Shown: positions 1 through 45,369 of the stretch, piece after piece
How positions within the stretch are numbered: the first letter of the stretch is position 1
Layout of the letters: every line of letters starts with the position of its first letter
Virus record (IMG/VR): IMGVR_UViG_2684622541_000015
DNA from: a virus
Taxonomy: Duplodnaviria > Heunggongvirae > Uroviricota > Caudoviricetes
Length of the DNA stretch: 45,369 nt
Strand: one strand, 5' to 3'
Made by a program: the position numbers and the translations under genes
Notes under the pieces: model-generated
What the model saw: the letters and a program-made list of their open reading frames with translations, nothing else
Database searches by the model: none
Told to the model about the DNA's origin: nothing

Positions 1-573
1 ATGTTTTGCGAAGAAAAAGTAGCTCAAATGGCTGCATACCTACTTCTTAAGCGAGGTGGGCGCATGGCATATCTGAAATTGATGAAGCTGCTCTATCTGT
101 CTAACCGCAAGTCGATTTTGAAGCATGGCAGGATGATCGGCGAAGATAGCCTTTACTCTATGAAATTTGGTCCAGTCATGTCGAATACGCTGAACTTGAT
201 TCGTGGTAAGGCTGAAGGTATTGGTGACTACTGGTACAACCTGATAGAGACGAACGGGCATGATGTGTTGTTGCGTTCAGATCCGAGGGAAATGGATGCA
301 GACGAGGTCTTTGATGAGTTGAGCCGTGCAGATATCCGGATTTTAGATGAAATCTATTCTCTGTATGGGCATATGAACCGATTTGATCTCGCAAACATGA
401 CGCATTTAGAAAGCGTTTGTCCAGAGTGGCACAATCCTGGCAATTCTCGTAAGCCTATAGACCTGAAAGAAATGCTGATCAGTGAGGGTAAAAGCGAGGA
501 TGAGGCTAATCGTATAATTGGCAAAATGGAAGAATCTCAGAAACTTAAGGAATTTTCTTTGCAATTATCATGA
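1..573 (+). CDS. Panacea-domain (DUF4065/GepA-like) protein, putative antitoxin; N-terminus may be cut by the window edge
   Basis: ORF starts at base 1. Motif KLMKLLYLSNRK...KFGPVMSN matches the hKLxKLLYxx...GPV signature I recall for Panacea/COG3600 proteins. Stop overlaps next ORF start (ATGA). Confidence 0.55.
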   Translation: MFCEEKVAQMAAYLLLKRGGRMAYLKLMKLLYLSNRKSILKHGRMIGEDSLYSMKFGPVMSNTLNLIRGKAEGIGDYWYNLIETNGHDVLLRSDPREMDADEVFDELSRADIRILDEIYSLYGHMNRFDLANMTHLESVCPEWHNPGNSRKPIDLKEMLISEGKSEDEANRIIGKMEESQKLKEFSLQLS

Positions 574-989
574 CGGATTATCAGCCATACAGGAAAGGAA
601 CTGTGCTTGCCCCAACTGGGCCATGCAATCATCTTCATGTGATTTGTAATGATCCTGTTTATTACCCCGTTAACGATTGTTATTGTGTTTTAGTTGTTAA
701 TATTTCTAGTATCAAGGATGGTGTCCCCCACGATCCGTCTTGCGTCTTGAATTCTGGTGATCATCGCTTTATCAAGCATCCAAGTTATGTTGTTTACGCT
801 GAAGCTATAATTTGGCGAGTGGATAACATGGTTAGAAAGCAGCGATCGGGTGAGATTTCCGTTCATGATGATATGCCAGAAGCTACATTCAATAGAATTC
901 TGGACGGTTTTGATATATCTGATGAAGTTACGCCAAAGAACCTTAAATTTAAAAATAAATATTGCGTATCATCTATTGATGATGAGTAA
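570..989 (+). CDS. hypothetical protein; candidate toxin partner of the upstream Panacea protein
   Basis: 139-aa ORF whose ATG overlaps the upstream stop by 4 bp (translational coupling). No motif recognised; Cys/His-rich N-terminal half. Confidence 0.45.
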   Translation: MTDYQPYRKGTVLAPTGPCNHLHVICNDPVYYPVNDCYCVLVVNISSIKDGVPHDPSCVLNSGDHRFIKHPSYVVYAEAIIWRVDNMVRKQRSGEISVHDDMPEATFNRILDGFDISDEVTPKNLKFKNKYCVSSIDDE

Positions 990-1028
990 ACAACAGGAAT
1001 TGTTTCGGTATAGCTTCTGGAGTTTTCT

Positions 1029-1202
1029 ATGGAAGATCAAAAAGCAACCAAGCCACAGGTTAAGTTCGACACAATGAAAGCATTCGCAGGTATGGGTGCT
1101 GCTGTTGAAGTTCTGATGAAGGCTGCTCCTAATGCGTTCACTCACGCTACTGTCTCTGGTAAAGAGCAGCAGGGTAAGCTTCGTCGTCGCAAAGCAGCAT
1201 GA
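1029..1202 (+). CDS. small hypothetical protein (57 aa), below the ORF-track size cutoff
   Basis: ATG at 1029 preceded by GGAG with 6-nt spacer; ORF ends 20 nt before a strong hairpin terminator. No homology recognised. Confidence 0.25.
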   Translation: MEDQKATKPQVKFDTMKAFAGMGAAVEVLMKAAPNAFTHATVSGKEQQGKLRRRKAA

Positions 1203-1220
1203 TCATAGCTGGTGCTTTTT

Positions 1221-1248
1221 GAAAACCCGCCTTTAGGCGGGTTTTTTC
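1221..1248. terminator. bidirectional intrinsic terminator between convergent genes
   Basis: Hairpin CCCGCC-TTTA-GGCGGG flanked by an A-run upstream and a T-run downstream; sits between plus-strand ORFs and the minus-strand gene ending at 1250. Confidence 0.6.
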
Positions 1249-1249
1249 T

Positions 1250-1531
1250 TTAGTGATGTTCTTTGCCCTTCTGTTTGCCTGTTCTGACCTGTTCCCACTC
1301 GATACGTCCTTCTTCTCGTCTTTTGTCTATGTATTCCGCAAGATCCTGAATATTGATGCAACGTTTTGCTTTTTGTGATGTACCGATGCGATATGTAGGT
1401 ACAGGCAACTTACAAGCGTTTGCTTTTGCTTCTGCTGTGGCTGGACTCATACCAAAGTATTTTTGACTAACTGCTGAGAGTTCAATGTTTGGGGTATTGA
1501 ATTCAGCCATCAGTAAAAACAAGGTATTCAT
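1250..1531 (-). CDS. PrtN-like / excisionase-like small DNA-binding protein
   Basis: 93-aa ORF; N-terminus MNTLFLLMAEF resembles what I recall of the PrtN pyocin-activator/excisionase-like family. GGAG 7 nt upstream of the ATG. Confidence 0.5.
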   Translation of the reverse strand: MNTLFLLMAEFNTPNIELSAVSQKYFGMSPATAEAKANACKLPVPTYRIGTSQKAKRCINIQDLAEYIDKRREEGRIEWEQVRTGKQKGKEHH

Positions 1532-1567
1532 ATCATTTCTCCATCATAACCGGCTGCACCCGGTGAG

Positions 1568-2362
1568 TTACTTATTCATTTCAATAATATTATTTTCTAT
1601 CATTGATTTATTTAAAACCAAAGAAGGAGCAAGATGGTTGTCTATTTTAAACAATGCATAACTTTTAAACTGTTGGTGATATCCGTAACTAATAAGGATG
1701 CTAGAAAAATCTCTTAATTCATCTTCTTTTAAAAAATTAAAATGAAATGGGTTGTCACCATTTATGAACAATGAAACATCTATTATGCAGTATTTCTCTC
1801 CGTTGTCATTTGCATAGAAAAAAATATAAGACATTCTGTTTGTTAAGACAATGCCATTAAATTTTCTTATGTCTGTAGCTATTTTGTTTTCCATGTTTGG
1901 TGCTACATATTTATTTTCAGAAATACATTTAATTTCATCTCCAGATGTCGTGATTATATAAAAATGAAACTTATCAGAAATATCTAACTTAACTACGCCA
2001 TCATTATTGTAAAGGCTGCTAAATTTTGGTGGTTCAACTTTTAAAGAATCATAGTTCTTTAAAAGAAGAGGGGAGTCAAATTTAATAACTTGTAGTATCC
2101 CTTTACCTTCAACCTCCATATTGATTGAAGATATAGCAATTGCATTATCTCTTTTATTATTCAGGATTATGGTTGATATATGCATGTCATATATTCTACT
2201 TGCATTTGCTGAATACGACACTGTCACCTTTTTTGATATTTTTTGCACGCCAAAATATATAGTGAAGGCAGCGGCAAGAATAGATAAGAATTTAATGTCA
2301 AATAAGGACCATAGCCACATTAGTTGCTCAATTGCTTCAGAGTTAATCATTTGCTTTACCAT
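1568..2362 (-). CDS. AT-rich membrane-anchored hypothetical protein (early-region moron)
   Basis: Long ORF in visibly AT-rich DNA. One N-terminal hydrophobic helix (LMWLWSLFDIKFLSILAAAFTIYFGV) followed by a ~220-aa domain with no recognised motif. Start uncertain: ORF-track start at 2401 is TTG; in-frame ATGs at 2362 and 2350. Confidence 0.55.
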   Translation of the reverse strand: MVKQMINSEAIEQLMWLWSLFDIKFLSILAAAFTIYFGVQKISKKVTVSYSANASRIYDMHISTIILNNKRDNAIAISSINMEVEGKGILQVIKFDSPLLLKNYDSLKVEPPKFSSLYNNDGVVKLDISDKFHFYIITTSGDEIKCISENKYVAPNMENKIATDIRKFNGIVLTNRMSYIFFYANDNGEKYCIIDVSLFINGDNPFHFNFLKEDELRDFSSILISYGYHQQFKSYALFKIDNHLAPSLVLNKSMIENNIIEMNK

Positions 2363-2538
2363 TATCGCTGTAATACAACACATGTGTGTATATATACGCA
2401 ATGCAATTATTTTGCAAGTGCTTCATTTACTATCAATAGCTACGTCACGTTATTGTTTAATGGTTCTTTATAGGGGCGGCAATAGTTAAAATTATCGCTT
2501 CCGTAAATGCCCCCGCAGGGGCATTTGCAGTAATGAAA

Positions 2539-3363
2539 TCAGGCGGTGAAAGTACCAATAAAGGTTTCTACTTTGCTGTCTTTGAATTTCTCAACAAGCA
2601 GATCACGAAATTCGTTAGCCATTTCTTCCTGTACCGCTTCCAGCTGAATAATGCGCAGAACCAGTACAGGACGATCGCCAGTGATAATGCTGAGGCGTAA
2701 TTTAAACGGACGTTCTTTCAGACCTTCAAACGGAACGCATTTAAATTCAAATGCCACTGGCATAATGTCTTTGGTCTTCGCTTCGACAGACTCCATCAGG
2801 GAGCGTTTGCCGCTGAAGTCATTATCTTCAAAATCAGCGGTCTGGTTCGCTTCAATTGTGATTTTACGGATCGCCGCAGCCGCTTTGGTTGCCTGAATGG
2901 CGTCACCATTAGCATCAAAGCCCACAAGGTAGTCGGCCCAGTCTTCAATCCATTCTGCCAGTGACTTCTGGGAGTTACGCTCGCCATTAACAGACAACAG
3001 AGCAGAGAACGGAGCTGTCTTTTTCAGTTTGAGAGTGGCGGTGTTATCTGCGTGACCTGGTTCATCAATAGTACCCAGGTTAAGAACACTGACGGCACGC
3101 ATATTATCAGCATCGATAAAGCAGCGGGTGCCTTCATCTGCAAGATCTTTAGAATAACGAGTAAAGTCATCGATGCTGGCAGTGGAAAGCGCACCACGGA
3201 AACGGAAACGATTTAAATTTAATTTTTCCAGATCATGAATGCGGAAATTCTCAGGCAATGCCACAGCATCGGCACCAATCTTACTGATAATTTCATTAAC
3301 ACCCTGAGCAGAAATAAGGGCATGGATTTGATTAATTGCGGTTGCGTCTAAGTTCTGAGACAT
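2539..3363 (-). CDS. YfdQ-like (DUF2303) phage protein
   Basis: 274-aa ORF; length and sequence character match my recollection of the CPS-53 YfdQ family. Hairpin AAATGCCCC-N3-GGGGCATTT lies just downstream (2503..2526). Confidence 0.5.
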
Positions 3364-3428
3364 AATAAGTCCTCACTATATAAAGATATTCAGTGATGAG
3401 ATAAATAATCGGTTAATTAAGAACGATA

Positions 3429-3791
3429 TTAATGACCTGCTGCGCGGAGTTTTCCGTCAGGTTCACCGGCAAGAGTCAGTAATTGTCCCTGGTCTTCCTG
3501 CAGAATAGTCAGGCGACCACCGCGATTGACATACATCGGCGTTTCGGTGGTGTCTTCTTCGGAAATTTTCCCGCGGTTAGTCGGGCGAACATATGAGAGT
3601 TTGTGTTTGATTTTCACACGGTTCTCATCAAATGGTTCGATTTCCAGGTTGAGTGAGACCTTACCTTTGGTTTTCGTGTTCATCACACCGGAAGCGACTT
3701 CACTGAGAACTGCGCCGATTTTGGTTTCAAATACGCCGCCGTCCAGCTCCCCAATAAATGCCTGCACATCAGTACTGCGTTCGCTAGCCAT
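3429..3791 (-). CDS. hypothetical early protein (YfdP-like by size and synteny)
   Basis: ATG at 3791 (MASERSTD...) preceded by AGGAGC; ~120 aa and directly upstream of the YfdQ-like gene. Longer track ORF to 3977 starts with TTG and is less likely. Confidence 0.4.
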   Translation of the reverse strand: MASERSTDVQAFIGELDGGVFETKIGAVLSEVASGVMNTKTKGKVSLNLEIEPFDENRVKIKHKLSYVRPTNRGKISEEDTTETPMYVNRGGRLTILQEDQGQLLTLAGEPDGKLRAAGH

Positions 3792-4411
3792 TTTGCTGCT
3801 CCTAATCATATCGACCCTGCAAGGTCGGTTGGTTTCTCCACAAAACAGAGAAGAACACCTGCGGTGGCAGCCGCCCGGATGGATTTGGTTATGAGCCCGT
3901 CGTCCGGTGATGCTCTTCTCTGTTTTGTAAAAAGAGCGGTACCAGCCGGAAGCAAGTGTACAAACTGGTACCGCCAAAGCAGTGGCTGTTGTGGTGACCG
4001 GTGCTGATCTCCGGCTTGCGGTTATTTCAGACTCTCACGGGCGTTTAATTGCCCCGCCGAACAGCTCTTTTCCGCATTAGCTGCAATGTCTTTCGCGCAT
4101 CAGCCTGCGCATTCACCACAACGCTGAGAGCACTTAGCCAGTTACGGCACCACACTTTGTCGCGGTTCCATAAATGTCCTCATCGTTGCACCCTGGTCTC
4201 TTCCCAGGCGTCAAACCGAATCGCCACGCTGGTTAGGCGTCTTATCAGCATCATCATTGACTTGCACATTCCGGCTACCTGGTTTGTTTGCCCGAGCAAG
4301 GAGTGGATTGTCCCCTTTAACGTCCCCAGACCGCTAACGACGCATGTGCCATACGCCGTGTTACAACCAAATTTTGTTTAATCTTGCCTGTGCTGTGTTT
4401 CTTTTAGATAC

Positions 4412-4439
4412 ATTATGTATCCCAAAGGTACATTGTCAA
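4412..4439 (-). promoter_or_regulatory. candidate early-left promoter (pL-like) with overlapping operator-like palindromes
   Basis: On the minus strand: TTGACA (fwd 4434..4439), 16-nt spacer, CATAAT (fwd 4412..4417). Overlaps palindromes GATACA-TTA-TGTATC (4407..4421) and TGTATC-CCAAA-GGTACA (4416..4432) that share half-sites with the OR palindrome. Confidence 0.4.
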
Positions 4440-4449
4440 GTATAAAAAA

Positions 4450-4472
4450 ACCTGCCGAAGCAGGTTATAAAT
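4450..4472 (-). terminator. intrinsic terminator downstream of cI
   Basis: Hairpin ACCTGC-CGAA-GCAGGT followed on the minus strand by a T-run; immediately 3' of the repressor gene. Confidence 0.55.
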
Positions 4473-4477
4473 ATTGA

Positions 4478-5152
4478 TTAGGCCTTTATTATGTATCTTC
4501 TTGGTTTTCCTGAGAAAATCACTGTACCAATTATAGAGCAATTACCGTTAATCTTAATGTAAGGCTCAGGCCAGTTTGGGTTTAATGCTTTGAGATAACG
4601 CTGTGTTCCATCTTCTATCAACCGCTTGAAGGTGGTTTCGCCTGTATCGTGCATCAATGCAATAACGTCGTCACCGTGGCAGGCAGGGACTTCAGGATCA
4701 ACAAAAATCATGTCTCCCGGGCGGTACTCATCAATCATTGAATCACCAATCACCCGCAAGATATAAGTCATTTCGCCACAGGGTACAGGGCAGGGATAAG
4801 TTTCTGCTGTGCTCAAATCAACCTCAGAATAGCCAACTTCTTTCCATGCTCCGGCCTGTACCCATGATATGACAGGGACTAACGTTATTTGTTTGTTAGT
4901 GATTGAAACGTCAGGTTTTTTTGTGATGTTCGTTGTCTGGTGTTCTTGATCAAGCCATCCGACAGGCAGGTCGAAACATTTTTCGATGTGCCGTGCCATG
5001 CTGTCACCGATATTTTTAGTTGCACCATCTCCCATAAACCTGCTGGTCTGGGTTGGCTCGCGATCAATCATGGTGGCAAAGGAAGAATTCCCGCCAACAC
5101 CATCTCTCAGTTTTCTGGCGTTAGACCGCCGGATGTCATGGACTGTTTTCAT
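4478..5152 (-). CDS. cI: CI-type phage repressor with C-terminal S24 (LexA-like) peptidase domain
   Basis: 224 aa; C-terminal half has the S24 fold signature (GDSM...PGD...; Ser/Lys dyad context). Divergent from a cro-like gene across an operator region. Confidence 0.8.
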   Translation of the reverse strand: MKTVHDIRRSNARKLRDGVGGNSSFATMIDREPTQTSRFMGDGATKNIGDSMARHIEKCFDLPVGWLDQEHQTTNITKKPDVSITNKQITLVPVISWVQAGAWKEVGYSEVDLSTAETYPCPVPCGEMTYILRVIGDSMIDEYRPGDMIFVDPEVPACHGDDVIALMHDTGETTFKRLIEDGTQRYLKALNPNWPEPYIKINGNCSIIGTVIFSGKPRRYIIKA

Positions 5153-5158
5153 AAAGAA

Positions 5159-5187
5159 ATTAAAACCTTTGTACCGATAAGGTACAA
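5159..5187 (-). promoter_or_regulatory. candidate pRM-like promoter, leaderless cI transcript
   Basis: Minus strand: -35 TTGTAC (fwd 5182..5187), 17-nt spacer, -10 TTTAAT (fwd 5159..5164), ending 6 nt before the cI ATG, so the transcript would begin at or next to the start codon. Confidence 0.4.
5169..5187. promoter_or_regulatory. operator: perfect 19-bp palindrome TTGTACC-GATAA-GGTACAA
   Basis: Perfect inverted repeat with 5-bp centre between divergent cI and cro; related half-sites (TGTA[CT]C / GGTACA) recur at 4407..4432 and 5222..5238. Confidence 0.6.
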
Positions 5188-5192
5188 GTATC

Positions 5193-5220
5193 TTGAAGGT
5201 TCATCTCAATCATGTAATAT
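5193..5220 (+). promoter_or_regulatory. candidate pR-like promoter for cro
   Basis: TTGAAG (5193..5198), 16-nt spacer, TAATAT (5215..5220); cro RBS GGAGG and ATG follow at 5229..5245. Confidence 0.35.
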
Positions 5221-5242
5221 GTATACCGGAGGTACATATTGT

Positions 5243-5443
5243 ATGAAAGCGTATTGGGACTCTTTAACCAAAGAACAGCAGGGTGAGTTGGCCGGAAAAG
5301 TTGGCTCAACACCAGGCTACTTACGGCTGGTTTTCAATGGTTATAAAAAAGCCAGTTTTGTGCTGGCTAAAAAACTTGAGCAATGCACGTCAGGTGCAAT
5401 TACGAAATCTGACTTAAGACCGGATATCTATCCGAAAGATTAA
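5243..5443 (+). CDS. cro: Cro-like small HTH repressor
   Basis: 66-aa ORF with GGAGG RBS 8 nt upstream, divergent from cI; HTH-like segment LTKEQQGELAGKVGSTPGYL. The longer track ORF from 4940 is antisense to cI and rejected. Confidence 0.55.
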   Translation: MKAYWDSLTKEQQGELAGKVGSTPGYLRLVFNGYKKASFVLAKKLEQCTSGAITKSDLRPDIYPKD

Positions 5444-5474
5444 CAGAACACCTTCAATTTTTAACCACAGAACG

Positions 5475-6038
5475 ATGAGGCTAACCGTGGGTAAGCATCA
5501 CTGGAAAGTAGAAAAACAGCCTGAGTGGTACGTGAAAGCTGTCAGAAAAACTATCGCGGCGTTGCCGGGGGGTTACGCTGAAGCTGCTGAGTGGCTGGAT
5601 GTAACAGAGAACGCTTTATTCAACCGCCTTCGTGCAGATGGCGATCAGATTTTCCCGCTGGGATGGGCAATGATTTTACAGCGCGCGGCTGGCACTCACT
5701 ACATTGCGGATGCTGTCGCACAGTCTGCTGGTGGGGTGTTTGTATCGCTTCCTGAAATTGAGGAAGTAGAGAACGCCGATATAAACCAGCGCCTGCTGGA
5801 AGTCATCGAACAGATCGGGAGTTACTCAAAGCAGATTCGTTCGGCAATCGAAGATGGGGTAGTGGAGCCACACGAGCAGACAGCAATTAATGATGAGTTG
5901 TATCTGTCAATTTCGAAGCTCCAGGAGCATGCAGCACTGGTCTACAAAATCTTTTGCGCTCCAGAAAAGAGTGACGCCCGCGAGTGTGCAGCTCCGGGCG
6001 TCGTGGCGTTTTGTGTCTGTGGAGAAACTAACGCATGA
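5475..6038 (+). CDS. CII-like regulatory protein (phage 186 CII/CP76-like family, tentative)
   Basis: 187-aa ORF directly after cro; N-terminal region resembles what I recall of the phage regulatory CII (CP76) family. Not verified. Confidence 0.4.
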   Translation: MRLTVGKHHWKVEKQPEWYVKAVRKTIAALPGGYAEAAEWLDVTENALFNRLRADGDQIFPLGWAMILQRAAGTHYIADAVAQSAGGVFVSLPEIEEVENADINQRLLEVIEQIGSYSKQIRSAIEDGVVEPHEQTAINDELYLSISKLQEHAALVYKIFCAPEKSDARECAAPGVVAFCVCGETNA

Positions 6039-6871
6039 ACAGTTTAACGGCAAATAACCGTTTGTCGCAACAGCTGGTGGTCAGCGTCGCTGAACACCTG
6101 TTGTTACGGCATGAATGCAGATTACCAAATCACCTGGCTGTAAGTAACCACAGAGAACTTTACCTGACTGTGGGGGGCGAGTTGTGCAGGAACTTAACCG
6201 CTGGTTTCGTGACGGAAGAGGACTTTATGTTCATGTTATTCGTTGGGAGCCAGAAACACAGCGCGTTATCTATCTTCGCAAAGACTACCCGCATGAGTGC
6301 TTTAGTCCTTTGTGGAAATTCAGGCGTGATTTTGTTGAGTGTGAAGGACCACCAGCACATTGATTCTGCCATTCCGGGACGTTACACTGTTCAGGCACCT
6401 TATAAAGCGGGTGCCGGGATTGGCGTCCTGGAATTGATCAAGGCGATATATGACGCGCCAGCGTCTTTTTTATCGTCCGCATTTGCTCACATCAAAGTTA
6501 TGGTGGGCTGGGCGGGGGCATCGAAAGATGCGCCGGTTTCCTTGATCACCGGTTACGCCAACCCCGTTCAGTTCACCACCAGCGAAATTGGCGTTTCCGG
6601 TGGTGGAAGTATTTCACCGATCAAGGAGGCTGCCATCATGGCTACTGTCCCAGCCCTCACTCGTCTGAATGATGAAGACTTACATAAACTCAGTTATGTA
6701 ACAACTGCACTACGTGCTCTGCGCAAGGTAACTCTTTCGGATCCGCAGGCACATCAGGTTCTGGTAGAAACCCTTCTTAACTTGCAAGCTGAACGTATTC
6801 GTCTGGCGGATAAGGCTAATTTTCATATTCACCGTCTCCTGAATATCAGCGGAGGGCATCGTCATGCTTAA
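6035..6871 (+). CDS. hypothetical protein
   Basis: 278-aa ORF, start ATG overlaps the upstream stop (ATGA). No motif recognised. Confidence 0.4.
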   Translation: MNSLTANNRLSQQLVVSVAEHLLLRHECRLPNHLAVSNHRELYLTVGGELCRNLTAGFVTEEDFMFMLFVGSQKHSALSIFAKTTRMSALVLCGNSGVILLSVKDHQHIDSAIPGRYTVQAPYKAGAGIGVLELIKAIYDAPASFLSSAFAHIKVMVGWAGASKDAPVSLITGYANPVQFTTSEIGVSGGGSISPIKEAAIMATVPALTRLNDEDLHKLSYVTTALRALRKVTLSDPQAHQVLVETLLNLQAERIRLADKANFHIHRLLNISGGHRHA

Positions 6872-7100
6872 TCCGTTGATCCTCAATATTTGCCGTTTGC
6901 TTCAGCGTAAAAAAATATCAATTCCTACAGTTGGGCAGTGGTACACCACGCCTGCAGGGCATGTTCTACGTGTTAGCCTGGTTGACCGTGAATGCCAGAA
7001 GGTGATTTGTGAACCGCTGGGCCGTAATTACCGCGTCAGTATGCCGCTTATAGCCTTTCGCTCCGGAAAAAACATGAAGCATCTCGGAGGTGCAGCATGA
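6864..7100 (+). CDS. hypothetical small protein
   Basis: 78-aa ORF with GGAGGG RBS 7 nt upstream; stop overlaps the next gene start. Confidence 0.35.
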   Translation: MLNPLILNICRLLQRKKISIPTVGQWYTTPAGHVLRVSLVDRECQKVICEPLGRNYRVSMPLIAFRSGKNMKHLGGAA

Positions 7101-7915
7101 GTATGGAGCTGATGGTTAAAGCGATGAAAATTCGAGTGGGTAATCCATTGCGAAAACTGGTTCTGATCAAGCTGGCTGATAATGCCAGCGATCAGGGTGA
7201 GTGCTGGCCCAGCTACCAGCATATTGCTGACCAGTGCGAAATTAGCAAACGTTCTGTGATGAATCATATTGCGGCCCTTTGTGAGTCCGGGCTGGTAAAA
7301 AAAGTCACCCGGAAAGGTGAAAAAGGTAACTCAAGTAATATCTATCTCCTTCATCTGGATGGTGCAGGAGATTCACTAGGGGGTAGTGCAAATAATTCAC
7401 TATCTGGTGCAGCAAATTCACCAGGTAGTGCAGGAGTTGCACCAGGGGGTAGTGCAGGAGATTCACCCAGAACCAGTCACTCTTTTGAACCAGTCAAAGA
7501 ACCAGTCAATGAACCAATAGCTGTTGGTGCATCAGTTGATGAGTCCGTGCGAGTTCGTTCAAACCGACCGGAATACTCTCCGGAGTTTGAGCAGGCATGG
7601 CTGGCATATCCCAAACGTGCTGGTGGCAATTCAAAATCTGCAGCCTTCAAAGCCTGGAAAGCCCGTTTGAATGAGGGAGTAAACCCCGAAACCATGCTGG
7701 AAGGTGTGAAACGCTACGCGGGATGGGTATCTGCGATGGGTAACAGCGGCACACAATTTGTGAAACAGGCTGTCACGTTCTTTGGTCCGGATCGTCATTT
7801 CGAAGAATTCTGGGAAGTTCCTGCGGTATCTGCAGCCAGACGCGAGGACCCGTACTTCAAAGCCAGTTACGACAACGTGGACTACAGCCAGATCCCGGCA
7901 GGATTCAGGGGGTGA
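7097..7915 (+). CDS. replication initiation protein (N-terminal helix-turn-helix; O-like role)
   Basis: GGAGG RBS 6 nt upstream. N-terminus (LVLIKLADNASDQGECWPSYQHIADQCEISKRSVMNHIAAL) looks like the HTH replication-initiator family. Gly/Ser/Ala-rich linker; internal direct DNA repeats. Confidence 0.6.
   Translation: MSMELMVKAMKIRVGNPLRKLVLIKLADNASDQGECWPSYQHIADQCEISKRSVMNHIAALCESGLVKKVTRKGEKGNSSNIYLLHLDGAGDSLGGSANNSLSGAANSPGSAGVAPGGSAGDSPRTSHSFEPVKEPVNEPIAVGASVDESVRVRSNRPEYSPEFEQAWLAYPKRAGGNSKSAAFKAWKARLNEGVNPETMLEGVKRYAGWVSAMGNSGTQFVKQAVTFFGPDRHFEEFWEVPAVSAARREDPYFKASYDNVDYSQIPAGFRG
7361..7540. repeat. iteron-like direct repeats inside the replication gene (candidate origin)
   Basis: About five ~21-bp units ending in TTCAC/TTGCAC (7361..7476), then three copies of GAACCAGTCA plus a partial (7480..7530). 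Lambda ori lies inside O as iterons. Confidence 0.4.
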
Positions 7916-7917
7916 TC

Positions 7918-8406
7918 ATGAGTCTTTTGAATGAAGTTCAGAAATTCATTGAAGCCCATCCGGGGTGTACTTCCGGAGACATTGCGGATGCTTTTGCAGG
8001 TTACTCACGGCAGCGCGTTCTGCAGTCAGCAAGCAAGTTACGTCAGAGTGGGCGTGTGGCTCACCGTTATGAAGGAGATACACGCAGACATTTCCCACGC
8101 CTGACTGAGAGAGCGCAGGAGCCGGAACCACAACCAGTTCGTGAAACCAGACCTGTGCGCAATTTCTATGTCGGCACTAACGATCCCCGGGTGATTTTGT
8201 GCCTGACCCGCCAGGCGGAAGAACTGGAGTCCAGGGGCTTATACCGTCGTGCTGCAACGGTGTGGATGGCGGCATTCCGTGAAAGCCACTCCCAGCCAGA
8301 ACGAAACAATTTTCTGGCGCGTCGTGAGCGGTGCTTACGGAAAAGCAGCAAGCGCGCTGCATCGGGTGAAGAGTGGTATCTGTCAGGGAATTACGTGGGG
8401 GCTTAA
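7918..8406 (+). CDS. PerC-family-like transcriptional regulator
   Basis: Motif AEELESRGLYRRAATVWMAAF...RRERC matches the pattern I recall for PerC/Pch-like prophage regulators. First ATG at 7918; track start 7912 is GTG. Confidence 0.45.
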   Translation: MSLLNEVQKFIEAHPGCTSGDIADAFAGYSRQRVLQSASKLRQSGRVAHRYEGDTRRHFPRLTERAQEPEPQPVRETRPVRNFYVGTNDPRVILCLTRQAEELESRGLYRRAATVWMAAFRESHSQPERNNFLARRERCLRKSSKRAASGEEWYLSGNYVGA

Positions 8407-9059
8407 TGAGTAATAAATATTGCCAGGCGCTGGTGGAGCTGCGGAACAAACCAGCCCATGAACTGAAGGAAGTGGGCGATCAGTGGCGCACGCCGGATAA
8501 CATTTTCTGGGGAATTAACACCCTGTTTGGCCCGTTTGTTCTGGATCTGTTCACTGATGGTGATAACGCCAAATGTGCCGCTTATTACACTGCGGAAGAC
8601 AACGCGCTGGCGCATGACTGGTCTGAACGTCTTGCGGAGCTTAAAGGTGCTGCCTTTGGTAATCCCCCGTACAGCCGCGCCAGTCAGCATGAAGGGCAAT
8701 ACATCACCGGCATGCGTTACATCATGAAACATGCCAGTGCCATGCGTGATAAGGGCGGACGCTATGTTTTCCTGATCAAAGCTGCCACCAGCGAAGTGTG
8801 GTGGCCGGAAGATGCAGATCATATTGCTTTTATTCGCGGGCGTATTGGTTTTGAACTGCCTGCCTGGTTTATCCCGAAGGACGAGAAGCAGGTGCCGACA
8901 GGCGCTTTCTTCGCTGGTGCTATTGCTGTTTTCGACAAGACCTGGAAGGGACCGGCAATCAGCTACATCGGGCGCGATGAACTTGAGGCATGTGGTGAGG
9001 CGTTTCTGGCGCAGGTTCGCCAGCAGGCGGAAAAACTGGTCAGGGAGATGGCGGCATGA
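8406..9059 (+). CDS. phage N6-adenine DNA methyltransferase (Dam-like phage family)
   Basis: Contains the NPPY motif (AAFGNPPYSR) typical of N6A methyltransferases. ATG overlaps the upstream stop (TAATG). Confidence 0.6.
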   Translation: MSNKYCQALVELRNKPAHELKEVGDQWRTPDNIFWGINTLFGPFVLDLFTDGDNAKCAAYYTAEDNALAHDWSERLAELKGAAFGNPPYSRASQHEGQYITGMRYIMKHASAMRDKGGRYVFLIKAATSEVWWPEDADHIAFIRGRIGFELPAWFIPKDEKQVPTGAFFAGAIAVFDKTWKGPAISYIGRDELEACGEAFLAQVRQQAEKLVREMAA

Positions 9060-9382
9060 CGACGTTAACTCAATGCCAGCAGCAGGTGCTGGATATGCTG
9101 ATTTCTTACCAGAAAGAACGTGGCTTCCCGCCAACCAATCAGGAGGTGGCAACCATGCTGGGATACCGTTCAGTGAATGCAGCGGTGGAACATCTTCGCG
9201 CACTGGAGAAAAAAGGCGTCATCACGATAAAGCGTGGCATGGCCCGGGGTATCACTCTTCATACCGCGGTGAAGGACGACGACAGCGAGGCGGTCGGGAT
9301 TATCCGCTCACTGCTTGCCGGTGAGGAAAACGCCAGGCTGCGTGCAACCCACTGGTTACATGAGAGAGGCCTGAAAGTATGA
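9056..9382 (+). CDS. LexA DNA-binding-domain homolog lacking the S24 peptidase domain
   Basis: 108 aa. N-terminal ~72 aa align in my reading with the LexA winged-HTH domain (QQQVLD...G.PPT..E.A..LG.RS.NA...HL.AL..KGVI....G..RGI.L). No Ser/Lys peptidase domain follows. Confidence 0.55.
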   Translation: MTTLTQCQQQVLDMLISYQKERGFPPTNQEVATMLGYRSVNAAVEHLRALEKKGVITIKRGMARGITLHTAVKDDDSEAVGIIRSLLAGEENARLRATHWLHERGLKV

Positions 9383-9768
9383 AGCTGATCCTGCCTTTCC
9401 CGCCCAGCGTGAACACGTACTGGCGACACCCCAACAAAGGGGCATTTGCTGGTAAGAGCCTGATAAGCGCGGCGGGGCGAAAATTTCAGAGCGCGGCGTG
9501 CGCAGCAATAGTTGAGCAGTTACGTCGTCTGCCAAAACCAACGTCGGCACCTGCTTCAGTGGAGATCGTGTTGTTTCCTCCGGATAACCGGATCCGCGAT
9601 CTGGACAACTATAACAAGGCGCTGTTTGACGCCCTGACCCACGCGGGGGTGTGGGAAGACGACAGCCAGGTGAAAAGAATGCTGGTGGAGTGGGGACCGG
9701 TTATCCAGAAAGGGAAGGTCGAGATCACTATCAGTAAGTATGAGAAACCGGCGGGTGCAGCCGCCTGA
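9379..9768 (+). CDS. rusA: RusA-family Holliday junction resolvase
   Basis: Motifs LPFPPSVNTYWRH and RDLDNYNKALFDALTHAGVWEDDSQV match the RusA family (E. coli RusA has LPWPPSNNRYYRH / [26 protein letters not shown]). Confidence 0.75.
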   Translation: MKLILPFPPSVNTYWRHPNKGAFAGKSLISAAGRKFQSAACAAIVEQLRRLPKPTSAPASVEIVLFPPDNRIRDLDNYNKALFDALTHAGVWEDDSQVKRMLVEWGPVIQKGKVEITISKYEKPAGAAA

Positions 9769-9787
9769 TCAAGAGGAGAAACGAAGT

Positions 9788-10597
9788 ATGAATAATCTGA
9801 TGGTCATTGATGGTATTGAAGTTCGTCGTGATGCTTATGGGCGTTACAGCCTGAACGATCTGCACAGGGCAGCCGGGGGAGAACAAAAAAACCGCCCGAA
9901 ATACTGGCTCTCCAATAAGCAAACCTGTGAATTGATTGAACAACTTTTCACCGAGGGTGGAATTCCGCCTCTGGAACAAAATCAACCAGTTAGCGTCATT
10001 AATGGCGGAAATAACCAGGGGACGTATGTCTGCAAAGAACTGGTGTATGCCTATGCAATGTGGATCAGCCCGTCATTCCATCTGAAGGTGATCCGTACTT
10101 TCGACATGGTAACCAGCGCACCGGAAAAATTATCCGGACAGGCTGCTGACAAGATGCAGGCTGGCGTGATCCTGCTGGACTTTATGCGCCGGGAATTAAA
10201 TCTGTCTAACTCATCAGTGCTTGGAGCCTGTCAGAAGCTTCAGGAGGCTGTTGGCTTACCGAATCTGGCACCGCGCTATGCCATTGATGCTCCTGCTGAC
10301 GCGCCTGATGGCTCAAGTCGCCCCACGCTGTCGCTGAGTGCACTGCTGAAGCAGTATGGTATCCGCCTGACGGCTAATCAGGCATATCACCAGATGGTGA
10401 AGCTGGGGATCGTTGAACAACGCGAACGATACAGCCGTACCGCGATTAACAACATCAAAAAATTCTGGTCGCTGACGGCGAAAGGCTGCATGTTCGGCAA
10501 GAACATCACCAGTCCTGCAAATCCGCGCGAGACGCAGCCGCATTTCTTCGAATCCCGATTCCCTGAGCTGTTAAAGCTGCTCGATACCGTTCATTGA
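9788..10597 (+). CDS. KilA-N domain protein (antirepressor-like)
   Basis: ATG at 9788 preceded by AAGAGGAG. N-terminus MNNLMVIDGIEVRRDAYGRYSLNDLHRAAGG is characteristic of the KilA-N DNA-binding domain. Confidence 0.55.
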   Translation: MNNLMVIDGIEVRRDAYGRYSLNDLHRAAGGEQKNRPKYWLSNKQTCELIEQLFTEGGIPPLEQNQPVSVINGGNNQGTYVCKELVYAYAMWISPSFHLKVIRTFDMVTSAPEKLSGQAADKMQAGVILLDFMRRELNLSNSSVLGACQKLQEAVGLPNLAPRYAIDAPADAPDGSSRPTLSLSALLKQYGIRLTANQAYHQMVKLGIVEQRERYSRTAINNIKKFWSLTAKGCMFGKNITSPANPRETQPHFFESRFPELLKLLDTVH

Positions 10598-10598
10598 G

Positions 10599-11594
10599 GT
10601 GACCGTGAGAGCACTACTGACCCCTGAAATTGCCCCGCGTATGGGGATCGTATTGTTCAGGCCAGGTTCAGAGCTGATGCCCCTGTTTATGCAGGGGCGT
10701 GTTCTGCTGGAGCCTGAGCCGGAACGTTATTCATCTTTCGCCAGTGGTGCCGTTCCGGCGGCATCACAACCGCTGGCGGATGATCCTGCCGTTCGGGCCG
10801 TGTTCCGCAATGAGGCAGTGATCCGTCGTGCTGGTGGCGTGGAATGTCTTGAAAGCTGGTTACTTCGTGAAAAAGGCTGCCAGTGGCCTCATTCCGACTG
10901 GCACAGCGAGAACATGACCACAATGCGACACGCTCCGGGCGCAATCCGTCTGTGCTGGCACTGCGATAACCAGCTGCGCGATCAGTTCACGGAACGGCTG
11001 GAATCAATGGCAACGGATAACTGTGCCCGCTGGGTGTTGTCTGTTGTGCGTCGGGATCTCGGTTTTGATGATAGTCACGTTGTGACAATGCCGGAACTGT
11101 GCTGGTGGCTGATTCGTAATGACCTGGCGGATGCCTTACCGGAAAGTGCAGCCCGTAAGGCACTGAGATTACCAAAGCCTGTTGTGCCGTCTGTCACCCG
11201 GGAAAGTGACCTTGTGCCTTCGGTTCCTGCCACCAGCATCATCCAGGATAAGGCAAAAAAGGTGCTGGCGCTGAAAGTGGATCCGGAGTCGCCGGAGTCT
11301 TTTATGTTACGCCCAAAACGCCGCCGCTGGGTTAATGAAAAGTACACGCGCTGGGTTAAGACACAGCCGTGTGCATGTTGTGGAAAGCCTGCTGATGATC
11401 CCCACCACCTGATAGGCCACGGTCAGGGTGGAATGGGTACAAAAGCGCATGACCTCTTTGTGTTGCCTTTGTGCAGAAAGCATCACGACGAGCTGCATGC
11501 GGATACCGTGGCATTTGAAGAGAAGTATGGCTCCCAGCTGGAGCTGATATTTCGTTTTATCGATCGTGCGCTGGCAATTGGCGTATTGGCGTAA
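10599..11594 (+). CDS. DUF968-like prophage protein with C-terminal Cys/His cluster
   Basis: C-terminal CACCGKP...HHLIGHG...LCRKHHDELH cluster resembles the DUF968 family; start codon uncertain (GTG at 10599). Confidence 0.5.
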   Translation: MTVRALLTPEIAPRMGIVLFRPGSELMPLFMQGRVLLEPEPERYSSFASGAVPAASQPLADDPAVRAVFRNEAVIRRAGGVECLESWLLREKGCQWPHSDWHSENMTTMRHAPGAIRLCWHCDNQLRDQFTERLESMATDNCARWVLSVVRRDLGFDDSHVVTMPELCWWLIRNDLADALPESAARKALRLPKPVVPSVTRESDLVPSVPATSIIQDKAKKVLALKVDPESPESFMLRPKRRRWVNEKYTRWVKTQPCACCGKPADDPHHLIGHGQGGMGTKAHDLFVLPLCRKHHDELHADTVAFEEKYGSQLELIFRFIDRALAIGVLA

Positions 11595-11607
11595 GTGGAG
11601 AACGAGC

Positions 11608-12360
11608 ATGAACCTTGAAGCCTTACCAAAATATTACTCCCCAAAATCTCCAAAATTGAGCGATGACGCACCGGCGACAGGCTCAGGTGGTTTAACGATT
11701 ACGGATGTGATGGCTGCGCAGGGGATGGTGCAGTCGAAAGCACCGCTTGGGTTTGCCTTATTCCTGGCAAAAGTTGGTGTTCAGGATCCTCAATTTGCGA
11801 TTGAAGGTCTGCTCAATTACGCGATGGCACTGGATAACCCGACATTGAACAAATTGAGTGAAGAAACCCGGTTACAGATCATCCCTTACCTTGTGAATTT
11901 TGCCTTTGCTGATTATTCCAGGTCTGCGGCAAGTAAGGCTCGCTGTGAGCATTGTGCTGGTACTGGATTTCATAATGTATTGCGCGAAGTGGTGAAACAC
12001 TCCAGAAGCGGGGAATCTGTTATCAAGGAAGAGTGGGTGAAGGAACTATGTCAGCATTGCCATGGTAAGGGAGAAGTCAGCACAGCGTGCAGAGGGTGTA
12101 AGGGTAAAGGTATTGTCCTGGATGAAAAAAGAACCCGGCTTCATGGTGTGCCTGTTTATAAGATTTGTGGGCGTTGCAATGGCAACCGGTTTAGCCGTTT
12201 ACCAACCACACTGGCGCGGCATCATGTCCAGAAACTGGTACCGGACCTGACGGATTATCAGTGGTACAAAGGATATGCAGACGTTATTAATAAACTGGTT
12301 ACAAAGTGCTGGCAGGAAGAAGCGTATGCTGAATCGCAATTGAGAAAAGTGACAAGATAG
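11608..12360 (+). CDS. late-gene antiterminator Q-like protein
   Basis: Position just upstream of the late promoter/terminator and lysis genes. Cys-rich zinc-binding segment (CEHCAGTG...CQHCHGKGE...CRGCKGKG). RBS GTGGAG before ATG 11608. Confidence 0.6.
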   Translation: MNLEALPKYYSPKSPKLSDDAPATGSGGLTITDVMAAQGMVQSKAPLGFALFLAKVGVQDPQFAIEGLLNYAMALDNPTLNKLSEETRLQIIPYLVNFAFADYSRSAASKARCEHCAGTGFHNVLREVVKHSRSGESVIKEEWVKELCQHCHGKGEVSTACRGCKGKGIVLDEKRTRLHGVPVYKICGRCNGNRFSRLPTTLARHHVQKLVPDLTDYQWYKGYADVINKLVTKCWQEEAYAESQLRKVTR

Positions 12361-12391
12361 ATAATTTTCGCCGAAGATGTCGACGTGATAC

Positions 12392-12420
12392 TTGCATTTT
12401 TCAAAAAATATGGATAAGAT
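12392..12420 (+). promoter_or_regulatory. late promoter (pR'-like) just downstream of Q
   Basis: TTGCAT (12392..12397), 17-nt spacer, TAAGAT (12415..12420); followed ~45 nt later by a strong terminator, the arrangement expected for Q-dependent antitermination. Confidence 0.45.
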
Positions 12421-12462
12421 TTTCTCAACGATGGGCCTTGTATGTCTACCGTTGGTAAATGT

Positions 12463-12490
12463 CAAAAACCCGCCGCTGAGCGGGTTTTTT
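12463..12490 (+). terminator. intrinsic terminator (tR'-like)
   Basis: A-run, hairpin CCCGC-CGCTGA-GCGGG, T6 run. Confidence 0.6.
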
Positions 12491-12639
12491 GTGCCTGATG
12501 TCTCATGAAACTATGAAATGGATTGGTGCGTTAAACATTTTTTCTTATTATCTTTTAGATTTTGGAGAGATGGTTAACGTCTGTATTCCAGAAACTCGAT
12601 GGTTATTTAATAAATTAGTTTCAATGATGCTTCTAGGTT

Positions 12640-13065
12640 ATGACTGTAATGAAAAAGGTATTAATAGCAGCGATAGGTTTTTGTTTAGTTGGTTGTGCAG
12701 GTATGAAATTACCTGAGTATTCGCAAGTTAAAGCAAGTCCGTATTATACAGATTGCCGTGCGTTTGCCATGGATGTTTATAAAAATGATGGATACAGCAA
12801 AATTGCGAAAACTACTATCCTTAGCATGGATGATGTGAAAGCTAGATATATTGTGACAGGGTGTGTAGTTGCTATGGGGAAAAACACTGTAGAGGAAATC
12901 AAAGCTGATCTCTCTGCTAAAGGGAGTTCTTTTGGGCTTATCAGTGGAGCTTGTTCTAGTGCGGCATGTCGGGTTGATGTAGAGCAGCAAATGAACGCTT
13001 ATGTACTTGGTAGTTATTATGCTGCAAATAAAAAATTCCCGGATAAAATGAAAGCAGAGTTTTAA
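12640..13065 (+). CDS. lipoprotein moron (Cys-rich, unknown function)
   Basis: Signal peptide with lipobox LVGC (MKKVLIAAIGFCLVGCAG); eight Cys; AT-rich; bracketed by two near-identical terminators. Start may be ATG 12649. Confidence 0.6.
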   Translation: MTVMKKVLIAAIGFCLVGCAGMKLPEYSQVKASPYYTDCRAFAMDVYKNDGYSKIAKTTILSMDDVKARYIVTGCVVAMGKNTVEEIKADLSAKGSSFGLISGACSSAACRVDVEQQMNAYVLGSYYAANKKFPDKMKAEF

Positions 13066-13140
13066 GCAAACCTTGTTTTCGATTATATGTCGAAGATAAA
13101 TGTTAGTAACGGCATAATAAGTAAATATATAGCTGTGATA

Positions 13141-13168
13141 GCAACCCGCCACTGAGCGGGTTTTTTGT
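13141..13168 (+). terminator. intrinsic terminator, near-duplicate of 12463..12490
   Basis: Hairpin CCCGC-CACTGA-GCGGG plus T6; shares ~24 nt (ACCCGCCnCTGAGCGGGTTTTTTGT) with the upstream terminator. Confidence 0.6.
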
Positions 13169-13288
13169 ACCCGTAAACTTGGTGCAGTACAGTAAACACG
13201 CTGGTGGTCGTGAATACTGACTTTTTATCTTGCTGGCTTTTTAGACAAGAGTTATTGGTATGTCATGTTAACCAGAAGGGAAAAAGAC

Positions 13289-13492
13289 ATGCTAAAACAG
13301 CAAGATATGACAGAAACCGCCGCCGCAGTCCTTCATTTCTTACCTGCTGACAAGTGGGTAACGCCACGCATGATGACGAGAACTACCGGAGTAAGCGAAG
13401 CCCGGTGCCAGTTAATACTGACTCAGTTAGTTCTGGCGGGTCTGGCGAAGGATAACGGCGGGTACGGGAATAAATTCAGACGCTGCCAGTAA
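13289..13492 (+). CDS. hypothetical small protein
   Basis: ATG at 13289 with AAGGG ~9 nt upstream (track start 13265 lacks an RBS). 67 aa, no motif recognised. Confidence 0.35.
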   Translation: MLKQQDMTETAAAVLHFLPADKWVTPRMMTRTTGVSEARCQLILTQLVLAGLAKDNGGYGNKFRRCQ

Positions 13493-13642
13493 TGGCGGTT
13501 TCCTGCTGTGAAAATGGGCGGCTGGTGGGTGTTGGTAGCACCTGCCAGCCATTCGCTCATGCTTACTGGTCACAAGCGAACCACGGCCCACTGCTTTAGC
13601 GCAAAAGCAGAGTGAGCCTACCAGAGTTACGCTTACTGATCC

Positions 13643-14695
13643 ATGAAAAATACTGTAAAAATAAACAGTGTTGATTTAATCAACGCTGATTGCCTGCATT
13701 TTATTCAGTCCCTGCCTGATGATTCCATTGACCTGATTGTTACCGATCCGCCTTACTTCAAGGTGAAACCCAACGGTTGGGACAATCAGTGGAAAGGGGA
13801 CGAAGATTACCTTAAGTGGCTGGACCACTGTCTGGCCCAGTTCTGGCGGGTGTTGAAACCTGCCGGAAGCCTTTACCTGTTCTGTGGGCATCGCCTGGCA
13901 TCTGATATTGAGATCATGATGCGTGAACGTTTCAACGTGCTTAACCATATCATCTGGGCGAAGCCGTCCGGACGTTGGAATGGGTGTAATAAAGAAAGTC
14001 TGCGCGCATATTTTCCTGCCACAGAGCGCGTTCTGTTTGCTGAACATTACCAGGGGCCATATCGCGGCAAAAGTGACGGCTATGCGGCAAAAGAAAGGGA
14101 ACTCAAACAGCACATAATGGCACCGCTGATATCGTATTTCAGGGATGCTCGTGCCGAACTGGGTATAACGGCAAAACAAATTGCCGAAGCCACAGGTAAG
14201 AAAAATATGGTTTCCCACTGGTTTGGTGCCAGTCAGTGGCAGTTGCCGAATGAGGCTGACTATCGGAAGTTACAGGCACTGTTTTCCCGTATAGCGGCAG
14301 AGAAGTTTCAGGAACAACAACTGGAACAACCACACCACCAGCTGGTGGCATCTTATGATTCACTGAATCGTAAATATTCTGAATTGCTGGATGAGTTTAA
14401 ATCTCTCCGGCGCTATTTCTCCGTATCAGTCTCCGTGCCTTATACCGATGTCTGGATGCATAAACCCGTTCAGTTCTACCCGGGGAAACATCCGTGTGAG
14501 AAACCGGCGGATATGCTCAGGCAAATAATCAATGCCAGTAGTCGACCAGGTGATCTGGTTGCTGATTTTTTTATGGGATCCGGTTCCACAATAAAAGCAG
14601 CAATGGCGCTGGGGCGTCGGGCCTTAGGTGTTGAGCTTGAGTCAGAGCGGTTTAATCAGACAGTGAAAGAGATAAACGAGCTGGTGGGGAAATAA
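13643..14695 (+). CDS. DNA methyltransferase (beta-class N6A/N4C; orphan, no adjacent nuclease seen)
   Basis: N-terminal motif [12 protein letters not shown] and C-terminal motif [14 protein letters not shown], the beta-class order. Flanking genes are lysis/moron genes, not a restriction enzyme. Confidence 0.7.
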
Positions 14696-14762
14696 TCTGG
14701 TGGCCACGTCAGGTGGCCTTTTTATTTCCATTACACAGCACCCGCATCTGCGAGGTGGGGTT

Positions 14763-14978
14763 ATGAAATCCATGGATAAGTTAACAACGGGTGTCGCCTA
14801 TGGCACCTCAGCAGGTAGTGCCGGGTACTGGTTTTTACAGTTGCTCGATAAAGTCACGCCCTCACAGTGGGCGGCAATAGGTGTGCTGGGTAGTCTGGTA
14901 TTTGGCTTGCTGACGTATCTGACAAACCTTTATTTCAAGATTAAAGAAGACAAGCGTAAGGCTGCACGGGGAGAGTAA
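14763..14978 (+). CDS. pinholin, S21-like (dual-start motif MKSMDK)
   Basis: 71 aa with two TM segments; near-identical in my recollection to phage 21 S pinholin (…[17 protein letters not shown]…[12 protein letters not shown]…YLTNLYFKI…RKAARGE). Two in-frame Met codons at residues 1 and 4. Confidence 0.7.
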
Positions 14979-14982
14979 TTCA

Positions 14983-15333
14983 ATGACTCAAAACTATGAA
15001 CTGATTGTGAAAGGGATCCGCAATTTTGAGAATAAAGTTACGGTAACTTTAGCGTTACGGGACAAAAAACGCTTTGACGGTGAAATTTTTGACCTGGACA
15101 TCTCGCTGGACCGTGTTGAAGGTGCCGCGCTGGAGTTTTATGAGGCAGCAGCCAGAAGGAGCATCAGACAGGTCTTCCTGGATGTTGCTGCCGGGTTATG
15201 TGAAGGGGATGAGCAGTCGCCGGAAAAGCGCCCCGTAATTTTAGATGCGCAGAATGTTTGGATAACCTACAAAGGAAAGCTACCAGGAAGAATTACTGGT
15301 TCTCTGAAGACTCCTCCGGAATCACAACCTTAA
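14983..15333 (+). CDS. hypothetical protein inserted between holin and endolysin
   Basis: 116-aa ORF; GGGGAGAG RBS 8 nt upstream; starts 5 nt after the holin stop. No motif recognised. Confidence 0.45.
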   Translation: MTQNYELIVKGIRNFENKVTVTLALRDKKRFDGEIFDLDISLDRVEGAALEFYEAAARRSIRQVFLDVAAGLCEGDEQSPEKRPVILDAQNVWITYKGKLPGRITGSLKTPPESQP

Positions 15334-15396
15334 GTCACTGACCGGAACAGATAAACCTGTCCGTGGGCAGAAACCGATAAATCCTGATAAATATCC

Positions 15397-15930
15397 ATGA
15401 ACGCAAAAATCAGATACGGCCTGTCGGCTGCCGTTCTGGCACTGATTGCCGTCGGTGCGCCCGCGCCTGATATTCTCGACCAGTTTCTGGATGAAAAAGA
15501 AGGTAACCACACAACGGCATACCGCGATGGGTCCGGCATCTGGACCATCTGTCGGGGTGCCACGATGGTGGATGGAAAACCCGTTTTTCCCGGTATGAAA
15601 CTGTCGAAGGAAAAATGCGACCAGGTCAACGCCATTGAGCGTGATAAGGCGCTGGCATGGGTGGAGCGCAATATTAAAGTACCACTGACCGAGCCACAAA
15701 AAGCGGGTATCGCGTCATTTTGTCCCTATAACATTGGCCCCGGTAAGTGTTTTCCGTCGACGTTTTATAAGCGGCTGAATGCTGGTGATCGTAAAGGTGC
15801 ATGCGAGGCGATTCGCTGGTGGATAAAAGATGGTGGGCGCGATTGCCGCATACGTTCAAATAACTGCTATGGACAGGTTATTCGTCGTGACCAGGAAAGC
15901 GCATTAGCCTGTTGGGGGATAGATCAGTGA
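15397..15930 (+). CDS. SAR endolysin (GH24 lysozyme with N-terminal signal-anchor-release domain)
   Basis: N-terminal weakly hydrophobic Gly/Ala-rich segment ([15 protein letters not shown]), then lysozyme catalytic region ([20 protein letters not shown]) resembling P1 Lyz / T4-lysozyme-type E-D-T triad spacing. Confidence 0.7.
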
Positions 15931-16394
15931 GCAGAGTCGCCGCGATTATTTATGCTCTGGTTATCTGCATCATCGTCTGCCTGTCGTGGGCGGTCAATCA
16001 TTACCGTGATAACGCCATCGCCTACAAAGAACAGCGTGATAAAAAAGTCAGTGAGCTGAAGCAGGCGACCGCCACCATTACTGACATGCAGCAACGCCAG
16101 CGTGCTGCTGATGTACTCGATGCTAAATACACGAAGGAGTTGGCTGATGCGAAAGCTGAAAATGATGCTCTTCGGCGCAAGCTTGATAATGGTGGTCGGG
16201 TGCTCGTCAAAGGAAAATGCTCTGTGCCATCCTCAGCCGAAACCTCCAGCGCCTCCGGCATGGGCAATGATGCCACCGTCGAACTCTCTCCAGTTGCTGG
16301 ACGAAACGTTCTCGGTATCCGGGACGGAATCATCAGAGACCAGACAGCACTGAGAACGCTTCAGGAATATATCAGGACGCAATGCCTTCGATGA
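15927..16394 (+). CDS. i-spanin (Rz-like)
   Basis: N-terminal TM ([19 protein letters not shown]), coiled-coil-like periplasmic domain; GTG start overlapping the endolysin stop; contains an embedded +1-frame lipoprotein ORF. Confidence 0.6.
16147..16353 (+). CDS. o-spanin (Rz1-like lipoprotein) embedded in Rz
   Basis: Embedded ORF with lipobox (LIMVVGCSS) and proline-rich mature region ([16 protein letters not shown]), the classic Rz1 arrangement. Confidence 0.55.
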
Positions 16395-17039
16395 TAGCGA
16401 TAATTTTACTCATCATCCTTCACATTTGGCTCTGTAGACAGGGTGGTGATCACTTCTGGAGTGAATCCAGATTAAACATCTCATTGCTGATGCTTGAAGT
16501 TGAGCATCTGGCGCGCGGTAAGGGGCTGCGTTGAAATAAGAGCCAGTCATTAAAAATACCTGGATTTAGCCTCGCATTCGCGGGGCTTTTTATTGCCATT
16601 ACAAAAGCCACTCCCTACAGAGTGGCTTTGATAATGGCTTATACCCTACACGGGATAACTTAACTGATATCCCTTTTAACGGATAAAGGTATTCAAGCCT
16701 GACACATCATGCGCTGTATCGTCGCCGTATTCCCGTATTAACAGAGACCGTAGCCCGACGGGGAACTCCTTCTGCGAGAGTGTGCGGGAATAATCAAAAA
16801 CGATGCACACCGGGTTTTTACCGCGTTTATGGTTCGCGGGTTTGTCCCTCATGCTCGCCAGTCCTGTGCGGGGGTGGAAGAAACAGGATACTCACACAGA
16901 TTCTTGTGGGCACGATGCTATTCCTTTCTGGATTATCCCGATGCCATTCATGCAAGGCGCTGTATCAGACGTTCGTCATGTCTGTCAGGCTGACGGGTCC
17001 TCCCGGTGGAGTGGCCTGCCACGGGGCGGGAGCGTCGCG

Positions 17040-17200
17040 GAAAAAGGCTAGTTTTTGAAATTTCATTCGTCATCACCACCACTGTAATAGATTGATATTA
17101 CAGTGGTTTTGTTTTTATGGTGTCGATTTTGATTGTTTTTTGTTCATCACTAACACCGTTTGCCTAAAGTTGTTCGCGAGATGCATGTTTAAAACATTCT
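17040..17200. other. candidate cos site (cosN/cosB) upstream of the terminase genes
   Basis: ACGGGGCGGGAGCGTCGCGG at 17041..17060 resembles the lambda cohesive-end region (GGGCGGCGACCTCGCGGG), followed by AT-rich hairpin-containing DNA before the small terminase gene. From memory of lambda cos; not verified. Confidence 0.3.
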
Positions 17201-17209
17201 GGAGCGGGT

Positions 17210-17704
17210 ATGGATCGAGAGTTAAAAAATCTGACGCTGAATATCAGTCAACTGGCGGCACTGTCAGGTGTACATCGCCAGACTGCTGCGGCAAGGCTGC
17301 AAAATCTACCCGTTGCAGGGGGGCATGAAAGCAACCTCAAGCTTTATCGGGTGGTTGATATTGTGTCGGCATTTCTGGCATTGCCACCGCCGGTTGCAGA
17401 AGGCGAAATGGACGCGCATGAGCGCAAAGCCTGGTATCAGTCTGAACGTGAGCGTCTTAAGTTCGAACAGGAAACGGCACAACTCATTCCGGCCAGTGAT
17501 GTCAGACGGGAGTTTGCCATCTGGGCAAAAGCGGTCGTGCAGGTGCTGGAGACATTACCGGATATTCTGGAACGTGACTGCGGTCTGCAGCCTGCCGCTG
17601 TGAGCCGTGTTCAGTCCATTATTGATGATCTGCGCGATCAGATAGCCCTGCGGGTGACTGAAGCAGGTGCGGATGATGAGGAGGAATTACAGCAGGAGGA
17701 GTAA
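17210..17704 (+). CDS. terminase small subunit (Nu1-like)
   Basis: N-terminal HTH (LNISQLAALSGVHRQTAAARL), acidic C-terminus, directly upstream of and overlapping the large terminase start; RBS GGAGCGGG. Confidence 0.6.
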   Translation: MDRELKNLTLNISQLAALSGVHRQTAAARLQNLPVAGGHESNLKLYRVVDIVSAFLALPPPVAEGEMDAHERKAWYQSERERLKFEQETAQLIPASDVRREFAIWAKAVVQVLETLPDILERDCGLQPAAVSRVQSIIDDLRDQIALRVTEAGADDEEELQQEE

Positions 17705-19806
17705 TGCTGAATCAGGAAACCGCAAAGGCAGCACGAACCGATTCAGGTTATATCCTTCGCGCACCGAGACGAATGCGGGTTGCTGATGCCGTTGCTCAGT
17801 ATATGCGGGTGCCCATGGGGGCAGGGAACTCAGTCCCGTGGGATCCGCTGGTGGCACCGTATGTTATTGAGCCGATGAACTGCCTGGCCTCGCGTGAATA
17901 CGACGCAGTGATATTTGTTGGCCCGGCACGAACCGGCAAGACTATCGGCCTGATTGACGGCTGGGTGATTTACAACGTGATTTGCGATCCTGCTGATATG
18001 CTGATCATTCAGATGACGGAGGAAAAAGCCCGCGAACACTCCAAAAAACGACTCGCCAGAACGTTTCGCGTCAGCCCGGAAGTGGTCAGTCGCCTGAGTC
18101 CGAACAAAAATGACAACAACGTTTATGACAGAACATTCCTTGCTGGTAACTACCTGAAAATCGGCTGGCCGTCAGTCAATATCATGTCCTCATCAGATTA
18201 TAAATGCGTCGCGCTGACGGATTATGACCGTTTTCCGGAAGATATTGATGGCGAGGGGGATGCTTTCTCTCTTGCCTCAAAACGTACCACAACATTTATG
18301 TCCAGTGGTATGACGCTTGTGGAGAGTTCCCCCGGCAGGGATGTGAAGGATGTGAAATGGCGACGGACTTCACCGCATGAGGCTCCACCAACCACGGGGA
18401 TACTGTCGCTCTATAACCGTGGCGATCGCCGTCGCTGGTACTGGCCCTGTCCACACTGTGGTGAGTATTTTCAGCCCTGCGGCGATGTGGTTGCTGGTTT
18501 CCGTGATATTGCCGATCCCGTGCTGGCAAGTGAGGCGGCTTATATTCAGTGTCCTTCCTGTTCAGGACGGATTATGCCTGAACACAAACGTGAGCTGAAC
18601 GGACGTGGGGTCTGGTTGCGGGATGGTGAATCCATCAATGCGGATGGCAGTCGTTATGGTGATCCCCGACGCTCACGTATTGCGTCATTCTGGATGGAGG
18701 GTCCGGCAGCTGCTTACCAGACACTCTCGCAACTCGTTTACAAACTGCTTACTGCAGAACAGGAATACGAGACAACCGGAAGTGAAGAAACACTCAAGAC
18801 GGTTATCAATACCGACTGGGGATTACCTTATCTTCCCCGCGCCAGCATGGAGCAACGAAAAAGTGAACTGCTTGAGCAGCGGGCAGAGCCAGTTCCTTCC
18901 CGCAGTGTGCCGGATGGCGTTAATTTCCTTGTGGCGACAGTGGATGTGCAGGCGGGACGTCATCGCCGTTTTGTGGTTCAGGTAACGGGCTATGGCAGCC
19001 GTGGCGAACGCTGGATTATTGATCGTTACAACATCACGCAGTCATTGCGCGGTGACAGCGACGGGGAGAGCCAGCGAATTGATCCGGCCAGCTATCCGGA
19101 AGACTGGGATGTCCTGCTGACGGATGTTTTTCATAAAAGCTGGCCGCTGGCCTCCGATCCTTCTCAACAAATGCGACTGATGGCAATGGCGGTGGACTCC
19201 GGCGGTGAAGACGGGGTCACTGATAATGCCTATAAATTCTGGCGTCGTTGCCGTCGTGATGGCCTTGGTAAACGTATTTACCTGTTTAAGGGCGACAGCA
19301 TCCGGCGCGCAAAACTGATCACCCGTACATTCCCTGATAACACCGGACGAACGGGCCGACGGGCGCAGGCCGCAGGTGATGTGCCGCTCTGGCTTCTTCA
19401 GACGGATGCACTGAAAGACCGGGTGAATAACGCGTTATGGCGTGACTCGCCAGGTCCCGGCTATGTGCATTTCCCTGACTGGCTGGGGAGCTGGTTTTAC
19501 GACGAACTGACGTATGAAGAGCGGAGCAGTGACGGGAAATGGAGTAAGCCGGGTCGCGGTGCCAACGAAGCTTTTGACCTGATGGTGTATGCCGAGGCTC
19601 TGGTCATTCTGCATGGATACGAAAAGATCCGCTGGCCGGATGCACCGGAGTGGGCGAGCCGGGAAACCTGGCTGGAGTGTGTCCCGGACAGTACCGAACC
19701 GTCACCCTCACCGGAACCGGTATCCACGCCTGTTAAAAAACAAAAACGGAAGAAAACAGTAACTGACGATGTTAACCCCTGGCTGACTTCCGGAGGATGG
19801 TTATGA
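17704..19806 (+). CDS. terminase large subunit (lambda GpA family)
   Basis: 700 aa; Walker A-like GPARTGKT; position between small terminase and W/portal; lambda-like gene order. Confidence 0.85.
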   Translation: MLNQETAKAARTDSGYILRAPRRMRVADAVAQYMRVPMGAGNSVPWDPLVAPYVIEPMNCLASREYDAVIFVGPARTGKTIGLIDGWVIYNVICDPADMLIIQMTEEKAREHSKKRLARTFRVSPEVVSRLSPNKNDNNVYDRTFLAGNYLKIGWPSVNIMSSSDYKCVALTDYDRFPEDIDGEGDAFSLASKRTTTFMSSGMTLVESSPGRDVKDVKWRRTSPHEAPPTTGILSLYNRGDRRRWYWPCPHCGEYFQPCGDVVAGFRDIADPVLASEAAYIQCPSCSGRIMPEHKRELNGRGVWLRDGESINADGSRYGDPRRSRIASFWMEGPAAAYQTLSQLVYKLLTAEQEYETTGSEETLKTVINTDWGLPYLPRASMEQRKSELLEQRAEPVPSRSVPDGVNFLVATVDVQAGRHRRFVVQVTGYGSRGERWIIDRYNITQSLRGDSDGESQRIDPASYPEDWDVLLTDVFHKSWPLASDPSQQMRLMAMAVDSGGEDGVTDNAYKFWRRCRRDGLGKRIYLFKGDSIRRAKLITRTFPDNTGRTGRRAQAAGDVPLWLLQTDALKDRVNNALWRDSPGPGYVHFPDWLGSWFYDELTYEERSSDGKWSKPGRGANEAFDLMVYAEALVILHGYEKIRWPDAPEWASRETWLECVPDSTEPSPSPEPVSTPVKKQKRKKTVTDDVNPWLTSGGWL

Positions 19807-20015
19807 ACCAGAATGATATTGAAGCCATGATTCAGCGTTATACGGAAGCTGAAATGGCGGTGCTGGACGGAAAATCCGTCACCTTTAATGGTCAGCAGAT
19901 GACCATGGAAAACTTATCTGAGATCCGGCAGGGACGGCAGGAGTGGGAGCGCCGCCTTGCGGCTCTGATTACACGACGACGGGGGCATCCCGGGTACCGG
20001 CTGGCGAGGTTCTGA
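19803..20015 (+). CDS. head-tail joining protein (gpW-like)
   Basis: ~70-aa ORF overlapping the terminase stop (ATGA) and followed by the portal gene, as in lambda A-W-B. Confidence 0.55.
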   Translation: MNQNDIEAMIQRYTEAEMAVLDGKSVTFNGQQMTMENLSEIRQGRQEWERRLAALITRRRGHPGYRLARF

Positions 20016-21523
20016 TGGCAATTCTTGATGATGTGATTGGCGTTTTTTCACCAGGATGGAAAGCGGCAAGGCTGCGTTCCCGTGCGGTGATCCAGGCTTA
20101 TGAGGCCGTAAAAACGACGCGGACACACAAAGGCCGGCGGGAAAACCGAACTGCCGACCAGTTAAGCCAGTACGGGGCCGTGTCGTTACGTGAGCAGGCC
20201 CGTTACCTTGATAACAACCACGATCTGGTTATTGGTGTATTTGACAAGCTGGAAGAACGGGTGGTGGGGAAAAACGGGATTATTGTCGAGCCACATCCGG
20301 TATTACGCAATGGGGCCATTGCCCGTGACCTGGCTGCGGAGATTCGCACCCGATGGAGTGAATGGTCTGTCAGCCCGGAAGTCACCGGGCAGTTTACCCG
20401 TCCGATGCTGGAACGTCTGATGCTGCGTACCTGGCTGCGCGATGGTGAGGTGTTTGCCCAGATGGTTTCCGGGCGCATAAACAGCCTGACGCCTTCTGCC
20501 GGTGTTCATTTCTGGCTGGAGGCGCTCGAGCCGGACTTTATTCCCATGACCAGTGATGAGAGCAACAGGCTGAATCAGGGCGTGTTTGTTGATGACTGGG
20601 GGCGTCCCGAAAAATATCTGGTGTATAAAAGCCGTCCCGTATCCGGACGGCAGATGGAAACCAAAGAAGTGGATGCAGAGCGAATGCTGCATCTTAAATT
20701 TGTTCGCCGTCTGCACCAGATGCGCGGGACGTCTTTGTTGTCCGGTGTGCTGATCCGCCTCAGTGCCCTGAAAGATTATGAAGATTATGAGCTGACTGCA
20801 GCAAGGATCGCCGCTGCTCTGGGGATGTACATCCGCAAAGGCGACGGGCAGAGCTATGAACCGGATGGTAATGGCAGCAAGGATAAGGAACGCGAGCTTA
20901 CCATTCAGCCAGGCATTATTTACGACGATCTGAAACCCGGCGAAGAAATCGGAATGGTGAAGTCGGATCGCCCCAATCCTAACCTTGAAACTTTTCGTAA
21001 TGGTCAGTTGCGTGCCGTGGCGGCGGGCAGTCGTCTGAGTTTTTCCAGTACAGCGCGCAACTATAACGGCACTTACAGCGCCCAGCGTCAGGAGCTGGTT
21101 GAATCTACTGATGGCTACCTGATCCTGCAGGACTGGTTTATTGGTGCCGTCACCCGCCCGATGTATCGTGCATGGCTGAAACAGGCTGTGGCATCCGGTG
21201 TTATCAGGCTACCCCGCGATCTTGACCGTTCTTCACTGTATACCGCGGTGTATTCCGGACCGGTGATGCCGTGGATTGACCCTGTTAAGGAGGCTGAGGC
21301 CTGGAAAATCCAGATTCGTGGTGGAGCGGCGACAGAATCAGACTGGGTACGTGCAGGTGGTCGTAATCCGGATGATGTCAAACGTCGGCGCAAGGCCGAA
21401 ATTGATGAAAACCGCAAGCTGGATCTGGTATTTGATACCGATCCGGCCAGTGATAAAGGAGGCAGCAGTGCCGCAACGAAACGACAGGAGCCGCAGCACA
21501 CCGACGACCAGTCCGAAGAATAA
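20015..21523 (+). CDS. portal protein (lambda B family)
   Basis: 502 aa; position and size match lambda portal; start ATG overlaps the W stop. Confidence 0.85.
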   Translation: MAILDDVIGVFSPGWKAARLRSRAVIQAYEAVKTTRTHKGRRENRTADQLSQYGAVSLREQARYLDNNHDLVIGVFDKLEERVVGKNGIIVEPHPVLRNGAIARDLAAEIRTRWSEWSVSPEVTGQFTRPMLERLMLRTWLRDGEVFAQMVSGRINSLTPSAGVHFWLEALEPDFIPMTSDESNRLNQGVFVDDWGRPEKYLVYKSRPVSGRQMETKEVDAERMLHLKFVRRLHQMRGTSLLSGVLIRLSALKDYEDYELTAARIAAALGMYIRKGDGQSYEPDGNGSKDKERELTIQPGIIYDDLKPGEEIGMVKSDRPNPNLETFRNGQLRAVAAGSRLSFSSTARNYNGTYSAQRQELVESTDGYLILQDWFIGAVTRPMYRAWLKQAVASGVIRLPRDLDRSSLYTAVYSGPVMPWIDPVKEAEAWKIQIRGGAATESDWVRAGGRNPDDVKRRRKAEIDENRKLDLVFDTDPASDKGGSSAATKRQEPQHTDDQSEE

Positions 21524-21536
21524 TTCCTGGTTCAGG

Positions 21537-23495
21537 ATGCAGGCTGGTCACCAGAGTGACGCGGATATTTATATTTATGACGAGATTGGTTTCTGGGGTG
21601 TTACAGCGAAGCAGTTTATCAGTGATCTGAATGCACTGGGCGATATCACCCACATTAATCTCCATATTAATTCACCGGGTGGCGATGTCTTTGAAGGCAT
21701 CGCCATTTTTAATGCGCTGAAAACACATGGTGCGTCCATTACCGTTTATGTCGACGGTGTGGCGGCGTCAATGGCGTCGGTCATTGCGATGGTGGGAAAC
21801 CCGGTCATTATGCCGGAAAACACCTTCATGATGATTCATAAACCATTTGGCTTTACGGGCGGTGATGCGGAGGACATGCGCACCTATGCCGACCTGCTCG
21901 ATAAGGTTGAGGCGGTTCTGTTACCCGCTTATGCACAGAAAACCGGGAAAACCACCGATGAAATTGCTGCCATGCTGGCGGATGAGACCTGGATGTCCGG
22001 TGCCGAATGTCTGGCACAGGGATTTGCTGATCAGGTGACGCCAGCCGTTAAGGCAATGGCATGTATTCAGTCAAAACGTACAGAGGAATTTAAAAAGATG
22101 CCGGAATCCATTCGAAACATGATTACTCCGCCACGCAACAGTGCTCCACGCGTACAGGATGATGAACCTGCAGCCTCCCGGACGCCAGTGCAGGCAGCAG
22201 CACCCGTGGTGGATGAAAACAGTATCCGTGCGCAGGTACTGGCAGAGCAAAAAGCGCGTGTAAACGGTATTAATGATCTGTTTGCCATGTTTGGCGGGCG
22301 TTATCAGACGCTGCAGGCTCAGTGTCTTGCCGATCCTGAATGTTCGCTGGAGCAGGCCCGCGAAAAGCTGTTGAACGAGATGGGGCGCGAGTCCACGCCA
22401 TCCAATAAAAATACCCCGGCTCATATTTATGCCGGAAACGGTAATTTTGTGGGGGACGGGATCCGCCAGGCGCTGATGGCGCGTGCCGGATTTGAAAAAA
22501 CCGAACGTGATAATGTCTACAACGGGATGACCCTGCGTGAATATGCCCGTATGTCACTGACTGAACGGGGTATTGGGGTTTCCAGTTATAACCCGATGCA
22601 GATGGTCGGTGCGGCGTTCACACACAGTACGTCTGACTTCGGTAATATTCTGCTGGATGTTGCGAACAAAGCCATTCTGCAGGGCTGGGAAGATGCCCCT
22701 GAAACCTATGAACAGTGGACGCGGAAAGGTCAGTTGTCTGATTTTAAAATTGCCCATCGTGTGGGTATGGGGGGCTTCAGTGCTCTGCGTCAGGTGCGTG
22801 AAGGGGCGGAATATAAATACGTCACCACCGGAGATAAACAGGCCACTATTGCACTGGCGACCTATGGCGAGCTGTTCAGTATCACCCGTCAGGCCATTAT
22901 CAATGATGATCTGAATATGCTGACCGATGTCCCGATGAAACTGGGCCGTGCGGCGAAATCCACTATTGCCGATCTGGTTTATGCCATTCTGACGTCTAAC
23001 CCGAAAATCTCCACAGATAATGTAAGTCTGTTCGATAAAGCGAAACATGCAAACGTACTGGATAGCGCTGCAATGGACGTGGCATCGCTGGATAAAGCCC
23101 GCCAGTTGATGCGCGTTCAGAAAGAGGGGGAGCGTCATCTGAATATTCGTCCTGCGTTCGTACTGGTACCGACGGCGATGGAGTCTGTTGCTAACCAGGT
23201 CATTCGCTCCTCAAGTGTCAAGGGGGCCGACATTAACGCCGGTATTATTAACCCGGTGAAAGATTTTGCGACCGTTATTGCAGAGCCTCGTCTTGATGAT
23301 AACAGCCAGACCACCTTCTACCTGGCTGCGTCAAAAGGCTCCGATACGATTGAAGTGGCTTATCTCAACGGTGTGGATACGCCATATATTGATCAGATGG
23401 AGGGCTTCAGTGTGGATGGCGTGACAACGAAAGTGCGTATTGACGCCGGTGTCGCGCCAGTTGATCACCGCGGTCTGGTGAAATGTACGGCGTAA
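21537..23495 (+). CDS. prohead protease (ClpP/S14-like) fused to scaffold/major capsid domain
   Basis: N-terminal ClpP-like region (IYIYDEIGFWG...INSPGGDVFEG...VDGVAASMASVIAM...MMIHKP) then a ~400-aa C-terminal capsid-like domain. Start uncertain; first ATG after the portal stop is 21537. Confidence 0.7.
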   Translation: MQAGHQSDADIYIYDEIGFWGVTAKQFISDLNALGDITHINLHINSPGGDVFEGIAIFNALKTHGASITVYVDGVAASMASVIAMVGNPVIMPENTFMMIHKPFGFTGGDAEDMRTYADLLDKVEAVLLPAYAQKTGKTTDEIAAMLADETWMSGAECLAQGFADQVTPAVKAMACIQSKRTEEFKKMPESIRNMITPPRNSAPRVQDDEPAASRTPVQAAAPVVDENSIRAQVLAEQKARVNGINDLFAMFGGRYQTLQAQCLADPECSLEQAREKLLNEMGRESTPSNKNTPAHIYAGNGNFVGDGIRQALMARAGFEKTERDNVYNGMTLREYARMSLTERGIGVSSYNPMQMVGAAFTHSTSDFGNILLDVANKAILQGWEDAPETYEQWTRKGQLSDFKIAHRVGMGGFSALRQVREGAEYKYVTTGDKQATIALATYGELFSITRQAIINDDLNMLTDVPMKLGRAAKSTIADLVYAILTSNPKISTDNVSLFDKAKHANVLDSAAMDVASLDKARQLMRVQKEGERHLNIRPAFVLVPTAMESVANQVIRSSSVKGADINAGIINPVKDFATVIAEPRLDDNSQTTFYLAASKGSDTIEVAYLNGVDTPYIDQMEGFSVDGVTTKVRIDAGVAPVDHRGLVKCTA

Positions 23496-23519
23496 ACGTC
23501 GCAGACAACAACTCTGATG

Positions 23520-23538
23520 GCCCGTAAGGGCTTTTTTT
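23520..23538 (+). terminator. weak intrinsic terminator after the capsid gene
   Basis: Short GC hairpin GCCC-GTAA-GGGC followed by T7. Confidence 0.4.
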
Positions 23539-23581
23539 GTACCTGAAATCAGCCCCTGAACGGGGCTGTGCGGAGACAGTT

Positions 23582-23905
23582 ATGGCAAAGAATTTTGTAG
23601 AAGAAGGAAAAACGGTGGCGATTGTTGCCAGTGCAGCCATCAGCAGCGGAGATCTGGTGCAGGTGGGTGATGTTTTTGCGGTGGCACTGACCGATATTCC
23701 ACAGGGTGAAACAGGCGACGGCCTGACCGAAGGTGTGTTTATGCTGCCTAAGCTGAAAACGGATGACATGAAAACGGGTAAGAAGGTTTATCTGAAGTCC
23801 GGAAAAGTTCAGCTGACTAACAGCGGCTCTGATCCGCTGGTCGGGGTTGTCTGGGCAGATGCCGGAACCAGTGCAGAAGAAGTGCCGGTAAAACTCAATG
23901 TCTGA
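23582..23905 (+). CDS. small head protein (DUF2190-like, putative decoration/cement protein)
   Basis: 108 aa, RBS GGAGACAG; position after the capsid gene; family assignment from memory only. Confidence 0.4.
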   Translation: MAKNFVEEGKTVAIVASAAISSGDLVQVGDVFAVALTDIPQGETGDGLTEGVFMLPKLKTDDMKTGKKVYLKSGKVQLTNSGSDPLVGVVWADAGTSAEEVPVKLNV

Positions 23906-24173
23906 TCCCTTTTCCCGGCTGGCAGCGCGTATGGATGCGATCACGGTCAGAAAGATGGGAAAGACAGCCTCGATTAATGATGTCGATATGACTGTGATCC
24001 CGGGAGAAACACTGGCAGAGCTGAATGCTCTGTCCGGACCTGCGGTCTCTCTGGTGGTGTTTTCTTCGGGATACCGCCCACGGCGCGGGGATCGCGTTGT
24101 TTATGACGGACAACAATGGACGGTCACACGGCATGAACGCTTTAACGGTAAGCCAATGATCTTTATTGAGTAA
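23898..24173 (+). CDS. head-tail connector/adaptor protein (FII-like position)
   Basis: 91-aa ORF between head and tail genes; assignment by position. Confidence 0.4.
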   Translation: MSDPFSRLAARMDAITVRKMGKTASINDVDMTVIPGETLAELNALSGPAVSLVVFSSGYRPRRGDRVVYDGQQWTVTRHERFNGKPMIFIE

Positions 24174-24184
24174 AGAGGTGTGGG

Positions 24185-24763
24185 ATGAAGGGGCTTGAGA
24201 ATGCCATCCGCAATCTGAACAGCCTTGATACCCGTATGGTGCCACAGGCCAGCGCATGGGCGATAAACCGTGTGGCACAGAAAGCGGTCTCGGTTGCCAC
24301 CCGGCAGGTTGCCGGGAATACCGTTGCGGGAGATAACCAGGTGAAAGGGATCCCCCTGAAACTGGTACGTCAGCGTGTCCGGGTGTTTAAAGCCAGTCCG
24401 TCAGGAAAAATGACGGCCAGGATCCGCGTTAACCGGGGCAATCTGCCCGCCATTAAGCTGGGGACAGCCCGGGTCAGACTGGCCCGGCGTGGTGGAAAAC
24501 TGCAGTACCGTGGCAGTGTGCTGAAGGTGGGTAAATATCTTTTCCGGGATGCGTTTATTCAGCAACTGGCGAATGGTCGCTGGCATGTGATGCGGCGTAT
24601 TGATGGCAAAAATCGTTACCCCATTGATGTGGTGAAAATCCCGCTGTCCGGACCGCTGACACAGGCATTTGAAGATGCCCGCGACCGCATCATTGCTGCG
24701 GAAATGCCGAAACAGCTGGGGTATGCACTGAAACAACAACTGAGGTTATGGCTGACCCGATGA
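24185..24763 (+). CDS. minor tail protein Z-like
   Basis: 192 aa immediately upstream of U and V homologs; lambda Z position. Confidence 0.55.
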   Translation: MKGLENAIRNLNSLDTRMVPQASAWAINRVAQKAVSVATRQVAGNTVAGDNQVKGIPLKLVRQRVRVFKASPSGKMTARIRVNRGNLPAIKLGTARVRLARRGGKLQYRGSVLKVGKYLFRDAFIQQLANGRWHVMRRIDGKNRYPIDVVKIPLSGPLTQAFEDARDRIIAAEMPKQLGYALKQQLRLWLTR

Positions 24764-25161
24764 ACCGACATACACAAATCCGCCAGGTCGTACTGGCACG
24801 CCTTCGGGAACAGTGTGGAGACAGCGCCACGTTTTTTGACGGGCTTCCGGCATTTGTTGATGCGCAGGAACTGCCTGCCGTGGCGGTGTGGCTGAGTGAT
24901 GCTCAGTACACCGGAAAAATGACGGATGAAGATGACTGGCAGGCTGTTCTGCATATTGCTGTCTTCATCCGGGCACAGGCACCGGATTCAGAGCTGGATA
25001 TGTGGATGGAGAGCACCATTTTCCCGGCCTTGAATGATGTACCAGCACTTTCCGGACTCATCGACACCCTGATCCCACTCGGTTTTAACTATCAACGTGA
25101 TAATGAGATGGCCACCTGGGCGATGGCGGAAATCACGTACCAGATCACGTACACGAATTAA
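24760..25161 (+). CDS. tail terminator protein U-like
   Basis: Aligns in my reading with lambda gpU (…HT.IR..VL..L.......ATFFDG.PA..D....PAVAV.L..A.YTG…DSELD.WMES.I.P…). Start ATG 24760 overlaps the Z stop (ATGA). Confidence 0.65.
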   Translation: MNRHTQIRQVVLARLREQCGDSATFFDGLPAFVDAQELPAVAVWLSDAQYTGKMTDEDDWQAVLHIAVFIRAQAPDSELDMWMESTIFPALNDVPALSGLIDTLIPLGFNYQRDNEMATWAMAEITYQITYTN

Positions 25162-25171
25162 GGAGGTGGTA

Positions 25172-25915
25172 ATGACCACACCAAATCCACTGGCAAAAAC
25201 GAAAGGTGCGGGAACGACGTTCTGGATGTATACCGGCAAGGGCGATGCGTTTGCGAACCCTTTATCGGACACTGACTGGCTGCGTCTTGCGATGGTGAAG
25301 GATCTGCAACCTGGCGAAATGACCGCTGATGCAGAAGATGACACTTATCTCGATGATGAAGATGCAGACTGGAAAACGACAACCCAGGGGCAGAAATCCG
25401 TTGGTGATACTTCGGCGACGCTGGCCTGGCGTCCGGGTGACAGCGGGCAGAAAAAACTGGTTCAGTTGTTCGACTCCGGTGAAGTCTGCGCGTTTCGTAT
25501 CAAATATCCCAACGGTACTGTTGATGTTTTCCGTGGCTGGCTGAGTTCACTGGGTAAAACCATTGCCTCAAAAGACGTGATGACCCGCACAGTGAAAATC
25601 AGCGGTGTGGGGCGTCCGTATCTGGCAGAGGAAGGCACTGAAACAGTGAGCGTTACCGGGCTGACGGTGGCACCGGCATCTGCCAGTGTAAAAGTGGGAG
25701 CAACCACCACGCTGACCTTTACAGTAAAACCTGACGGAGCCAGTGACAAAGCGATCAGTGTGCATTCGACAGATCCACAGACTGCCACGGTGACCCTGAA
25801 CGGGCTTGTGGCCACGGTGAAAGGCGTGAAGCAGGGCAGTGTCAGCATTGTGGGCATGACCGCTGACGGGAATTTTGTGGCAGTGGCTACGGTGACTGTC
25901 AGCGCAGCAGGTTAA
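25172..25915 (+). CDS. major tail protein V-like with C-terminal Ig-like domain
   Basis: RBS AAGGAGGTGG; 247 aa; C-terminal Thr/Val-rich beta segment (VTGLTVAPASASVKVGATTTLTFTVKPDGASDK…) typical of Big_2-like domains on lambda-type V. Confidence 0.75.
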   Translation: MTTPNPLAKTKGAGTTFWMYTGKGDAFANPLSDTDWLRLAMVKDLQPGEMTADAEDDTYLDDEDADWKTTTQGQKSVGDTSATLAWRPGDSGQKKLVQLFDSGEVCAFRIKYPNGTVDVFRGWLSSLGKTIASKDVMTRTVKISGVGRPYLAEEGTETVSVTGLTVAPASASVKVGATTTLTFTVKPDGASDKAISVHSTDPQTATVTLNGLVATVKGVKQGSVSIVGMTADGNFVAVATVTVSAAG

Positions 25916-25935
25916 CAGGACGATACTCATCATTT

Positions 25936-25959
25936 GCCCCGGTTATTCGGGGCTTTTTT
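25936..25959 (+). terminator. intrinsic terminator after the major tail gene
   Basis: Hairpin GCCCCG-GTTATT-CGGGGC followed by T6. Confidence 0.6.
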
Positions 25960-25972
25960 ACAGGTGGAGAAC

Positions 25973-26362
25973 ATGATGTTTCTGAAACAGGACACGTTTA
26001 ATTATGAAAAACAGTCCGTGGTGCTCAGTGAGCTGTCCGGGCTGCAGAGAATTGAATATCTGACGTTTGTTCAGCAGCGAACGGCAAAGTTTGATGCCGG
26101 GGAGGGAGAACTGCCGGAGGCTGAACGACAGATTGCTTTTCTGCGGATGGGGATGGATATCAATGCCTGGCTGGTTTCCCGCTCACTGTGGAATGCGGAA
26201 CAGTCTCAGGATGTTGAGACGCTTTACGCATCCGTTATTACAACATGGTCGTATGATGCCCTGGGTGCGGGGGCGGAGATGGTTCTGTCGCTGAGCGGTA
26301 TGGGGGCCATTGATAATGCCGGGGATTTGGAGCATGAGGGGCTGACGCCGGAAAAGTCCTGA
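25973..26362 (+). CDS. tail assembly chaperone G-like
   Basis: 129-aa ORF directly upstream of the tape measure gene, with an overlapping -1-frame ORF (T) as in lambda G/GT. Confidence 0.65.
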   Translation: MMFLKQDTFNYEKQSVVLSELSGLQRIEYLTFVQQRTAKFDAGEGELPEAERQIAFLRMGMDINAWLVSRSLWNAEQSQDVETLYASVITTWSYDALGAGAEMVLSLSGMGAIDNAGDLEHEGLTPEKS

Positions 26363-26700
26363 CGCGGGAAATGCAGTTTGTCATGCGGCTTGCCCGGGAG
26401 TTCCGGCGGGCAGACTGGCGGCGGATGCTGTCGGAAATGTCGGCCACTGAGCTTGGTCAGTGGGGCGATTATTTCCGGATGCAGAGCTTCAGTGATGTGT
26501 GGATGGATGCGCAGTTTGCCTCGCTGAAGGCATTGATCGTGAGAATGGTGTCCGGCAGCAGTGATGCTGCGGTGGCTGATTTCAGCCTTTTACCGGAAGA
26601 GAACGGGATACCGGAGCGAACGGACGAAGAACTGATGCATCTTGGGGAAGGTATTTCCGGAGGTGTGCGTTATGGACCAGATAGCCAACCTGGTCATTGA
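26344..26700 (+). CDS. tail assembly chaperone T-like frame (expected G-T fusion via -1 frameshift)
   Basis: ORF in the -1 frame relative to G, open from before the G stop to 26700, overlapping the tape measure start; candidate slippery stretch GGAAAAG at 26349..26355. Confidence 0.5.
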   Translation, partial: DAGKVLTREMQFVMRLAREFRRADWRRMLSEMSATELGQWGDYFRMQSFSDVWMDAQFASLKALIVRMVSGSSDAAVADFSLLPEENGIPERTDEELMHLGEGISGGVRYGPDSQPGH

Positions 26701-29700
26701 TTTGGGGATTGATGCGGCAGAGTTTAAAAATGAAATTCCCCGTATCAAAAACCTTCTGAATGGTGCAGCCAGCGATGCAGAACGGTCTTCTGCCCGTATG
26801 CAGCGTTTTATGGAGCGTCAGACTCAGGCCGCCCGGCAGACAACGCAGGCGGCTTCTTCGGCTGCAACAGCCGCATCCGTCCATGCGCAGACGGTGGAGA
26901 AGAACGCACAGGCTCATGAACGCATGTCCCGCGAGGTGGAGAAAACCCGCCAGCGCATGGAGGCACTGAGCCAGAAAATGCGCGAGGAACAGGCGCAGGC
27001 CATGGCTCTGGCGGAGGCTCAGGATAAAGCGGCTGCTGCGTTTTATCGTCAGATTGACAGTGTGAAACAGGCCAGTGCGGGGCTGCAGGAATTACAGCGT
27101 ATTCAGCAGCAGATCCGACAGGCCAGAAACAGTGGCGGGATTGGTCAGCAGGATTATCTGGCGCTGATTTCTGAGGTTACGGCGAAAACCCGTGTTCTTA
27201 CACAGGCTGAGGAAGAGGCTACCCGACAGAAAGTGGCGTTTATCCGTCAGCTTAAAGAGCAGGCAACCCGCCAGAATCTTTCATCTTCTGAGTTGCTTCG
27301 TGCTAAGGCTGCCCAGCTGGGGGTAAGCAGTGCTGCAGAAGTGTATATCCGCAAAATGGAGCAGGCAGGAAAAGCCACGCATTCGCTGGGTCTGAAAAGT
27401 GCAGCAGCCCGCCAGGAGATAGGCGTTCTGATAGGTGAACTGGCCCGCGGCAATTTAGGGGCGCTGAGGGGGTCCGGAATAACGCTGGCTAACCGTGCCG
27501 GATGGATAGACACACTGATGTCACCGAAAGGCATGATGCTGGGCGGGGTTATTGGCGGTATTGCCGCGGCTGTCTATGGTCTGGGTAAAGCCTGGTATGA
27601 CGGTCAGAAGGAGGGGGAAGAATTTAACCGCCAGTTGTCGCTGACGGGGCATTATGCCGGAGTCACTGCCGGGCAGCTGTGGACGCTCAGTCGTGCTATT
27701 TCCGGGAATGGTATTACGCAACATGCTGCAGCCGGTGCGCTGGCTCAGGTGGTGGGGAGTGGTGCATTTCGTGGAAACGATATCGGTATGGTGGCGAGAG
27801 CTGCCGCACAGATGGAGCGATCGGTTGGCCAGTCGGTCAGCGATACCATAAATCAGTTTAAGCGGCTGAAGGATGATCCTGTAAATGCCGCGAAGGCTCT
27901 GGACAATGAGCTGCATTTTCTTACTGCCACTCAGCTTGAGCAGATACGCGTCCTTGGGGAACAGGGGCGGTCCAGTGATGCGGCACGGATAGCCATGTCT
28001 GCACTGGCAGAGGAAACCGGTCGGCGTACTGCGGATATTGATAATAACCTCAATGCGCTGGGCAGTACGCTGAAGTATCTGTCTGATTTATGGAGTCGTT
28101 TCTGGGATGCGGCCATGAATATTGGTCGTGAAGACTCGCTGGATGAACAGATTTCCGCTTTACAGGAGAAAGTGTCGCGGGCGAAAAGACTCCCCTGGAC
28201 GGCATCATCTTCTCAGGTTGAGTACGATCAGCAGCGTCTTAACGAGCTTCAGGAGAAAAAACGCCAGAAGGATTTGCAGGATGCAAAAGAGCAGGCAGAG
28301 CGGAATTATCAGGAGCAACAGAAACGCCGTAATGCTGAAAATGCTGCACTGAACCGGATGAATGAAACGGAAGCAGCACGACATCAGCGTGAAATTGCGC
28401 GTATTAATTCCATGCAGTACGCCGATCAGGCTGTCAGGGATGCGGCGATACAACGTGAAAATGAACGTTACGAGAAAGCCCTGGCATCCGGTAAGAAAAA
28501 AACACGCGAACCCCGTAATGATGAGGCCACCCGGTTATTGCTGCAGTACAGTCAGCAACAGGCACAGGTGGAAGGACAGATTGCTGCTGCCAGACAGTCA
28601 GCAGGCATTGCCACGGAAAGGATGACAGAAGCGCATAAACAGCTTCTGGCTCTGCAGCAGCGCATCAGCGACCTGGACGGGAAAAAACTGACGGCAGATG
28701 AAAAGAGTGTGCTGGCCCGTAAAGATGAACTGATTCAGGCACTGACGCTGCTGGATGTAAAACAGCAGGAGCTTCAGAAACAGACGGCACTCAACGAGCT
28801 GAAGAAAAAAACAATTCAGCTGACCAGTCAACTGGCTGAAGAAGAGCGCGCTCAGCGTCAGCAACATGACCTGGATATCGCCACGGTGGGTATGGGTGAT
28901 CAGCAGCGGCAGCGATATCAGGTACAACTGAGTCTTCGCCAGAAATACCAGCAACAGCTGGAGCAGTTGAGGCGGGATAGTGAGCAGAAAGGAACATATA
29001 ACACGGATGACTACAGAAAGGCCGAGCAGGCGCTGACGGAGAGCCTGAACCGACAACTGAATGAGAATCGCCGTTACTGGCAACAGCTTGAAGTTGTGCA
29101 GGGTAACTGGAAAAACGGAGTCCTGCGTGCATTTCAGGATTTTACCGTGGATGCAGATAATACGGCAGGAACAGCAGAACAGGTGTTCTCGTCAGCCTTC
29201 AGCAACATGGGAAATGGCCTGGCAACTTTTGTCACTACCGGCAAACTCAATTTCAAATCCTTCACCTCTTCTGTGCTGTCAGATATGGCGAAAATCCTGG
29301 CGCAGGCAACCATGATGAAATCGATAAAAGGGATTGGCAGTGTACTGGGATTTGATCTCAGCAGCCTTTCCCTGAATGCCAATGGGGGGATTTATCAGTC
29401 TGCTGATTTGAGTCGTTACAGTGGCACGGTGGTTAACCGTCCGACGTTTTTTGCTTTTGCAAAAGGCGCGGGTGTGATGGGGGAAGCGGGACCTGAAGCC
29501 ATTCTGCCACTGCGTCGTGGTGCTGACGGTAAGCTGGGGGTTGTGGCGGATATTGGTGGTTCAGGTATGGCGATGTTTGCCCCGCAGTACAACATCGAGA
29601 TCAATAACGATGGCACGAACGGGCAGATAGGTCCGGCTGCCCTGAAGGTGGTTTATGACCTTGGGAAAAAAGCGGCAGCGGACTTTATGCAACAGCAGGC

Positions 29701-29737
29701 CCGTGATGGTGGTCGGTTAAGTGGAGCATATCGGTAA
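26672..29737 (+). CDS. tail tape measure protein (H-like)
   Basis: 1021 aa, coiled-coil-rich, RBS GGAGGTG; position between G/T and M. Confidence 0.85.
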   Translation: MDQIANLVIDLGIDAAEFKNEIPRIKNLLNGAASDAERSSARMQRFMERQTQAARQTTQAASSAATAASVHAQTVEKNAQAHERMSREVEKTRQRMEALSQKMREEQAQAMALAEAQDKAAAAFYRQIDSVKQASAGLQELQRIQQQIRQARNSGGIGQQDYLALISEVTAKTRVLTQAEEEATRQKVAFIRQLKEQATRQNLSSSELLRAKAAQLGVSSAAEVYIRKMEQAGKATHSLGLKSAAARQEIGVLIGELARGNLGALRGSGITLANRAGWIDTLMSPKGMMLGGVIGGIAAAVYGLGKAWYDGQKEGEEFNRQLSLTGHYAGVTAGQLWTLSRAISGNGITQHAAAGALAQVVGSGAFRGNDIGMVARAAAQMERSVGQSVSDTINQFKRLKDDPVNAAKALDNELHFLTATQLEQIRVLGEQGRSSDAARIAMSALAEETGRRTADIDNNLNALGSTLKYLSDLWSRFWDAAMNIGREDSLDEQISALQEKVSRAKRLPWTASSSQVEYDQQRLNELQEKKRQKDLQDAKEQAERNYQEQQKRRNAENAALNRMNETEAARHQREIARINSMQYADQAVRDAAIQRENERYEKALASGKKKTREPRNDEATRLLLQYSQQQAQVEGQIAAARQSAGIATERMTEAHKQLLALQQRISDLDGKKLTADEKSVLARKDELIQALTLLDVKQQELQKQTALNELKKKTIQLTSQLAEEERAQRQQHDLDIATVGMGDQQRQRYQVQLSLRQKYQQQLEQLRRDSEQKGTYNTDDYRKAEQALTESLNRQLNENRRYWQQLEVVQGNWKNGVLRAFQDFTVDADNTAGTAEQVFSSAFSNMGNGLATFVTTGKLNFKSFTSSVLSDMAKILAQATMMKSIKGIGSVLGFDLSSLSLNANGGIYQSADLSRYSGTVVNRPTFFAFAKGAGVMGEAGPEAILPLRRGADGKLGVVADIGGSGMAMFAPQYNIEINNDGTNGQIGPAALKVVYDLGKKAAADFMQQQARDGGRLSGAYR

Positions 29738-30066
29738 TGGAGACGTTTCACTGGAAAGTGCGCCCGGATATGAATGTGGTATCAGAGCCGAAAGTGGTGA
29801 CAGTGAAGCTGGGCGATGGTTATGAACAGCGTCGTGCGGCGGGACTGAATAACCAGTTGTCGACTTACAGCGTGACGATACGTGTTCGTAAATGTGAACA
29901 CCCATCTTTAAAAGCCTTTCTGGAACGGCACGGTGGCGTCCGCGCATTTCAGTGGACGCCACCTTATGACTGGAAGCCGATCAGGGTGGTTTGTCGTAAA
30001 TGGTCGGCAAGCGTGGGGGCGTTGTGGGTAACCATAACGGCAGATTTTGAACAGGTCGTGGCATAG
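29737..30066 (+). CDS. minor tail protein M-like
   Basis: 109 aa; position and size match lambda gpM; ATG overlaps the tape measure stop. Confidence 0.8.
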   Translation: METFHWKVRPDMNVVSEPKVVTVKLGDGYEQRRAAGLNNQLSTYSVTIRVRKCEHPSLKAFLERHGGVRAFQWTPPYDWKPIRVVCRKWSASVGALWVTITADFEQVVA

Positions 30067-30075
30067 GAGTCTCTG

Positions 30076-30774
30076 ATGCAGGATATTCCACAGGAAACAC
30101 ATCATGAGACGACACGCCTCACTCAGTCAGCCCAGGTGGTGCTCTGGGAAATCGATCTGACAGAGGTCGGTGGAGAACGTTATTTTTTCTGTAATGAGCA
30201 GAACGAAAAAGGTGAGCCGGTCACCTGGCAGGGGCGACAGTATCAGGCGTATCCCATTCAGGGGACGGGATTTGAACTGAACGGCAAGGGCAGTGCTGCC
30301 CGTCCGACACTGACGGTTTCTAACCTGCACGGCATGGTCACCGGGATGGCGGAAGATCTGCAGAGTCTGGTCGGCGGAACGGTGGTCCGGCGTAAGGTTT
30401 ACGCCCGTTTTCTGGATGCGGTGAACTTCGTCAACGGAAACAGTGACGCCGATCCGGAGCAGGAGGTGATCAGCCGCTGGCGCATCGAGCAGTGCAGCGA
30501 ACTGAGCGCGGTGAGTGCCTCTTTTGTACTGTCCACGCCGACGGAAACGGACGGTGCCGTTTTTCCGGGACGTATCATGCTGGCCAACACCTGCACCTGG
30601 ACCTATCGCGGCGATGAGTGCGGTTATCACGGTCCGGCGGTCGCGGATGAATATGATCAGCCGACGTCCGATATCACGAAGGATAAATGCAGCAAATGCC
30701 TGAGCGGCTGTAAGTTTCGCAATAACGTCGGCAACTTTGGCGGCTTCCTTTCCATTAACAAACTTTCGCAGTAA
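30076..30774 (+). CDS. minor tail protein L-like
   Basis: 232 aa; Cys cluster near the C-terminus (CTWTYRGDECGY…CSKCLSGC) as in lambda gpL. Confidence 0.8.
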   Translation: MQDIPQETHHETTRLTQSAQVVLWEIDLTEVGGERYFFCNEQNEKGEPVTWQGRQYQAYPIQGTGFELNGKGSAARPTLTVSNLHGMVTGMAEDLQSLVGGTVVRRKVYARFLDAVNFVNGNSDADPEQEVISRWRIEQCSELSAVSASFVLSTPTETDGAVFPGRIMLANTCTWTYRGDECGYHGPAVADEYDQPTSDITKDKCSKCLSGCKFRNNVGNFGGFLSINKLSQ

Positions 30775-30779
30775 ATCCC

Positions 30780-31523
30780 ATGACAGAGACAGAATCAGCG
30801 ATTCTGGCGCACGCCCGGCGATGTGCGCCAGCGGAGTCGTGCGGCTTCGTGGTGAGAACACCGGAGGGGGAAAGATATTTTCCCTGCGTGAATATCTCCG
30901 GTGAGCCGGAGGAGTATTTCCGGATGTCGCCGGAGGACTGGCTGCGGGCAGAGATGCAGGGTGAGATTGTGGCGCTGGTCCACAGCCACCCCGGTGGTCT
31001 GCCCTGGCTGAGTGAGGCCGACCGGCGGCTGCAGGTGCAGAGTGATTTGCCGTGGTGGCTGGTCTGCCGGGGGGCGATTCACAAGTTCCGCTGTGTGCCA
31101 CATCTTACCGGGCGGCGCTTTGAGCACGGGGTGACGGACTGTTACACGCTGTTCCGGGATGCTTACCATCTGGCGGGGATTGAGATGCCGGATTTTCATC
31201 GCGGGGATGACTGGTGGCGTCACGGTCAGAATCTCTATCTGGATAATCTGGAGGCTACAGGGCTGTATCAGGTGCCGTTGTCAGCGGCGCAGCCGGGCGA
31301 TGTGCTGCTGTGCTGTTTTGGTTCATCGGTGCCGAATCATGCCGCCATTTACTGTGGTGACGGCGAGCTGCTGCACCATATTCCTGAACAACTGAGCAAA
31401 CGAGAGAGGTATACCGACAAATGGCAGCGACGCACACACTCCCTCTGGCGTCACCGGGCATGGCACGCATCTGCCTTTACGGGGATTTACAACGATTTGG
31501 CCGCCGCATCGACCTTCGAGTGA
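30780..31523 (+). CDS. tail assembly protein K-like (JAB/MPN + NlpC/P60-like)
   Basis: 247 aa; HSHP motif (ALVHSHPGG) typical of the MPN/JAB domain of lambda gpK. Confidence 0.8.
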   Translation: MTETESAILAHARRCAPAESCGFVVRTPEGERYFPCVNISGEPEEYFRMSPEDWLRAEMQGEIVALVHSHPGGLPWLSEADRRLQVQSDLPWWLVCRGAIHKFRCVPHLTGRRFEHGVTDCYTLFRDAYHLAGIEMPDFHRGDDWWRHGQNLYLDNLEATGLYQVPLSAAQPGDVLLCCFGSSVPNHAAIYCGDGELLHHIPEQLSKRERYTDKWQRRTHSLWRHRAWHASAFTGIYNDLAAASTFE

Positions 31524-32068
31524 AAACGGGGTCCGAAGCCATCCGGGCGCTGGCCATGCAGATCCCGGCGTTTCGTCAGAAACTGAATGAGGGCTGGTAT
31601 CAGGTGCGCATTGCCGGGCGTGATGCAGGCGAAAATGAATTATCTGCCCGTCTTAATGAGCCGCTGGCAAATGGTGCCGTGATCCACATCGTGCCGCGTC
31701 TGGCGGGAGCTAAAAGTGGCGGTGTGTTTCAGGTGGTGCTTGGGGCGGCGCTGATTGCGGTGGCATGGTGGAACCCTGTGGGCTGGCTGGGGGCCGCGGC
31801 TGTATCGGGCATGTATGCGGCAGGGGCCAGTATGATCCTGGGCGGAGTGGCGCAGATGCTGGCACCGAAAGCCAGGACGCCCACGGCAGCCAGTACAGAT
31901 AACGGCAAACAGAACACCTATTTCTCCTCACTGGATAACATGGTTGCCCAGGGCAATGTTCTGCCTGTTCTGTACGGTGAAATGCGCGTGGGGTCACGTG
32001 TGGTTTCTCAGGAGATCAGCACGGCAGACGAAGGGGATGGTGGTCAGGTTGTGGTGATTGGTCGCTGA
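31421..32068 (+). CDS. tail assembly protein I-like
   Basis: ~200 aa with C-terminal hydrophobic segment; overlaps the K 3' end; alternative start ATG 31460. Confidence 0.7.
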   Translation: MAATHTLPLASPGMARICLYGDLQRFGRRIDLRVKTGSEAIRALAMQIPAFRQKLNEGWYQVRIAGRDAGENELSARLNEPLANGAVIHIVPRLAGAKSGGVFQVVLGAALIAVAWWNPVGWLGAAAVSGMYAAGASMILGGVAQMLAPKARTPTAASTDNGKQNTYFSSLDNMVAQGNVLPVLYGEMRVGSRVVSQEISTADEGDGGQVVVIGR

Positions 32069-32128
32069 TGCAAAATGTTTTATGTGAAACCGCCTCCGGG
32101 CGGTTTTGTCGTTTATGGAGCGTGAGGA

Positions 32129-35100
32129 ATGGGTAAAGGCAGCAGTAAGGGGCATACCCCGCGCGAAGCAAAGGACAACCTGAAGTCCACGCAGTTGCTG
32201 AGTGTGATCGATACCATCAGCGAAGGGCCGGTTGAAGGTCCGGTGGATGGATTAAAAAGCGTGCTGCTGAACAGTACACCGGTGCTGGACAGTGAGGGGA
32301 ATACCAACATCTCTGGTGTCACGGTGGTGTTCCGGGCAGGTGAGCAGGAACAGACACCGCCGGAGGGATTTGAATCATCAGGTTCCGAGACGGTACTGGG
32401 TACGGAAGTGAAATACGACACGCCGATCACCCGGACCATCACGTCGGCAAACATTGACCGTCTGCGCTTTACCTTCGGTGTGCAGGCACTGGTGGAAACC
32501 ACCTCAAAGGGGGACAGGAATCCGTCGGAAGTCCGCCTGCTGGTTCAGATACAACGTAATGGTGGCTGGGTGACGGAAAAAGACATCACCATTAAGGGCA
32601 AAACCACCTCGCAGTATCTGGCCTCGGTGGTGGTGGGTAACCTGCCGCCGCGCCCGTTCAATATACGGATGCGCAGGATGACGCCGGACAGCACCACAGA
32701 CCAGCTGCAGAACAAAACGCTCTGGTCGTCATACACCGAAATCATCGATGTGAAACAGTGCTACCCGAACACGGCACTGGTCGGCGTGCAGGTGGATTCG
32801 GAGCAGTTCGGCAGCCAGCAGGTGAGCCGTAATTATCATCTGCGCGGGCGCATTCTGCAGGTGCCGTCGAGCTATAACCCGCAGACGCGGCAATACAGCG
32901 GTATCTGGGACGGAACGTTTAAGCCAGCATACAGCAACAACATGGCCTGGTGTCTGTGGGATATGCTGACCCATCCGCGCTACGGCATGGGGAAACGTCT
33001 TGGTGCGGCGGATGTGGACAAATGGGCGCTGTATGTCATCGGCCAGCATTGCGATCAGTCGGTGCCGGACGGTTTTGGCGGCACGGAGCCGCGCATCACC
33101 TGTAATGCGTACCTGACCACACAGCGCAAGGCGTGGGATGTGCTCAGTGATTTCTGCTCGGCGATGCGCTGTATGCCGGTATGGAACGGGCAGACGCTGA
33201 CGTTCGTGCAGGACCGACCGTCGGATAAGGTGTGGACCTATAACCGCAGTAATGTGGTGATGCCGGATGATGGTGCGCCGTTCCGCTACAGCTTCAGCGC
33301 CCTGAAGGACCGCCATAATGCCGTTGAGGTGAACTGGATTGACCCGAATAACGGCTGGGAGACGGCGACAGAGCTTGTGGAGGACACGCAGGCCATTGCC
33401 CGTTACGGTCGTAACGTCACGAAGATGGATGCTTTTGGCTGTACCAGCCGGGGGCAGGCACACCGCGCCGGGCTGTGGCTGATTAAAACAGAACTGCTGG
33501 AAACGCAGACCGTGGACTTCAGCGTGGGTGCCGAAGGGCTTCGCCATGTACCGGGCGATGTCATTGAAATCTGCGATGATGACTATGCCGGTATCCGCAC
33601 CGGCGGGCGCGTGCTGGCGGTAAACAGCCAGACCCGGACGCTGACGCTCGACCGTGAAATCACGCTGCCATCTTCCGGCACCACGCTGATAAGCCTGGTT
33701 GACGGGCAGGGGAGTCCGGTCAGCGTGGAGGTTCAGTCCGTCACCGACGGCGTGAAGGTGAAAGTGAGCCGTGTTCCTGACGGCGTTGCTGAATACAGCG
33801 TATGGGGGCTGAAGCTGCCGACGCTGCGCCAGCGCCTGTTCCGCTGCGTGAGTATCCGTGAGAACGACGACGGCACGTATGCCATCACTGCCGTGCAGCA
33901 TGTACCGGAAAAAGAGGCCATCGTGGATAACGGGGCGCACTTTGACGGCGACCAGAGCGGCACGGTAAATGGTGTCACGCCGCCAGCGGTGCAGCACCTG
34001 ACCGCAGAAGTCACCGCAGACAGCGGGGAATACCAGGTGCTGGCCCGCTGGGACACGCCGAAGGTGGTGAAGGGCGTGAGCTTCCTGCTTCGCCTGACCG
34101 TGGCAGCGGATGACGGCCGTGAGCGGCTGGTCAGCACGGCCCGGACGACGGAAACCACTTACCGCTTCACACAACTGGCTCTGGGGAACTACAGGCTGAC
34201 AGTCCGGGCAGTAAATGCGTGGGGGCAGCAGGGCGATCCGGCGTCGGTATCGTTCAGGATTGCCGCACCGGTAGCACCGTCGCGGATTGAGCTGACGCCG
34301 GGCTATTTTCAGATAACCGCCACGCCGCATCTTGCGGTTTATGACCCGACGGTACAGTTTGAGTTCTGGTTCTCGGAAAAACGGATTGCGGATATCAGGC
34401 AGGTTGAAACCACAGCCCGCTACCTTGGCACGGGGCTGTACTGGATAGCCGCCAGTATCAATATTAAGCCGGGCCATGATTATTACTTTTATATCCGCAG
34501 TGTGAACACCGTCGGCAAATCAGCATTCGTGGAGGCTGTCGGTCGGGCGAGCGATGATGCGGAAGGTTACCTGGATTTTTTCAAAGGCCAGATAACCGAA
34601 TCCCATCTCGGCCAGGAGCTGCTGGAAAAAGTCGACCTGACGGAGGATAACGCCAGCAGACTGGAGGAGTTTTCGAAAGAGTGGAAGGACGCCAACGATA
34701 AGTGGAATGCCATGTGGGGCGTCAAAATTGAGCAGACCAAAGACGGCAAACATTATGTCGCGGGTATTGGCCTCAGCATGGAGGACACGGAGGAAGGCAA
34801 ACTGAGCCAGTTTCTGGTTGCCGCTAACCGTATCGCGTTTATTGACCCGGCAAACGGGAATGAAACGCCGATGTTTGTGGCGCAGGGCAACCAGATATTC
34901 ATGAATGACGTGTTCCTGAAACGCCTGACGGCTCCCACCATTACCAGCGGTGGAAATCCGCCGGCATTTTCCCTGACACCAGACGGAAAGCTGACCGCTA
35001 AAAATGCGGATATCAGCGGTAATGTGAATGCAAATTCAGGGACGCTCAACAATGTCACGATTAACCAGAACTGTACGATTAAGGGCATGCTGGAGGCGAC

Positions 35101-35392
35101 CCAGGTCAGAGGAGATTTCGTTAAAGCTGTATCAAAAGCCTTCCCGAAAAAAGTCGGTACGTGGGGTAACACGGAAACACCAAACGGTACGGTTACAGTC
35201 ACCATCAGCGATGATCATAACTTTGACCGCCAGATTATTATTCCGCCCATTATTTTTAACGGTATAGCGTATGACGATCCGGGGAGCGGAAATAACCCAG
35301 GAGGCACGCGATACACGGGTTATGGTTTTGAAGTTCGCAAAAACGGCGTATTAATCGCATCCAGAGAAACTAAAGGGGCCATTCCCGGTAGT
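32129..35392 (+). CDS. tail tip / host specificity protein J-like, 3'-truncated by an assembly gap
   Basis: 1088 codons of a lambda J-like central fibre protein running into the N-run at 35393; the C-terminal receptor-binding region is not present in the sequence. Confidence 0.85.
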
Positions 35393-35803
35393 NNNNNNNN
35401 NNNNNNNNNNNNNNNNNNNNNNNNNNNNNNNNNNNNNNNNNNNNNNNNNNNNNNNNNNNNNNNNNNNNNNNNNNNNNNNNNNNNNNNNNNNNNNNNNNNN
35501 NNNNNNNNNNNNNNNNNNNNNNNNNNNNNNNNNNNNNNNNNNNNNNNNNNNNNNNNNNNNNNNNNNNNNNNNNNNNNNNNNNNNNNNNNNNNNNNNNNNN
35601 NNNNNNNNNNNNNNNNNNNNNNNNNNNNNNNNNNNNNNNNNNNNNNNNNNNNNNNNNNNNNNNNNNNNNNNNNNNNNNNNNNNNNNNNNNNNNNNNNNNN
35701 NNNNNNNNNNNNNNNNNNNNNNNNNNNNNNNNNNNNNNNNNNNNNNNNNNNNNNNNNNNNNNNNNNNNNNNNNNNNNNNNNNNNNNNNNNNNNNNNNNNN
35801 NNN
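35393..35803. other. assembly gap (411 N)
   Basis: Run of N; the track ORF spanning it is an artefact. Confidence 0.95.
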
Positions 35804-36076
35804 TGGTTCAGCGCGTATGCGATGGCGGGTGTGGCTTACAGCCGTGTGTCGACTTTCTCCGGGGATTATATCCGCGTAACTGACAATAAGGGGAAAACGC
35901 ACGATGTGCTGACCGGAAGTGATGACGGTCGCCACAGCAACACGTCTCTGGCGTGGGGAGCTGGCGTGCAGTTTAACCCGACCGAATCCGTGGCCATTGA
36001 TATTGCTTATGAAGGCTCCGGCAGTGGCGACTGGCGCACTGACGGTTTCATCGTGGGTGTCGGTTATAAATTCTGA
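35804..36076 (+). CDS. lom: Lom/Ail-family outer membrane protein, C-terminal fragment (5' end in gap)
   Basis: C-terminal beta-barrel strands ending …GFIVGVGYKF, the Ail/Lom/OmpX family ending; position between J and stf as lambda lom. Confidence 0.6.
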   Translation, partial: WFSAYAMAGVAYSRVSTFSGDYIRVTDNKGKTHDVLTGSDDGRHSNTSLAWGAGVQFNPTESVAIDIAYEGSGSGDWRTDGFIVGVGYKF

Positions 36077-36102
36077 TTAGCCAGGTAACACAGTGTTATG
36101 AC

Positions 36103-36129
36103 AGCCCGCCGGTTCAGGCGGGCTTTTTT
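36103..36129 (+). terminator. intrinsic terminator downstream of lom
   Basis: Perfect 8-bp stem AGCCCGCC-GGTTCA-GGCGGGCT followed by T6. Confidence 0.65.
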
Positions 36130-36140
36130 GTGGGGTGAAT

Positions 36141-39100
36141 ATGGCAGTAAAGATTTCAGGTGTACTGAAAGACGGCACAGGAAAACCGGTACAGAACTGC
36201 ACAATCCAGCTGAAAGCAAAACGTAACAGCACCACGGTGGTGGTGAACACGCTGGCCTCAGAAAATCCGGATGAAGCCGGGCGTTACAGCATGGACGTTG
36301 AGTACGGTCAGTACAGCGTTATTCTGTTGGTGGAAGGATTCCCGCCGTCACATGCCGGGACCATCACCGTGTATGAAGATTCCCGACCCGGTACGCTGAA
36401 TGATTTTCTCGGTGCCATGACGGAGGATGATGCCCGTCCGGAGGCTCTGCGCCGTTTTGAGCTGATGGTGGAAGAGGTGGCGCGTAACGCGTCCGCNNNN
36501 NNNNNNNNNNNNNNNNNNNNNNNNNNNNNNNNNNNNNNNNNNNNNNNNNNNNNNNNNNNNNNNGTGGCACAGAACACGGCAGCCGCGAAGAAGTCAGCCA
36601 GTGATGCCAGAACATCTGCCCGTGAGGCGGCAACCCATGCGACTGATGCTGCAGGCTCAGCACGTGCAGCCAGCACGTCAGCCGGACAGGCCGCGACGTC
36701 GGCTCAGGAGGCTTTTTCCAGCGCAGGAACGGCATCAACAAAGGCCACTGAAGCATCAAAAAGTGCTGCCGCTGCAGAGTCCTCAAAAAGCGCGGCGGCC
36801 ACCAGTGCCGGTGCGGCGAAAACGTCAGAAACGAATGCGGCAGCGTCACAACAATCAGCTGCCACTTCTGCATCCACCGCGACCACGAAAGCGTCAGAAG
36901 CAGCCACCTCAGCCAGAGATGCGTCGGCTTCAAAAGAGGCGGCAAAATTATCAGAAACGAGCGCAGCTTCGAGCGCCAGTAATGCCGCTTCCTCGGCAAC
37001 GGCGGCAGGAAATTCCGCGAAGGCGGCAAAGACGTCTGAGACAAACGCTAAGTCCTCTGAAACGGCAGCAGCACAGAGTGCCTCCGCAGCAGCAGGCTCA
37101 AAAACAGCGGCTGCGTCGTCTGCCAGTGCAGCGTCAACAAGTGCCGGGCAGGCCTCAGCCAGTGCTAGCGCCGCCGGAAAATCGGCAGAAAGCGCCGCAT
37201 CGTCCGCTTCAACAGCCACAACGAAGGCTGGCGAAGCCACTGAACAGGCCAGTGCAGCAGCGAGGTCTGCTTCCGCAGCGAAGACATCGGAGACGAACGC
37301 GAAAGCGTCGGAGACCAGCGCAGAATCCTCAAAAACGGCTGCCGCATCGTCCGCCAGTTCGGCGGCGTCATCGGCATCATCGGCGTCTGCTTCAAAAGAT
37401 GAGGCGACCAGACAAGCGTCCGCAGCGAAGGGCAGCGCCACGACAGCATCCACGAAGGCGACAGAGGCTGCTGGCAGTGCGACGGCGGCAGCACAGAGCA
37501 AAAGTACGGCGGAATCCGCGGCAACGCGCGCCGAGACAGCGGCAAAACGTGCAGAGGATATTGCATCCGCCGTGGCGCTTGAGGATGCGAGCACGACGAA
37601 AAAGGGGATAGTACAGCTCAGTAGTGCGACTAATAGCACGTCTGAAACGCTGGCGGCAACGCCAAAGGCAGTAAAAGCAGCCAATGACAATGCTGAGAAA
37701 CGTCTGCAGAAAGACCAGAACGGCGCTGATATACCCGATAAGGGACGCTTCCTGAACAACATTAACGCGGTCAGTAAAACAGACTTTGCTGATAAGCGTG
37801 GTATGCGTTATGTGCGGGTTAACGCTCCTGCAGGTGCAACATCTGGAAAATATTACCCTGTTGTTGTTATGCGTTCTGCTGGCTCAGTAAGCGAACTGGC
37901 ATCAAGGGTCATTATCACCACGGCAACGCGAATCGCAGGCGATCCGATGAATAACTGCGAGTTTAACGGATTTGTTATGCCTGGTGGCTGGACTGACAGG
38001 GGGCGTTATGCTTATGGAATGTTCTGGCAATATCAAAACAATGAACGAGCCATCCACTCAATAATGATGAGTAATAAGGGCGATGATTTGCGCTCTGTGT
38101 TCTATGTTGATGGCGCTGCTTTCCCTGTTTTTGCGTTTCTCGAAGATGGCCTGTCAATATCCGCACCTGGTGCTGATCTCGTTGTTAATGATACGACCTA
38201 TAAGTTTGGGGCAACAAATCCGGCGACTGAATGTATCGCGGCGGACGTTATCCTTGATTTTAAGAGTGGGCGTGGTTTTTATGAGTCTCATTCGTTAATC
38301 GTTAACGATAACTTGTCGTGCAAAAAACTTTTTGCCACAGACGAAATTGTAGCGCGTGGTGGTAATCAGATTCGAATGATAGGTGGGGAGTATGGTGCAT
38401 TATGGCGTAATGATGGCGCTAAAACTTACCTGCTGCTTACCAATCAAGGTGATGTTTATGGTGGCTGGAATACATTAAGACCGTTTGTTATTGATAACGC
38501 AACCGGCGAACTGGTTATTGGAACCAAACTGTCTGCAAGTCTGAACGGTAACGCATTGACAGCAACAAAGCTGCAAACGCCAAGACTGGTTTCTGGTGTT
38601 GAGTTTGATGGTTCCAAAGATATTACTTTAACCGCCGCGCATGTGGCTGCTTTTGCCAGAAGGGCAACGGATACATATGCCGATGCGGATGGTGGCGTTC
38701 CATGGAATGCCGAATCAGGCGCTTACAATGTCACCCGCTCTGGCAACAGCTATATTCTGGTTAACTTCTATACCGGAGTCGGAAGTTGCCGGACCTTGCA
38801 GATGAAGGCGCATTACAGAAATGGTGGTCTGTTCTACCGTTCTTCAAGAGACGGTTATGGTTTTGAGGAAGACTGGGCAGAAGTTTATACCTCGAAAAAT
38901 CTTCCACCAGAAAGCTACCCAGTCGGTGCACCAATCCCGTGGCCATCAGATACCGTTCCGTCTGGTTATGCCCTGATGCAGGGACAGACTTTTGACAAAT
39001 CTGCTTACCCGAAACTTGCAGCCGTTTATCCGTCAGGTGTGATCCCTGATATGCGTGGCTGGACGATTAAGGGCAAACCTGCCAGTGGTCGGGCCGTATT

Positions 39101-39605
39101 GTCTCAGGAACAGGACGGCATTAAATCGCATACCCACAGCGCCAGCGCATCCAGTACGGATTTGGGGACGAAAACCACATCGTCGTTTGATTACGGCACT
39201 AAATCCACGAATAACACTGGTGCGCATACCCATAGTTTAAGTGGCAGCACGAATGCAGCTGGTAATCACAGCCATAGAGATGGCCGTCGATTTAACCCCA
39301 GTGTTTTTAAAGATACTTATCAATATGGTTATACAAGCTCAGGTCAAAATACCTGGGGTGTACAAGGCTCAGTAGGTATGTCTACGGGGTGGTTAGCGAA
39401 TACCAGTACAGATGGTAATCATAGCCACTCACTGTCCGGCACAGCAGCATCTGCAGGTGCACACGCGCATACTGTCGGTATTGGTGCTCATACGCACTCC
39501 GTTGCGATTGGTTCACATGGACATACCATCACCGTTAACGCTGCGGGTAACGCGGAAAACACCGTCAAAAACATCGCATTTAACTATATTGTGAGGCTTG
39601 CATAA
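36141..39605 (+). CDS. stf: side tail fibre protein (Stf-like), interrupted by a 67-N gap
   Basis: N-terminus [26 protein letters not shown]… closely matches my recollection of lambda Stf. Long Ala/Ser/Thr-rich repeat region; His-rich C-terminal tip (HSHS…HAHT…HTHS…HGHT). Start ATG 36141. Confidence 0.8.
36497..36563. other. assembly gap (67 N) inside stf
   Basis: Run of N. Confidence 0.95.
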
Positions 39606-40189
39606 TGGCATTCAGAATGAGTGAACAACCACGGACCATAAAAATTTATAATCTGCTGACCGGAACTAATGAATTTATTGGTGAAGGTGACGCATATATT
39701 CCGCCTCATACAGGTCTGCCAGCAAACAGTACCTATATTGCACCGCCAGATATTCCGGCTGGCTTTGTGGCTGTTTTCAACAGTGATGAGGCATCGTGGC
39801 ATCTCGTTGAAGACCATCGGGGTAAAACGGTTTATGACGTAGCGTCAGGGGACGCGTTATTTATTTCTGAACTCGGTCCGTTACCGGAAAATGTTACCTG
39901 GTTATCCCCGGAAGGGGAGTTTCAGAAGTGGAACGGCACAGCCTGGGTGAAGGATACGGAAGCAGAAAAACTGTTCCGGATCCGGGAGGCGGAAGAAACA
40001 AAAAACAGCCTGATGCAGGTAGCCAGTGAGCATATTGCGCCGCTTCAGGATGCTGCAGATCTGGAAATCGCAACGGAGGAAGAAACCTCGTTGCTGGAAG
40101 CCTGGAAGAAGTATCGGGTGTTGCTGAACCGTGTTGATACATCAACTGCACCTGATATTGAGTGGCCTGCGGTCCCTGTTATGGAGTAA
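39605..40189 (+). CDS. tfa: tail fibre assembly protein (Tfa-like)
   Basis: 194 aa directly after stf with overlapping start/stop; typical Tfa size and position. Confidence 0.7.
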
Positions 40190-40260
40190 TCGTTTTGTGA
40201 TATGCCGCAGCAACTTGTCATGGCAGGATACTGCGGCTGATTTGTGAATTTAAATAGTGT

Positions 40261-40324
40261 NNNNNNNNNNNNNNNNNNNNNNNNNNNNNNNNNNNNNNNN
40301 NNNNNNNNNNNNNNNNNNNNNNNN
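40261..40324. other. assembly gap (64 N)
   Basis: Run of N, 14 nt downstream of the RT stop codon. Confidence 0.95.
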
Positions 40325-40338
40325 AATGGATTACATAT

Positions 40339-41709
40339 CTATGATATCCCTGAAATGTCCTCTTCAAGCTCTTTTACTGATTTCGCAATTTTAAATTTAA
40401 ATTTTCTCTCTATTTCACTATTGCTAAGTTTTTTTTCATTCTCTTTCCCTATCCACATAGAAACAATTTCTCGTTTCTGAGATATATGTAGATTGTCAAA
40501 GTTAGGTATGTATTTAAAAGTCTCCGCTCTACCCCTGCGGAGTTCATAGAAAGTTTTAATCAAAGACTTTGGTTTTATTTCTGATGAAAGGCCGAATCGG
40601 CGGATAAGATTATTGATCGTATGATTAACAGCTCGAAGTTGAGCTGTTGACGTTATTTGTGAGAAGTACGATACCCATCCCAATCGTTTACCTTCAAACA
40701 CACATCCCGTAATTCTAAGATTTAGTTTCCACTGACAATATGCAACAGCTCGTTCTTTATCGCGCTTATTTTTAGCTTGTAGTAGAGCGTGTCTATATGC
40801 AGTAAAAATTTTTGCTAAGGATGACTCAAATCTAAGAATGCTCTCATGTTTTATCAATAATTCTCGATTTTTTATGTGGTAGCCCAAAAAGTTGAAACTT
40901 TCATCCAAGCTGCCTACTTTGGATTTTGAGTTCTCTTCATTTAATGGATGTGGGTTTAAATTTAATGATTGAAGCTTATCAATGATATGAGAAGCTATTT
41001 TTGTTGCTTGATATTTTGGTGTTAAAATAAGAATGTCATCAACGTATCGCATGTACCATATGTCATGCATTTTATTGATTTCATCATCGAAATTAGATAG
41101 TGATATTTCAGCTAAAATGTTTGATATCGCTAATCCCTGAGGTACTCCTCTGGTATTATTAGGGATACCTTTGCTTCCTGTGGTTCCACTTACAGTAGGC
41201 ACGATTAATGATGATGTTATTAACTGTCTAATTTCTTTTTTTCTAATTTTATTTTTTATTGCATTAATTATCAATTTATGTTCAATTGAAGGATAGAAAC
41301 TTTTAAGATCTATTTTTGCATATTCAGCATATAGACTGTTGTTTAATGCTTCTTTCAATGAGTCAATTACTGTATGTGGTAGTTTTAATCTGGACTTAGG
41401 ATATATTTCCGTAAGGCATTCACAGAGAGCTCTAAGAGTAATTCTGTCCCTAGCAGTTGGTATGGAAATCTGTCTGGGTGTAGAGTTAGCGCCTTTAGAT
41501 ATTAATTTTTCTTTATATGCTGTAAATTTGTAATTGCCAGAATTAACCTTTTCAAAAATGAAAGTGATCTCATTTTTTATTGTCAAATCAAGTTTTGATG
41601 GGCGAATCCGATCTATGCCAATCGCTCCTGATTCTTTGATTTTTTCAGAGTATACTTTTAGAAGATTTTTTTTCGAGAATGACTTTTTAAAAATTCTGCT
41701 TGCAGTCAT
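40339..41709 (-). CDS. reverse transcriptase (retron/Abi/UG-like; family unassigned) with ~150-aa C-terminal extension
   Basis: RT motifs read directly: KIDLKSFYPSI (motif A-like), RGVPQGLAISNILAEISL (motif B-like), YMRYVDDILIL (YxDD), FNFLGYHI (motif E-like). AT-rich. First ATG at 41709; track start 41715 is TTG. 5' end overlaps the upstream membrane-protein gene by ~23 nt. Confidence 0.75.
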   Translation of the reverse strand: MTASRIFKKSFSKKNLLKVYSEKIKESGAIGIDRIRPSKLDLTIKNEITFIFEKVNSGNYKFTAYKEKLISKGANSTPRQISIPTARDRITLRALCECLTEIYPKSRLKLPHTVIDSLKEALNNSLYAEYAKIDLKSFYPSIEHKLIINAIKNKIRKKEIRQLITSSLIVPTVSGTTGSKGIPNNTRGVPQGLAISNILAEISLSNFDDEINKMHDIWYMRYVDDILILTPKYQATKIASHIIDKLQSLNLNPHPLNEENSKSKVGSLDESFNFLGYHIKNRELLIKHESILRFESSLAKIFTAYRHALLQAKNKRDKERAVAYCQWKLNLRITGCVFEGKRLGWVSYFSQITSTAQLRAVNHTINNLIRRFGLSSEIKPKSLIKTFYELRRGRAETFKYIPNFDNLHISQKREIVSMWIGKENEKKLSNSEIERKFKFKIAKSVKELEEDISGIS

Positions 41710-42238
41710 AGTCAATCCAAAGATATATTAATGGGAGTATATAAAGTGCGGCAGTAATAAATATTCGAAGTAATATCCATAAAATAACAATTATTTTTTC
41801 TTTTTGTGTGGGGATCCTCGTCTTAAGTCCAACTTGAGTTACCCTTGAAATTTTATCATCTATGTCACGGTGATTCTCAACCTCATTGAGCAAATTAAAA
41901 TATTTTTCTTTCTGTTCAAGAGATAACTGTTGACTGGTGGTAATGTCAAAATAGAGTCGCTGTAGTGCAATATAATTCCTTCTCATGGCTATTGCTCGAC
42001 CACGAAAATCTAGGTTAGATACGATCAGAGAAATACCCAGTAGAGCCACTGAAAGTATCGCCGCAACGACATCTGTATTATCTCCTAGAACCTTTGGAAA
42101 TCGCAACGTTACAATTGAAAGTACCGCACTCAATATAGCATACCAAACGAGGATAAATTGAGAGTGTTTTTCAAGCCATTCTAGTCGATGGTGCGCTTGG
42201 ATACGTGCTTTATATGTAAACCAAATATTGTCATGCAT
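41687..42238 (-). CDS. small multi-pass membrane protein, candidate effector partner of the RT
   Basis: 183 aa with three hydrophobic segments (FILVWYAILSAVLSIVTL; VVAAILSVALLGISLIVS; IIVILWILLRIFITAALYILPLIYLWI) and a ~60-aa central soluble region. AT-rich; RBS AAAAAGGA before the ATG. Confidence 0.55.
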   Translation of the reverse strand: MHDNIWFTYKARIQAHHRLEWLEKHSQFILVWYAILSAVLSIVTLRFPKVLGDNTDVVAAILSVALLGISLIVSNLDFRGRAIAMRRNYIALQRLYFDITTSQQLSLEQKEKYFNLLNEVENHRDIDDKISRVTQVGLKTRIPTQKEKIIVILWILLRIFITAALYILPLIYLWIDYDCKQNF

Positions 42239-42460
42239 AAAAGATCCTTTTTAAAAGCGGAAGGGGCAGGATATATTGGAACCGTTGAACATCCTGCCCG
42301 GCAGGATCAGTGAGCATAAGCTCAACAGTAAAATATTACTGTTCATTATCAGAGCCGCCCTTGCATGCGCAAGAGGAAAAACCTGCCCCATCCCTTTGAA
42401 TTATTACAATTTAATGATCTTAAAGTCAATACAAGTGAATGGTGTCCAGAGATGATGAAC
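42239..42460 (-). ncRNA. hairpin-dense leader / candidate structured non-coding RNA upstream of the membrane-protein/RT operon
   Basis: Within ~130 nt: GGGGCAGGAT (42263..42272), complement ATCCTGCCC (42291..42299), GGCAGGAT (42300..42307), complement CCTGCCCC (42382..42389); plus hairpins AACAGTAA-AATA-TTACTGTT (42324..42343), TGAGC-ATAA-GCTCA (42311..42324), CTTGC-ATGC-GCAAG (42360..42373). No ORF of 60 aa or more. Confidence 0.3.
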
Positions 42461-42709
42461 TTAATGAACAAACCACTCGTCAGCAGACTCCCAGGTATCT
42501 TTCAGAGTCTCCTGAACAAAAGTTTTAGCTGAATCTTTATCAGCGGTGCGCGTAACAGAAAGGCCATCGTTGCTGGTGGCTTTTACGATCACTTCTACAT
42601 CGTCATAACGTTTACTGATGCGTCGGGTTAATTCTTCCTTTAACGCATCCACAGCACCGGTTGGCATTTTAGTCATTTTTTCTTTGGCTATGCAGATTTC
42701 AATACGCAT
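42461..42709 (-). CDS. dinI: DinI-family protein
   Basis: 82 aa; MRIEICIAK…[10 protein letters not shown]…[15 protein letters not shown] closely matches my recollection of E. coli DinI (MRIEVTIAK…GAIDAL…ETWESADDWFV). Tandem SOS boxes upstream. Confidence 0.7.
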
Positions 42710-42721
42710 AAAAGTCCCCTA

Positions 42722-42769
42722 CACTGTATTTGTATACAGTATTATTTTTAACTGTATGGATAAACAGTG
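42722..42769. promoter_or_regulatory. two tandem LexA (SOS) boxes upstream of the dinI-like gene
   Basis: CACTGTATTTGTATACAGTA (42722..42741) and AACTGTATGGATAAACAGTG (42750..42769), each CTGT-N8-ACAG with AT-rich centre; they overlap the 3' end of the integrase ORF. Confidence 0.6.
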
Positions 42770-43867
42770 TCAAGAGGTCTTATTTCTGCTCCTTTGGAGT
42801 TCTTCAAAACGATTATGTAAAGATTTCGGATACAGTTCGGTATATACCTGCCATAGCACGTTTAATGAACGATGCCCTGTAACCTGAGCGACTTCCTCAA
42901 TACTAAAACCAGCCTCAAATAAGCGACTTGCCCCTTCTCTACGCAAATCATGGTATCTCAGATCTTTAATACCTAATTTGCTTCTTACCCTCTGAAATCC
43001 TGCGGTAACAGAAGTGCTGTTATATGGAAAAATGAATTCTGATTTTTTGGGTTGTCGCTGGACGATATCCCAGGCTTCCCCAAGCAAGGCAACTTTCATA
43101 TGGTTGCCTTCCTTTTTACGTGGATCTTTCCTGTCTCTTACTAGTATAGATTTTTGTTCCTGGTCGAGATCTTCCCATCGTAACCGGCATACTTCTCCGA
43201 TTCGCATACAGGACCACACAGAAAATTTGAGGATATCAACGAACGGAATTTTTGAGCATTTATGAGTAGATCGTTGTTGAAGGCCTTCAATGAGCATGTT
43301 CAGTTCATCAGATGCTGGTCTACGATTACGACGGTTTGATTTACCAATCAAACCGAGTTTAAGTAGATATGGACGAGCGCTTTTCGCCGGGTTTGATGTG
43401 TAATTGATTCCGTATACAGGTTTTGCCGCATCCAGAACACTGCCAAGATAACTAACATCGTGGCTGACTGTTGCTGGGCCTGCACCAGCGTTGTTTCTTA
43501 GCCTGCAATGTTCAATTACGTCATTTTCTGTCAGTTCAGATAGTTTGATCGCGGAGATGTCACTATCCATAAGCAGTTCCAGCACATATCTTTTAGTACG
43601 GCCTGCTTTACCTCCGGCATTTGGGTCATTTAAATATTTGTGTAGTAAGTCACGGACTGTAAGTCCGTCAACAGCATTTGATGATGGAATGCCATATAGA
43701 TCTAATTCCATCACTTTCTGTGCGCCCCATGTTTTGGCATGAGCATGTTTAGGGAATGTTTTGCTTTCCCTGTAAGTGATAACACCTTTTTCTTTGATAA
43801 TCACATTACAGCGATAGCGTGGTGTGCCATCGGATTTTAGTCGTTTCTCTATGTTATAGTACGCCAT
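42770..43867 (-). CDS. int: tyrosine recombinase / phage integrase, divergent from dusA
   Basis: 365 aa; C-terminal catalytic region (…HDLRREGASRLFEAG…VTGHRSLNVLWQVYTELYP) consistent with the tyrosine recombinase R-H-R-Y family; start lies 88 bp from the dusA start on the opposite strand. Confidence 0.85.
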   Translation of the reverse strand: MAYYNIEKRLKSDGTPRYRCNVIIKEKGVITYRESKTFPKHAHAKTWGAQKVMELDLYGIPSSNAVDGLTVRDLLHKYLNDPNAGGKAGRTKRYVLELLMDSDISAIKLSELTENDVIEHCRLRNNAGAGPATVSHDVSYLGSVLDAAKPVYGINYTSNPAKSARPYLLKLGLIGKSNRRNRRPASDELNMLIEGLQQRSTHKCSKIPFVDILKFSVWSCMRIGEVCRLRWEDLDQEQKSILVRDRKDPRKKEGNHMKVALLGEAWDIVQRQPKKSEFIFPYNSTSVTAGFQRVRSKLGIKDLRYHDLRREGASRLFEAGFSIEEVAQVTGHRSLNVLWQVYTELYPKSLHNRFEELQRSRNKTS

Positions 43868-43886
43868 TACACGACCTCGTTATTTC

Positions 43887-43922
43887 GGGTTCCCATAAAG
43901 CGTGGGAACCTGTGCGGGAACC
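43887..43922. repeat. GGGAACC-type inverted and direct repeats in the int-dusA intergenic region
   Basis: GGGTTCCC (43887..43894) facing GGGAACC (43904..43910), with a second direct GGGAACC (43916..43922). Confidence 0.35.
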
Positions 43923-43955
43923 TAACGCGAGAAAAATAGCCTGAAATGTTCAAAA

Positions 43956-44993
43956 ATGCACGATAATCCTGAAACACAGAAAACTAATCAAACCAGCGTG
44001 ATGCCTGAAAAAACTGGCGCTTACTGGAGTTCTCGGTTTAGCATTGCTCCTATGCTCGACTGGACGGACAGACATTGCCGCTATTTCTTGCGTCTGCTTT
44101 CCCGCAATACGTTGCTGTATACCGAAATGGTGACCACAGGGGCGATTATTCACGGTAAAGGTGATTACCTGGCGTACAGTGAAGAAGAACATCCGGTAGC
44201 GTTGCAACTCGGCGGTAGCGATCCGGCGGCGCTGGCACAGTGTGCGAAGCTGGCAGAAGCGCGTGGATATGATGAGATCAACCTGAATGTCGGCTGCCCG
44301 TCTGACCGGGTGCAGAACGGCATGTTTGGTGCGTGTCTGATGGGTAATGCGCAGCTGGTTGCCGACTGCGTGAAAGCGATGCGCGATGTGGTGTCGATTC
44401 CAGTGACGGTGAAAACGCGTATTGGCATCGATGACCAGGACAGCTATGAATTTCTCTGCGATTTCATCAACACCGTTTCCGGCAAAGGCGAGTGTGAGAT
44501 GTTTATCATCCACGCACGTAAAGCCTGGCTTTCGGGGTTAAGCCCGAAAGAAAACCGTGAAATCCCGCCACTCGATTATCCGCGTGTGTATCAACTGAAG
44601 CGTGACTTTCCGCATCTGACAATGTCGATTAACGGTGGTATCAAGTCGCTGGAAGAGGCCAAAGCACACCTGCAACATATGGATGGCGTGATGGTCGGGC
44701 GCGAGGCGTATCAGAATCCGGGTATTCTGGCGGCGGTAGACCGGGAGATCTTTGGTTCCTCGGATACCGATGCCGATCCGGTGGCGGTAGTGCGCGCCAT
44801 GTATCCGTACATTGAGCGTGAACTCAGCCAGGGGACGTATCTCGGCCATATTACCCGGCATATGTTGGGCTTGTTCCAGGGTATTCCTGGCGCGCGGCAG
44901 TGGCGGCGTTATTTAAGTGAAAATGCCCATAAAGCGGGTGCAGACATTAATGTGCTGGAACACGCGCTCAAACTGGTGGCGGATAAGCGTTAA
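43956..44993 (+). CDS. dusA: tRNA-dihydrouridine synthase A
   Basis: 345 aa; matches my recollection of E. coli DusA over nearly the full length (…[14 protein letters not shown]…[14 protein letters not shown]…[10 protein letters not shown]…). Confidence 0.9.
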
Positions 44994-45126
44994 CTTTTCA
45001 CCAAAAAGTAGTCAAATTCACCACGCCCTGCGCACCGTCGCGGGGCGTTTTGCTGTTAAATCAATAGATTATTTTTGGCATGATTCTTGTAATGCCAGCA
45101 AGAGATTTCATATTTGGGAGAGCATC

Positions 45127-45369
45127 ATGCTGGAACTACTTTTTGTGATTGGCTTTTTTGTCATGCTGATGGTCACCGGCGTTTCGTTGCTGGGCATTAT
45201 CGCCGCGCTGGTTGTGGCGACGGCCATTATGTTCCTCGGCGGTATGCTGGCATTGATGATTAAGTTGCTGCCGTGGTTACTACTGGCGATTGCGGTGGTG
45301 TGGGTTATTAAGGCGATTAAAGCACCAAAAGTGCCGAAATATCAGCGTTATGACCGCTGGCGTTACTAA
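45127..45369 (+). CDS. pspG: phage shock protein G
   Basis: 80-aa hydrophobic protein MLELLFVIGFFVMLMVTG…KYQRYDRWRY matching E. coli PspG; lies downstream of dusA as in E. coli. The 150-aa track ORF is an upstream in-frame extension. Confidence 0.8.
   Translation: MLELLFVIGFFVMLMVTGVSLLGIIAALVVATAIMFLGGMLALMIKLLPWLLLAIAVVWVIKAIKAPKVPKYQRYDRWRY

Follow-up and report, generated by a model that had tools for sequence, protein, structure and literature searches.

A Panacea-domain gene and its overlapping partner at the attL end of an Escherichia coli dusA prophage: a probable type II toxin–antitoxin module of PanT cluster T6

The first two genes of the prophage analysed here, panA and panT (positions 1..989), probably constitute a type II toxin–antitoxin (TA) module of the PanAT class, in which a translation-inhibiting toxin of the MazF fold and of cluster T6, PanT, would be bound by the Panacea protein PanA, the two genes, of low GC content, being cargo located at the attL end of the element. 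The Panacea domain of the first product, the MazF-like fold of the model of the second, the homology of both genes to a validated pair, the strict pairing of the two across related loci and the overlap of their reading frames were all observed directly. A previous sequence-only reading of this DNA had proposed a translationally coupled, Panacea-type TA pair carried as prophage cargo, with a toxin of unknown kind. The TA-like pair, its tight coupling and its position as cargo were all borne out by our analysis, whereas the toxin candidate cannot be called undescribed, as it falls, by homology, into PanT cluster T6, which includes one validated member.

The prophage and its left edge

The window, that is, the whole stretch of 45,369 nucleotides that was analysed, is one whole lambdoid prophage integrated in the dusA gene of E. 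coli. Several complete E. coli chromosomes contain its first 1,600 bases with 100% identity, and at least 80% of these bases are present in 193 of 5,426 complete genomes. In E. coli A14, a truncated 5' fragment of dusA marks attL 253 bp ahead of the start of panA, while at the far end of the prophage the integrase is encoded on the minus strand (42770..43867), with a restored dusA gene (43956..44993) at the far prophage edge. When the related phage Lys8385Vzw is circular, its integrase gene is separated by attP from the panA side. Given this circular layout, and because the 253 bp upstream of panA end at the dusA attL junction, nothing has been cut off at the left end, and the upstream partner that had been suspected beyond the window edge does not exist. 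At the attR end, the prophage encodes a UG17 reverse transcriptase with SLATT, and the element thus has a cargo module at each end, PanAT at attL and the reverse transcriptase plus SLATT at attR.

The antitoxin candidate panA (1..573, plus strand) encodes a complete protein of 190 aa, and the feared truncation of its N-terminus by the window edge could be discarded: the annotated start codon falls on position 1 and is identical to that of the RefSeq protein WP_000458583.1 of E. coli A14, in whose locus (L001) a Shine-Dalgarno (SD) sequence, TGAGG, is found 9 nt 5' of the start. In addition, the N-terminal sequence MFCEEKVAQ matches MIFSEQKVAQ, the segment restored to the Pseudomonas moraviensis PanA by Kurata et al. 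The assignment to the Panacea family, proposed from the signature KLMKLLYL (residues 26–33) and GPV (residues 57–59), agrees with the profile search, in which the product scored 67.9 bits with Pfam SocA_Panacea (PF13274; cut-off 25.7, E 1.8e-18, residues 27–137). The protein consists of a standalone Panacea domain followed by a C-terminal extension of about 50 aa, within which the conservation profile showed a conserved EW.DP..S..PI motif (residues 142–153).

The DNA upstream of panA was analysed in E. coli A14, whose locus is identical, and no promoter above shuffled expectation was detected there: there is one 9/12 sigma-70-like site, 127 nt 5' of panA, and the number of such sites was below that expected from shuffled sequences. 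No operator-like inverted or direct repeats were found in this upstream region either.

The start of panT and its junction with panA

The toxin candidate panT (570..989, plus strand, 139 aa) has as its start codon an ATG overlapping the TGA stop of panA in the sequence ATGA (570..573), as had been noticed before. This is not the start annotated by RefSeq/PGAP, which is GTG 603 and yields a protein of 128 aa (WP_014640052.1). Among 31 homologues there is conservation of residues 1–11 (MT.YQPYRKGT) of the form that starts at ATG 570, and in the 32-sequence alignment P6, Y7, R8, K9, G10, and T11, all of them ahead of GTG 603, are conserved, G10 being invariant. This conservation ahead of GTG 603 shows that ATG 570, and with it the ATGA overlap, is genuine, and the start annotated for WP_014640052.1 should be changed from GTG 603 to ATG 570. 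The SD-like sequence AGGAAAGGAA that precedes GTG 603 is in fact the coding sequence of the conserved RKG residues.

No SD sequence was found before ATG 570, which implies that panT is translated by termination–reinitiation coupling. Overlaps of -4 (ATGA) or -1 (TAATG) are present in 17 of 29 related junctions, the rest of those with a readable start showing gaps of 1–27 nt. Neither these two frames nor that of the small ORF downstream of them (1029..1202) are the product of chance, since each of the three has many homologues.

PanT and cluster T6

PanA and PanT proteins were defined by Kurata et al. (2022, PNAS, PMC8832971), who distinguished 88 clusters of toxins. In the accessible part of their Dataset S1 (PMC8832971), cluster T6 is described, by HHpred, as "EndoA/PemK/MazF-family RNAses", its pairs have the antitoxin–toxin order (A before T) with a spacing of mostly -4 or -1, and its members include Pantoea septica LMG 5345, Yersiniaceae bacterium 2016Iso4, Proteus vulgaris FDAARGOS_556, Pluralibacter gergoviae, and Halomonas spp., among others. 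WP_000458583 and WP_014640052 themselves were not found in the accessible part of the supplements (PMC8832971). Two of the loci in our set come from strains listed under T6, one from Pantoea septica LMG 5345 (L013, whose protein is identical to homologue P0035) and the other from strain 2016-Iso4 (L012), and the window PanT is 56% and 55% identical to their proteins, respectively, and about 87% identical to a Pluralibacter homologue. On these sequence comparisons, the product of ORF 570..989, previously considered as a possible undescribed toxin, is a member of T6.

The validated member of this cluster is the PanT of P. moraviensis, which is toxic in E. coli and neutralised by its PanA (PMC8832971). 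The toxin co-purifies with PanA in a pull-down, it inhibits specifically the incorporation of 35S-Met, that is, protein synthesis and not DNA synthesis, and ClpXP and Lon are dispensable for its neutralisation (PMC8832971). No RNA cleavage by any T6 member is reported in the literature found, only translation inhibition. Over 120 aa, the window PanT shares 43% identity (E 6e-34) with SDU72800.1, a P. moraviensis protein of 132 aa, which, judging from strain, neighbour, and spacing, is presumably encoded by the same gene as WP_083201923.1, the protein of the validated pair. Close Pseudomonas relatives of SDU72800.1 (same 90% cluster) have a 1-nt overlap with the upstream Panacea gene, as in the table of Kurata et al. 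The toxicity of PanT, its complex with PanA and neutralisation by it, and an action specific to translation were thus demonstrated in a 43%-identical homologue, and by analogy they would be expected in the window pair.

Both pairs have much in common. That of P. moraviensis LMG 24280 (WP_083354365.1 / WP_083201923.1) also shows the antitoxin-first order and overlapping start and stop codons, its PanA is devoid of an extra N-terminal domain and has the motif M.F.E.KVAQ, as the window PanA does, and its PanT, of 132 aa against 139 aa in the window, keeps H21, H23, D55, C58, and H65, and likewise lacks a Pfam or CDD match and resembles MazF/PemK by remote methods. The differences affect C26, G63, and D64 of PanT, the length of the overlap (4 nt in the window pair, 1 nt in that of P. 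moraviensis), and the location, as the P. moraviensis pair is chromosomal and non-prophage whereas the genes of the window pair are the first two of a lambdoid prophage integrated in dusA. The family, gene architecture, fold prediction, and a validated example having been published already in 2022, the locus in itself has little discovery value.

The alternative that best withstands these data, which we nevertheless regard as improbable, is that of a conserved two-gene phage module that does not work as a TA system in E. coli, with a harmless PanT and some other joint function, such as anti-defence or packaging-related regulation. Several PanA-adjacent candidates assayed by Kurata et al. were indeed non-toxic, including the cluster T1 pairs of E. 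coli MOD1 (WP_077635758.1) and Salmonella phage Emek (YP_006560566.1) (Table S1, PMC8832971), in which an enterobacterial or phage Panacea gene is likewise followed by an overlapping small ORF, predicted to encode an "mRNase". However, the T1 partner family is unrelated to the window PanT (hhalign probability 0.07 against the Emek pair), so that its inclusion in this non-toxic cluster could be ruled out, and the PanA proteins are 25% identical. A role in packaging could be evoked by the name "terminase" that some T6 members, among the accessible entries, have in RefSeq, and by the location of the pair beside terminase or portal genes in a Helicobacter prophage and in Sirocco, a P2-like Pseudomonas phage. 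These names have no domain support, though, and the same PanA–PanT arrangement is found in a non-phage chromosomal context in Pseudomonas, which makes a phage-specific function unlikely. Nor is the panT product a structural phage protein, an outcome that would have been contrary to its role as a toxin. Finally, the product is acidic (pI 5.6), which is unusual for an RNA-binding toxin and would fit better with a harmless protein; against this, it is 43% identical to a T6 member that is toxic and neutralised, and it retains all the residues conserved in the family.

Conservation and predicted fold of PanT

The absence of any recognisable motif in the panT product was corroborated by searches against Pfam, NCBIfam, and PADLOC, which gave no match. 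Single-sequence and profile searches, PDB sequences included, did not return anything significant either, the matches to ICMT, DapC, and IgG being noise. An exhaustive profile search of the PanT family recovered 2,731 cluster representatives at E <= 1e-3, the T6 family amounting to at least 2,700 clusters at 50% identity, without a Pfam model or a solved structure. Among 91 diverse members of the family H21 is invariant, and L22, D55, C58, G63, H65, F67, S72, Y76, G113, and S117 are conserved in at least 90%; all these residues are kept in the window PanT.

The structure of the panT product was predicted with AlphaFold2 from the 32-sequence alignment, yielding a confident model (pLDDT 93.6, pTM 0.87) in which a beta-barrel is followed by helices. 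The barrel has the SH3-like fold of the CcdB/MazF superfamily, and in a Foldseek comparison with the PDB the best 50 matches were all MazF-family endoribonucleases, nearly all of them named MazF. The prediction makes the kind of toxin recognisable, in contrast to its initial description as unknown: a protein of MazF/Kid/CcdB-like fold that has additional helices at its C-terminus.

This likeness is not accompanied by similarity in sequence. Identity of the window PanT to the toxins of MazEF and Kid-Kis (PemIK) is 8–16%, and neither it nor any of the 91 family members matched PF02452 at E <= 0.1. The profile HMM of the PanT family found no MazF in the PDB, and hhalign comparisons of the family alignments gave no significant match with E. 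coli MazF and probabilities below 1% with five MazF/Kid/EndoA/ChpBK sequences. Because there is no sequence-profile match, the link to MazF rests on the predicted fold and on the HHpred statement of Kurata et al. As for the structure, the beta1–beta2 loop of PanT is very short compared with those of MazF and Kid, which also lack the additional C-terminal helices, and the conserved residues are His/Asp/Cys/His in place of the Arg/Thr of MazF and Kid, the catalytic Arg of MazF not being evidently conserved in the PanT family. In E. coli MazF, the catalytic residues are R29 and T52. The strand register would place the invariant H21 at the position of R29, and the conserved S46/S47 (S/T in the family) at that of T52.

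As CcdB shares this fold, the panT product could alternatively be a gyrase poison like CcdB instead of a translation inhibitor, but this is very unlikely considering that MazF and Kid structures outscore that of CcdB, with only MazF-family endoribonucleases among the best Foldseek matches, and that the P. moraviensis homologue specifically blocks the synthesis of protein and not that of DNA.

Regarding the antitoxin, MazE and Kis are AbrB- or RHH-type proteins with a disordered tail, whereas the window antitoxin is a globular Panacea protein in which no DNA-binding domain is evident. The same Panacea/DUF4065 domain is present in the antitoxin of SocAB from Caulobacter crescentus, the founding DUF4065 system and a type VI TA. 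However, SocA works as an adaptor for ClpXP, to which it hands over the DnaN-binding toxin SocB to be degraded, whereas neutralisation by PanA in validated pairs needs neither ClpXP nor Lon. The window PanA scored 13.5 bits against the NCBIfam SocA equivalog NF047745, far from its cut-off of 190, and the window PanT is unrelated to SocB, its fold being MazF-like and not SocB-like.

The 57-aa ORF, the terminator, and the cargo slot

Downstream of the pair, a small ORF (1029..1202, plus strand) encodes a basic protein of 57 aa (pI 10.2, with a basic C-terminal tail) that matches phrog_2741 over its full length (E 8e-36). The ribosome-binding site attributed to it earlier is a GGAG located 7 nt before its ATG. 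The ORF lies between the pair and an intrinsic terminator (1221..1246, plus strand), whose strength, also anticipated, is supported by an 11-bp stem (6 G-C), a 4-nt loop, a T-run, and a folding energy of -23 kcal/mol (z -3.53), which none of 200 shuffled sequences equalled. The terminator separates two convergent units, since a PrtN-family excisionase gene (xis, 1250..1531) is found on the minus strand and ends at 1250, in keeping with the convergence between the plus-strand unit and the minus-strand phage genes that had been described.

The 57-aa ORF is probably co-transcribed with the pair. It is nonetheless a gene of the phage backbone and not a TA component. Phage mEp460 shares with the window positions 1016..1563, comprising the 57-aa ORF and xis, at 95% identity, and it has an unrelated gene of 177 aa in place of the pair. 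Conversely, in none of the other phages and genomes examined, including YeP1, Sirocco, and the Klebsiella, Vibrio, and Helicobacter phages, does the ORF follow the pair. The GC content of the PanA–PanT module is 41.3%, compared with 48% for the 57-aa ORF and 49.6% for the window. From the swap in mEp460, the absence elsewhere, and the GC content, we conclude that the pair, which does not include the 57-aa ORF, is a moron that occupies a slot of variable content between attP and the backbone. Consequently, we find it scarcely credible that the system has three genes, with the small basic ORF as the real toxin, a role that had been contemplated for it, or as an essential third component. Its strand, its own RBS, its location before the shared terminator, and its basic C-terminal tail are what could be expected of such a component, but it is maintained with the excisionase in mEp460, where PanA and PanT are replaced, it does not follow the pair elsewhere, and its GC content fits the backbone and not the module.

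Pairing of PanA and PanT across loci

The conservation of the pair was analysed in loci from a genome collection, whose scan provided 26 loci from Gamma-, Beta-, and Alphaproteobacteria, together with phage loci and the window. Three loci were left out of the count: a 277-bp contig, a locus cut at an edge, and another masked with Ns. In all 30 loci with usable upstream DNA, which span Gamma-, Beta-, and Alphaproteobacteria and Campylobacterota as well as four phage types, a PanA homologue was found directly upstream of panT and on the same strand. The same was true for five out of five distant metagenomic representatives (around 30% identity), giving a total of 35/35 related loci. Besides the prophage under study, a Panacea gene just before a PanT homologue was detected in five other phages, namely Yersinia YeP1, a Vibrio Vinavirales element, Sirocco, a Klebsiella phage, and the Helicobacter prophage. 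The neighbours of the pair are different in each of the contexts examined, with integrase, LexA-like repressor, portal, terminase, or metabolic genes beside it, and the pair is not within a longer conserved operon (criterion: <=3 genes).

The pairwise identities of PanA and PanT co-vary (Pearson r 0.87, 325 pairs), a value to be read as co-inheritance and not as an independent statistic, because the loci are phylogenetically related. In locus L033, the panT homologue is frameshifted and PanA is intact, and possibly the same applies to L014, whereas no locus was found with an intact PanT homologue and a broken PanA. Such decay, in which the toxin gene is broken and PanA stays intact, is a pattern typical of TA pairs.

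These data also bear on the proposal that the Panacea gene could be a solo gene, with an anti-defence or sensor function, and the downstream ORF an incidental neighbour. About half of the Panacea genes in the survey of Kurata et al. are outside detectable TA-like loci (PMC8832971), but with a partner present in 35/35 related loci, frames that overlap or nearly abut, and proteins that diverge in step, this possibility is very remote for the window.

Proposed mechanism

In the TA module that we favour, transcription would start upstream of the window, pass through the 57-aa ORF, and stop at the terminator (1221..1246). PanA would be made first, and since panT lacks an RBS of its own and starts inside the panA stop codon, PanT would be translated only by ribosomes arriving from a completed round of PanA synthesis, and the toxin would in this way be kept at or below the level of the antitoxin. 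The 190-aa PanA would then bind the toxin directly, by an interface that we infer, and render it inactive. A standalone Panacea domain can indeed neutralise a toxin directly, and a role as sensor has been proposed for the domain (Ernits et al. 2023, PMC10440598).

Free PanT, with its beta-barrel similar to those of MazF and Kid, would most likely stop growth through inhibition of translation. The toxin is probably an endoribonuclease that would arrest translation by cutting RNA, and its active site would probably be composed of H21, D55, C58, and H65 and not of the canonical Arg/Thr of MazF.

In the lysogen, the module might contribute to abortive-infection defence or to the stabilisation of the prophage. 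With PADLOC-DB v2 models, no match was obtained at E <= 1 for PanA, PanT, or the 57-aa ORF, and a defence role is unsupported in this respect because no model matches either protein of the pair; likewise, no defence phenotype for PanAT pairs is reported in the literature found, PMC10440598 included. A bolder version of the mechanism, which we consider rather unlikely, would combine a T6 chemistry different from that of MazF, with a centre of the near-invariant His21/Asp55/Cys58/His65 on the MazF barrel, possibly metal-dependent, and a new substrate, with a PanA that senses infection and frees the toxin, the outcome being abortive-infection defence.

For annotation purposes, the name of PanT (T6, MazF-fold) toxin candidate can be given to the "hypothetical protein" WP_014640052.1, which around 190 complete E. 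coli genomes carry.

Toxin candidate and its family

Start codons in the T6-type toxin family were systematically placed too late by PGAP. For the toxin candidate of the window (570..989, plus strand), the PGAP start at GTG 603 gives a protein of 128 aa instead of the full 139 aa, leaving out the stretch between ATG 570 and GTG 603, while many Pseudomonas WP_ entries of the family are called at 108 aa versus a full length of 132 aa, and the conserved first beta-strand is missing from these shortened entries. With a pI of 5.6 and a net charge of -5, the window protein is acidic, an unusual property for a MazF-type RNase, and its conserved H/D/C/H set resembles a set of metal-binding ligands.

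Terminase or portal genes adjoin the predicted toxin-antitoxin pair in a Helicobacter prophage (locus L007, region 1870..4828) and in Pseudomonas phage Sirocco (L005, 929..3388). Several Pasteurellaceae T6 proteins carry the RefSeq name "terminase" (Dataset S1, T6 rows, of Kurata et al. 2022, PMC8832971). Domain support for this name was absent in these proteins, and the naming is probably a propagated misannotation.

Two loci presented an apparently disrupted toxin gene. In a Bathymodiolus symbiont (L033), PanA is intact and a frameshift breaks the toxin homologue in two (3045..3330), and in Acerihabitans (L014) a T6C4 homopolymer run is found at the site where the toxin ATG is out of frame (2994..3031). 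These disruptions could correspond either to decay of the toxin or to sequencing errors. On the antitoxin side, some metagenomic PanA partners of the family were far longer, with 350 aa (L040, 131..1183) and 244 aa (L042, 754..1488), and in both of them an N-terminal extension precedes the Panacea domain.

Cargo at the prophage ends

At the attR end, opposite to panA and the toxin candidate, a reverse transcriptase gene and an overlapping SLATT gene adjoin dinI and int on the minus strand (window 40339..42238). The reverse transcriptase was classified by PADLOC as RT_UG17 (E 1e-158) and also matched Pfam RVT_1, and its partner corresponds to a SLATT_5/RT-associated SLATT gene (E 1.5e-56). By these matches, the two genes are a DRT-type defence pair, so that cargo is present at both ends of the prophage.

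In phage mEp460, the slot between attP and the 57-aa backbone ORF, which holds the pair in the window, is occupied by a different gene, gp23 (177 aa; L035, 1784..2317); it had no match in Pfam or PADLOC and could represent a further cargo gene that is still uncharacterised. Directly past xis, the window carries a minus-strand ORF (1568..2401) of 277 aa in the ORF list versus 260 aa in RefSeq, for which the Pfam search returned no family, its sole match being phrog_14996, of unknown function (E 3e-178). At the equivalent position, phage Lys8385Vzw has other genes, among them an exonuclease.

Follow-up and report, generated by a model that had tools for sequence, protein, structure and literature searches.

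Genomic localization of the gene

Analysis of the window, i.e., the whole stretch of 45,369 nucleotides, revealed an intact gene on the minus strand with a likely coding sequence at positions 1568 to 2350 (260 amino acids). The order of genes on this strand is a LexA-family (cI-like) repressor gene (4478 to 5152), yfdP (3429 to 3791), yfdQ (2539 to 3363), the gene described here, and xis (1250 to 1531). The upstream neighbor yfdQ is a conserved phage early-left gene, whose product matched DUF2303 in Pfam (7.9e-93) and is listed as "YfdQ family protein" in RefSeq. The downstream neighbor xis encodes a PrtN-family excisionase (PyocinActivator, 3.1e-23; phrog_1300 "excisionase," 1.1e-39). Beyond xis, a Panacea-domain toxin-antitoxin pair and a displaced dusA fragment were found, and the opposite end of the window carries an integrase gene (42770 to 43867) and an intact dusA gene (43956 to 44993). 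Because of this gene layout, the displaced dusA fragment, and the integrase gene next to intact dusA, the window is a dusA-integrated lambdoid prophage in which the gene occupies the far end of the early-left operon.

The open reading frame spans positions 1568 to 2401 when counted from the first TTG in the ORF list. The initial annotation had placed the gene at 1568 to 2362, starting at an in-frame ATG; the gene itself was confirmed, and a start at 2350 is more likely. The ATG at 2350 is the start used in RefSeq for a 100% identical locus (WP_047654657.1, 260 amino acids, "hypothetical protein"). In the alignment, an equivalent M-[IL]-N start is shared by every homologue of a different genus (Citrobacter, Klebsiella, Raoultella, Pantoea, and Buttiauxella). 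The alignment to the phage protein family phrog_14996 opens at residue 5 of the 264-amino-acid version of the protein, which is the methionine encoded by the ATG at 2350. Since these three starts agree, the coding sequence was taken as 1568 to 2350, with a TAA stop codon at 1568 to 1570. The assignment of this sequence to a bitopic membrane protein draws on the ORF list, RefSeq identity, homologues, the AlphaFold2 (AF2) model, dN/dS, and variability.

The reading frame is preserved across six genera despite saturated synonymous sites. Between genera, dN was 0.25 to 0.6 with synonymous sites saturated, and where dN/dS was measurable, it was 0.16 to 0.42. The ratios for close alleles were fairly high (0.42 in E. 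coli and 0.29 in Pantoea). Judged from these comparisons, the gene is under purifying yet fairly relaxed selection.

The gene resides in an AT-rich accessory cassette

The gene is the only one in an accessory cassette of 925 bp (1564 to 2488), which was delimited by megablast against phage records, by GC values, and by the differing genes that phages mEp460 and PhiR29_1 carry at this site; yfdQ and xis both lie outside it. The GC content is 29.0% for the ORF, 29.8% for the cassette, and 49.6% for the whole window. In 783-nt windows, the mean GC fraction was 0.497 (standard deviation, 0.073), which places the ORF approximately 2.8 standard deviations below the mean. The initial annotation had described AT-richness reaching upstream to approximately 2500, and the values agree with this: the stretch of 29 to 30% GC stops near 2488, the point where similarity to other phages resumes. 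Only three extended AT-rich islands exist in the 45 kb, the ORF region being one of them, and the AT-rich islands of the prophage hold further defense-type cargo, namely, a DRT UG17 reverse transcriptase (RT) with a SLATT protein and the Panacea-domain toxin-antitoxin pair.

A megablast search with window positions 1200 to 2640 against 50,697 phage records gave matches restricted to 1200 to 1563 on the xis side and to 2489/2490 to 2640 on the yfdQ side. Such flank-only matches were present in 47 phage records. The central 925 bp had no megablast match among the 50,697 records, and tblastn with the E. coli protein gave no hit in them either. No direct or inverted repeats flank the cassette, for which reason a derivation from an IS or transposon was rejected. 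No IS similarity was detected at the cassette either, so that an IS remnant does not account for the GC skew, as had initially been considered. RefSeq gives only a hypothetical protein there, and no Pfam or Rfam match was obtained; a noncoding RNA was rejected on the basis of the missing Rfam match in the region.

The AT-rich leader of the cassette (2351 to 2488, minus strand) contains a weak sigma-70-like site, TTGATA-16 nt-CAAAAT, at 2436 to 2409 with 9 of 12 consensus matches. A consensus scan of the cassette region gave a count of sigma-70-like sites not above the shuffled expectation. No terminator was found between the gene and xis. Upstream of the cassette, a G+C-rich hairpin on the minus strand (2505 to 2526) was read from the sequence, with a 9-bp stem (AAATGCCCC / GGGGCATTT) and the loop TGCG. 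It closely follows the stop codon of yfdQ, lacks a T-run, and is part of the conserved flank on the yfdQ side, whose homology begins at 2489. The homologues located in nin regions (see below) are also preceded by comparable hairpins.

The cassette replaces other accessory genes in related prophages

Comparison with related prophages showed that other genes fill the same site. In PhiR29_1, YfdQ is followed by a YfdR-like protein (HD hydrolase), EaE, and YfdT, in agreement with the initial annotation, which had placed yfdR to yfdT after yfdQ in CPS-53-type prophages. In mEp460, the site contains approximately 3.5 kb of other genes, i.e., those for an exonuclease, a DUF551 protein, an Ea22-like protein, and a 5'-nucleotidase. 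The yfdR, yfdS, and yfdT genes of CPS-53/KpLE1-type prophages and the mEp460 genes thus occupy the same slot downstream of yfdQ, but they are not homologous to the gene described here (tblastn against the 50,697 phage records, including those phages). The cassette takes the place of these genes and is not a diverged form of them.

The cassette was present in 99 of 5,426 complete E. coli genomes, always as a single chromosomal copy, and the flanking xis segment was present in 741 of the 5,426. Approximately 13% of the prophages that share the flanking xis carry the gene. All five E. coli copies inspected showed the arrangement xis-gene-yfdQ-yfdP at dusA, and the immunity region and the toxin-antitoxin partner varied among these five strains. 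In strain E89, the gene is interrupted by IS1. These results show that the cassette is accessory and that it stands at the yfdQ-xis position in place of other accessory genes. The horizontal acquisition of an early-left moron, as first suggested, is borne out by the conserved flanks, the unique 925-bp center, the presence in 99 genomes versus 741 for the flank, and the AT-richness of the homologues. The gene is not a conserved phage early gene, which would have spoken against it.

Predicted structure and membrane topology of the protein

Hydropathy analysis of the deduced protein revealed a single hydrophobic segment at residues ~10 to 36, with a Kyte-Doolittle value of 1.68 at residues 13 to 31 and no other segment of ≥1.4. 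The membrane anchor was assigned to residues ~10 to 38 and the beta-rich domain to residues ~40 to 260 (~220 amino acids). An AlphaFold2 model built from a 135-sequence alignment reached a pLDDT of 93.7 and a pTM of 0.82. In this model, helices at residues 4 to 16 and 19 to 38 are followed by 16 strands, and later helices, both short, occur only at 209 to 227 and 248 to 259. The layout comprises a first beta-sandwich (~42 to 141), a disordered loop (147 to 151), a second beta unit (156 to 198), and an alpha/beta C terminus (209 to 259). The single N-terminal transmembrane (TM) helix and the beta-rich soluble domain lacking known motifs, both noticed at the outset, are therefore retained on the strength of the hydropathy profile, the AF2 model, and the lack of a match in Pfam, NCBIfam, and PADLOC.

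Topology was predicted from the distribution of charged residues. In the family, the mean number of K plus R is 0.34 before the anchor versus 2.4 in the 15 residues after it, and the positive charge bias after the anchor was seen in 129 of the 135 family members. Because of this bias and the established positive-inside rule, an N-out, C-in topology is predicted, with a short periplasmic N terminus and the soluble domain in the cytoplasm.

Comparison of the family members revealed near-invariant positions K37, N65, K/R67, D68, P94, K98, S111, C142, Y179, G194, and N205, and no catalytic motif of a known type could be recognized. Variability within the family is highest in a surface loop at residues ~143 to 163, to which 6 of the 19 differences between two E. 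coli alleles map. The protein has neither an enzymatic nor a pore-forming domain. It contains an Ig-like sandwich similar to modules that bind proteins or carbohydrates, and beta-sandwich folds of the Ig-like, ApaG, PapD-chaperone, and CBM types are among the closest known comparators. Beyond a generic Ig-like sandwich, no close counterpart of the predicted fold was found in the PDB or in BFVD.

The gene belongs to an undescribed protein family

Searching PHROGs v4 revealed a full-length match to phrog_14996 (E value 2.4e-178; 591.9 bits; residues 5 to 264 against profile positions 1 to 260 of 260). This PHROG represents the same protein family and has no annotation, so it provides a label but no function. 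In Pfam-A, the only match was Ig_TMEM131L_3 at 16.1 bits, below the cutoff of 28. The E. coli protein had no match in NCBIfam and none at an E value of ≤1 in PADLOC-DB v2.0.0 (2023). PADLOC searches over the 135 family members detected nothing common to them, only two unrelated single matches, and Pfam searches over 60 members detected no family common to them. Searches of the PDB with the single sequence and with the 135-sequence profile returned nothing usable. The homology and structure searches that the initial annotation had recommended thus led to no characterized family and to phrog_14996 only. A literature search on the accession, the PHROG number, and yfdQ-linked defense returned nothing on this protein, and the accessions are absent from the DefensePredictor supplements. 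The family is undescribed in that it has no curated model, no literature match, and no close fold match in the libraries searched.

The clusters recovered by a word-indexed search numbered only 11; they came from E. coli, Citrobacter, and Klebsiella and showed 40 to 92% identity. An exhaustive profile search recovered ~221 clusters (50% identity) at an E value of ≤1e-3, of which 141 were at ≤1e-10; nearly all are 230 to 280 amino acids long, align end to end, and share the same architecture. Full-length homologues at 40 to 64% identity are retained in six genera. Members with an identifiable organism belong to Enterobacterales, Pseudomonas, and Acinetobacter, i.e., to three orders of Gammaproteobacteria. 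A scan of one genome per species (185,579 species) with the enterobacterial subalignment found only three loci, two in Pantoea and one in Buttiauxella, and IMG/VR yielded 33 viral contigs; the enterobacterial subclade is therefore rare and mainly prophage-borne. A tblastn search of the phage records with a Pseudomonas homologue found one Acinetobacter phage only.

Genomic contexts of the homologues

The genomic contexts of the homologues were analyzed in approximately 18 dereplicated cases, a small and nonrandom sample. In these contexts, each homologue stands alone within a variable cargo locus, and at least five kinds of mobile element are represented, among them prophages, satellites, small plasmids, and an ICE. 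The enterobacterial homologues have a GC fraction of 0.29 to 0.35 in every host examined, versus mostly 0.45 to 0.58 for their neighbors, and they occupy three kinds of slot in different phages. The first is the E. coli position between yfdQ and xis. The second, at the ends of islands or prophages, directly precedes an integrase gene and a small gene resembling xis (Citrobacter loci L005-8 and IMG/VR contigs L044-46 and L053). The third, in lambdoid and podovirus-like prophages, has the replication genes on one side and the nin region on the other and comes before HolE-theta or DUF1367 genes (Klebsiella, Raoultella, L047-52, and L057-61).

Several homologues adjoin defense genes. The Pantoea homologue is adjacent to Retron II-A (RT, 5.6e-107; NDT, 2.1e-59). 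At L023, one of two loci in Pantoea, a P4-type primase gene follows the retron, and the element is a P4-like satellite. Other homologues adjoin IetAS (L051/52; IetA, 1.9e-143; IetS, 3.9e-290) and RmrTA (Rosmer) (L049/50; RmrT, 9e-26; RmrA, 6e-107). In the metagenomic contig L066, the start of the homologue overlaps the stop codon of the gene for an MmeI-type enzyme.

Distant relatives at 20 to 30% identity were found in Pseudomonas and Acinetobacter and in ICE and island contexts. In Pseudomonas P2-like prophages, the homologue is located next to the portal gene, on its hotspot side between the phage replication genes and the portal gene, 42 to 50 nt downstream of a gene for a 455-amino-acid ATPase (AAA_16/AAA_22/NB-ARC-like, with a weak PADLOC match to PDC-S59); the GpA-GpQ interval has been named as the main P2 defense hotspot (PMC13586616). 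An Acinetobacter locus has the homologue between umuDC and a SRAP gene, after which comes putAbiC, two genes from the homologue, and the Acinetobacter temperate phage ABMM1 has it beside the integrase gene. Small Acinetobacter plasmids also carry homologues, one of them close to mazEF and one 68 nt after a gene for a 427-amino-acid protein. The Citrobacter copies keep a 477-amino-acid unknown protein upstream. One homologue is found at the edge of an ICE, one in a Pseudomonas-type island with HEPN, DUF4062, and MvaT genes, and two further contexts had uninformative neighbors.

A conserved ATPase partner was considered and rejected, because the upstream proteins of Pseudomonas, Citrobacter, and the Acinetobacter plasmid are mutually unrelated. 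The family has no fixed partner gene. A known defense system is the very next gene in 4 of the ~18 contexts, which is suggestive in a sample that is small and nonrandom and does not lend itself to a statistic; approximately 10 of the 18 contexts have no recognized defense neighbor. [quoted passage not shown]

Comparison with known exclusion and defense proteins

The anti-phage nuclease SNIPE of E. coli is bound to the membrane (Saxton et al., Nature 2026, PMC13190303). It has a periplasmic N terminus, one TM helix, and cytoplasmic domains, a topology shown experimentally, and works at the site of phage DNA entry at the inner membrane; its activity needs DUF4041 and the GIY-YIG nuclease (PMC13190303). 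Both SNIPE and the gene described here are single-gene accessory elements, and the predicted topology of the latter is the same. The protein described here differs in having no DUF4041, GIY-YIG, or nuclease-like fold; it consists of an all-beta sandwich and a small alpha/beta C terminus, and because of the missing nuclease-like fold it could not act by DNA cleavage. By analogy, SNIPE would be the closest functional counterpart with the same topology.

The product was further compared with Sie-type exclusion proteins, to which it has no sequence or profile similarity (Pfam, PHROG annotation, and PADLOC). Its soluble domain is predicted to be cytoplasmic, whereas several Sie-type proteins are polytopic or face the periplasm. 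Lambda SieB and RexB, P22 SieA, HK97 gp15, and lactococcal Sie2009 are membrane-associated, lysogen-protecting morons with a patchy distribution, and they are located in or next to the lysogeny or early-left module. Proteins of the Sie2009 type have one N-terminal anchor, and their gene is located between the integrase and repressor genes. The lambda rex and sieB genes, which the initial annotation had named, are analogues in position and logic only. The gene is of a familiar kind, an AT-rich moron in the variable region of a prophage and a candidate defense or exclusion gene; what is new is the family.

Proposed function and alternative explanations

Based on the genomic context, we propose with about an even chance that the gene encodes a stand-alone, membrane-tethered anti-phage protein acting by exclusion or abortive infection. 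No source of new immune systems is richer than the hotspots of prophages and satellites. The exclusion or defense function suggested initially is supported by the context (Retron II-A, IetAS, RmrTA, the MmeI-type enzyme, and the P2 hotspot) and receives nothing from homology to known defense proteins. The proposal would also fit the accessory nature of the cassette, the recurrent placement of relatives in variable cargo loci of unrelated elements, the predicted SNIPE-like topology, the variable surface loop with its fairly high dN/dS between close alleles, and the further defense-type cargo of the prophage. Against this reading, the effector step is unexplained, as an enzymatic or pore-forming domain is absent, and there is no homology to a validated defense or exclusion protein. 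Adjacency to defense systems is also expected of any cargo gene in such hotspots, which carry nondefense morons as well.

In the proposed scheme, the single-gene cassette was acquired horizontally into the variable yfdQ-xis slot of dusA-integrating lambdoid prophages. Its product would be tethered to the inner membrane, with a short periplasmic N terminus, one TM helix, and, in the cytoplasm, a beta-rich domain of ~220 amino acids that has two lobes and no recognizable enzyme fold. It would shield the lysogen from other phages and in this way preserve the prophage. Incoming phage genomes and their ejection proteins reach the cytoplasmic side of the inner membrane, and there the conserved polar patch (N65, K/R67, D68, K98, S111, and C142) and the hypervariable loop at ~143 to 163 may bind a phage or host entry component. 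Genome entry might then be blocked (superinfection exclusion), or the infection might be sensed and the membrane subsequently damaged (abortive infection). A binding or blocking role or oligomerization is slightly favored, because the protein has no enzyme domain, no obvious pore-forming element, and a single anchor.

Four other explanations were weighed against the anti-phage role. The gene could serve the phage itself as an early gene for lytic growth or induction (by membrane takeover, inhibition of host processes, or counter-defense), transcribed from the early-left promoter and leaving the lysogen unprotected. Within the early-left operon it points in the direction of yfdP, yfdQ, and xis, and the enterobacterial homologues of the nin region are codirectional with the flanking phage genes. 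Because of this codirectionality, with promoter-like sites no more frequent than in shuffled sequence and no terminator between the gene and xis, it could be a lytic-cycle gene. However, relatives occur in nonphage elements (the ICE edge, small plasmids, and genomic islands), only ~13% of the prophages sharing the flanking xis carry the gene, and three different slots are occupied in different phages. Known anti-defense and takeover proteins are, moreover, mostly small and soluble, and we regard a lytic role as rather unlikely. Equally doubtful is the idea that the protein is the conserved membrane component, as effector or anchor, of two-gene systems with a variable partner, with the E. coli copy being an orphan or having its partner elsewhere. 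The close spacing of the Pseudomonas P2-like copies (42 to 50 nt after the 455-amino-acid ATPase) and of the Acinetobacter plasmid copy (68 nt after the 427-amino-acid protein), the overlap with the MmeI-type stop codon in one metagenomic contig, and the 477-amino-acid unknown protein kept upstream of the Citrobacter copies are consistent with such an arrangement. Yet the three upstream proteins of ~430 to 480 amino acids are unrelated to one another, the E. coli cassette has one gene only, and most contexts offer no candidate partner, their neighbors being complete known systems or ordinary phage genes.

A factor for lysogenic conversion or host physiology unrelated to phage (envelope, stress, or colonization) appears slightly less probable still. 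Conversion genes are often located near the att/int/xis end of a prophage, as this gene is, and both the membrane anchor and the likeness of the Ig-like sandwich to protein- or carbohydrate-binding modules would fit. The predicted cytoplasmic orientation speaks against a surface or periplasmic role, though, and the protein has no transferase or other enzyme domain; the recurrent neighbors are defense systems, not virulence or metabolic genes. Finally, long ORFs arise on several frames of AT-rich DNA, and IS1 interrupts the gene in one strain, as might be seen for a nonfunctional chance ORF or a decaying remnant in AT-rich junk DNA. This explanation, to which we attach almost no weight, is refuted by conservation: there are full-length homologues at 40 to 64% identity in six genera with dN/dS below 0.45, ~221 family clusters, and a coevolution-driven AF2 model with a pLDDT of 93.7.

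Significance of the family

Returning to the anti-phage role, we suggest, tentatively and as a claim that may well prove wrong, that the proteins constitute a new single-protein immunity family, of which the gene described here would be the founding member. Members would be nonenzymatic, membrane-tethered cytoplasmic beta-sandwiches whose hypervariable loop recognizes the phage genome-delivery machinery from inside the membrane, and they would act as an entry plug or as an oligomeric membrane lesion. In some lineages, they would have been recruited as modules next to partners of the ATPase or MmeI type. The family is compact (one protein of 260 amino acids), is present in at least three orders of Gammaproteobacteria, and is absent from the defense databases searched. 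If it does not serve defense, it would be a clear example of nondefense cargo traveling with defense systems and useful for calibrating guilt by association. To our knowledge, few mechanisms are known for nonenzymatic, membrane-tethered cytoplasmic anti-phage proteins. If the anti-phage role holds true, the family would show how such a protein stops a phage.

A defense-associated reverse transcriptase in the same prophage

Analysis of the base composition of the window revealed a second AT-rich island (40339-42238, minus strand; GC content about 0.30), which is located between the tail-fibre assembly gene on one side and DinI/integrase on the other. This island encodes a defense-associated reverse transcriptase of group UG17 (PADLOC RT_UG17, 1.1e-158), followed by a SLATT-domain partner (PADLOC RTasSLATT, 1.5e-56). 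Therefore, a recognised DRT-type system is present in the same prophage as the gene for the 260-aa membrane-anchored protein.

Other variable loci and RNA matches

The prophage end, adjoining the displaced dusA fragment, carries a gene pair on the plus strand (1-989) that consists of a Panacea/SocA-like antitoxin-domain gene (Pfam, 1.8e-18) and, after it, an overlapping 139-aa ORF. The pair had no PADLOC match, and other strains carry different alleles in place of its two genes. It is likely to be a toxin-antitoxin pair. The GC minimum of the window (0.22) is positioned at 34811-36076, within the C-terminal part of a J-like tail-tip ORF of 1315 aa (32129-36076, plus strand), which suggests a receptor-binding region that was swapped recently. 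A PADLOC search with two antisense ORFs located in 34811-36076 gave no match. Rfam matches in the window (6395-6583 and 39948-40146) were gathering-level and on the plus strand. They correspond to isrK (6395-6471), a C4 antisense RNA shortly 3' of the immunity region (6496-6583), and "IS009" RNA inside the tail-fibre assembly gene (39948-40146).

Disruption of the gene and surroundings of its homologues

One carrier genome among the 99, that of E. coli E89 (NZ_CP121157.1), has the gene interrupted by IS1X2 (locus L028, 2529-3845), which leaves a remnant of 183 aa.

Homologues in nin-region contexts (loci L015, L047, L051, L054, L057, and L060) share a G+C-rich hairpin (e.g., CTCCCCTCAT..AGGGGAG) positioned directly after the upstream gene, about 30-60 nt 5' of the homologue start, and a conserved ribosome-binding region (aatGGATGnnAA-ATG). 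The ribosome-binding region is shared despite synonymous-site saturation of the coding sequences. The hairpin may represent a terminator or a cassette boundary.

In Citrobacter (L005-L008), a 477-aa protein (6015-7448) without a Pfam or PADLOC match is retained upstream of the homologue. Several different islands have the two genes at their junction, among them P4-like and CP4-57-like (with CbtA/CbeA) islands. In P2-like prophages of Pseudomonas, an AAA_16/AAA_22/NB-ARC-like ATPase of 455 aa (L013, 6589-7959; L014, 6584-7951) adjoins the portal-gene end of the prophage and lies directly 5' of the family member. Its sole PADLOC match was a weak one to PDC-S59 (1.5e-7). This ATPase, alone or jointly with the family member, may constitute an undescribed system.

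Follow-up and report, generated by a model that had tools for sequence, protein, structure and literature searches.

Reverse transcriptases (RTs) of the UG17 group associated with SLATT proteins were catalogued in 2022 (PMC9226505) and were characterised in 2025-2026 as the anti-phage system DRT10 (PMC12632851; 10.64898/2026.04.29.721553; 10.64898/2026.06.29.735271). Phage resistance requires the RT, the SLATT protein and a non-coding RNA (ncRNA), both in Eco1-3DRT10 and in the E3659 system (PMC12632851; 10.64898/2026.04.29.721553). For Eco3DRT10, the mechanism producing a tandem-repeat cDNA has been demonstrated (PMC12632851; 10.64898/2026.06.29.735271), and its cryo-EM structure displays two RT monomers on one pseudo-symmetric ncRNA (10.64898/2026.06.29.735271). 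The interest of DRT10 lies in its being a telomerase-like, serine-primed RT that serves immunity. Its discovery, reconstitution and resolution by cryo-EM have already been achieved, with a system that is apparently an allele of the locus described here.

The window analysed in this work is a 45,369-nucleotide stretch of a Caudoviricetes prophage (IMG/VR record IMGVR_UViG_2684622541_000015). A preliminary description had proposed that an AT-rich island (40339-42238) is an anti-phage module carried as prophage cargo, in which an RT is paired with a membrane effector. Our comparisons support this proposal, the pair being predicted to be a UG17 RT and a SLATT_5 protein, that is, DRT10. In contrast, the suggestion that it might be an undescribed or poorly described variant does not hold, as the island is an already known system. 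We estimate a probability of about 0.93 that the locus is an intact DRT10 anti-phage system of the UG17, SLATT-RT architecture and, by all the comparisons made, a natural allele of Eco3DRT10. Defence, cDNA synthesis and serine priming at this locus are predicted from close homologues.

The overlapping SLATT and RT genes

The GC content of the island is 0.337 (34%) against 0.514 (51%) across positions 1-40189 of the prophage, in agreement with the contrast noted earlier between these AT-rich genes and phage genes of about 50% GC. RefSeq annotates a genome that is 100% identical, and its genes there run in the order host specificity protein J, Lom, tail fibre, tail-fibre assembly, RT, SLATT, DinI-like, tyrosine integrase and dusA. 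As had been read from the sequence, the island is located between the tail-fibre assembly gene and the dinI-like and integrase genes; it is also next to dusA. In RefSeq, the two products appear as "reverse transcriptase domain-containing protein" and "SLATT domain-containing protein", and the ncRNA is not annotated. A run of 64 N bases abuts the RT stop on its 3' side and masks the local terminator region. The DRT10 module is present in 197 of 5426 complete E. coli genomes, and megablast searches retrieved no copy of it in the phage-genome collection. Proteins identical to the RT are recorded on 732 contigs, and at least 1000 contigs carry the identical membrane protein; this recurrence indicates that the two reading frames are not chance ORFs. 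Both are intact and 100% identical to copies in many genomes.

The RT gene lies on the minus strand (40339..41709). Its open reading frame (40339..41715, minus) encodes 458 aa if initiated at a TTG and 456 aa from the ATG at 41709. We place the start at this ATG because M1 is invariant among 25 homologues and because the 456-aa length fits those of the homologues (452-460 aa, mostly 454-457, among the matches listed). The same two-residue correction was made for Eco3DRT10 by Ramirez et al., 2026 (10.64898/2026.06.29.735271); at its N-terminus, the NCBI record of the Eco3 RT (OKX54664) is longer by two residues, and the same is true of the 458-aa GenBank record of the RT of the window (ANK04665.1).

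This protein matches the PADLOC profile RT_UG17 along its whole length (profile positions 1-429 of 429; 526.6 bits, E 1.1e-158), about 400 bits better than the runner-up PADLOC profile, Drt3a (130 bits), and it also matches Pfam RVT_1 (E 7e-21). The four motifs that had been quoted as a full RT set are all present in the translation of this 456-aa minus-strand ORF, with an intact YVDD catalytic motif encoded at 41035-41046. Y222, V223, D224, D225 and S456 are invariant among the 25 homologues (59-83% identity). The C-terminal extension of about 150 aa, considered earlier to be without motifs, holds a thumb-like helical region, a helix (residues 430-453) and Ser456, the last residue of the protein (codon 40342-40344). 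In the AF2 model (pLDDT 85.1), this C-terminal helix is followed by G-I-S, and S456 is predicted to be the priming residue. Foldseek matches to the model include the G2L4, SenDRT9 (second-best), group II intron and DRT2 RTs, while sequence and fold searches of a PDB copy predating the 2026 depositions retrieved no DRT10 entry.

The SLATT_5 effector gene (41687..42238, minus) encodes 183 aa. The three hydrophobic segments previously attributed to this ORF are recovered in Kyte-Doolittle profiles at residues ~28-47, 57-76 and 148-175. The protein matches SLATT_5 in Pfam (100.1 bits, cut-off 29.5) and in NCBIfam (136 bits, cut-off 60), as well as the PADLOC profile RTasSLATT (E 1.5e-56). Profile searching of both proteins had been suggested as a check, and all of RT_UG17, RVT_1, SLATT_5 and RTasSLATT were matched. 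The TAA stop of the membrane gene (41687-41689) falls 23 nt inside the RT ORF, counting from the ATG at 41709, and the two genes thus share the 23 nt of overlap proposed in the preliminary description. There, the membrane-gene-first, overlapping order was noted as differing from that of Ec48-type retrons; it is no oddity but the predominant DRT10 architecture (10.64898/2026.04.29.721553). A SLATT homologue is located directly upstream of the RT at all 27 loci with RT identity of at least 44% and at most of the more distant ones, and the SLATT-RT operon is conserved across about 40 loci. Therefore, with a full-length UG17 RT and a SLATT_5/RTasSLATT partner, the locus is assigned to DRT10, and its architecture (SLATT first, overlapping; Pseudomonadota) fits the subtype UG17-A.

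The upstream RNA and its template

The essential third component, a template ncRNA with its promoter, had been missed, as it lies outside 40339-42238. The ncRNA, of about 137 nt (42257..42393, minus), is built from the basal stem SL1 (GGGGCAGG / CCUGCCCC) together with four stem-loops of smaller size. Loop A occupies ~42343-42354 and loop B, which contains the template, 42271-42290; the boundaries of the ncRNA are taken from homology with the 137-nt Eco3DRT10 RNA. Its minimum free energy is -57.2 kcal/mol (z = -4.58), and none of 200 shuffled sequences folds equally well. Across 26 loci, 34 base pairs are predicted, half of which (17/34) present compensatory changes; 97.7% of the alignment cells are paired against 50-56% when the partners are slid, and the observed covariation score was reached by none of 500 shuffles. 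A leave-one-out covariance model, built with the E. coli and Xenorhabdus sequences excluded, matches 42255-42408 (minus; 116.8 bits, E 8.9e-29), and this is its sole match in the window. The Eco3-like covariance model gave no match at the distant UG17 loci, alphaproteobacterial ones included (L028-L038, L040-L045), and no Rfam family matches the DRT10 ncRNA in the window.

Upstream of the RNA, a sigma-70-type promoter is predicted at 42400..42429 (minus), with TTGACT, a 17-18 nt spacer, TAATAA/AATAAT and an upstream TG (10/12 plus the TG extension in the promoter scan). In Pseudomonas loci, the -10-like motifs TAGAAT/TAAGAT lie at an equal distance upstream of the basal stem. From these motifs, we infer that 42400..42429 acts as the ncRNA's own promoter, with a transcription start probably around 42393. 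The promoter and all the ncRNA helices are intact at this locus.

Comparisons of numbering, template and alleles suggest that the locus is allelic to the model system Eco3DRT10. Both present the order ncRNA, SLATT, RT; a 137-nt ncRNA with a basal stem and four stem-loops; and a 456-aa RT with YVDD, a C-terminal helix, a terminal Ser456 and the TTG/ATG start ambiguity. When the RNA is numbered with the template starting at nt 107, G44 falls in loop A, the template at nt 107-115 and A' at nt 116-119, as in Eco3DRT10, and loop B spans 19-20 nt versus 19 in Eco3. In E. coli CE10, whose template is exactly that of Eco3, the locus differs little from that of the window, with 445/456 identical residues in the RT (97.6%), 179/183 in the SLATT protein (97.8%) and 218/222 identical bases in the intergenic region. 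Near-identical RTs are also found among the entries listed in Table S1 of Tang et al. (PMC12632851).

The two alleles differ in the template. The predicted template A-B of the window, 5'-CAACGGUUC-3' (ncRNA nt 107-115; 42279..42287, minus), is recognised by homology to the Eco3DRT10 template CAAUGAUUC, from which it departs by the substitutions U110C and A112G. It starts directly 3' of SL5 and is followed by the predicted realignment segment A', 5'-CAAU-3' (nt 116-119; 42275..42278, minus), forming the A-B-A' direct repeat CAAC-GGUUC-CAAU at nt 107-119. The GUUCAA context of the template is near-invariant in the 26 loci, and an A-B-A' repeat anchored on (U)CAA is found in 22 of them by direct count, a number that takes in CAA at 107-109/116-118 for the window, L002, L027 and L025/26. 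With CAACGGUUC as template rather than CAAUGAUUC, the predicted cDNA repeat unit of this allele is 5'-GAACCGTTG-3', versus GAATCATTG for Eco3DRT10.

The consequences for realignment must be interpreted cautiously. A and A' share three identical bases (CAA), instead of the four of Eco3DRT10, and the fourth position would pair as a dG:rU wobble. In Eco3DRT10, the role of A' in realignment was demonstrated by mutagenesis, and three bases of A-A' homology were enough (PMC12632851). The template region of the window also contains a second direct repeat that distinguishes it from Eco3DRT10, GUUC at nt 104-107 and 112-115, with a period of 8, which might support a competing 8-nt register with the unit CGTTGAAC. 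Given the reduction of the A-A' identity from 4 to 3 nt together with this GUUC/GUUC repeat, the repeat length and precision of the window's allele are not certain.

Among the 188 complete E. coli genomes with the ncRNA, CAACGGUUC is found in 154 and CAAUGAUUC in 34, with no intermediates; the template allele of most of these genomes thus differs from the studied one. That this two-base polymorphism is functional, and not neutral, seems unlikely to us. If it were, the repeat produced by the commoner allele would be another one (GAACCGTTG), with only a 3-nt realignment homology, the repeat sequence would be under selection, for example for escape from a cDNA-recognising phage factor or for the tuning of SLATT activation, and it would represent a natural "telomere-repeat" variation inside one species. 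The idea that U110C and A112G form a compensatory pair that keeps a dyad in the cDNA (AAY-C-RTT), implying a fold-back DNA, was rejected; the self-complementarity of the 14 distinct predicted repeat units is not above that of shuffles, and is below it for most units.

Alternative readings of the locus

The DRT10 genes could be present but inactive, as a decaying remnant or silenced cargo. AT-rich DNA acquired horizontally is typically silenced by H-NS in E. coli, the dinI-like neighbour gene is frameshifted in one related prophage, and the template A-A' identity is down to 3 nt. Nevertheless, the ORFs are full length with their catalytic and priming residues intact, the promoter and RNA helices are preserved, the window-type template is that of most ncRNA-bearing E. 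coli genomes, and three bases of homology suffice in Eco3DRT10. We therefore give this reading only a slim chance.

If the locus were a different class 2 UG system (DRT3 or DRT9) in which SLATT is an accessory protein, its product would instead be poly(dTdG) or poly(dA). DRT3 and DRT9 loci can carry SLATT proteins (PMC9226505), the SenDRT9 RT ranks high among the fold matches, and Drt3a is the second-best profile in PADLOC and reaches 112.6 bits in NCBIfam. However, the latter score does not reach the 200 bits that NCBIfam sets as cut-off, the UG17 profile is far ahead of Drt3a, and the locus has a single RT ORF, with no second RT (Drt3b/UG8). Furthermore, the template loop reads CAACGGUUC-CAAU, neither ACACAC (a run of which is not found in the ncRNA) nor a U-run, and we regard this alternative as very improbable.

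The remaining readings have a close to negligible probability. An Ec48-type retron, to which the preliminary description had compared the locus, would produce msDNA templated by an msr/msd RNA, guarding a two-TM effector released on phage inhibition of RecBCD. In this prophage, the RT does have a small multi-pass membrane protein as its neighbour, with a weak match to the St85 RT profile and Foldseek matches to retron RTs at E ~1e-8. The comparison is nevertheless misleading, since the retron profile gives 58.4 bits against a cut-off of 235 (and 527 bits for UG17), no msr/msd RNA was found (no Rfam retron RNA match in 39.5-44 kb even at E up to 1), the conserved upstream RNA has the DRT10 architecture with an A-B-A' template rather than msr/msd inverted repeats, and the effector is a SLATT_5 protein, not of the Ec48 2TM family. 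Profile, Rfam and ncRNA architecture together effectively refute the retron reading.

The reading of the RT as part of a mobile retroelement and not as a defence gene, either a group II intron maturase or a group-II-like RT, is as poorly placed. The NCBIfam RT/maturase profile TIGR04416 aligns over residues 16-374, the GIIM domain is weakly matched (E 0.029), and the GsI-IIC and G2L4 RTs are among the best PDB matches by sequence and fold. However, the 144 bits of TIGR04416 are below its 300-bit cut-off, Rfam finds no group II intron RNA in the window, and the RT lies outside any intron, overlapping a SLATT gene in an operon conserved over some 40 loci; class 2 UG RTs are in any case structurally close to group II RTs. 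Finally, a diversity-generating retroelement (DGR) that rewrites a variable repeat of the neighbouring tail-fibre gene is suggested by the position beside tail-fibre genes, the classical DGR target context, and by Foldseek matches to DGR RT structures (E 4e-12), but no direct repeat of at least 40 nt (no TR/VR pair) was found throughout 36000-45369, no Avd-like gene is present, the RT profile is that of UG17, and the same module adjoins unrelated tail-fibre genes in other prophages. A non-defence RT class, which the preliminary description had named as the outcome that would overturn its reading, thus finds no support in intron RNA or DGR repeats.

Proposed mechanism and comparison with known systems

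With the locus read as DRT10, the promoter at ~42400-42429 would drive the 137-nt structured ncRNA; the role of the promoter is putative, while the RNA itself is strongly supported by covariation. The SLATT-RT mRNA would probably arise by read-through or co-transcription, and the 23-nt overlap may couple the translation of the two genes. By analogy with Eco3DRT10, two RT monomers would bind one pseudo-symmetric ncRNA. The loop-B monomer would prime DNA from the hydroxyl of its own Ser456 and copy the 9-nt CAACGGUUC as far as the limit imposed by SL5, after which the nascent DNA would dissociate, re-pair with the downstream CAAU and be extended again. The product would be a kilobase-long, protein-linked, single-stranded tandem repeat, predicted to be GAACCGTTG for this allele.

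As has been shown for other DRT10 homologues, these cDNA products may be restrained by the host exonuclease I (SbcB). The RT-SLATT locus of the H120 prophage makes sbcB essential (10.1101/2020.05.25.114553). Phage SSB-like proteins, or another disturbance of ssDNA metabolism, might then alter the amount or state of the cDNA, and the SLATT membrane protein would kill or arrest the cell ahead of the completion of the phage cycle. The two groups that have published on this point are at odds over whether infection lowers or raises the cDNA. For annotation, the gain is that the two genes can be named DRT10 and that the ncRNA is recorded beyond the island first flagged.

Beyond Eco3DRT10, the systems nearest to the locus are the E3659 DRT10 (UG17-A; 10.64898/2026.04.29.721553) and Eco1DRT10, which share with it the tripartite ncRNA-SLATT-RT organisation with SLATT first, coupled genes, a SLATT_5 effector and a tandem-repeat cDNA predicted from a template flanked by short repeats. 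In contrast, the system of Escherichia sp. E3659 has an RT of ~445 aa, a 143-nt ncRNA and the 7-nt repeat AGTAATA (published coordinates), and Eco1DRT10 primes from a tyrosine (Y444) instead of S456. The ncRNA of E3659 and Eco1DRT10 is unrelated to that of the window at the sequence level, and the ncRNA models of Sanchez-Nieto et al., 2026 work only within subtypes (10.64898/2026.04.29.721553). The H120 locus (Rousset et al., 2020; 10.1101/2020.05.25.114553) is likewise a prophage UG17 RT with SLATT_5 in a pathogenic E. coli, but its RT comes first with SLATT downstream, and it belongs to a different subtype, UG17-B.

DRT9 (UG28) and DRT2 (UG2) are, like DRT10, class 2 UG RTs with a dedicated structured ncRNA template and a repetitive cDNA, and DRT9 is also protein-primed, with an ncRNA fold resembling that of DRT10 (PMC12632851). 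In contrast to DRT10, DRT9 makes poly(dA) from a U-run with internal tyrosine priming in a hexamer, DRT2 creates a neo gene by rolling-circle copying, and neither requires a SLATT effector. Telomerase (TERT and telomerase RNA) resembles DRT10 in using a short template in a separate RNA with a structured 5' boundary element, and in realigning on a repeated segment, which results in repeat-addition processivity. DRT10 differs in being protein-primed, in the lack of TEN/TRBD domains, in the size of its RT (456 aa versus ~1100 aa) and in its immune role; that telomerase and DRT10 are evolutionarily linked is the claim of Tang et al. (PMC12632851).

Protein families and prophage setting of the module

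The preliminary description of an RT-plus-membrane-effector defence module was right, although its suggestion of a possibly undescribed variant was not, since the proteins are a UG17 reverse transcriptase (RT) and a SLATT_5 protein and thus those of DRT10, a system already known in detail. The RT matched Pfam RVT_1 (E 7e-21) and the entire PADLOC RT_UG17 profile (526.6 bits, E 1.1e-158), the second-best PADLOC profile being Drt3a with 130 bits, and it fell far under the NCBIfam cut-offs for group II RT/maturase, Drt3a, Drt2 and retron St85 RT. The membrane protein was assigned to SLATT_5 (Pfam 100 bits, NCBIfam 136 bits) and matched the PADLOC RT-associated SLATT profile (E 1.5e-56). Mestre et al. 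(2022, PMC9226505) had already listed UG17 RTs that have SLATT partners, and a SLATT gene immediately precedes the RT in nearly all 44 related loci that we collected. The AlphaFold2 model of the RT (pLDDT 85.1, pTM 0.75) combines the fingers-palm core of an RT with a helical C-terminal region, where a long helix (430-453) precedes the final G-I-S456. Its Foldseek matches included G2L4 RT, SenDRT9 RT, GsI-IIC group II RT, a DGR RT and DRT2, which for this predicted fold are the neighbours expected of a class 2 UG RT.

In the six-frame ORF list, the RT ORF spans 40339..41715 on the minus strand (458 aa from TTG), with an alternative ATG at 41709 (456 aa), and contains all four RT motifs noted previously. 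The NCBI record of the RT of Eco3DRT10, the published model system, carries two spurious N-terminal residues (Ramirez et al., 2026, 10.64898/2026.06.29.735271), and the 458-aa GenBank record of the window's RT, ANK04665.1, likewise starts two residues too early. The SLATT ORF (41687..42238, minus; 183 aa) has three hydrophobic segments (residues ~28-47, 57-76 and 148-175) and terminates 23 nt into the RT ORF, bearing out the overlap proposed earlier. The island is indeed AT-rich, with a GC of 0.337 in the two genes versus 0.514 in the remaining prophage. Its position between the tail-fibre assembly gene and the dinI/int end agrees with the annotation of an E. coli O25b:H4 locus (L001) whose module is 100% identical: host specificity protein J, Lom, tail fibre, tail-fibre assembly, RT-domain protein, SLATT-domain protein, DinI-like, tyrosine integrase and dusA.

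Comparison of window 39605-43867 with L001 and three further loci (L046, L047 and L048) delineates a common block composed of the dinI-like gene, the ncRNA, SLATT and the RT, then tail-fibre genes. This block occupies at least two chromosomal sites in lambdoid prophages, one next to dusA with the adjacent tyrosine integrase (window, L001) and one next to prfC (L046-L048). The adjoining tail-fibre and assembly genes differ between prophages, which suggests a cargo slot moving with the prophage dinI end. A full-length Rfam match to IS009 (RF02111; 39948-40146, plus; 226.8 bits against a gathering score of 117) sits within the tail-fibre assembly gene, directly beside the island. The window contains N runs at 40261-40324 (64 bases), 36497-36563 (67) and 35393-35803 (411). 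In genomes with 100% identical flanks (L001), only 27 bases (AAATCCTTTATATATAAAGCAATAAAC) take the place of the run next to the RT stop on its 3' side; therefore, the masked length is not the true one, or the source is different at this point. Elsewhere, isrK (6395-6471, plus; 64 bits) and C4 antisense RNA (6496-6583, plus; 82 bits) matched Rfam above the gathering score. In some lambdoid prophages, this pair is a usual feature of the P1/P7-like antirepressor control region.

The structured RNA upstream of SLATT

The island bounds first proposed (40339-42238) missed the third component, a 137-nt ncRNA at 42257-42393 (minus). The dinI-like gene and SLATT are 222 nt apart, and in this spacer a promoter-like site (TTGACT-N17/18-TAATAA, with an upstream TG) precedes a fold with a GC-rich basal stem around four hairpins (-57.2 kcal/mol, z = -4.58). 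Across the 44 related loci, gathered from GTDB genomes with the RT-homologue alignment, the region upstream of SLATT was alignable in Enterobacterales, Pseudomonas, Stutzerimonas, Stenotrophomonas and Bordetella. RNAalifold predicted 34 pairs, 17 of them with compensatory double changes; 97.7% of cells were paired in the pair count, versus 50-56% with partners slid by 1-3 columns, and none of 500 shuffles reached the observed covariation score. With E. coli and Xenorhabdus left out, a covariance model of 24 loci matched the 45-kb window exactly once (42255-42408, minus; 116.8 bits, E 8.9e-29). Therefore, folding, covariation and this single match show that the ncRNA is real, conserved and at the expected place. 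Rfam holds no family for it.

In window 42239-42270, the basal stem is followed by UUCCGCUUUU, AAAGGA and the SLATT ATG, which lies 19 nt past the ncRNA end; this short distance is kept in other genera. As no separate promoter-like site was found between the ncRNA and SLATT, transcription reading through from the ncRNA promoter may produce the SLATT-RT mRNA. Among distant UG17-like RTs (loci L028-L038 and L040-L045; 24-37% identity, mostly alphaproteobacterial, mostly with SLATT still upstream), none was matched by the Eco3-like ncRNA model, and any such RNAs that they have are thus of another class.

Regarding other identities, an inactive DRT10 remnant is unlikely, as all elements are intact and the window carries the majority template allele. 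DRT3 or DRT9 is rejected because the profile scores, the presence of one RT gene only and the template sequence speak against it. A retron (profile score too low, no msr/msd RNA) is rejected as well, as are the two non-defence classes named in the preliminary description, group II introns (profile score too low, no intron RNA) and DGRs (no template/variable repeat pair).

Proposed working of the DRT10 module

DRT10 was named by Tang et al. (2025, PMC12632851), who reported phage defence by three E. coli homologues, the requirement for RT catalysis, SLATT and the ncRNA upstream of SLATT, and a protein-primed tandem-repeat ssDNA product made from an A-B-A' template just 3' of a stem-loop. The tripartite design was confirmed by Sanchez-Nieto et al. 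(2026, 10.64898/2026.04.29.721553), who further demonstrated that SbcB controls the system and that a phage SSB-like protein activates it, and described SLATT first with overlapping genes as the predominant architecture. The 2:1 RT:ncRNA complex has been solved, with a 12-nt loop A containing G44 and a 19-nt loop B containing G111 (Ramirez et al., 2026, 10.64898/2026.06.29.735271).

By sequence and comparison, the window has all three components in intact form, an ncRNA whose structure is conserved, and the A-B-A' repeat. The ncRNA would be transcribed from the putative promoter, with SLATT and the RT probably co-transcribed and translationally coupled. If it works as its close homologues do in experiments, two RT monomers would bind one ncRNA, prime DNA synthesis from Ser456 and copy the 9-nt template over and over by realignment on A', giving a kilobase-long, protein-linked ssDNA held in check by exonuclease I, and SLATT would be needed for defence. 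The predicted cDNA repeat of this allele is 5'-GAACCGTTG-3'. Infection might change the state of the cDNA, opening or activating the SLATT membrane protein and aborting the infection. On this signal the two laboratories disagree: cDNA falls on infection in the homologue closest to the window's locus (Tang et al., PMC12632851), whereas it rises in a different subtype (Sanchez-Nieto et al., 10.64898/2026.04.29.721553).

Template alleles and relation to Eco3DRT10

The module was found in 197 of 5426 complete E. coli genomes and the ncRNA region in 188, where the template loop is exactly of the window type in 154 and exactly of the Eco3 type in 34, without any other variant or single-change intermediate. 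Strain CE10, with the Eco3-form template, is identical to the window at 445/456 RT residues, 179/183 SLATT residues and 218/222 intergenic bases. One idea about this polymorphism, a dyad conserved within the repeat unit, was tested and rejected. That the two alleles differ functionally seems improbable to us. The A112G change creates a second direct repeat, GUUC/GUUC, with a period of 8, at which cryptic realignment in an 8-nt register could take place.

Near-identical RTs appear among the entries of Table S1 of Tang et al. (PMC12632851), and we strongly infer, going by the RNA numbering, the template and the comparison of alleles, that the window locus is an allele of Eco3DRT10. The latter has a 456-aa RT, S456 priming, a 137-nt ncRNA and the template CAAUGAUUC followed by CAAU (PMC12632851). 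With nt 1 of the ncRNA at window position 42393, the window likewise has its template start at nt 107, A' at nt 116, a G at position 44 in loop A and a loop B of 19-20 nt (published 19), the template loop (42272-42290) being GUUCAACGGUUCCAAUAUAU. In contrast, its template is CAACGGUUC (U110C, A112G), again with CAAU next. Once the template has been copied, the 3'-terminal GTTG of the DNA can, by predicted pairing, realign on CAAU with three Watson-Crick pairs and a G:U wobble; three bases of homology are enough for realignment and the fourth position is tolerant (Tang et al., PMC12632851). Relative to the known system, the only new detail is that the template occurs naturally as two alleles, with a possible cryptic register of 8 nt arising from A112G.

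Follow-up and report, generated by a model that had tools for sequence, protein, structure and literature searches.

A probable DRT10 antiphage cassette with a variant predicted template in a lambdoid prophage of Escherichia coli

Introduction

UG17 reverse transcriptases (RTs) fall in class 2 of the UG/Abi RT lineage (PMC9226505) and are the RTs of DRT10, a system made of three parts, namely an ncRNA, a SLATT protein, and the RT itself (PMC12632851; 10.64898/2026.04.29.721553; 10.64898/2026.06.29.735271). Both the tandem-repeat cDNA and a phage defense dependent on the RT, SLATT, and ncRNA are known from experiments on homologues of the locus described here. For example, replacing YVDD with YVAA in Eco3DRT10 abolishes defense (PMC12632851), and the priming residue of this system is S456, which appears as S458 in an NCBI record that begins 2 aa early. 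How the cDNA acts on SLATT is contested, one group reporting that loss of cDNA releases SLATT (Tang 2025; PMC12632851) and another that its accumulation does so (Sanchez-Nieto 2026; 10.64898/2026.04.29.721553).

Here we analyzed an RT gene in a 45,369-nt stretch of DNA, referred to as the window (IMG/VR record IMGVR_UViG_2684622541_000015). In the original prediction, the RT was given a mixed signature, with a retron-like YxDD context and ITG triplet but no NAxxH motif and a long C-terminal tail, and was taken as a divergent retron-related or UG/Abi-class RT rather than a canonical retron.

Results

The RT gene lies on the minus strand at 40339-41709 and encodes 456 aa counted from its ATG; starting at a TTG further upstream (41715) would give 458 aa. 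The ORF matches Pfam RVT_1 (E 7e-21) and is evidently a real reverse transcriptase. Translation places YMRYVDDILIL at aa 219-229 (41023-41055), with the catalytic YVDD box at aa 222-225 (minus strand, 41035-41046), LRITGCVF at aa 331-338 (40696-40719), and LNNSLYAEYAKIDLKSFYPS at aa 122-141 (41287-41346), whereas NAxxH was not found anywhere in the 456-aa protein, so that the sequence features originally noted are all borne out. YVDD and the N-L-R-(I)-T-G-C block are invariant or nearly so in 34 homologues sharing 58-83% identity with the window RT, the YVDD box being invariant in all of them, and because of this conservation the motifs are not chance strings.

The PADLOC RT_UG17 profile matches the protein over its entire length (profile positions 1-429 of 429) with 527 bits and E 1e-158. 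The runner-up among PADLOC families, Drt3a, reaches 130 bits (E about 1e-38 to 3e-38), leaving UG17 about 400 bits ahead of every other family. Table S1 of PMC12632851 includes near-identical E. coli RTs as UG17 loci 457 and 495, and the window RT is 98% identical to the E. coli CE10 allele, with which it shares its length and a terminal S456. The placement in UG17 was made from profile scores and near-identity to Table S1 entries. The exact protein is RefSeq WP_039268535.1, present on 732 contigs, and an exact-sequence look-up with the 458-aa form returned ANK04665.1, not OKX54664.

These scores agree with the earlier view that the RT is not a canonical retron, since it fails the retron profile cut-off and matches UG17; they also separate the two halves of the proposed class, the UG/Abi half being upheld by the UG17 profile and the retron-related half falling with a retron_St85_RT score of 58.4 bits against a cut-off of 235. 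On the same profile the Ec86 RT, whose sequence was validated by this very match, scores 287.6 bits. A divergent retron would use an msr/msd RNA to make branched msDNA, with a 2'-OH as primer, and would hold an effector in check. The likeness of RYVDD to retron RYADD is loose, the St85 match is weak (E 7e-16), and the label "retron-type reverse transcriptase" that some database records give to homologues, although pointing the same way, has to be set against the absence of NAxxH and a BLASTP alignment with Ec86 that extends over motifs A-C only, at 22% identity. Furthermore, the Ec86 VTG lies 45 residues past YADD, in motif 7, where the equivalent position in the window protein reads FLGY (aa 274-277). 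The ITG triplet (aa 333-335), on the other hand, is 108 residues past D225, in a predicted thumb helix of an AF2 model and 9 residues ahead of an LGW motif; it is therefore not the retron VTG, and the case for ITG and the YxDD box as retron-like features does not stand. Searches of 39500-44000 at E up to 1 found no msr or other retron RNA in Rfam, which covers only some retron RNAs, and the adjacent RNA appears instead to be that of DRT10. With the UG17 lead over all other families, the profile scores already refute a retron, to which we assign a probability close to nil.

A second candidate is the RT of a group II intron or a group II-like maturase, whether still mobile or surviving as a domesticated remnant. 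In a PDB copy that contained no DRT10 structure, GsI-IIC and G2L4 were the best matches by sequence and by fold, and solved retron RTs came 25th or lower among the structural matches, after group II-like RTs and DRT9. The match to TIGR04416, although it covers aa 16-374 (E 4.5e-42) and is joined by a weak GIIM match, amounts to 144 bits against a cut-off of 300, far below the UG17 score. Rfam gave no group II intron RNA domains, whether the gathering threshold was applied or hits with E up to 1 were admitted, and the gene, rather than lying inside an intron, comes after a 137-nt ncRNA and shares its start with the end of a SLATT gene. The likeness reflects the shared ancestry of bacterial RTs, and there is next to no chance that the gene is a group II RT.

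The AF2 model of the RT (pLDDT 86) shows a thumb followed by a helical C-terminal domain. The structure prediction that had been suggested for the long tail returned a long C-terminal helix at aa 430-452 followed by an SGIS tail. The C-terminal extension is the known DRT10 C-terminal domain bearing the priming serine, here a predicted one: the codon for S456, the C-terminal residue, occupies 40342-40344 on the minus strand, and its priming role is proposed from conservation and from the parallel with Eco3DRT10. S456 is invariant in the 34 homologues and in five E. coli alleles. The RT therefore combines what is expected of a DRT10 enzyme, namely UG17 membership, an intact YVDD box, and a C-terminal helix with S456.

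The cassette lies on the minus strand at the integrase end of a lambdoid E. coli prophage, beside dusA, and has three co-linear parts, the ncRNA, the SLATT_5 gene, and the overlapping UG17 RT gene. The SLATT gene (41687-42238, minus strand) encodes a 183-aa predicted effector with three hydrophobic segments at about aa 27-46, 55-74, and 148-172. It is recognized by Pfam SLATT_5 (E 1e-28), by PADLOC RTasSLATT (E 1.5e-56), and by NCBIfam SLATT_5 (136 bits, the cut-off being 60). The start of the RT gene overlaps its stop by 23 nt, and a SLATT homologue stands directly upstream of the RT in 27 of 27 loci with at least 50% RT identity. A SLATT-5 family gene upstream of, and overlapping, the RT is the arrangement of DRT10 subtype A. 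With the expected partner genes in place, the RT sits squarely in the characterized UG17 clade, and the framing of a divergent protein of mixed signature falls away.

A tyrosine recombinase adjoins the cassette, as it does in two of the three E. coli DRT10 systems tested (PMC12632851). This integrase and a neighboring DinI gene were considered as further parts of the system and rejected, since in other genera homologues of neither stand beside the cassette and since DRT10 defense is unaffected when the recombinase is deleted (PMC12632851). The DinI gene is frameshifted in some strains, a sign of local decay.

The ncRNA is predicted upstream of the SLATT gene at 42257-42393 on the minus strand (137 nt; SL1-SL5 with Loop A and Loop B), as identified by numbering, fold, and covariation, its boundaries being fixed by giving the template the same position, nt 107-115, that it has in published Eco3DRT10. 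In this numbering U43, G44, G111, C116, A117, and U119 agree with published Eco3DRT10 residues. A promoter-like site precedes it at 42400-42429 on the minus strand, with a -35 TTGACT, an 18-nt spacer, and an extended -10 TG-AATAAT, giving 10 of 12 consensus matches plus the TG in a scan that scores match to consensus alone. The end of the -10 hexamer is 7 nt ahead of the inferred ncRNA 5' end, and the element is invariant across six E. coli alleles.

The minimum-free-energy fold gives five stem-loops, with a GC-rich SL1 and an AT-rich SL3, as described for the DRT10 ncRNA (10.64898/2026.06.29.735271), and SL5 at nt 87-103. The fold also pairs part of Loop A with Loop B; these pairs were dropped from the model because both loops are single-stranded in published structures. 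A covariance model built from the ncRNA found full-length matches upstream of SLATT-RT in 27 loci. In their alignment, 96% of cells are paired and double changes occur in 28 of 37 pairs, compared with about 50% paired in slid controls, and RNAalifold on an independent MAFFT alignment gave the same five helices. The E. coli model did not reach loci with 31-34% RT identity, mostly alphaproteobacterial, in agreement with the published remark that DRT10 models work within subtypes only. Together, these data point to a structured ncRNA upstream of SLATT, as in DRT10. Rfam 15 has no family for it, so in standard annotation the 220-bp intergenic region looks "empty" and the RT is called just "reverse transcriptase domain-containing protein."

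Loop B, which follows SL5, reads CAA(C)-GGUUC-CAA(U) at nt 107-119. The predicted template A-B, RNA 5'-CAACGGUUC-3', lies just past SL5 at nt 107-115 (42279-42287, minus strand), the position known from Eco3, and is followed at nt 116-119 (42275-42278, minus strand) by the predicted realignment segment A', RNA CAAU, which is identical to the Eco3 A'. C116, A117, and U119 coincide with positions of published Eco3 mutants. Most homologous ncRNAs carry here a (U)CAA...(U)CAA direct repeat whose period is 9-11 nt, and the locus shows the A-B-A' template organization of DRT10.

This template also bears on whether the locus could be another class 2 UG system, DRT3- or DRT9-like, making homopolymer or dinucleotide repeats instead of a 9-nt repeat. 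The idea is prompted by Drt3a, the second-best antiviral family in both PADLOC and NCBIfam, by DRT9 being among the best fold matches, and by the reported likeness between DRT10 and DRT9 ncRNAs (PMC12632851). Loop B, however, contains an Eco3-type A-B-A' and neither a poly-U nor an ACACAC template, and the single RT ORF of the cassette leaves the locus without the second RT of DRT3 (UG8/Drt3b). The Drt3a score of 130 bits compares with 527 for UG17 in PADLOC, and NCBIfam NF041747 gives 112.6 bits against a cut-off of 200. A DRT3- or DRT9-like system is thus very improbable here.

The CE10 allele has exactly the template of Eco3, CAAUGAUUC. The window template CAACGGUUC differs from it at two bases in 9 nt, with C110 in place of U and G112 in place of A; two of the four ncRNA differences between the window and the CE10 allele thus lie in the template. 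These changes lead us to predict a cDNA repeat of 5'-GAACCGTTG-3' instead of the Eco3 repeat GAATCATTG, and with C110 and G112 realignment would leave the fourth A/A' base paired as dG:rU. Through A112G, moreover, the 4-nt sequence GUUC occurs twice (nt 104-107 and 112-115), a second direct repeat that could in principle give an 8-nt register (CGTTGAAC). This GUUC...GUUC repeat (period 8) was the longest in Loop B by a first repeat search and was set aside for CAA...CAA (period 9), a register kept because it is experimental in Eco3, starts at the initiation site C116, and is conserved across homologues.

Of 188 complete E. coli genomes with the locus, 154 contain the 45-nt template region of the window unchanged, and the other 34 differ in it. 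In the available part of the published Eco3DRT10 text, CAACGGUUC is not reported as a tested template. We regard it as rather unlikely, though conceivable, that the two-base difference is functional and not neutral, in which case the majority allele might make a different repeat or mixed registers. The repeat sequence might also be selected, for example for SLATT recognition or for escape from phage counter-defense.

The two departures from the tested template, together with the local decay seen in DinI, could instead be taken to mean that a DRT10 locus is present but inactive, being silenced in the prophage or having a template unfit for repeat addition. All three parts are intact, however, and none of the residues named for catalysis, priming, or alignment is missing; the template region is that of the majority allele; and the published U110A mutant of Eco3DRT10 tolerates a mismatched fourth A base, B being freely variable (PMC12632851). 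We therefore give an inactive locus only a small probability. Nothing in the sequence speaks against the DRT10 assignment.

Discussion

Our results strongly suggest, with a probability of roughly 94%, that an intact DRT10 antiphage system (UG17, subtype A, Eco3-like), with this RT as its catalytic subunit, is carried as a prophage cargo cassette. The gene, its partners, and the mechanism have already been described in 2025-2026 (preprints), and the exact protein is a common RefSeq entry. What the present analysis provides is a natural DRT10 locus annotated in full, with coordinates for the promoter-like site, ncRNA, template, alignment segment, and priming codon, and a commonest E. coli allele whose template is unlike the one studied in the laboratory.

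By extension from published work on the near-identical Eco3DRT10, one ncRNA would be bound by two RT monomers, and the hydroxyl of the C-terminal S456 would prime synthesis beginning opposite C116. The RT would then copy the short Loop B template as far as a boundary set by SL5, after which the nascent DNA may slip back to the A' segment (CAAU) for the cycle to repeat. The expected product of this telomerase-like repeat addition is single-stranded DNA made of tandem repeats, kilobases in length and joined covalently to the RT. Such repeat DNA is thought to control the pore-like SLATT effector, which would halt infection.

Among known systems, Eco3DRT10 (RT OKX54664; Tang et al. 2025, PMC12632851; Ramirez et al. 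2026, 10.64898/2026.06.29.735271) is the closest in organization, sharing the ncRNA-SLATT-RT order with the SLATT/RT overlap, an RT of 456 aa (458 with a mis-called start) with YVDD and a C-terminal S456, a 137-nt ncRNA with five stem-loops, the named residues and A' = CAAU, and an adjacent tyrosine recombinase, whereas two template bases differ. The likeness to OKX54664 is judged by length, by numbering, by the named residues, and by way of the CE10 allele. UG17-A of Escherichia sp. E3659 (Sanchez-Nieto et al. 2026, 10.64898/2026.04.29.721553) has the same layout of ncRNA, SLATT-5, and overlapping RT, also in a Pseudomonadota host, and makes tandem-repeat cDNA, but with a 143-nt ncRNA of six stem-loops and 7-nt repeats. 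The SbcB and SSB-like trigger biology is described for the E3659 system rather than for the Eco3-like lineage.

Retron RTs such as Ec86 are likewise bacterial defense RTs that use an adjacent ncRNA, and their Y(A/V)DD is preceded by R. By comparison, the window RT would be set apart from them by lacking NAxxH, the motif 7 VTG, an msr/msd, and 2'-5' branch priming. Within class 2 of the UG RTs, DRT9 (UG28) and DRT2 (UG2) share with DRT10 a compact RT that lacks an extra known domain and a structured ncRNA giving a short template for repetitive synthesis, DRT9 being protein-primed as well. DRT9 differs, however, in making poly(dA) from a poly-U template, in priming from tyrosine, and in forming hexamers, whereas DRT2 primes from an RNA 3' end and builds a concatemeric gene; the profile scores of both families for the window RT are far below that of UG17. 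A broader parallel is with telomerase (TERT and telomerase RNA), argued in PMC12632851 from the A-B-A' template, the 5' boundary set by a stem, and repeat-addition processivity. By the same analogy, DRT10 would be distinguished from telomerase by a protein primer rather than a chromosome end, by an RT less than half the size of TERT in a 2:1 RT:RNA complex, and by its antiviral role.

Family placement of the reverse transcriptase

The 456-residue ORF at 40339-41709 (-), read from an ATG (458 residues from a TTG at 41715), encodes a genuine reverse transcriptase (RT; Pfam RVT_1, E 7e-21) that covers the PADLOC RT_UG17 profile over its full length (E 1e-158, 527 bits), Drt3a being the next-best PADLOC family at just 130 bits. 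Within the UG/Abi RTs, UG17 has been assigned to class 2, and a strong association with SLATT proteins was noted (Mestre et al. 2022, PMC9226505). Other families were rejected on NCBIfam scores, namely group II intron maturase (144 bits against a cut-off of 300), Drt3a (113 against 200), Drt2 (77 against 390), and retron St85 (58 against 235). Translation of 40339-41709 bears out all the motif strings quoted in the original prediction, i.e. YMRYVDDILIL (aa 219-229), LRITGCVF (aa 331-338), and LNNSLYAEYAKIDLKSFYPS (aa 122-141), as well as the absence of NAxxH from the whole protein. The reading of them as a mixed retron-like signature is refuted by the RT falling squarely within UG17/DRT10 with both expected partners, a SLATT gene and an ncRNA, an outcome that the original prediction had itself set as its refutation.

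The ITG triplet, which had been taken as retron-like, belongs to an N-L-R-I-T-G-C block that is invariant or nearly so across 34 homologues and lies, in an AF2 model (mean pLDDT 86), where the second thumb helix ends, just ahead of a short hairpin and the LGW motif. In the Ec86 retron RT (the sequence used was validated on the retron St85 profile, which it matches end to end at 288 bits), VTG occurs in motif 7, 45 residues past YADD. The likeness between ITG and VTG is coincidental, because the window RT reads FLGY (aa 274-277) at the VTG-equivalent position and BLASTP aligns Ec86 with it across motifs A-C only (22% identity). The seemingly extra 100-150 C-terminal residues are modeled as the thumb and a helical C-terminal domain closed by a long helix at aa 430-452 with an SGIS tail, and this modeled domain fits the published description of the priming-residue domain of Eco3DRT10, the studied E. 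coli example. In Foldseek searches of a PDB copy that, like the one used for sequence searches, contained no DRT10 structure, group II-like RTs (G2L4 and GsI-IIC) and DRT9 ranked first, with retron RTs appearing from rank 25 on.

The SLATT and ncRNA partners

The DRT10 system was named by Tang et al. (2025, PMC12632851), who reported phage defense by three E. coli versions and its dependence on SLATT, on the active site of the RT, and on an ncRNA of ~137 nt encoded upstream of SLATT. In the window, a SLATT_5 gene (41687-42238) lies directly upstream of the RT gene and overlaps its start by 23 nt; its product has three hydrophobic segments and is called RT-associated SLATT by PADLOC (E 1.5e-56). 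The 222-bp gap between SLATT and a DinI-like gene, which carries no RefSeq annotation, folds far better than shuffled sequence (z = -3.8) and includes a promoter-like site, TTGACT-18-TGnAATAAT (42429-42400). The DRT10 template is a short A-B-A' pattern within an ncRNA loop (PMC12632851), and its published position, nt 107-115, sets the ncRNA at 42257-42393, whose 5' end, 42393, lies 7 nt past the -10 hexamer and whose 3' end is 42257. Under this numbering, all residues named in the DRT10 papers (U43, G44, G111, C116, A117, and U119) are found. The fold comprises five stem-loops as described for Eco3, including a GC-rich basal stem (SL1), an AT-rich SL3, and SL5 immediately ahead of the template loop.

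This structure was used for a covariance model, which matched 27 of 42 homologous loci over its full length. These loci are from Xenorhabdus, Photorhabdus, Buttiauxella, Pseudomonas, Stutzerimonas, Stenotrophomonas, Bordetella, and three metagenome-assembled genomes, and in each the match lies immediately upstream of a SLATT-RT pair. In the resulting alignment, the share of paired cells is 96%, and compensatory double changes occur in 28 of 37 pairs. None of the shuffles equaled these values, and pairing dropped to ~50% when the structure was slid by 1-3 columns. An independent MAFFT alignment, analyzed with RNAalifold, gave the same five helices, with double changes in 19 pairs. Rfam 15 is without a DRT10 ncRNA family, and 42257-42393 matched none of its models, whether the gathering threshold was applied or E values up to 1 were allowed. 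A weak opposite-strand match of the covariance model (42259-42395 (+), 25 bits, E 0.004) is taken to reflect self-complementary stem-loops, not a second RNA.

Prophage setting

The window is a lambdoid prophage with an S24 repressor, CII, Ash, replication and structural genes, and genes for a J-like tail tip, a tail fiber, and tail-fiber assembly (the last at 39605-40189), and it ends in a tyrosine integrase adjoining dusA and pspG. The DinI-ncRNA-SLATT-RT cassette lies between the tail-fiber assembly gene and the integrase, and also occurs in prophages of other strains beside prfC and yecD, giving three chromosomal sites including dusA. The DinI-like gene (42461-42709) precedes ncRNA-SLATT-RT in every E. 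coli case; two of five strains inspected carry a frameshift in it. A role for DinI and the integrase as parts of the system is ruled out, because neither has a homologue adjoining the cassette in other genera and recombinase deletion left defense unaffected (PMC12632851); they are neighbors of DRT10, not components.

Just past the RT stop is a run of 64 N (40261-40324), where NZ_CP015085, otherwise 100% identical, has 27 nt, aaatcctttatatataaagcaataaac (positions 5147-5173 of its locus), so the run either does not preserve length or hides a different sequence. Further N runs occur at 35393-35803 (411 nt), where the J-like tail tip ORF is joined artificially to downstream sequence that may be the C terminus of a Lom/Ail-like outer-membrane protein, and at 36497-36563 (67 nt), which breaks the alanine- and serine-rich tail fiber gene. 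Within the tail-fiber assembly gene is a full-length Rfam IS009 match (39948-40146 (+), 227 bits against a gathering score of 117). Adjacent matches to the Hfq-binding sRNA isrK (64 bits) and to C4 antisense RNA (82 bits) at 6395-6583 (+), inside the Ash-domain ORF (6035-6871), resemble an immunity RNA module of the P1/P7 type in the early region of the prophage. The left edge (1-989 (+)) may carry a toxin-antitoxin pair, made up of an ORF encoding a SocA/Panacea antitoxin domain (1-573, E 2e-18) and, after it, an overlapping 139-residue ORF with no Pfam match.

Predicted cDNA product and comparison with Eco3DRT10

The product of the DRT10 RT is single-stranded DNA of tandem repeats, kilobases in length, with a C-terminal serine (S456 in Eco3DRT10) as the primer (PMC12632851). 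Cryo-EM revealed two RTs per pseudo-symmetric ncRNA, initiation opposite C116, and a C-terminal helix filling the product track (Ramirez et al. 2026, 10.64898/2026.06.29.735271). Three UG17 subtypes (A to C) were defined by Sanchez-Nieto et al. (2026, 10.64898/2026.04.29.721553), who also implicated SbcB and an SSB-like trigger from the phage. By the published mechanism, synthesis would start opposite C116, run to C107, and realign on C116-U119, and the repeat unit for the window template should be 5'-GAACCGTTG-3'. Once a round is complete, the GTTG 3' end of the DNA would pair with CAAU through three Watson-Crick pairs and one dG:rU, and a fourth-position mismatch is tolerated in the U110A mutant (PMC12632851). 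At the same place, most homologues carry (U)CAA...(U)CAA, repeating every 9-11 nt. With A112G, GUUC stands at both nt 104-107 and nt 112-115 (42279-42290), giving a second perfect direct repeat of 4 nt; this one has a period of 8 and overlaps the CAA...CAA register of period 9. A Xenorhabdus locus shows the same arrangement. The GUUC register could be relevant solely if the RT were to read beyond its normal 5' boundary, a possibility that is speculative. The repeat DNA would control SLATT in a manner debated in the literature.

Among complete E. coli genomes (5,426), 188-197 carry the locus, each time on the chromosome. Among six aligned alleles, that of strain CE10 has exactly the published Eco3 template, CAATGATTC-CAAT, whereas the window and four others have CAACGGTTC-CAAT. 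The window and CE10 ncRNAs show four differences, two of them inside the 9-nt template, a natural polymorphism of the DRT10 template (window 42275-42287, CE10 locus 3174-3186), and the RTs are 98% identical. A 45-nt template-spanning query was exact in 154 genomes and 95-99% identical in 34, so the window template is the common one. The Eco3 RT record, OKX54664, carries two extra N-terminal residues, record S458 being S456 of the paper (PMC12632851), and the window ORF has the same start ambiguity (458 residues from TTG, 456 from ATG) and likewise ends in serine. UG17 loci 457 and 495 of the published DRT10 table are near-identical E. coli RT and SLATT pairs flagged as ncRNA-associated. From these concordances in length, numbering, CE10 allele, and table, identity of the window system with Eco3 is inferred. 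The window copy is a natural allele of the best-studied example of an already known system, DRT10, to which it adds as sole new detail a two-base template variant and the predicted GAACCGTTG repeat.

What the first reader, a model, noticed from the sequence alone, without database searches (positions are those of the whole stretch)
42239..42460. Hairpin-dense 220-bp leader with a G/C motif repeated in alternating orientation, possible retron-like or DRT-like ncRNA
Seen in sequence: between the dinI-like stop and the membrane-protein start, no ORF of 60 aa or more, but four copies of an 8-10-nt motif in alternating orientation (GGGGCAGGAT 42263..42272; ATCCTGCCC 42291..42299; GGCAGGAT 42300..42307; CCTGCCCC 42382..42389) and three further perfect or near-perfect hairpins (42311..42324, 42324..42343, 42360..42373). 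On the minus-strand transcript the outermost copies would pair as 5'-GGGGCAGG…ATCCTGCCCC-3' about 109 nt apart, ending 24 nt before the membrane-protein ATG. Established knowledge: retron msr-msd RNAs are bounded by inverted repeats (a1/a2) and are packed with short stem-loops; several DRT systems need a structured ncRNA upstream of the RT. Inference: this may be the RNA component of the RT module, or a riboswitch/attenuator-like leader with mutually exclusive hairpins. At ~127 nt it is short for a typical msr-msd.
Basis: partly seen in the sequence, partly recalled or inferred. Interest (0 to 1): 0.65.

Follow-up and report, generated by a model that had tools for sequence, protein, structure and literature searches.

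The report
DRT10 reverse-transcriptase template RNA gene
The hairpin-rich spacer is the gene for the small structured RNA that a prophage-borne anti-phage reverse transcriptase (DRT10/UG17) copies over and over into tandem-repeat DNA, a telomerase-like system first described in 2025, so the feature is real and functional but already known.

Summary
All four motif copies and all three hairpins sit at the stated coordinates, and the region is far more structured than shuffled sequence.

The region encodes the noncoding RNA of a DRT10 (UG17 RT + SLATT) defence system, on the minus strand at about 42393..42257 (137 nt).
- The downstream genes score as RT_UG17 (E=1e-158) and RT-associated SLATT (E=1.5e-56).
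- The RT is 98% identical to Eco3DRT10, the published model system. The RNA differs from Eco3-type alleles at only 3-4 of 162 aligned bases.
- In 59 distinct homologues the published fold is 93.6% paired, and 22 of 40 pairs carry compensatory changes. That fold is a basal stem SL1, hairpins SL2-SL5 and a template loop.
- A covariance model built without any E. coli sequence hits the window once (138 bits, E=6e-31).

The "alternating" motif copies are the two strands of SL1 and the two arms of SL5. The mutually exclusive pairing they allow is specific to E. coli alleles, thermodynamically minor and dispensable in published tests.

By homology the template is CAACGGUUC, followed by the realignment site CAAU. 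The predicted product is (GAACCGTTG)n, primed from Ser456 of the RT.

It is not a retron. The DRT-like-ncRNA reading is supported. Novelty: already known. The small additions are an unannotated gene and a majority template allele that, as far as I found, has not been assayed.

The parts
42400..42429 (-). Sigma-70-type promoter of the ncRNA. It reads -35 TTGACT (42429..42424), an 18-nt spacer, then an extended -10 TGtAATAAT (42408..42400). This places +1 at G42393.
   Evidence: One search gives 10 of 12 consensus matches with TG before the -10. The predicted +1 coincides with nt 1 of the Eco3DRT10 RNA as mapped onto the window by the numbering offset. Function is inferred, not shown.
42257..42393 (-). 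DRT10 (UG17) ncRNA gene, 137 nt, an allele of the Eco3DRT10 ncRNA.
   Evidence: The covariance model R1, built from 53 non-E. coli homologues, hits 42248..42400(-) at 138.3 bits, E=6e-31, and this is the only hit in the window. The RNA differs at 3-4 of 162 aligned bases from E. coli alleles that carry the published Eco3 template. The boundaries come from the published 137-nt RIP-seq species (PMC12632851).
42382..42393 (-). SL1 (basal stem), 5' strand GGAUGGGGCAGG. This holds motif copy 'A'.
   Evidence: It pairs with 42259..42270. Nine of its 12 pairs show changes on both sides, and 91% of cells pair across 59 homologues.
42259..42270 (-). SL1 (basal stem), 3' strand CCUGCCCCUUCC. This holds motif copy 'D'.
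   Evidence: (I1). The probability of the pair is 0.97-0.98 in the 137-mer.
42355..42377 (-). SL2 hairpin (UCCUCUUGC-GCAU-GCAAGGG-c-GG).
   Evidence: 99.1% of cells pair. Three pairs are compensatory, for example U-A in 31 sequences versus C-G in 28.
42343..42354 (-). Loop A (CUCUGAUAAUGA), the most conserved single-stranded segment. In the published 2:1 complex it sits in the active site of the second RT monomer and yields only short abortive cDNA.
   Evidence: These columns are invariant or nearly invariant in A2. The role is taken from the cryo-EM and biochemistry of Eco3DRT10. The position is mapped by the numbering offset (G44 = 42350).
42324..42343 (-). SL3 hairpin (AACAGUAA-UAUU-UUACUGUU).
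   Evidence: Five of 8 pairs are compensatory.
42312..42323 (-). SL4 hairpin (GAGC-UUAU-GCUC).
   Evidence: The A-U pair is replaced by G-C in 19 sequences. RNAalifold instead offered a pairing of its 5' arm with GCUC of loop A, but that pairing has no two-sided changes.
42291..42307 (-). SL5 hairpin (AUCCUGC-CGG-GCAGGAU). It holds motif copies 'B' and 'C' and is the 5' template-boundary anchor.
   Evidence: 93% of cells pair, and U-A is replaced by C-G in 27 sequences. The boundary role comes from Eco3 experiments. The flanking G42308 and G42290 are invariant and correspond to the published G86-G104 Hoogsteen pair.
42279..42287 (-). Template A-B: CAACGGUUC (Eco3 positions C107-C115). The predicted cDNA repeat unit is 5'-GAACCGTTG-3'.
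   Evidence: It aligns base for base with the Eco3 template CAAUGAUUC and differs at two positions. A CAA...CAA repeat with a period of 9-11 nt is visible at this place in most of the 59 homologues. The product is inferred, not measured.
42275..42278 (-). A' realignment site CAAU (Eco3 C116-U119). C116 templates the first, protein-primed nucleotide.
   Evidence: It is identical to Eco3 A'.
42271..42290 (-). Loop B (the template loop), GUUCAACGGUUCCAAUAUAU, including the 5' linker UU (42289..42288) and the 3' linker AUAU (42274..42271).
41687..42238 (-). SLATT membrane effector gene (183 aa). A Shine-Dalgarno AAGGA sits at about 42249..42245.
   Evidence: PADLOC RTasSLATT, E=1.5e-56. RefSeq annotates it as 'SLATT domain-containing protein'.
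40339..41709 (-). UG17/DRT10 reverse transcriptase (456 aa from the ATG at 41709). It carries YVDD at 222-225, R371, K385, Y388 and the C-terminal priming residue Ser456.
   Evidence: PADLOC RT_UG17, E=1.1e-158. It is 98.0% identical to Eco3DRT10 RT OKX54664 over the 399 aa held.

Best explanation
Window 42393..42257 (minus strand) is the gene for the ncRNA of a prophage-borne DRT10 (UG17 RT + SLATT) anti-phage system. It is a natural allele of the experimentally characterised Eco3DRT10 ncRNA.

Expression (inferred): the RNA is transcribed from its own sigma-70 promoter, TTGACT-18-TGtAATAAT, with +1 at about 42393.

Fold (shown here by covariation): a G+C-rich basal stem SL1, formed by the 5' and 3' ends, closes hairpins SL2, SL3, SL4 and SL5 and two single-stranded loops, A and B.

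Mechanism (from published work on the 98%-identical system, inferred for this locus):
- Two RT monomers bind one RNA.
- The monomer on loop B primes DNA synthesis from its own C-terminal Ser456, opposite C116 (42278).
- It copies the template up to C107 (42287), where a fixed distance from the SL5 anchor stops it.
- The nascent 3' end then unpairs and re-anneals to A' (CAAU, 42278..42275), and the cycle repeats.
- The result is kilobase-long single-stranded tandem repeats covalently attached to the RT.

For this allele the template is CAACGGUUC, so the predicted product is (GAACCGTTG)n. Realignment would use 3 Watson-Crick pairs plus a dG:rU wobble.

The cDNA is thought to control the SLATT membrane effector. 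How it does so is unresolved in the literature.

The four 'alternating' motif copies are simply the two strands of SL1 and the two arms of SL5, the two helices that flank and position the template loop.
For: Gene identities:
- The RT scores RT_UG17 at E=1.1e-158 and the membrane protein scores RTasSLATT at E=1.5e-56.
- The RT is 98.0% identical to Eco3DRT10 RT. It has YVDD, R371, K385, Y388 and Ser456.

Identity with the studied RNA:
- E. coli alleles that carry the published template CAAUGAUUC|CAAU differ from the window RNA at 3-4 of 162 aligned bases.
- The published positions G44, G86, G104, C107, G111 and C116 all map onto the window with one constant offset.

Structure:
- On 59 distinct homologues the SL1-SL5 fold is 93.6% paired, against 47-52% for slid controls.
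- 22 of 40 pairs have changes on both sides, and 0 of 500 shuffles reach the observed values.
- RNAalifold run on non-E. coli sequences alone recovers SL1, SL2, SL3 and SL5.
- The 137-mer's minimum-energy fold is this fold, with pair probability 0.97.

Linkage:
- A DNA pattern taken only from the RNA found 74 sites in viral and metagenome contigs. At 72 of them a SLATT gene starts about 140 nt downstream, followed by the RT wherever the contig extends far enough.

Family test:
- The covariance model built without E. coli sequences hits the window once, at 138 bits and E=6e-31.

Template signature:
- A CAA...CAA (A-B-A') repeat sits at the homologous place in most of the 59 homologues.

Published function:
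- PMC12632851, 10.64898/2026.04.29.721553 and 10.64898/2026.06.29.735271.
Against: Nothing was measured for this exact allele. No transcript ends, cDNA or defence phenotype are available.
- The template differs from Eco3 at two positions (U110C and A112G in Eco3 numbering). This shortens perfect A/A' identity from 4 nt to 3 nt.
- A competing 4-nt repeat, GUUC...GUUC with a period of 8, overlaps the template.
- The RNA's 3' end is taken over by homology only.
- The role of the cDNA and the activation of SLATT are unresolved. The two groups disagree on whether cDNA falls or rises on infection.
- The three papers are preprints.
Confidence: 0.93

Rival explanations
1. The region is a riboswitch- or attenuator-like leader. 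The four motif copies would form two mutually exclusive sets of helices: A:D + B:C (SL1 + SL5) versus A:B + C:D. Switching between them would regulate SLATT-RT expression or RNA activity.
For: The minimum-energy fold of the 222-nt spacer uses A:B + C:D. In the 137-mer the alternative fold lies only about 3 kcal/mol above the optimum (-53.9 versus -57.1). It holds 2% of the ensemble here and 12% in Eco3-type alleles. A and B are transcribed before D, so the alternative fold could form first during transcription; that step is inference.
Against: The alternative helices are only 70% paired across 59 homologues and show no excess of compensatory pairs (303 of 500 shuffles do as well). The probability of the alternative pairs is 0.00 in all 53 homologues from other organisms. 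Nine sequences combine A at SL1 position 17 with C at SL5 position 98 and so break the alternative helix. Published flipping of the SL5 base pairs in the Eco3 RNA, which would destroy complementarity to SL1, left phage defence intact.
Confidence: 0.03
2. The region is a retron msr-msd RNA. The outer inverted repeat would act as a1/a2, and the RT would make branched multicopy single-stranded DNA primed from a 2'-OH of a guanosine in the RNA.
For: The region has an outer inverted repeat that encloses several hairpins and lies next to an RT gene.
Against: The RT's best model is RT_UG17 at E=1e-158. The next best are other UG/DRT models, and no retron RT model appears among the 25 best. For the 98%-identical RT, priming is from Ser456 of the protein and the product is a tandem repeat of a 9-nt template, not a copy of an msd stem. 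The gene order RNA-SLATT-RT and the RNA fold match DRT10, and Rfam finds nothing here.
Confidence: 0.01
3. The system is as in the best explanation, but this allele makes a different product. Because GUUC (42290..42287) recurs at 42282..42279, the RT would use the 8-nt register and make (CGTTGAAC)n, or a mixture of 8- and 9-nt repeats.
For: GUUC...GUUC is a 4-nt repeat with a period of 8 nt. It is longer than the perfect 3-nt CAA...CAA repeat in this allele. Eco1DRT10 shows that cryptic re-annealing sites can blur the repeat register.
Against: In Eco3 the 5' boundary is set geometrically, at a fixed distance from the SL5 anchor (G104 plus the linker U105-U106), and not by sequence. SL5, G104 and the linker are identical in this allele. 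The 8-nt register needs read-through into the linker and G104. Eco3 itself carries UUC...UUC at the same period yet makes a precise 9-nt repeat. Most Pseudomonas-type homologues lack the GUUC repeat but keep CAA...CAA.
Confidence: 0.08
4. The spacer is only a promoter and 5' UTR for the SLATT-RT operon. Its hairpins would have no function of their own.
For: The RNA ends about 18 nt before the SLATT start codon. No second promoter-like site lies between them on the minus strand. The operon's mRNA therefore probably starts at or upstream of the same promoter, which makes the RNA physically a leader as well.
Against: Compensatory changes maintain five helices over RT divergence down to about 47% identity. 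Loop A and the template-loop signature are conserved in sequence. In Eco3, deleting or scrambling the RNA abolishes defence and cDNA synthesis, and purified RT plus synthetic RNA suffice for synthesis in vitro. In a different, 7-nt-repeat DRT10 homologue (Escherichia sp. E3659), trans-complementation restores function.
Confidence: 0.02

Closest known systems
Eco3DRT10 ncRNA (Tang et al. 2025, PMC12632851; Ramirez et al. 2026, 10.64898/2026.06.29.735271)
   Same: Same locus type: a prophage moron with the order DinI-like gene, ncRNA, SLATT, RT. The RNA length, the five stem-loops, loop A, the G86/G104 anchor, both linkers and the A' site CAAU are the same. The RT is 98% identical, with the same catalytic, RNA-anchoring and priming residues.
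   Different: There are two substitutions inside the template (CAAUGAUUC in Eco3, CAACGGUUC here) and one or two elsewhere. The predicted repeat is therefore GAACCGTTG instead of GAATCATTG, and A/A' identity is 3 nt plus a wobble instead of 4 nt. Among complete E. coli genomes that carry the RNA, the window's template allele is in 154 and the Eco3 allele in 34.
Other DRT10/UG17 ncRNAs (Eco1- and Eco2-like; UG17-A/B/C of Sanchez-Nieto et al. 2026)
   Same: They share the tripartite ncRNA-SLATT-RT module, a basal stem formed by the RNA ends, inner hairpins, a template loop with an A-B-A' pattern downstream of a stable hairpin, and tandem-repeat cDNA.
   Different: The sequences are not alignable between subtypes. 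They differ in the number of hairpins (six in Eco1 and E3659), in repeat length (7-8 nt) and in priming residue (Tyr444 in Eco1).
Telomerase RNA with TERT
   Same: It works alike. A short internal template is copied repeatedly, the alignment segment (A') is identical to the template start, and a structured element sets the 5' template boundary.
   Different: Priming is from a protein serine, not from a chromosome 3' end. Two RTs bind one RNA. The RT is only 456 aa. The function is antiviral, and the product is not attached to a chromosome. This locus is not a member of the telomerase RNA family; the relation is analogy plus a proposed RT phylogeny.
DRT9 (UG28) and DRT2 (UG2) ncRNAs
   Same: These are Class 2 UG reverse transcriptases that iteratively copy a template in an adjacent structured ncRNA. 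The published DRT9 RNA fold resembles DRT10.
   Different: DRT9 uses a poly-U template, makes poly-dA and forms a hexamer. DRT2 does rolling-circle copying of about 120 nt to build a gene, and primes from the RNA 3' end. Neither has a SLATT partner in the same arrangement.
Retron msr-msd RNA
   Same: It is a structured RNA beside an RT gene, bounded by an inverted repeat.
   Different: The RT clade, the priming chemistry, the product and the gene order all differ. See the membership test.

Membership tests
DRT10 (UG17) defence system | Reverse transcriptase of the UG17 clade with an intact YxDD catalytic motif | tested here: met
   PADLOC RT_UG17 at E=1.1e-158, covering 1-429 of 429 profile positions. 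YVDD is at 222-225. The RT is 98.0% identical to Eco3DRT10 RT.
DRT10 (UG17) defence system | Adjacent, translationally coupled SLATT membrane protein | tested here: met
   RTasSLATT at E=1.5e-56. The SLATT stop codon (41687) overlaps the RT start (41709/41715).
DRT10 (UG17) defence system | Structured ncRNA immediately upstream of SLATT: a basal stem formed by the RNA ends, inner stem-loops, and a template loop following the last stem-loop | tested here: met
   Covariation on 59 homologues. The covariance model built without E. coli sequences hits at 138 bits, E=6e-31. The RNA is near-identical to Eco3-type alleles.
DRT10 (UG17) defence system | A-B-A' repeat pattern in the template loop | tested here: met
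   CAA(C)-GGUUC-CAA(U) lies at 42287..42275, homologous to Eco3 CAAU-GAUUC-CAAU. It is weaker here, with 3 identical nt plus a possible G:U wobble.
DRT10 (UG17) defence system | C-terminal priming residue and RNA-anchoring residues (S456, R371, K385, Y388 in Eco3) | tested here: met
   All four are present at the same positions when counted from the ATG at 41709.
DRT10 (UG17) defence system | RT-dependent, protein-linked tandem-repeat cDNA, with phage defence requiring RNA, RT and SLATT | not testable with these tools
   Shown for Eco3DRT10 and other homologues in the literature, not for this allele.
Retron | RT of the retron clade | tested here: not met
   The best models are UG17, then other UG/DRT models. 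No retron RT model is among the 25 best PADLOC hits.
Retron | msr-msd RNA with a1/a2 repeats and a priming guanosine, giving 2'-5' branched msDNA | not testable with these tools
   An outer inverted repeat exists, but the homologous system primes from a protein serine and copies only 9 nt. No Rfam match was found in the region.
Riboswitch / transcription attenuator | Conserved mutually exclusive helices that couple to an expression platform | tested here: not met
   The alternative helices are 70% paired with no excess of compensatory pairs. Their probability is 0 outside E. coli. No terminator-like site was found on the minus strand.
Any Rfam 15 family | Match to a curated covariance model | tested here: not met
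   Only sub-threshold chance hits to eukaryotic models overlap 42239..42460. Rfam 15 therefore appears to hold no model that detects this RNA.

The most novel reading that the evidence does not exclude
In E. coli alleles only, SL1 and SL5 have come to share the sequence GGCAGG(AU)/(AU)CCUGCC. The RNA can therefore fold into a second, non-functional topology (A:B + C:D), and this topology would form first during transcription. It might act as a kinetic trap or timer that limits how much active RT-RNA complex forms. In addition, the majority natural template allele (CAACGGUUC), which has a competing 8-nt register, might give a product or a repeat fidelity different from the studied Eco3 allele.
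Probability: 0.06. Interest if true: 0.4.

Novelty: already known. Interest (0 to 1): 0.25.

Why it matters
DRT10 is one of the most striking recent defence systems: a compact bacterial RT that makes telomere-like tandem repeats from an internal RNA template. Recognising its RNA gene from raw sequence shows that the scan can recover true functional ncRNAs.

For this locus the practical value is modest.
- The RNA gene is unannotated in all 188 complete E. coli genomes that carry it, and no Rfam 15 model detects it. Annotation pipelines therefore miss an essential third component of the system.
- The allele here is the common one in E. coli (154 of 188 genomes) but differs in the template from the allele studied experimentally. 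It gives a direct, cheap prediction to test: a (GAACCGTTG)n product.
- The fact that SLATT divergence and template allele do not track each other fits the published finding that the repeat sequence itself is not critical. For example, the template is the same where SLATT is 89% identical, and different where SLATT is 97-99% identical.

Tried and rejected
- Rfam 15 at E up to 10 over 39500..45369 gave no meaningful hit in the spacer. The only real hit was IS009 at 39948..40146.
- A BLAST of the RNA against 50,697 GenBank phage records gave no match.
- I searched the Tang et al. supplement for the RNA sequence. Table S2 is held only in part, with Eco1-like entries visible, so the Eco3 RNA sequence could not be read directly. 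Instead I recovered Eco3-type alleles from E. coli genomes by their published template motif.
- The minimum-energy fold of the whole 222-nt spacer gave the alternative A:B + C:D pairing. I rejected it as the native fold after trimming to the mature RNA and after the covariation test.
- I considered pairing between UGAAC (42345..42341) and GUUCA (42290..42286) as a pseudoknot. I rejected it because G57 varies (G/U/A) while its would-be partner C114 is nearly invariant, and because the bases overlap the SL3 stem.
- RNAalifold's alternative for SL4 (the 5' arm pairing with GCUC of loop A) shows one-sided changes only, whereas the SL4 hairpin has 19 two-sided changes.
- Small ORFs in the spacer (46 aa on the minus strand, 59 aa on the plus strand) were rejected. 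The substitution pattern among homologues is helix-compensatory, with indels in hairpin loops.
- Two pattern hits, L068 and L086, lack SLATT and RT. On inspection they share nothing beyond the pattern and are chance matches.
- The GUUC period-8 register was considered and given low weight. See the rival explanations.

Full report
**1. The observation**

On the + strand:
- GGGGCAGGAT is at 42263..42272.
- ATCCTGCCC is at 42291..42299.
- GGCAGGAT is at 42300..42307.
- CCTGCCCC is at 42382..42389.
- Hairpins lie at 42311..42324, 42324..42343 and 42360..42373.

The outer copies form a 12-nt, 92%-complementary inverted repeat with 111 nt between the arms. No ORF of 60 aa or more lies inside the spacer.

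The structure exceeds chance. The 222-nt minus-strand RNA folds at -66.6 kcal/mol, against -50.6 +/- 4.2 for shuffles (z = -3.8, 0 of 200 shuffles as good). Four of the window's 55 near-matches to GGCAGGAT lie within 123 bp.

**2. The surroundings**

All on the minus strand, the order is:
- integrase, 42770..43867;
- a DinI-like gene, 42461..42709;
- the spacer;
- a 183-aa membrane protein, 41687..42238;
- a reverse transcriptase, 40339..41715.

Tail-fibre genes lie on one side and dusA on the other. This is a moron at the end of a lambdoid prophage integrated beside dusA.

PADLOC scores the RT as RT_UG17 (E=1.1e-158, full-length profile) and the membrane protein as RT-associated SLATT (E=1.5e-56). 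RefSeq annotates the same three genes in E. coli genomes and nothing in the spacer.

**3. What is published**

UG17 plus SLATT is the DRT10 defence system. Three preprints describe it.

Tang et al. 2025 (PMC12632851):
- DRT10 is tripartite: ncRNA, SLATT and RT.
- RIP-seq of Eco3DRT10 revealed a 137-nt ncRNA in the spacer upstream of SLATT. [quoted passage not shown]
- The RT, primed from its own C-terminal Ser456, copies a 9-nt template (CAAUGAUUC) into kilobase-long tandem repeats of GAATCATTG.
- After each round the cDNA end re-anneals to a downstream copy (A', CAAU) of the template start (A). The authors liken this to telomerase.

Sanchez-Nieto et al. 2026 (10.64898/2026.04.29.721553):
- A homologue makes 7-nt repeats.
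- Its basal stem is needed for RNA stability and RT binding.
- The host exonuclease SbcB restrains the system's toxicity.

Ramirez et al. 2026 (10.64898/2026.06.29.735271):
- Cryo-EM shows two RT monomers on one pseudo-symmetric RNA.
- Synthesis initiates opposite C116.
- The 5' template boundary at C107 is set by a fixed distance from the SL5 anchor, which comprises the G86-G104 Hoogsteen pair, R371 and the linker U105-U106.

**4. This locus is an allele of Eco3DRT10**

- The window RT is 98.0% identical (391 of 399 residues held) to Eco3DRT10 RT OKX54664. It has the same two-codon upstream TTG that the authors flagged as a mis-annotated start.
- Counted from the ATG at 41709, it has YVDD at 222-225, R371, K385, Y388 and a terminal Ser456.
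- The RNA region is present in 188 of 5,426 complete E. coli genomes, always unannotated.
- Aligning five other alleles shows that two of them carry exactly the published template and A' (CAATGATTCCAAT). They differ from the window at only 3-4 of 162 aligned bases.
- All published landmarks (G44, G86, G104, C107, G111, C116, linker A120-U123) map onto the window with one constant offset: paper nt 1 = 42393. The RNA is therefore 42393..42257.
- A promoter-like site (TTGACT, 18 nt, TGtAATAAT) places +1 at 42393.

**5. Independent test of the structure**

I collected homologues in two ways.
- By RT protein: 14 loci from other genera, with 57-83% RT identity.
- By a DNA pattern taken only from the RNA (TTCCTCT-N9-16-AGGGYGGYTCTRAYAA): 74 sites in viral and metagenome contigs. 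At 72 of these a SLATT gene begins 133-154 nt after the pattern start, followed by the RT wherever the contig extends far enough. The other two are chance matches.

This gave 59 distinct RNA sequences (A2). The results were:
- The fold SL1-SL5 is 93.6% paired, against 47-52% when partners are slid.
- 22 of 40 pairs change on both sides (228 cells), and no shuffle in 500 reaches the observed values.
- Every helix has compensatory pairs.
- RNAalifold on the 53 non-E. coli sequences recovers SL1, SL2, SL3 and SL5 on its own.
- A covariance model built from those 53 sequences hits the window exactly once, at 42248..42400(-), with 138.3 bits and E=6e-31.
- Rfam 15 has nothing here.

**6. The 'alternating' motif**

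The four copies are the 5' strand of SL1 (A), the two arms of SL5 (B and C) and the 3' strand of SL1 (D). Because A resembles C and B resembles D in E. coli, a swapped pairing (A:B + C:D) is possible. It is the minimum-energy fold of the untrimmed spacer.

It is not the native fold, for four reasons:
- In the 137-mer the canonical fold wins (-57.1 versus -53.9 kcal/mol) and holds 97% of the ensemble.
- The swapped helices are only 70% paired across homologues, with no excess of compensatory pairs.
- Their probability is 0.02-0.12 in most E. coli alleles and 0.00 in all 53 homologues from other organisms.
- Flipping the SL5 base pairs in Eco3, which would abolish the swap, did not affect defence.

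**7. The template of this allele**

Loop B reads GUUCAACGGUUCCAAUAUAU (42290..42271). By alignment with Eco3:
- the template A-B is CAACGGUUC (42287..42279);
- A' is CAAU (42278..42275).

The allele differs from Eco3 by U110C and A112G. Both positions were mutationally tolerant in Eco3.

The predicted repeat is GAACCGTTG. Its 3' end, GTTG, can re-anneal to CAAU with three Watson-Crick pairs and a G:U wobble.

A competing GUUC...GUUC repeat with a period of 8 exists. It would need read-through into the linker and G104. The geometric boundary argues against that, and Eco3 has the same UUC...UUC yet is precise.

The window's template allele is the common one: 154 genomes, against 34 with the Eco3 template, which together make up all 188. 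A (U)CAA...(Y)CAA pattern with a 9-11-nt period is visible at this place in most of the 59 homologues.

**8. Verdict**

The finding is real, and its core interpretation (the RNA partner of the RT) is right. The retron and riboswitch readings are not.

It is a near-identical natural allele of an RNA whose function, mechanism and structure have already been published. Novelty is therefore 'already known' and interest is low to moderate.

What remains untested is specific and small: the product of this majority template allele, and whether the E. coli-specific SL1/SL5 sequence identity has any kinetic consequence.

Noticed in passing
window 42724..42739 and 42752..42767: Two LexA-box-like palindromes, CTGTATTTGTATACAG and CTGTATGGATAAACAG (CTG-N10-CAG), overlap a promoter-like site (TTGACA-18-AAAAAT, 42773..42744, minus strand) upstream of the DinI-like gene. 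No terminator-like site was found between that gene and the ncRNA promoter on the minus strand. SOS-induced read-through into the ncRNA-SLATT-RT module is therefore conceivable.
   Followed up: partly
window 39948..40146 (+): There is a full-length Rfam hit to IS009 (RF02111; 226.8 bits, E=1.5e-56). It lies inside the 194-aa ORF at 39605..40189, which corresponds to the gene annotated as tail-fibre assembly protein in the related E. coli locus.
   Followed up: no
window 35393..35803, 36497..36563, 40261..40324: There are three runs of N (411, 67 and 64 bases). The last lies just downstream of the RT stop codon (40339), so the 3' flank of the defence module cannot be read.
   Followed up: no
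window 41709..41715: The longest RT ORF starts at a TTG (41715), two codons upstream of an ATG (41709). Tang et al. note the same two-residue N-terminal over-extension in the GenBank record of Eco3DRT10. Counting from the ATG puts all published residues (R371, K385, Y388, S456) in register.
   Followed up: yes
E. coli complete genomes; loci L016-L020: The ncRNA is polymorphic in its template. 154 genomes carry CAACGGUUC and 34 carry CAAUGAUUC. SLATT divergence does not track the template allele: ETEC-2265 (L016) has a SLATT only 89% identical but the same template as the window.
   Followed up: partly
NZ_CM151387.1, NZ_CP082087.1, NZ_CP182198.1 (H18-H20): In some E. coli genomes an IS element (ISKox3-family, or IS2) is annotated between the RT and SLATT features. 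This suggests natural inactivation of the module.
   Followed up: no
L049 (3311..3458) and L055/L064: The most divergent homologues (RT about 47% identical) keep SL1-SL5 and loop A. They have a different template loop (GUCGUCCUGUUUCAUGUC; GUCUUCCUGUUCUGAAAU) without the CAA...CAA signature, and their A-B-A' pattern is unclear.
   Followed up: no
window 42308 and 42290: The two guanines flanking SL5 are invariant in all 59 homologues. They correspond to the published G86-G104 Hoogsteen pair that anchors R371.
   Followed up: yes
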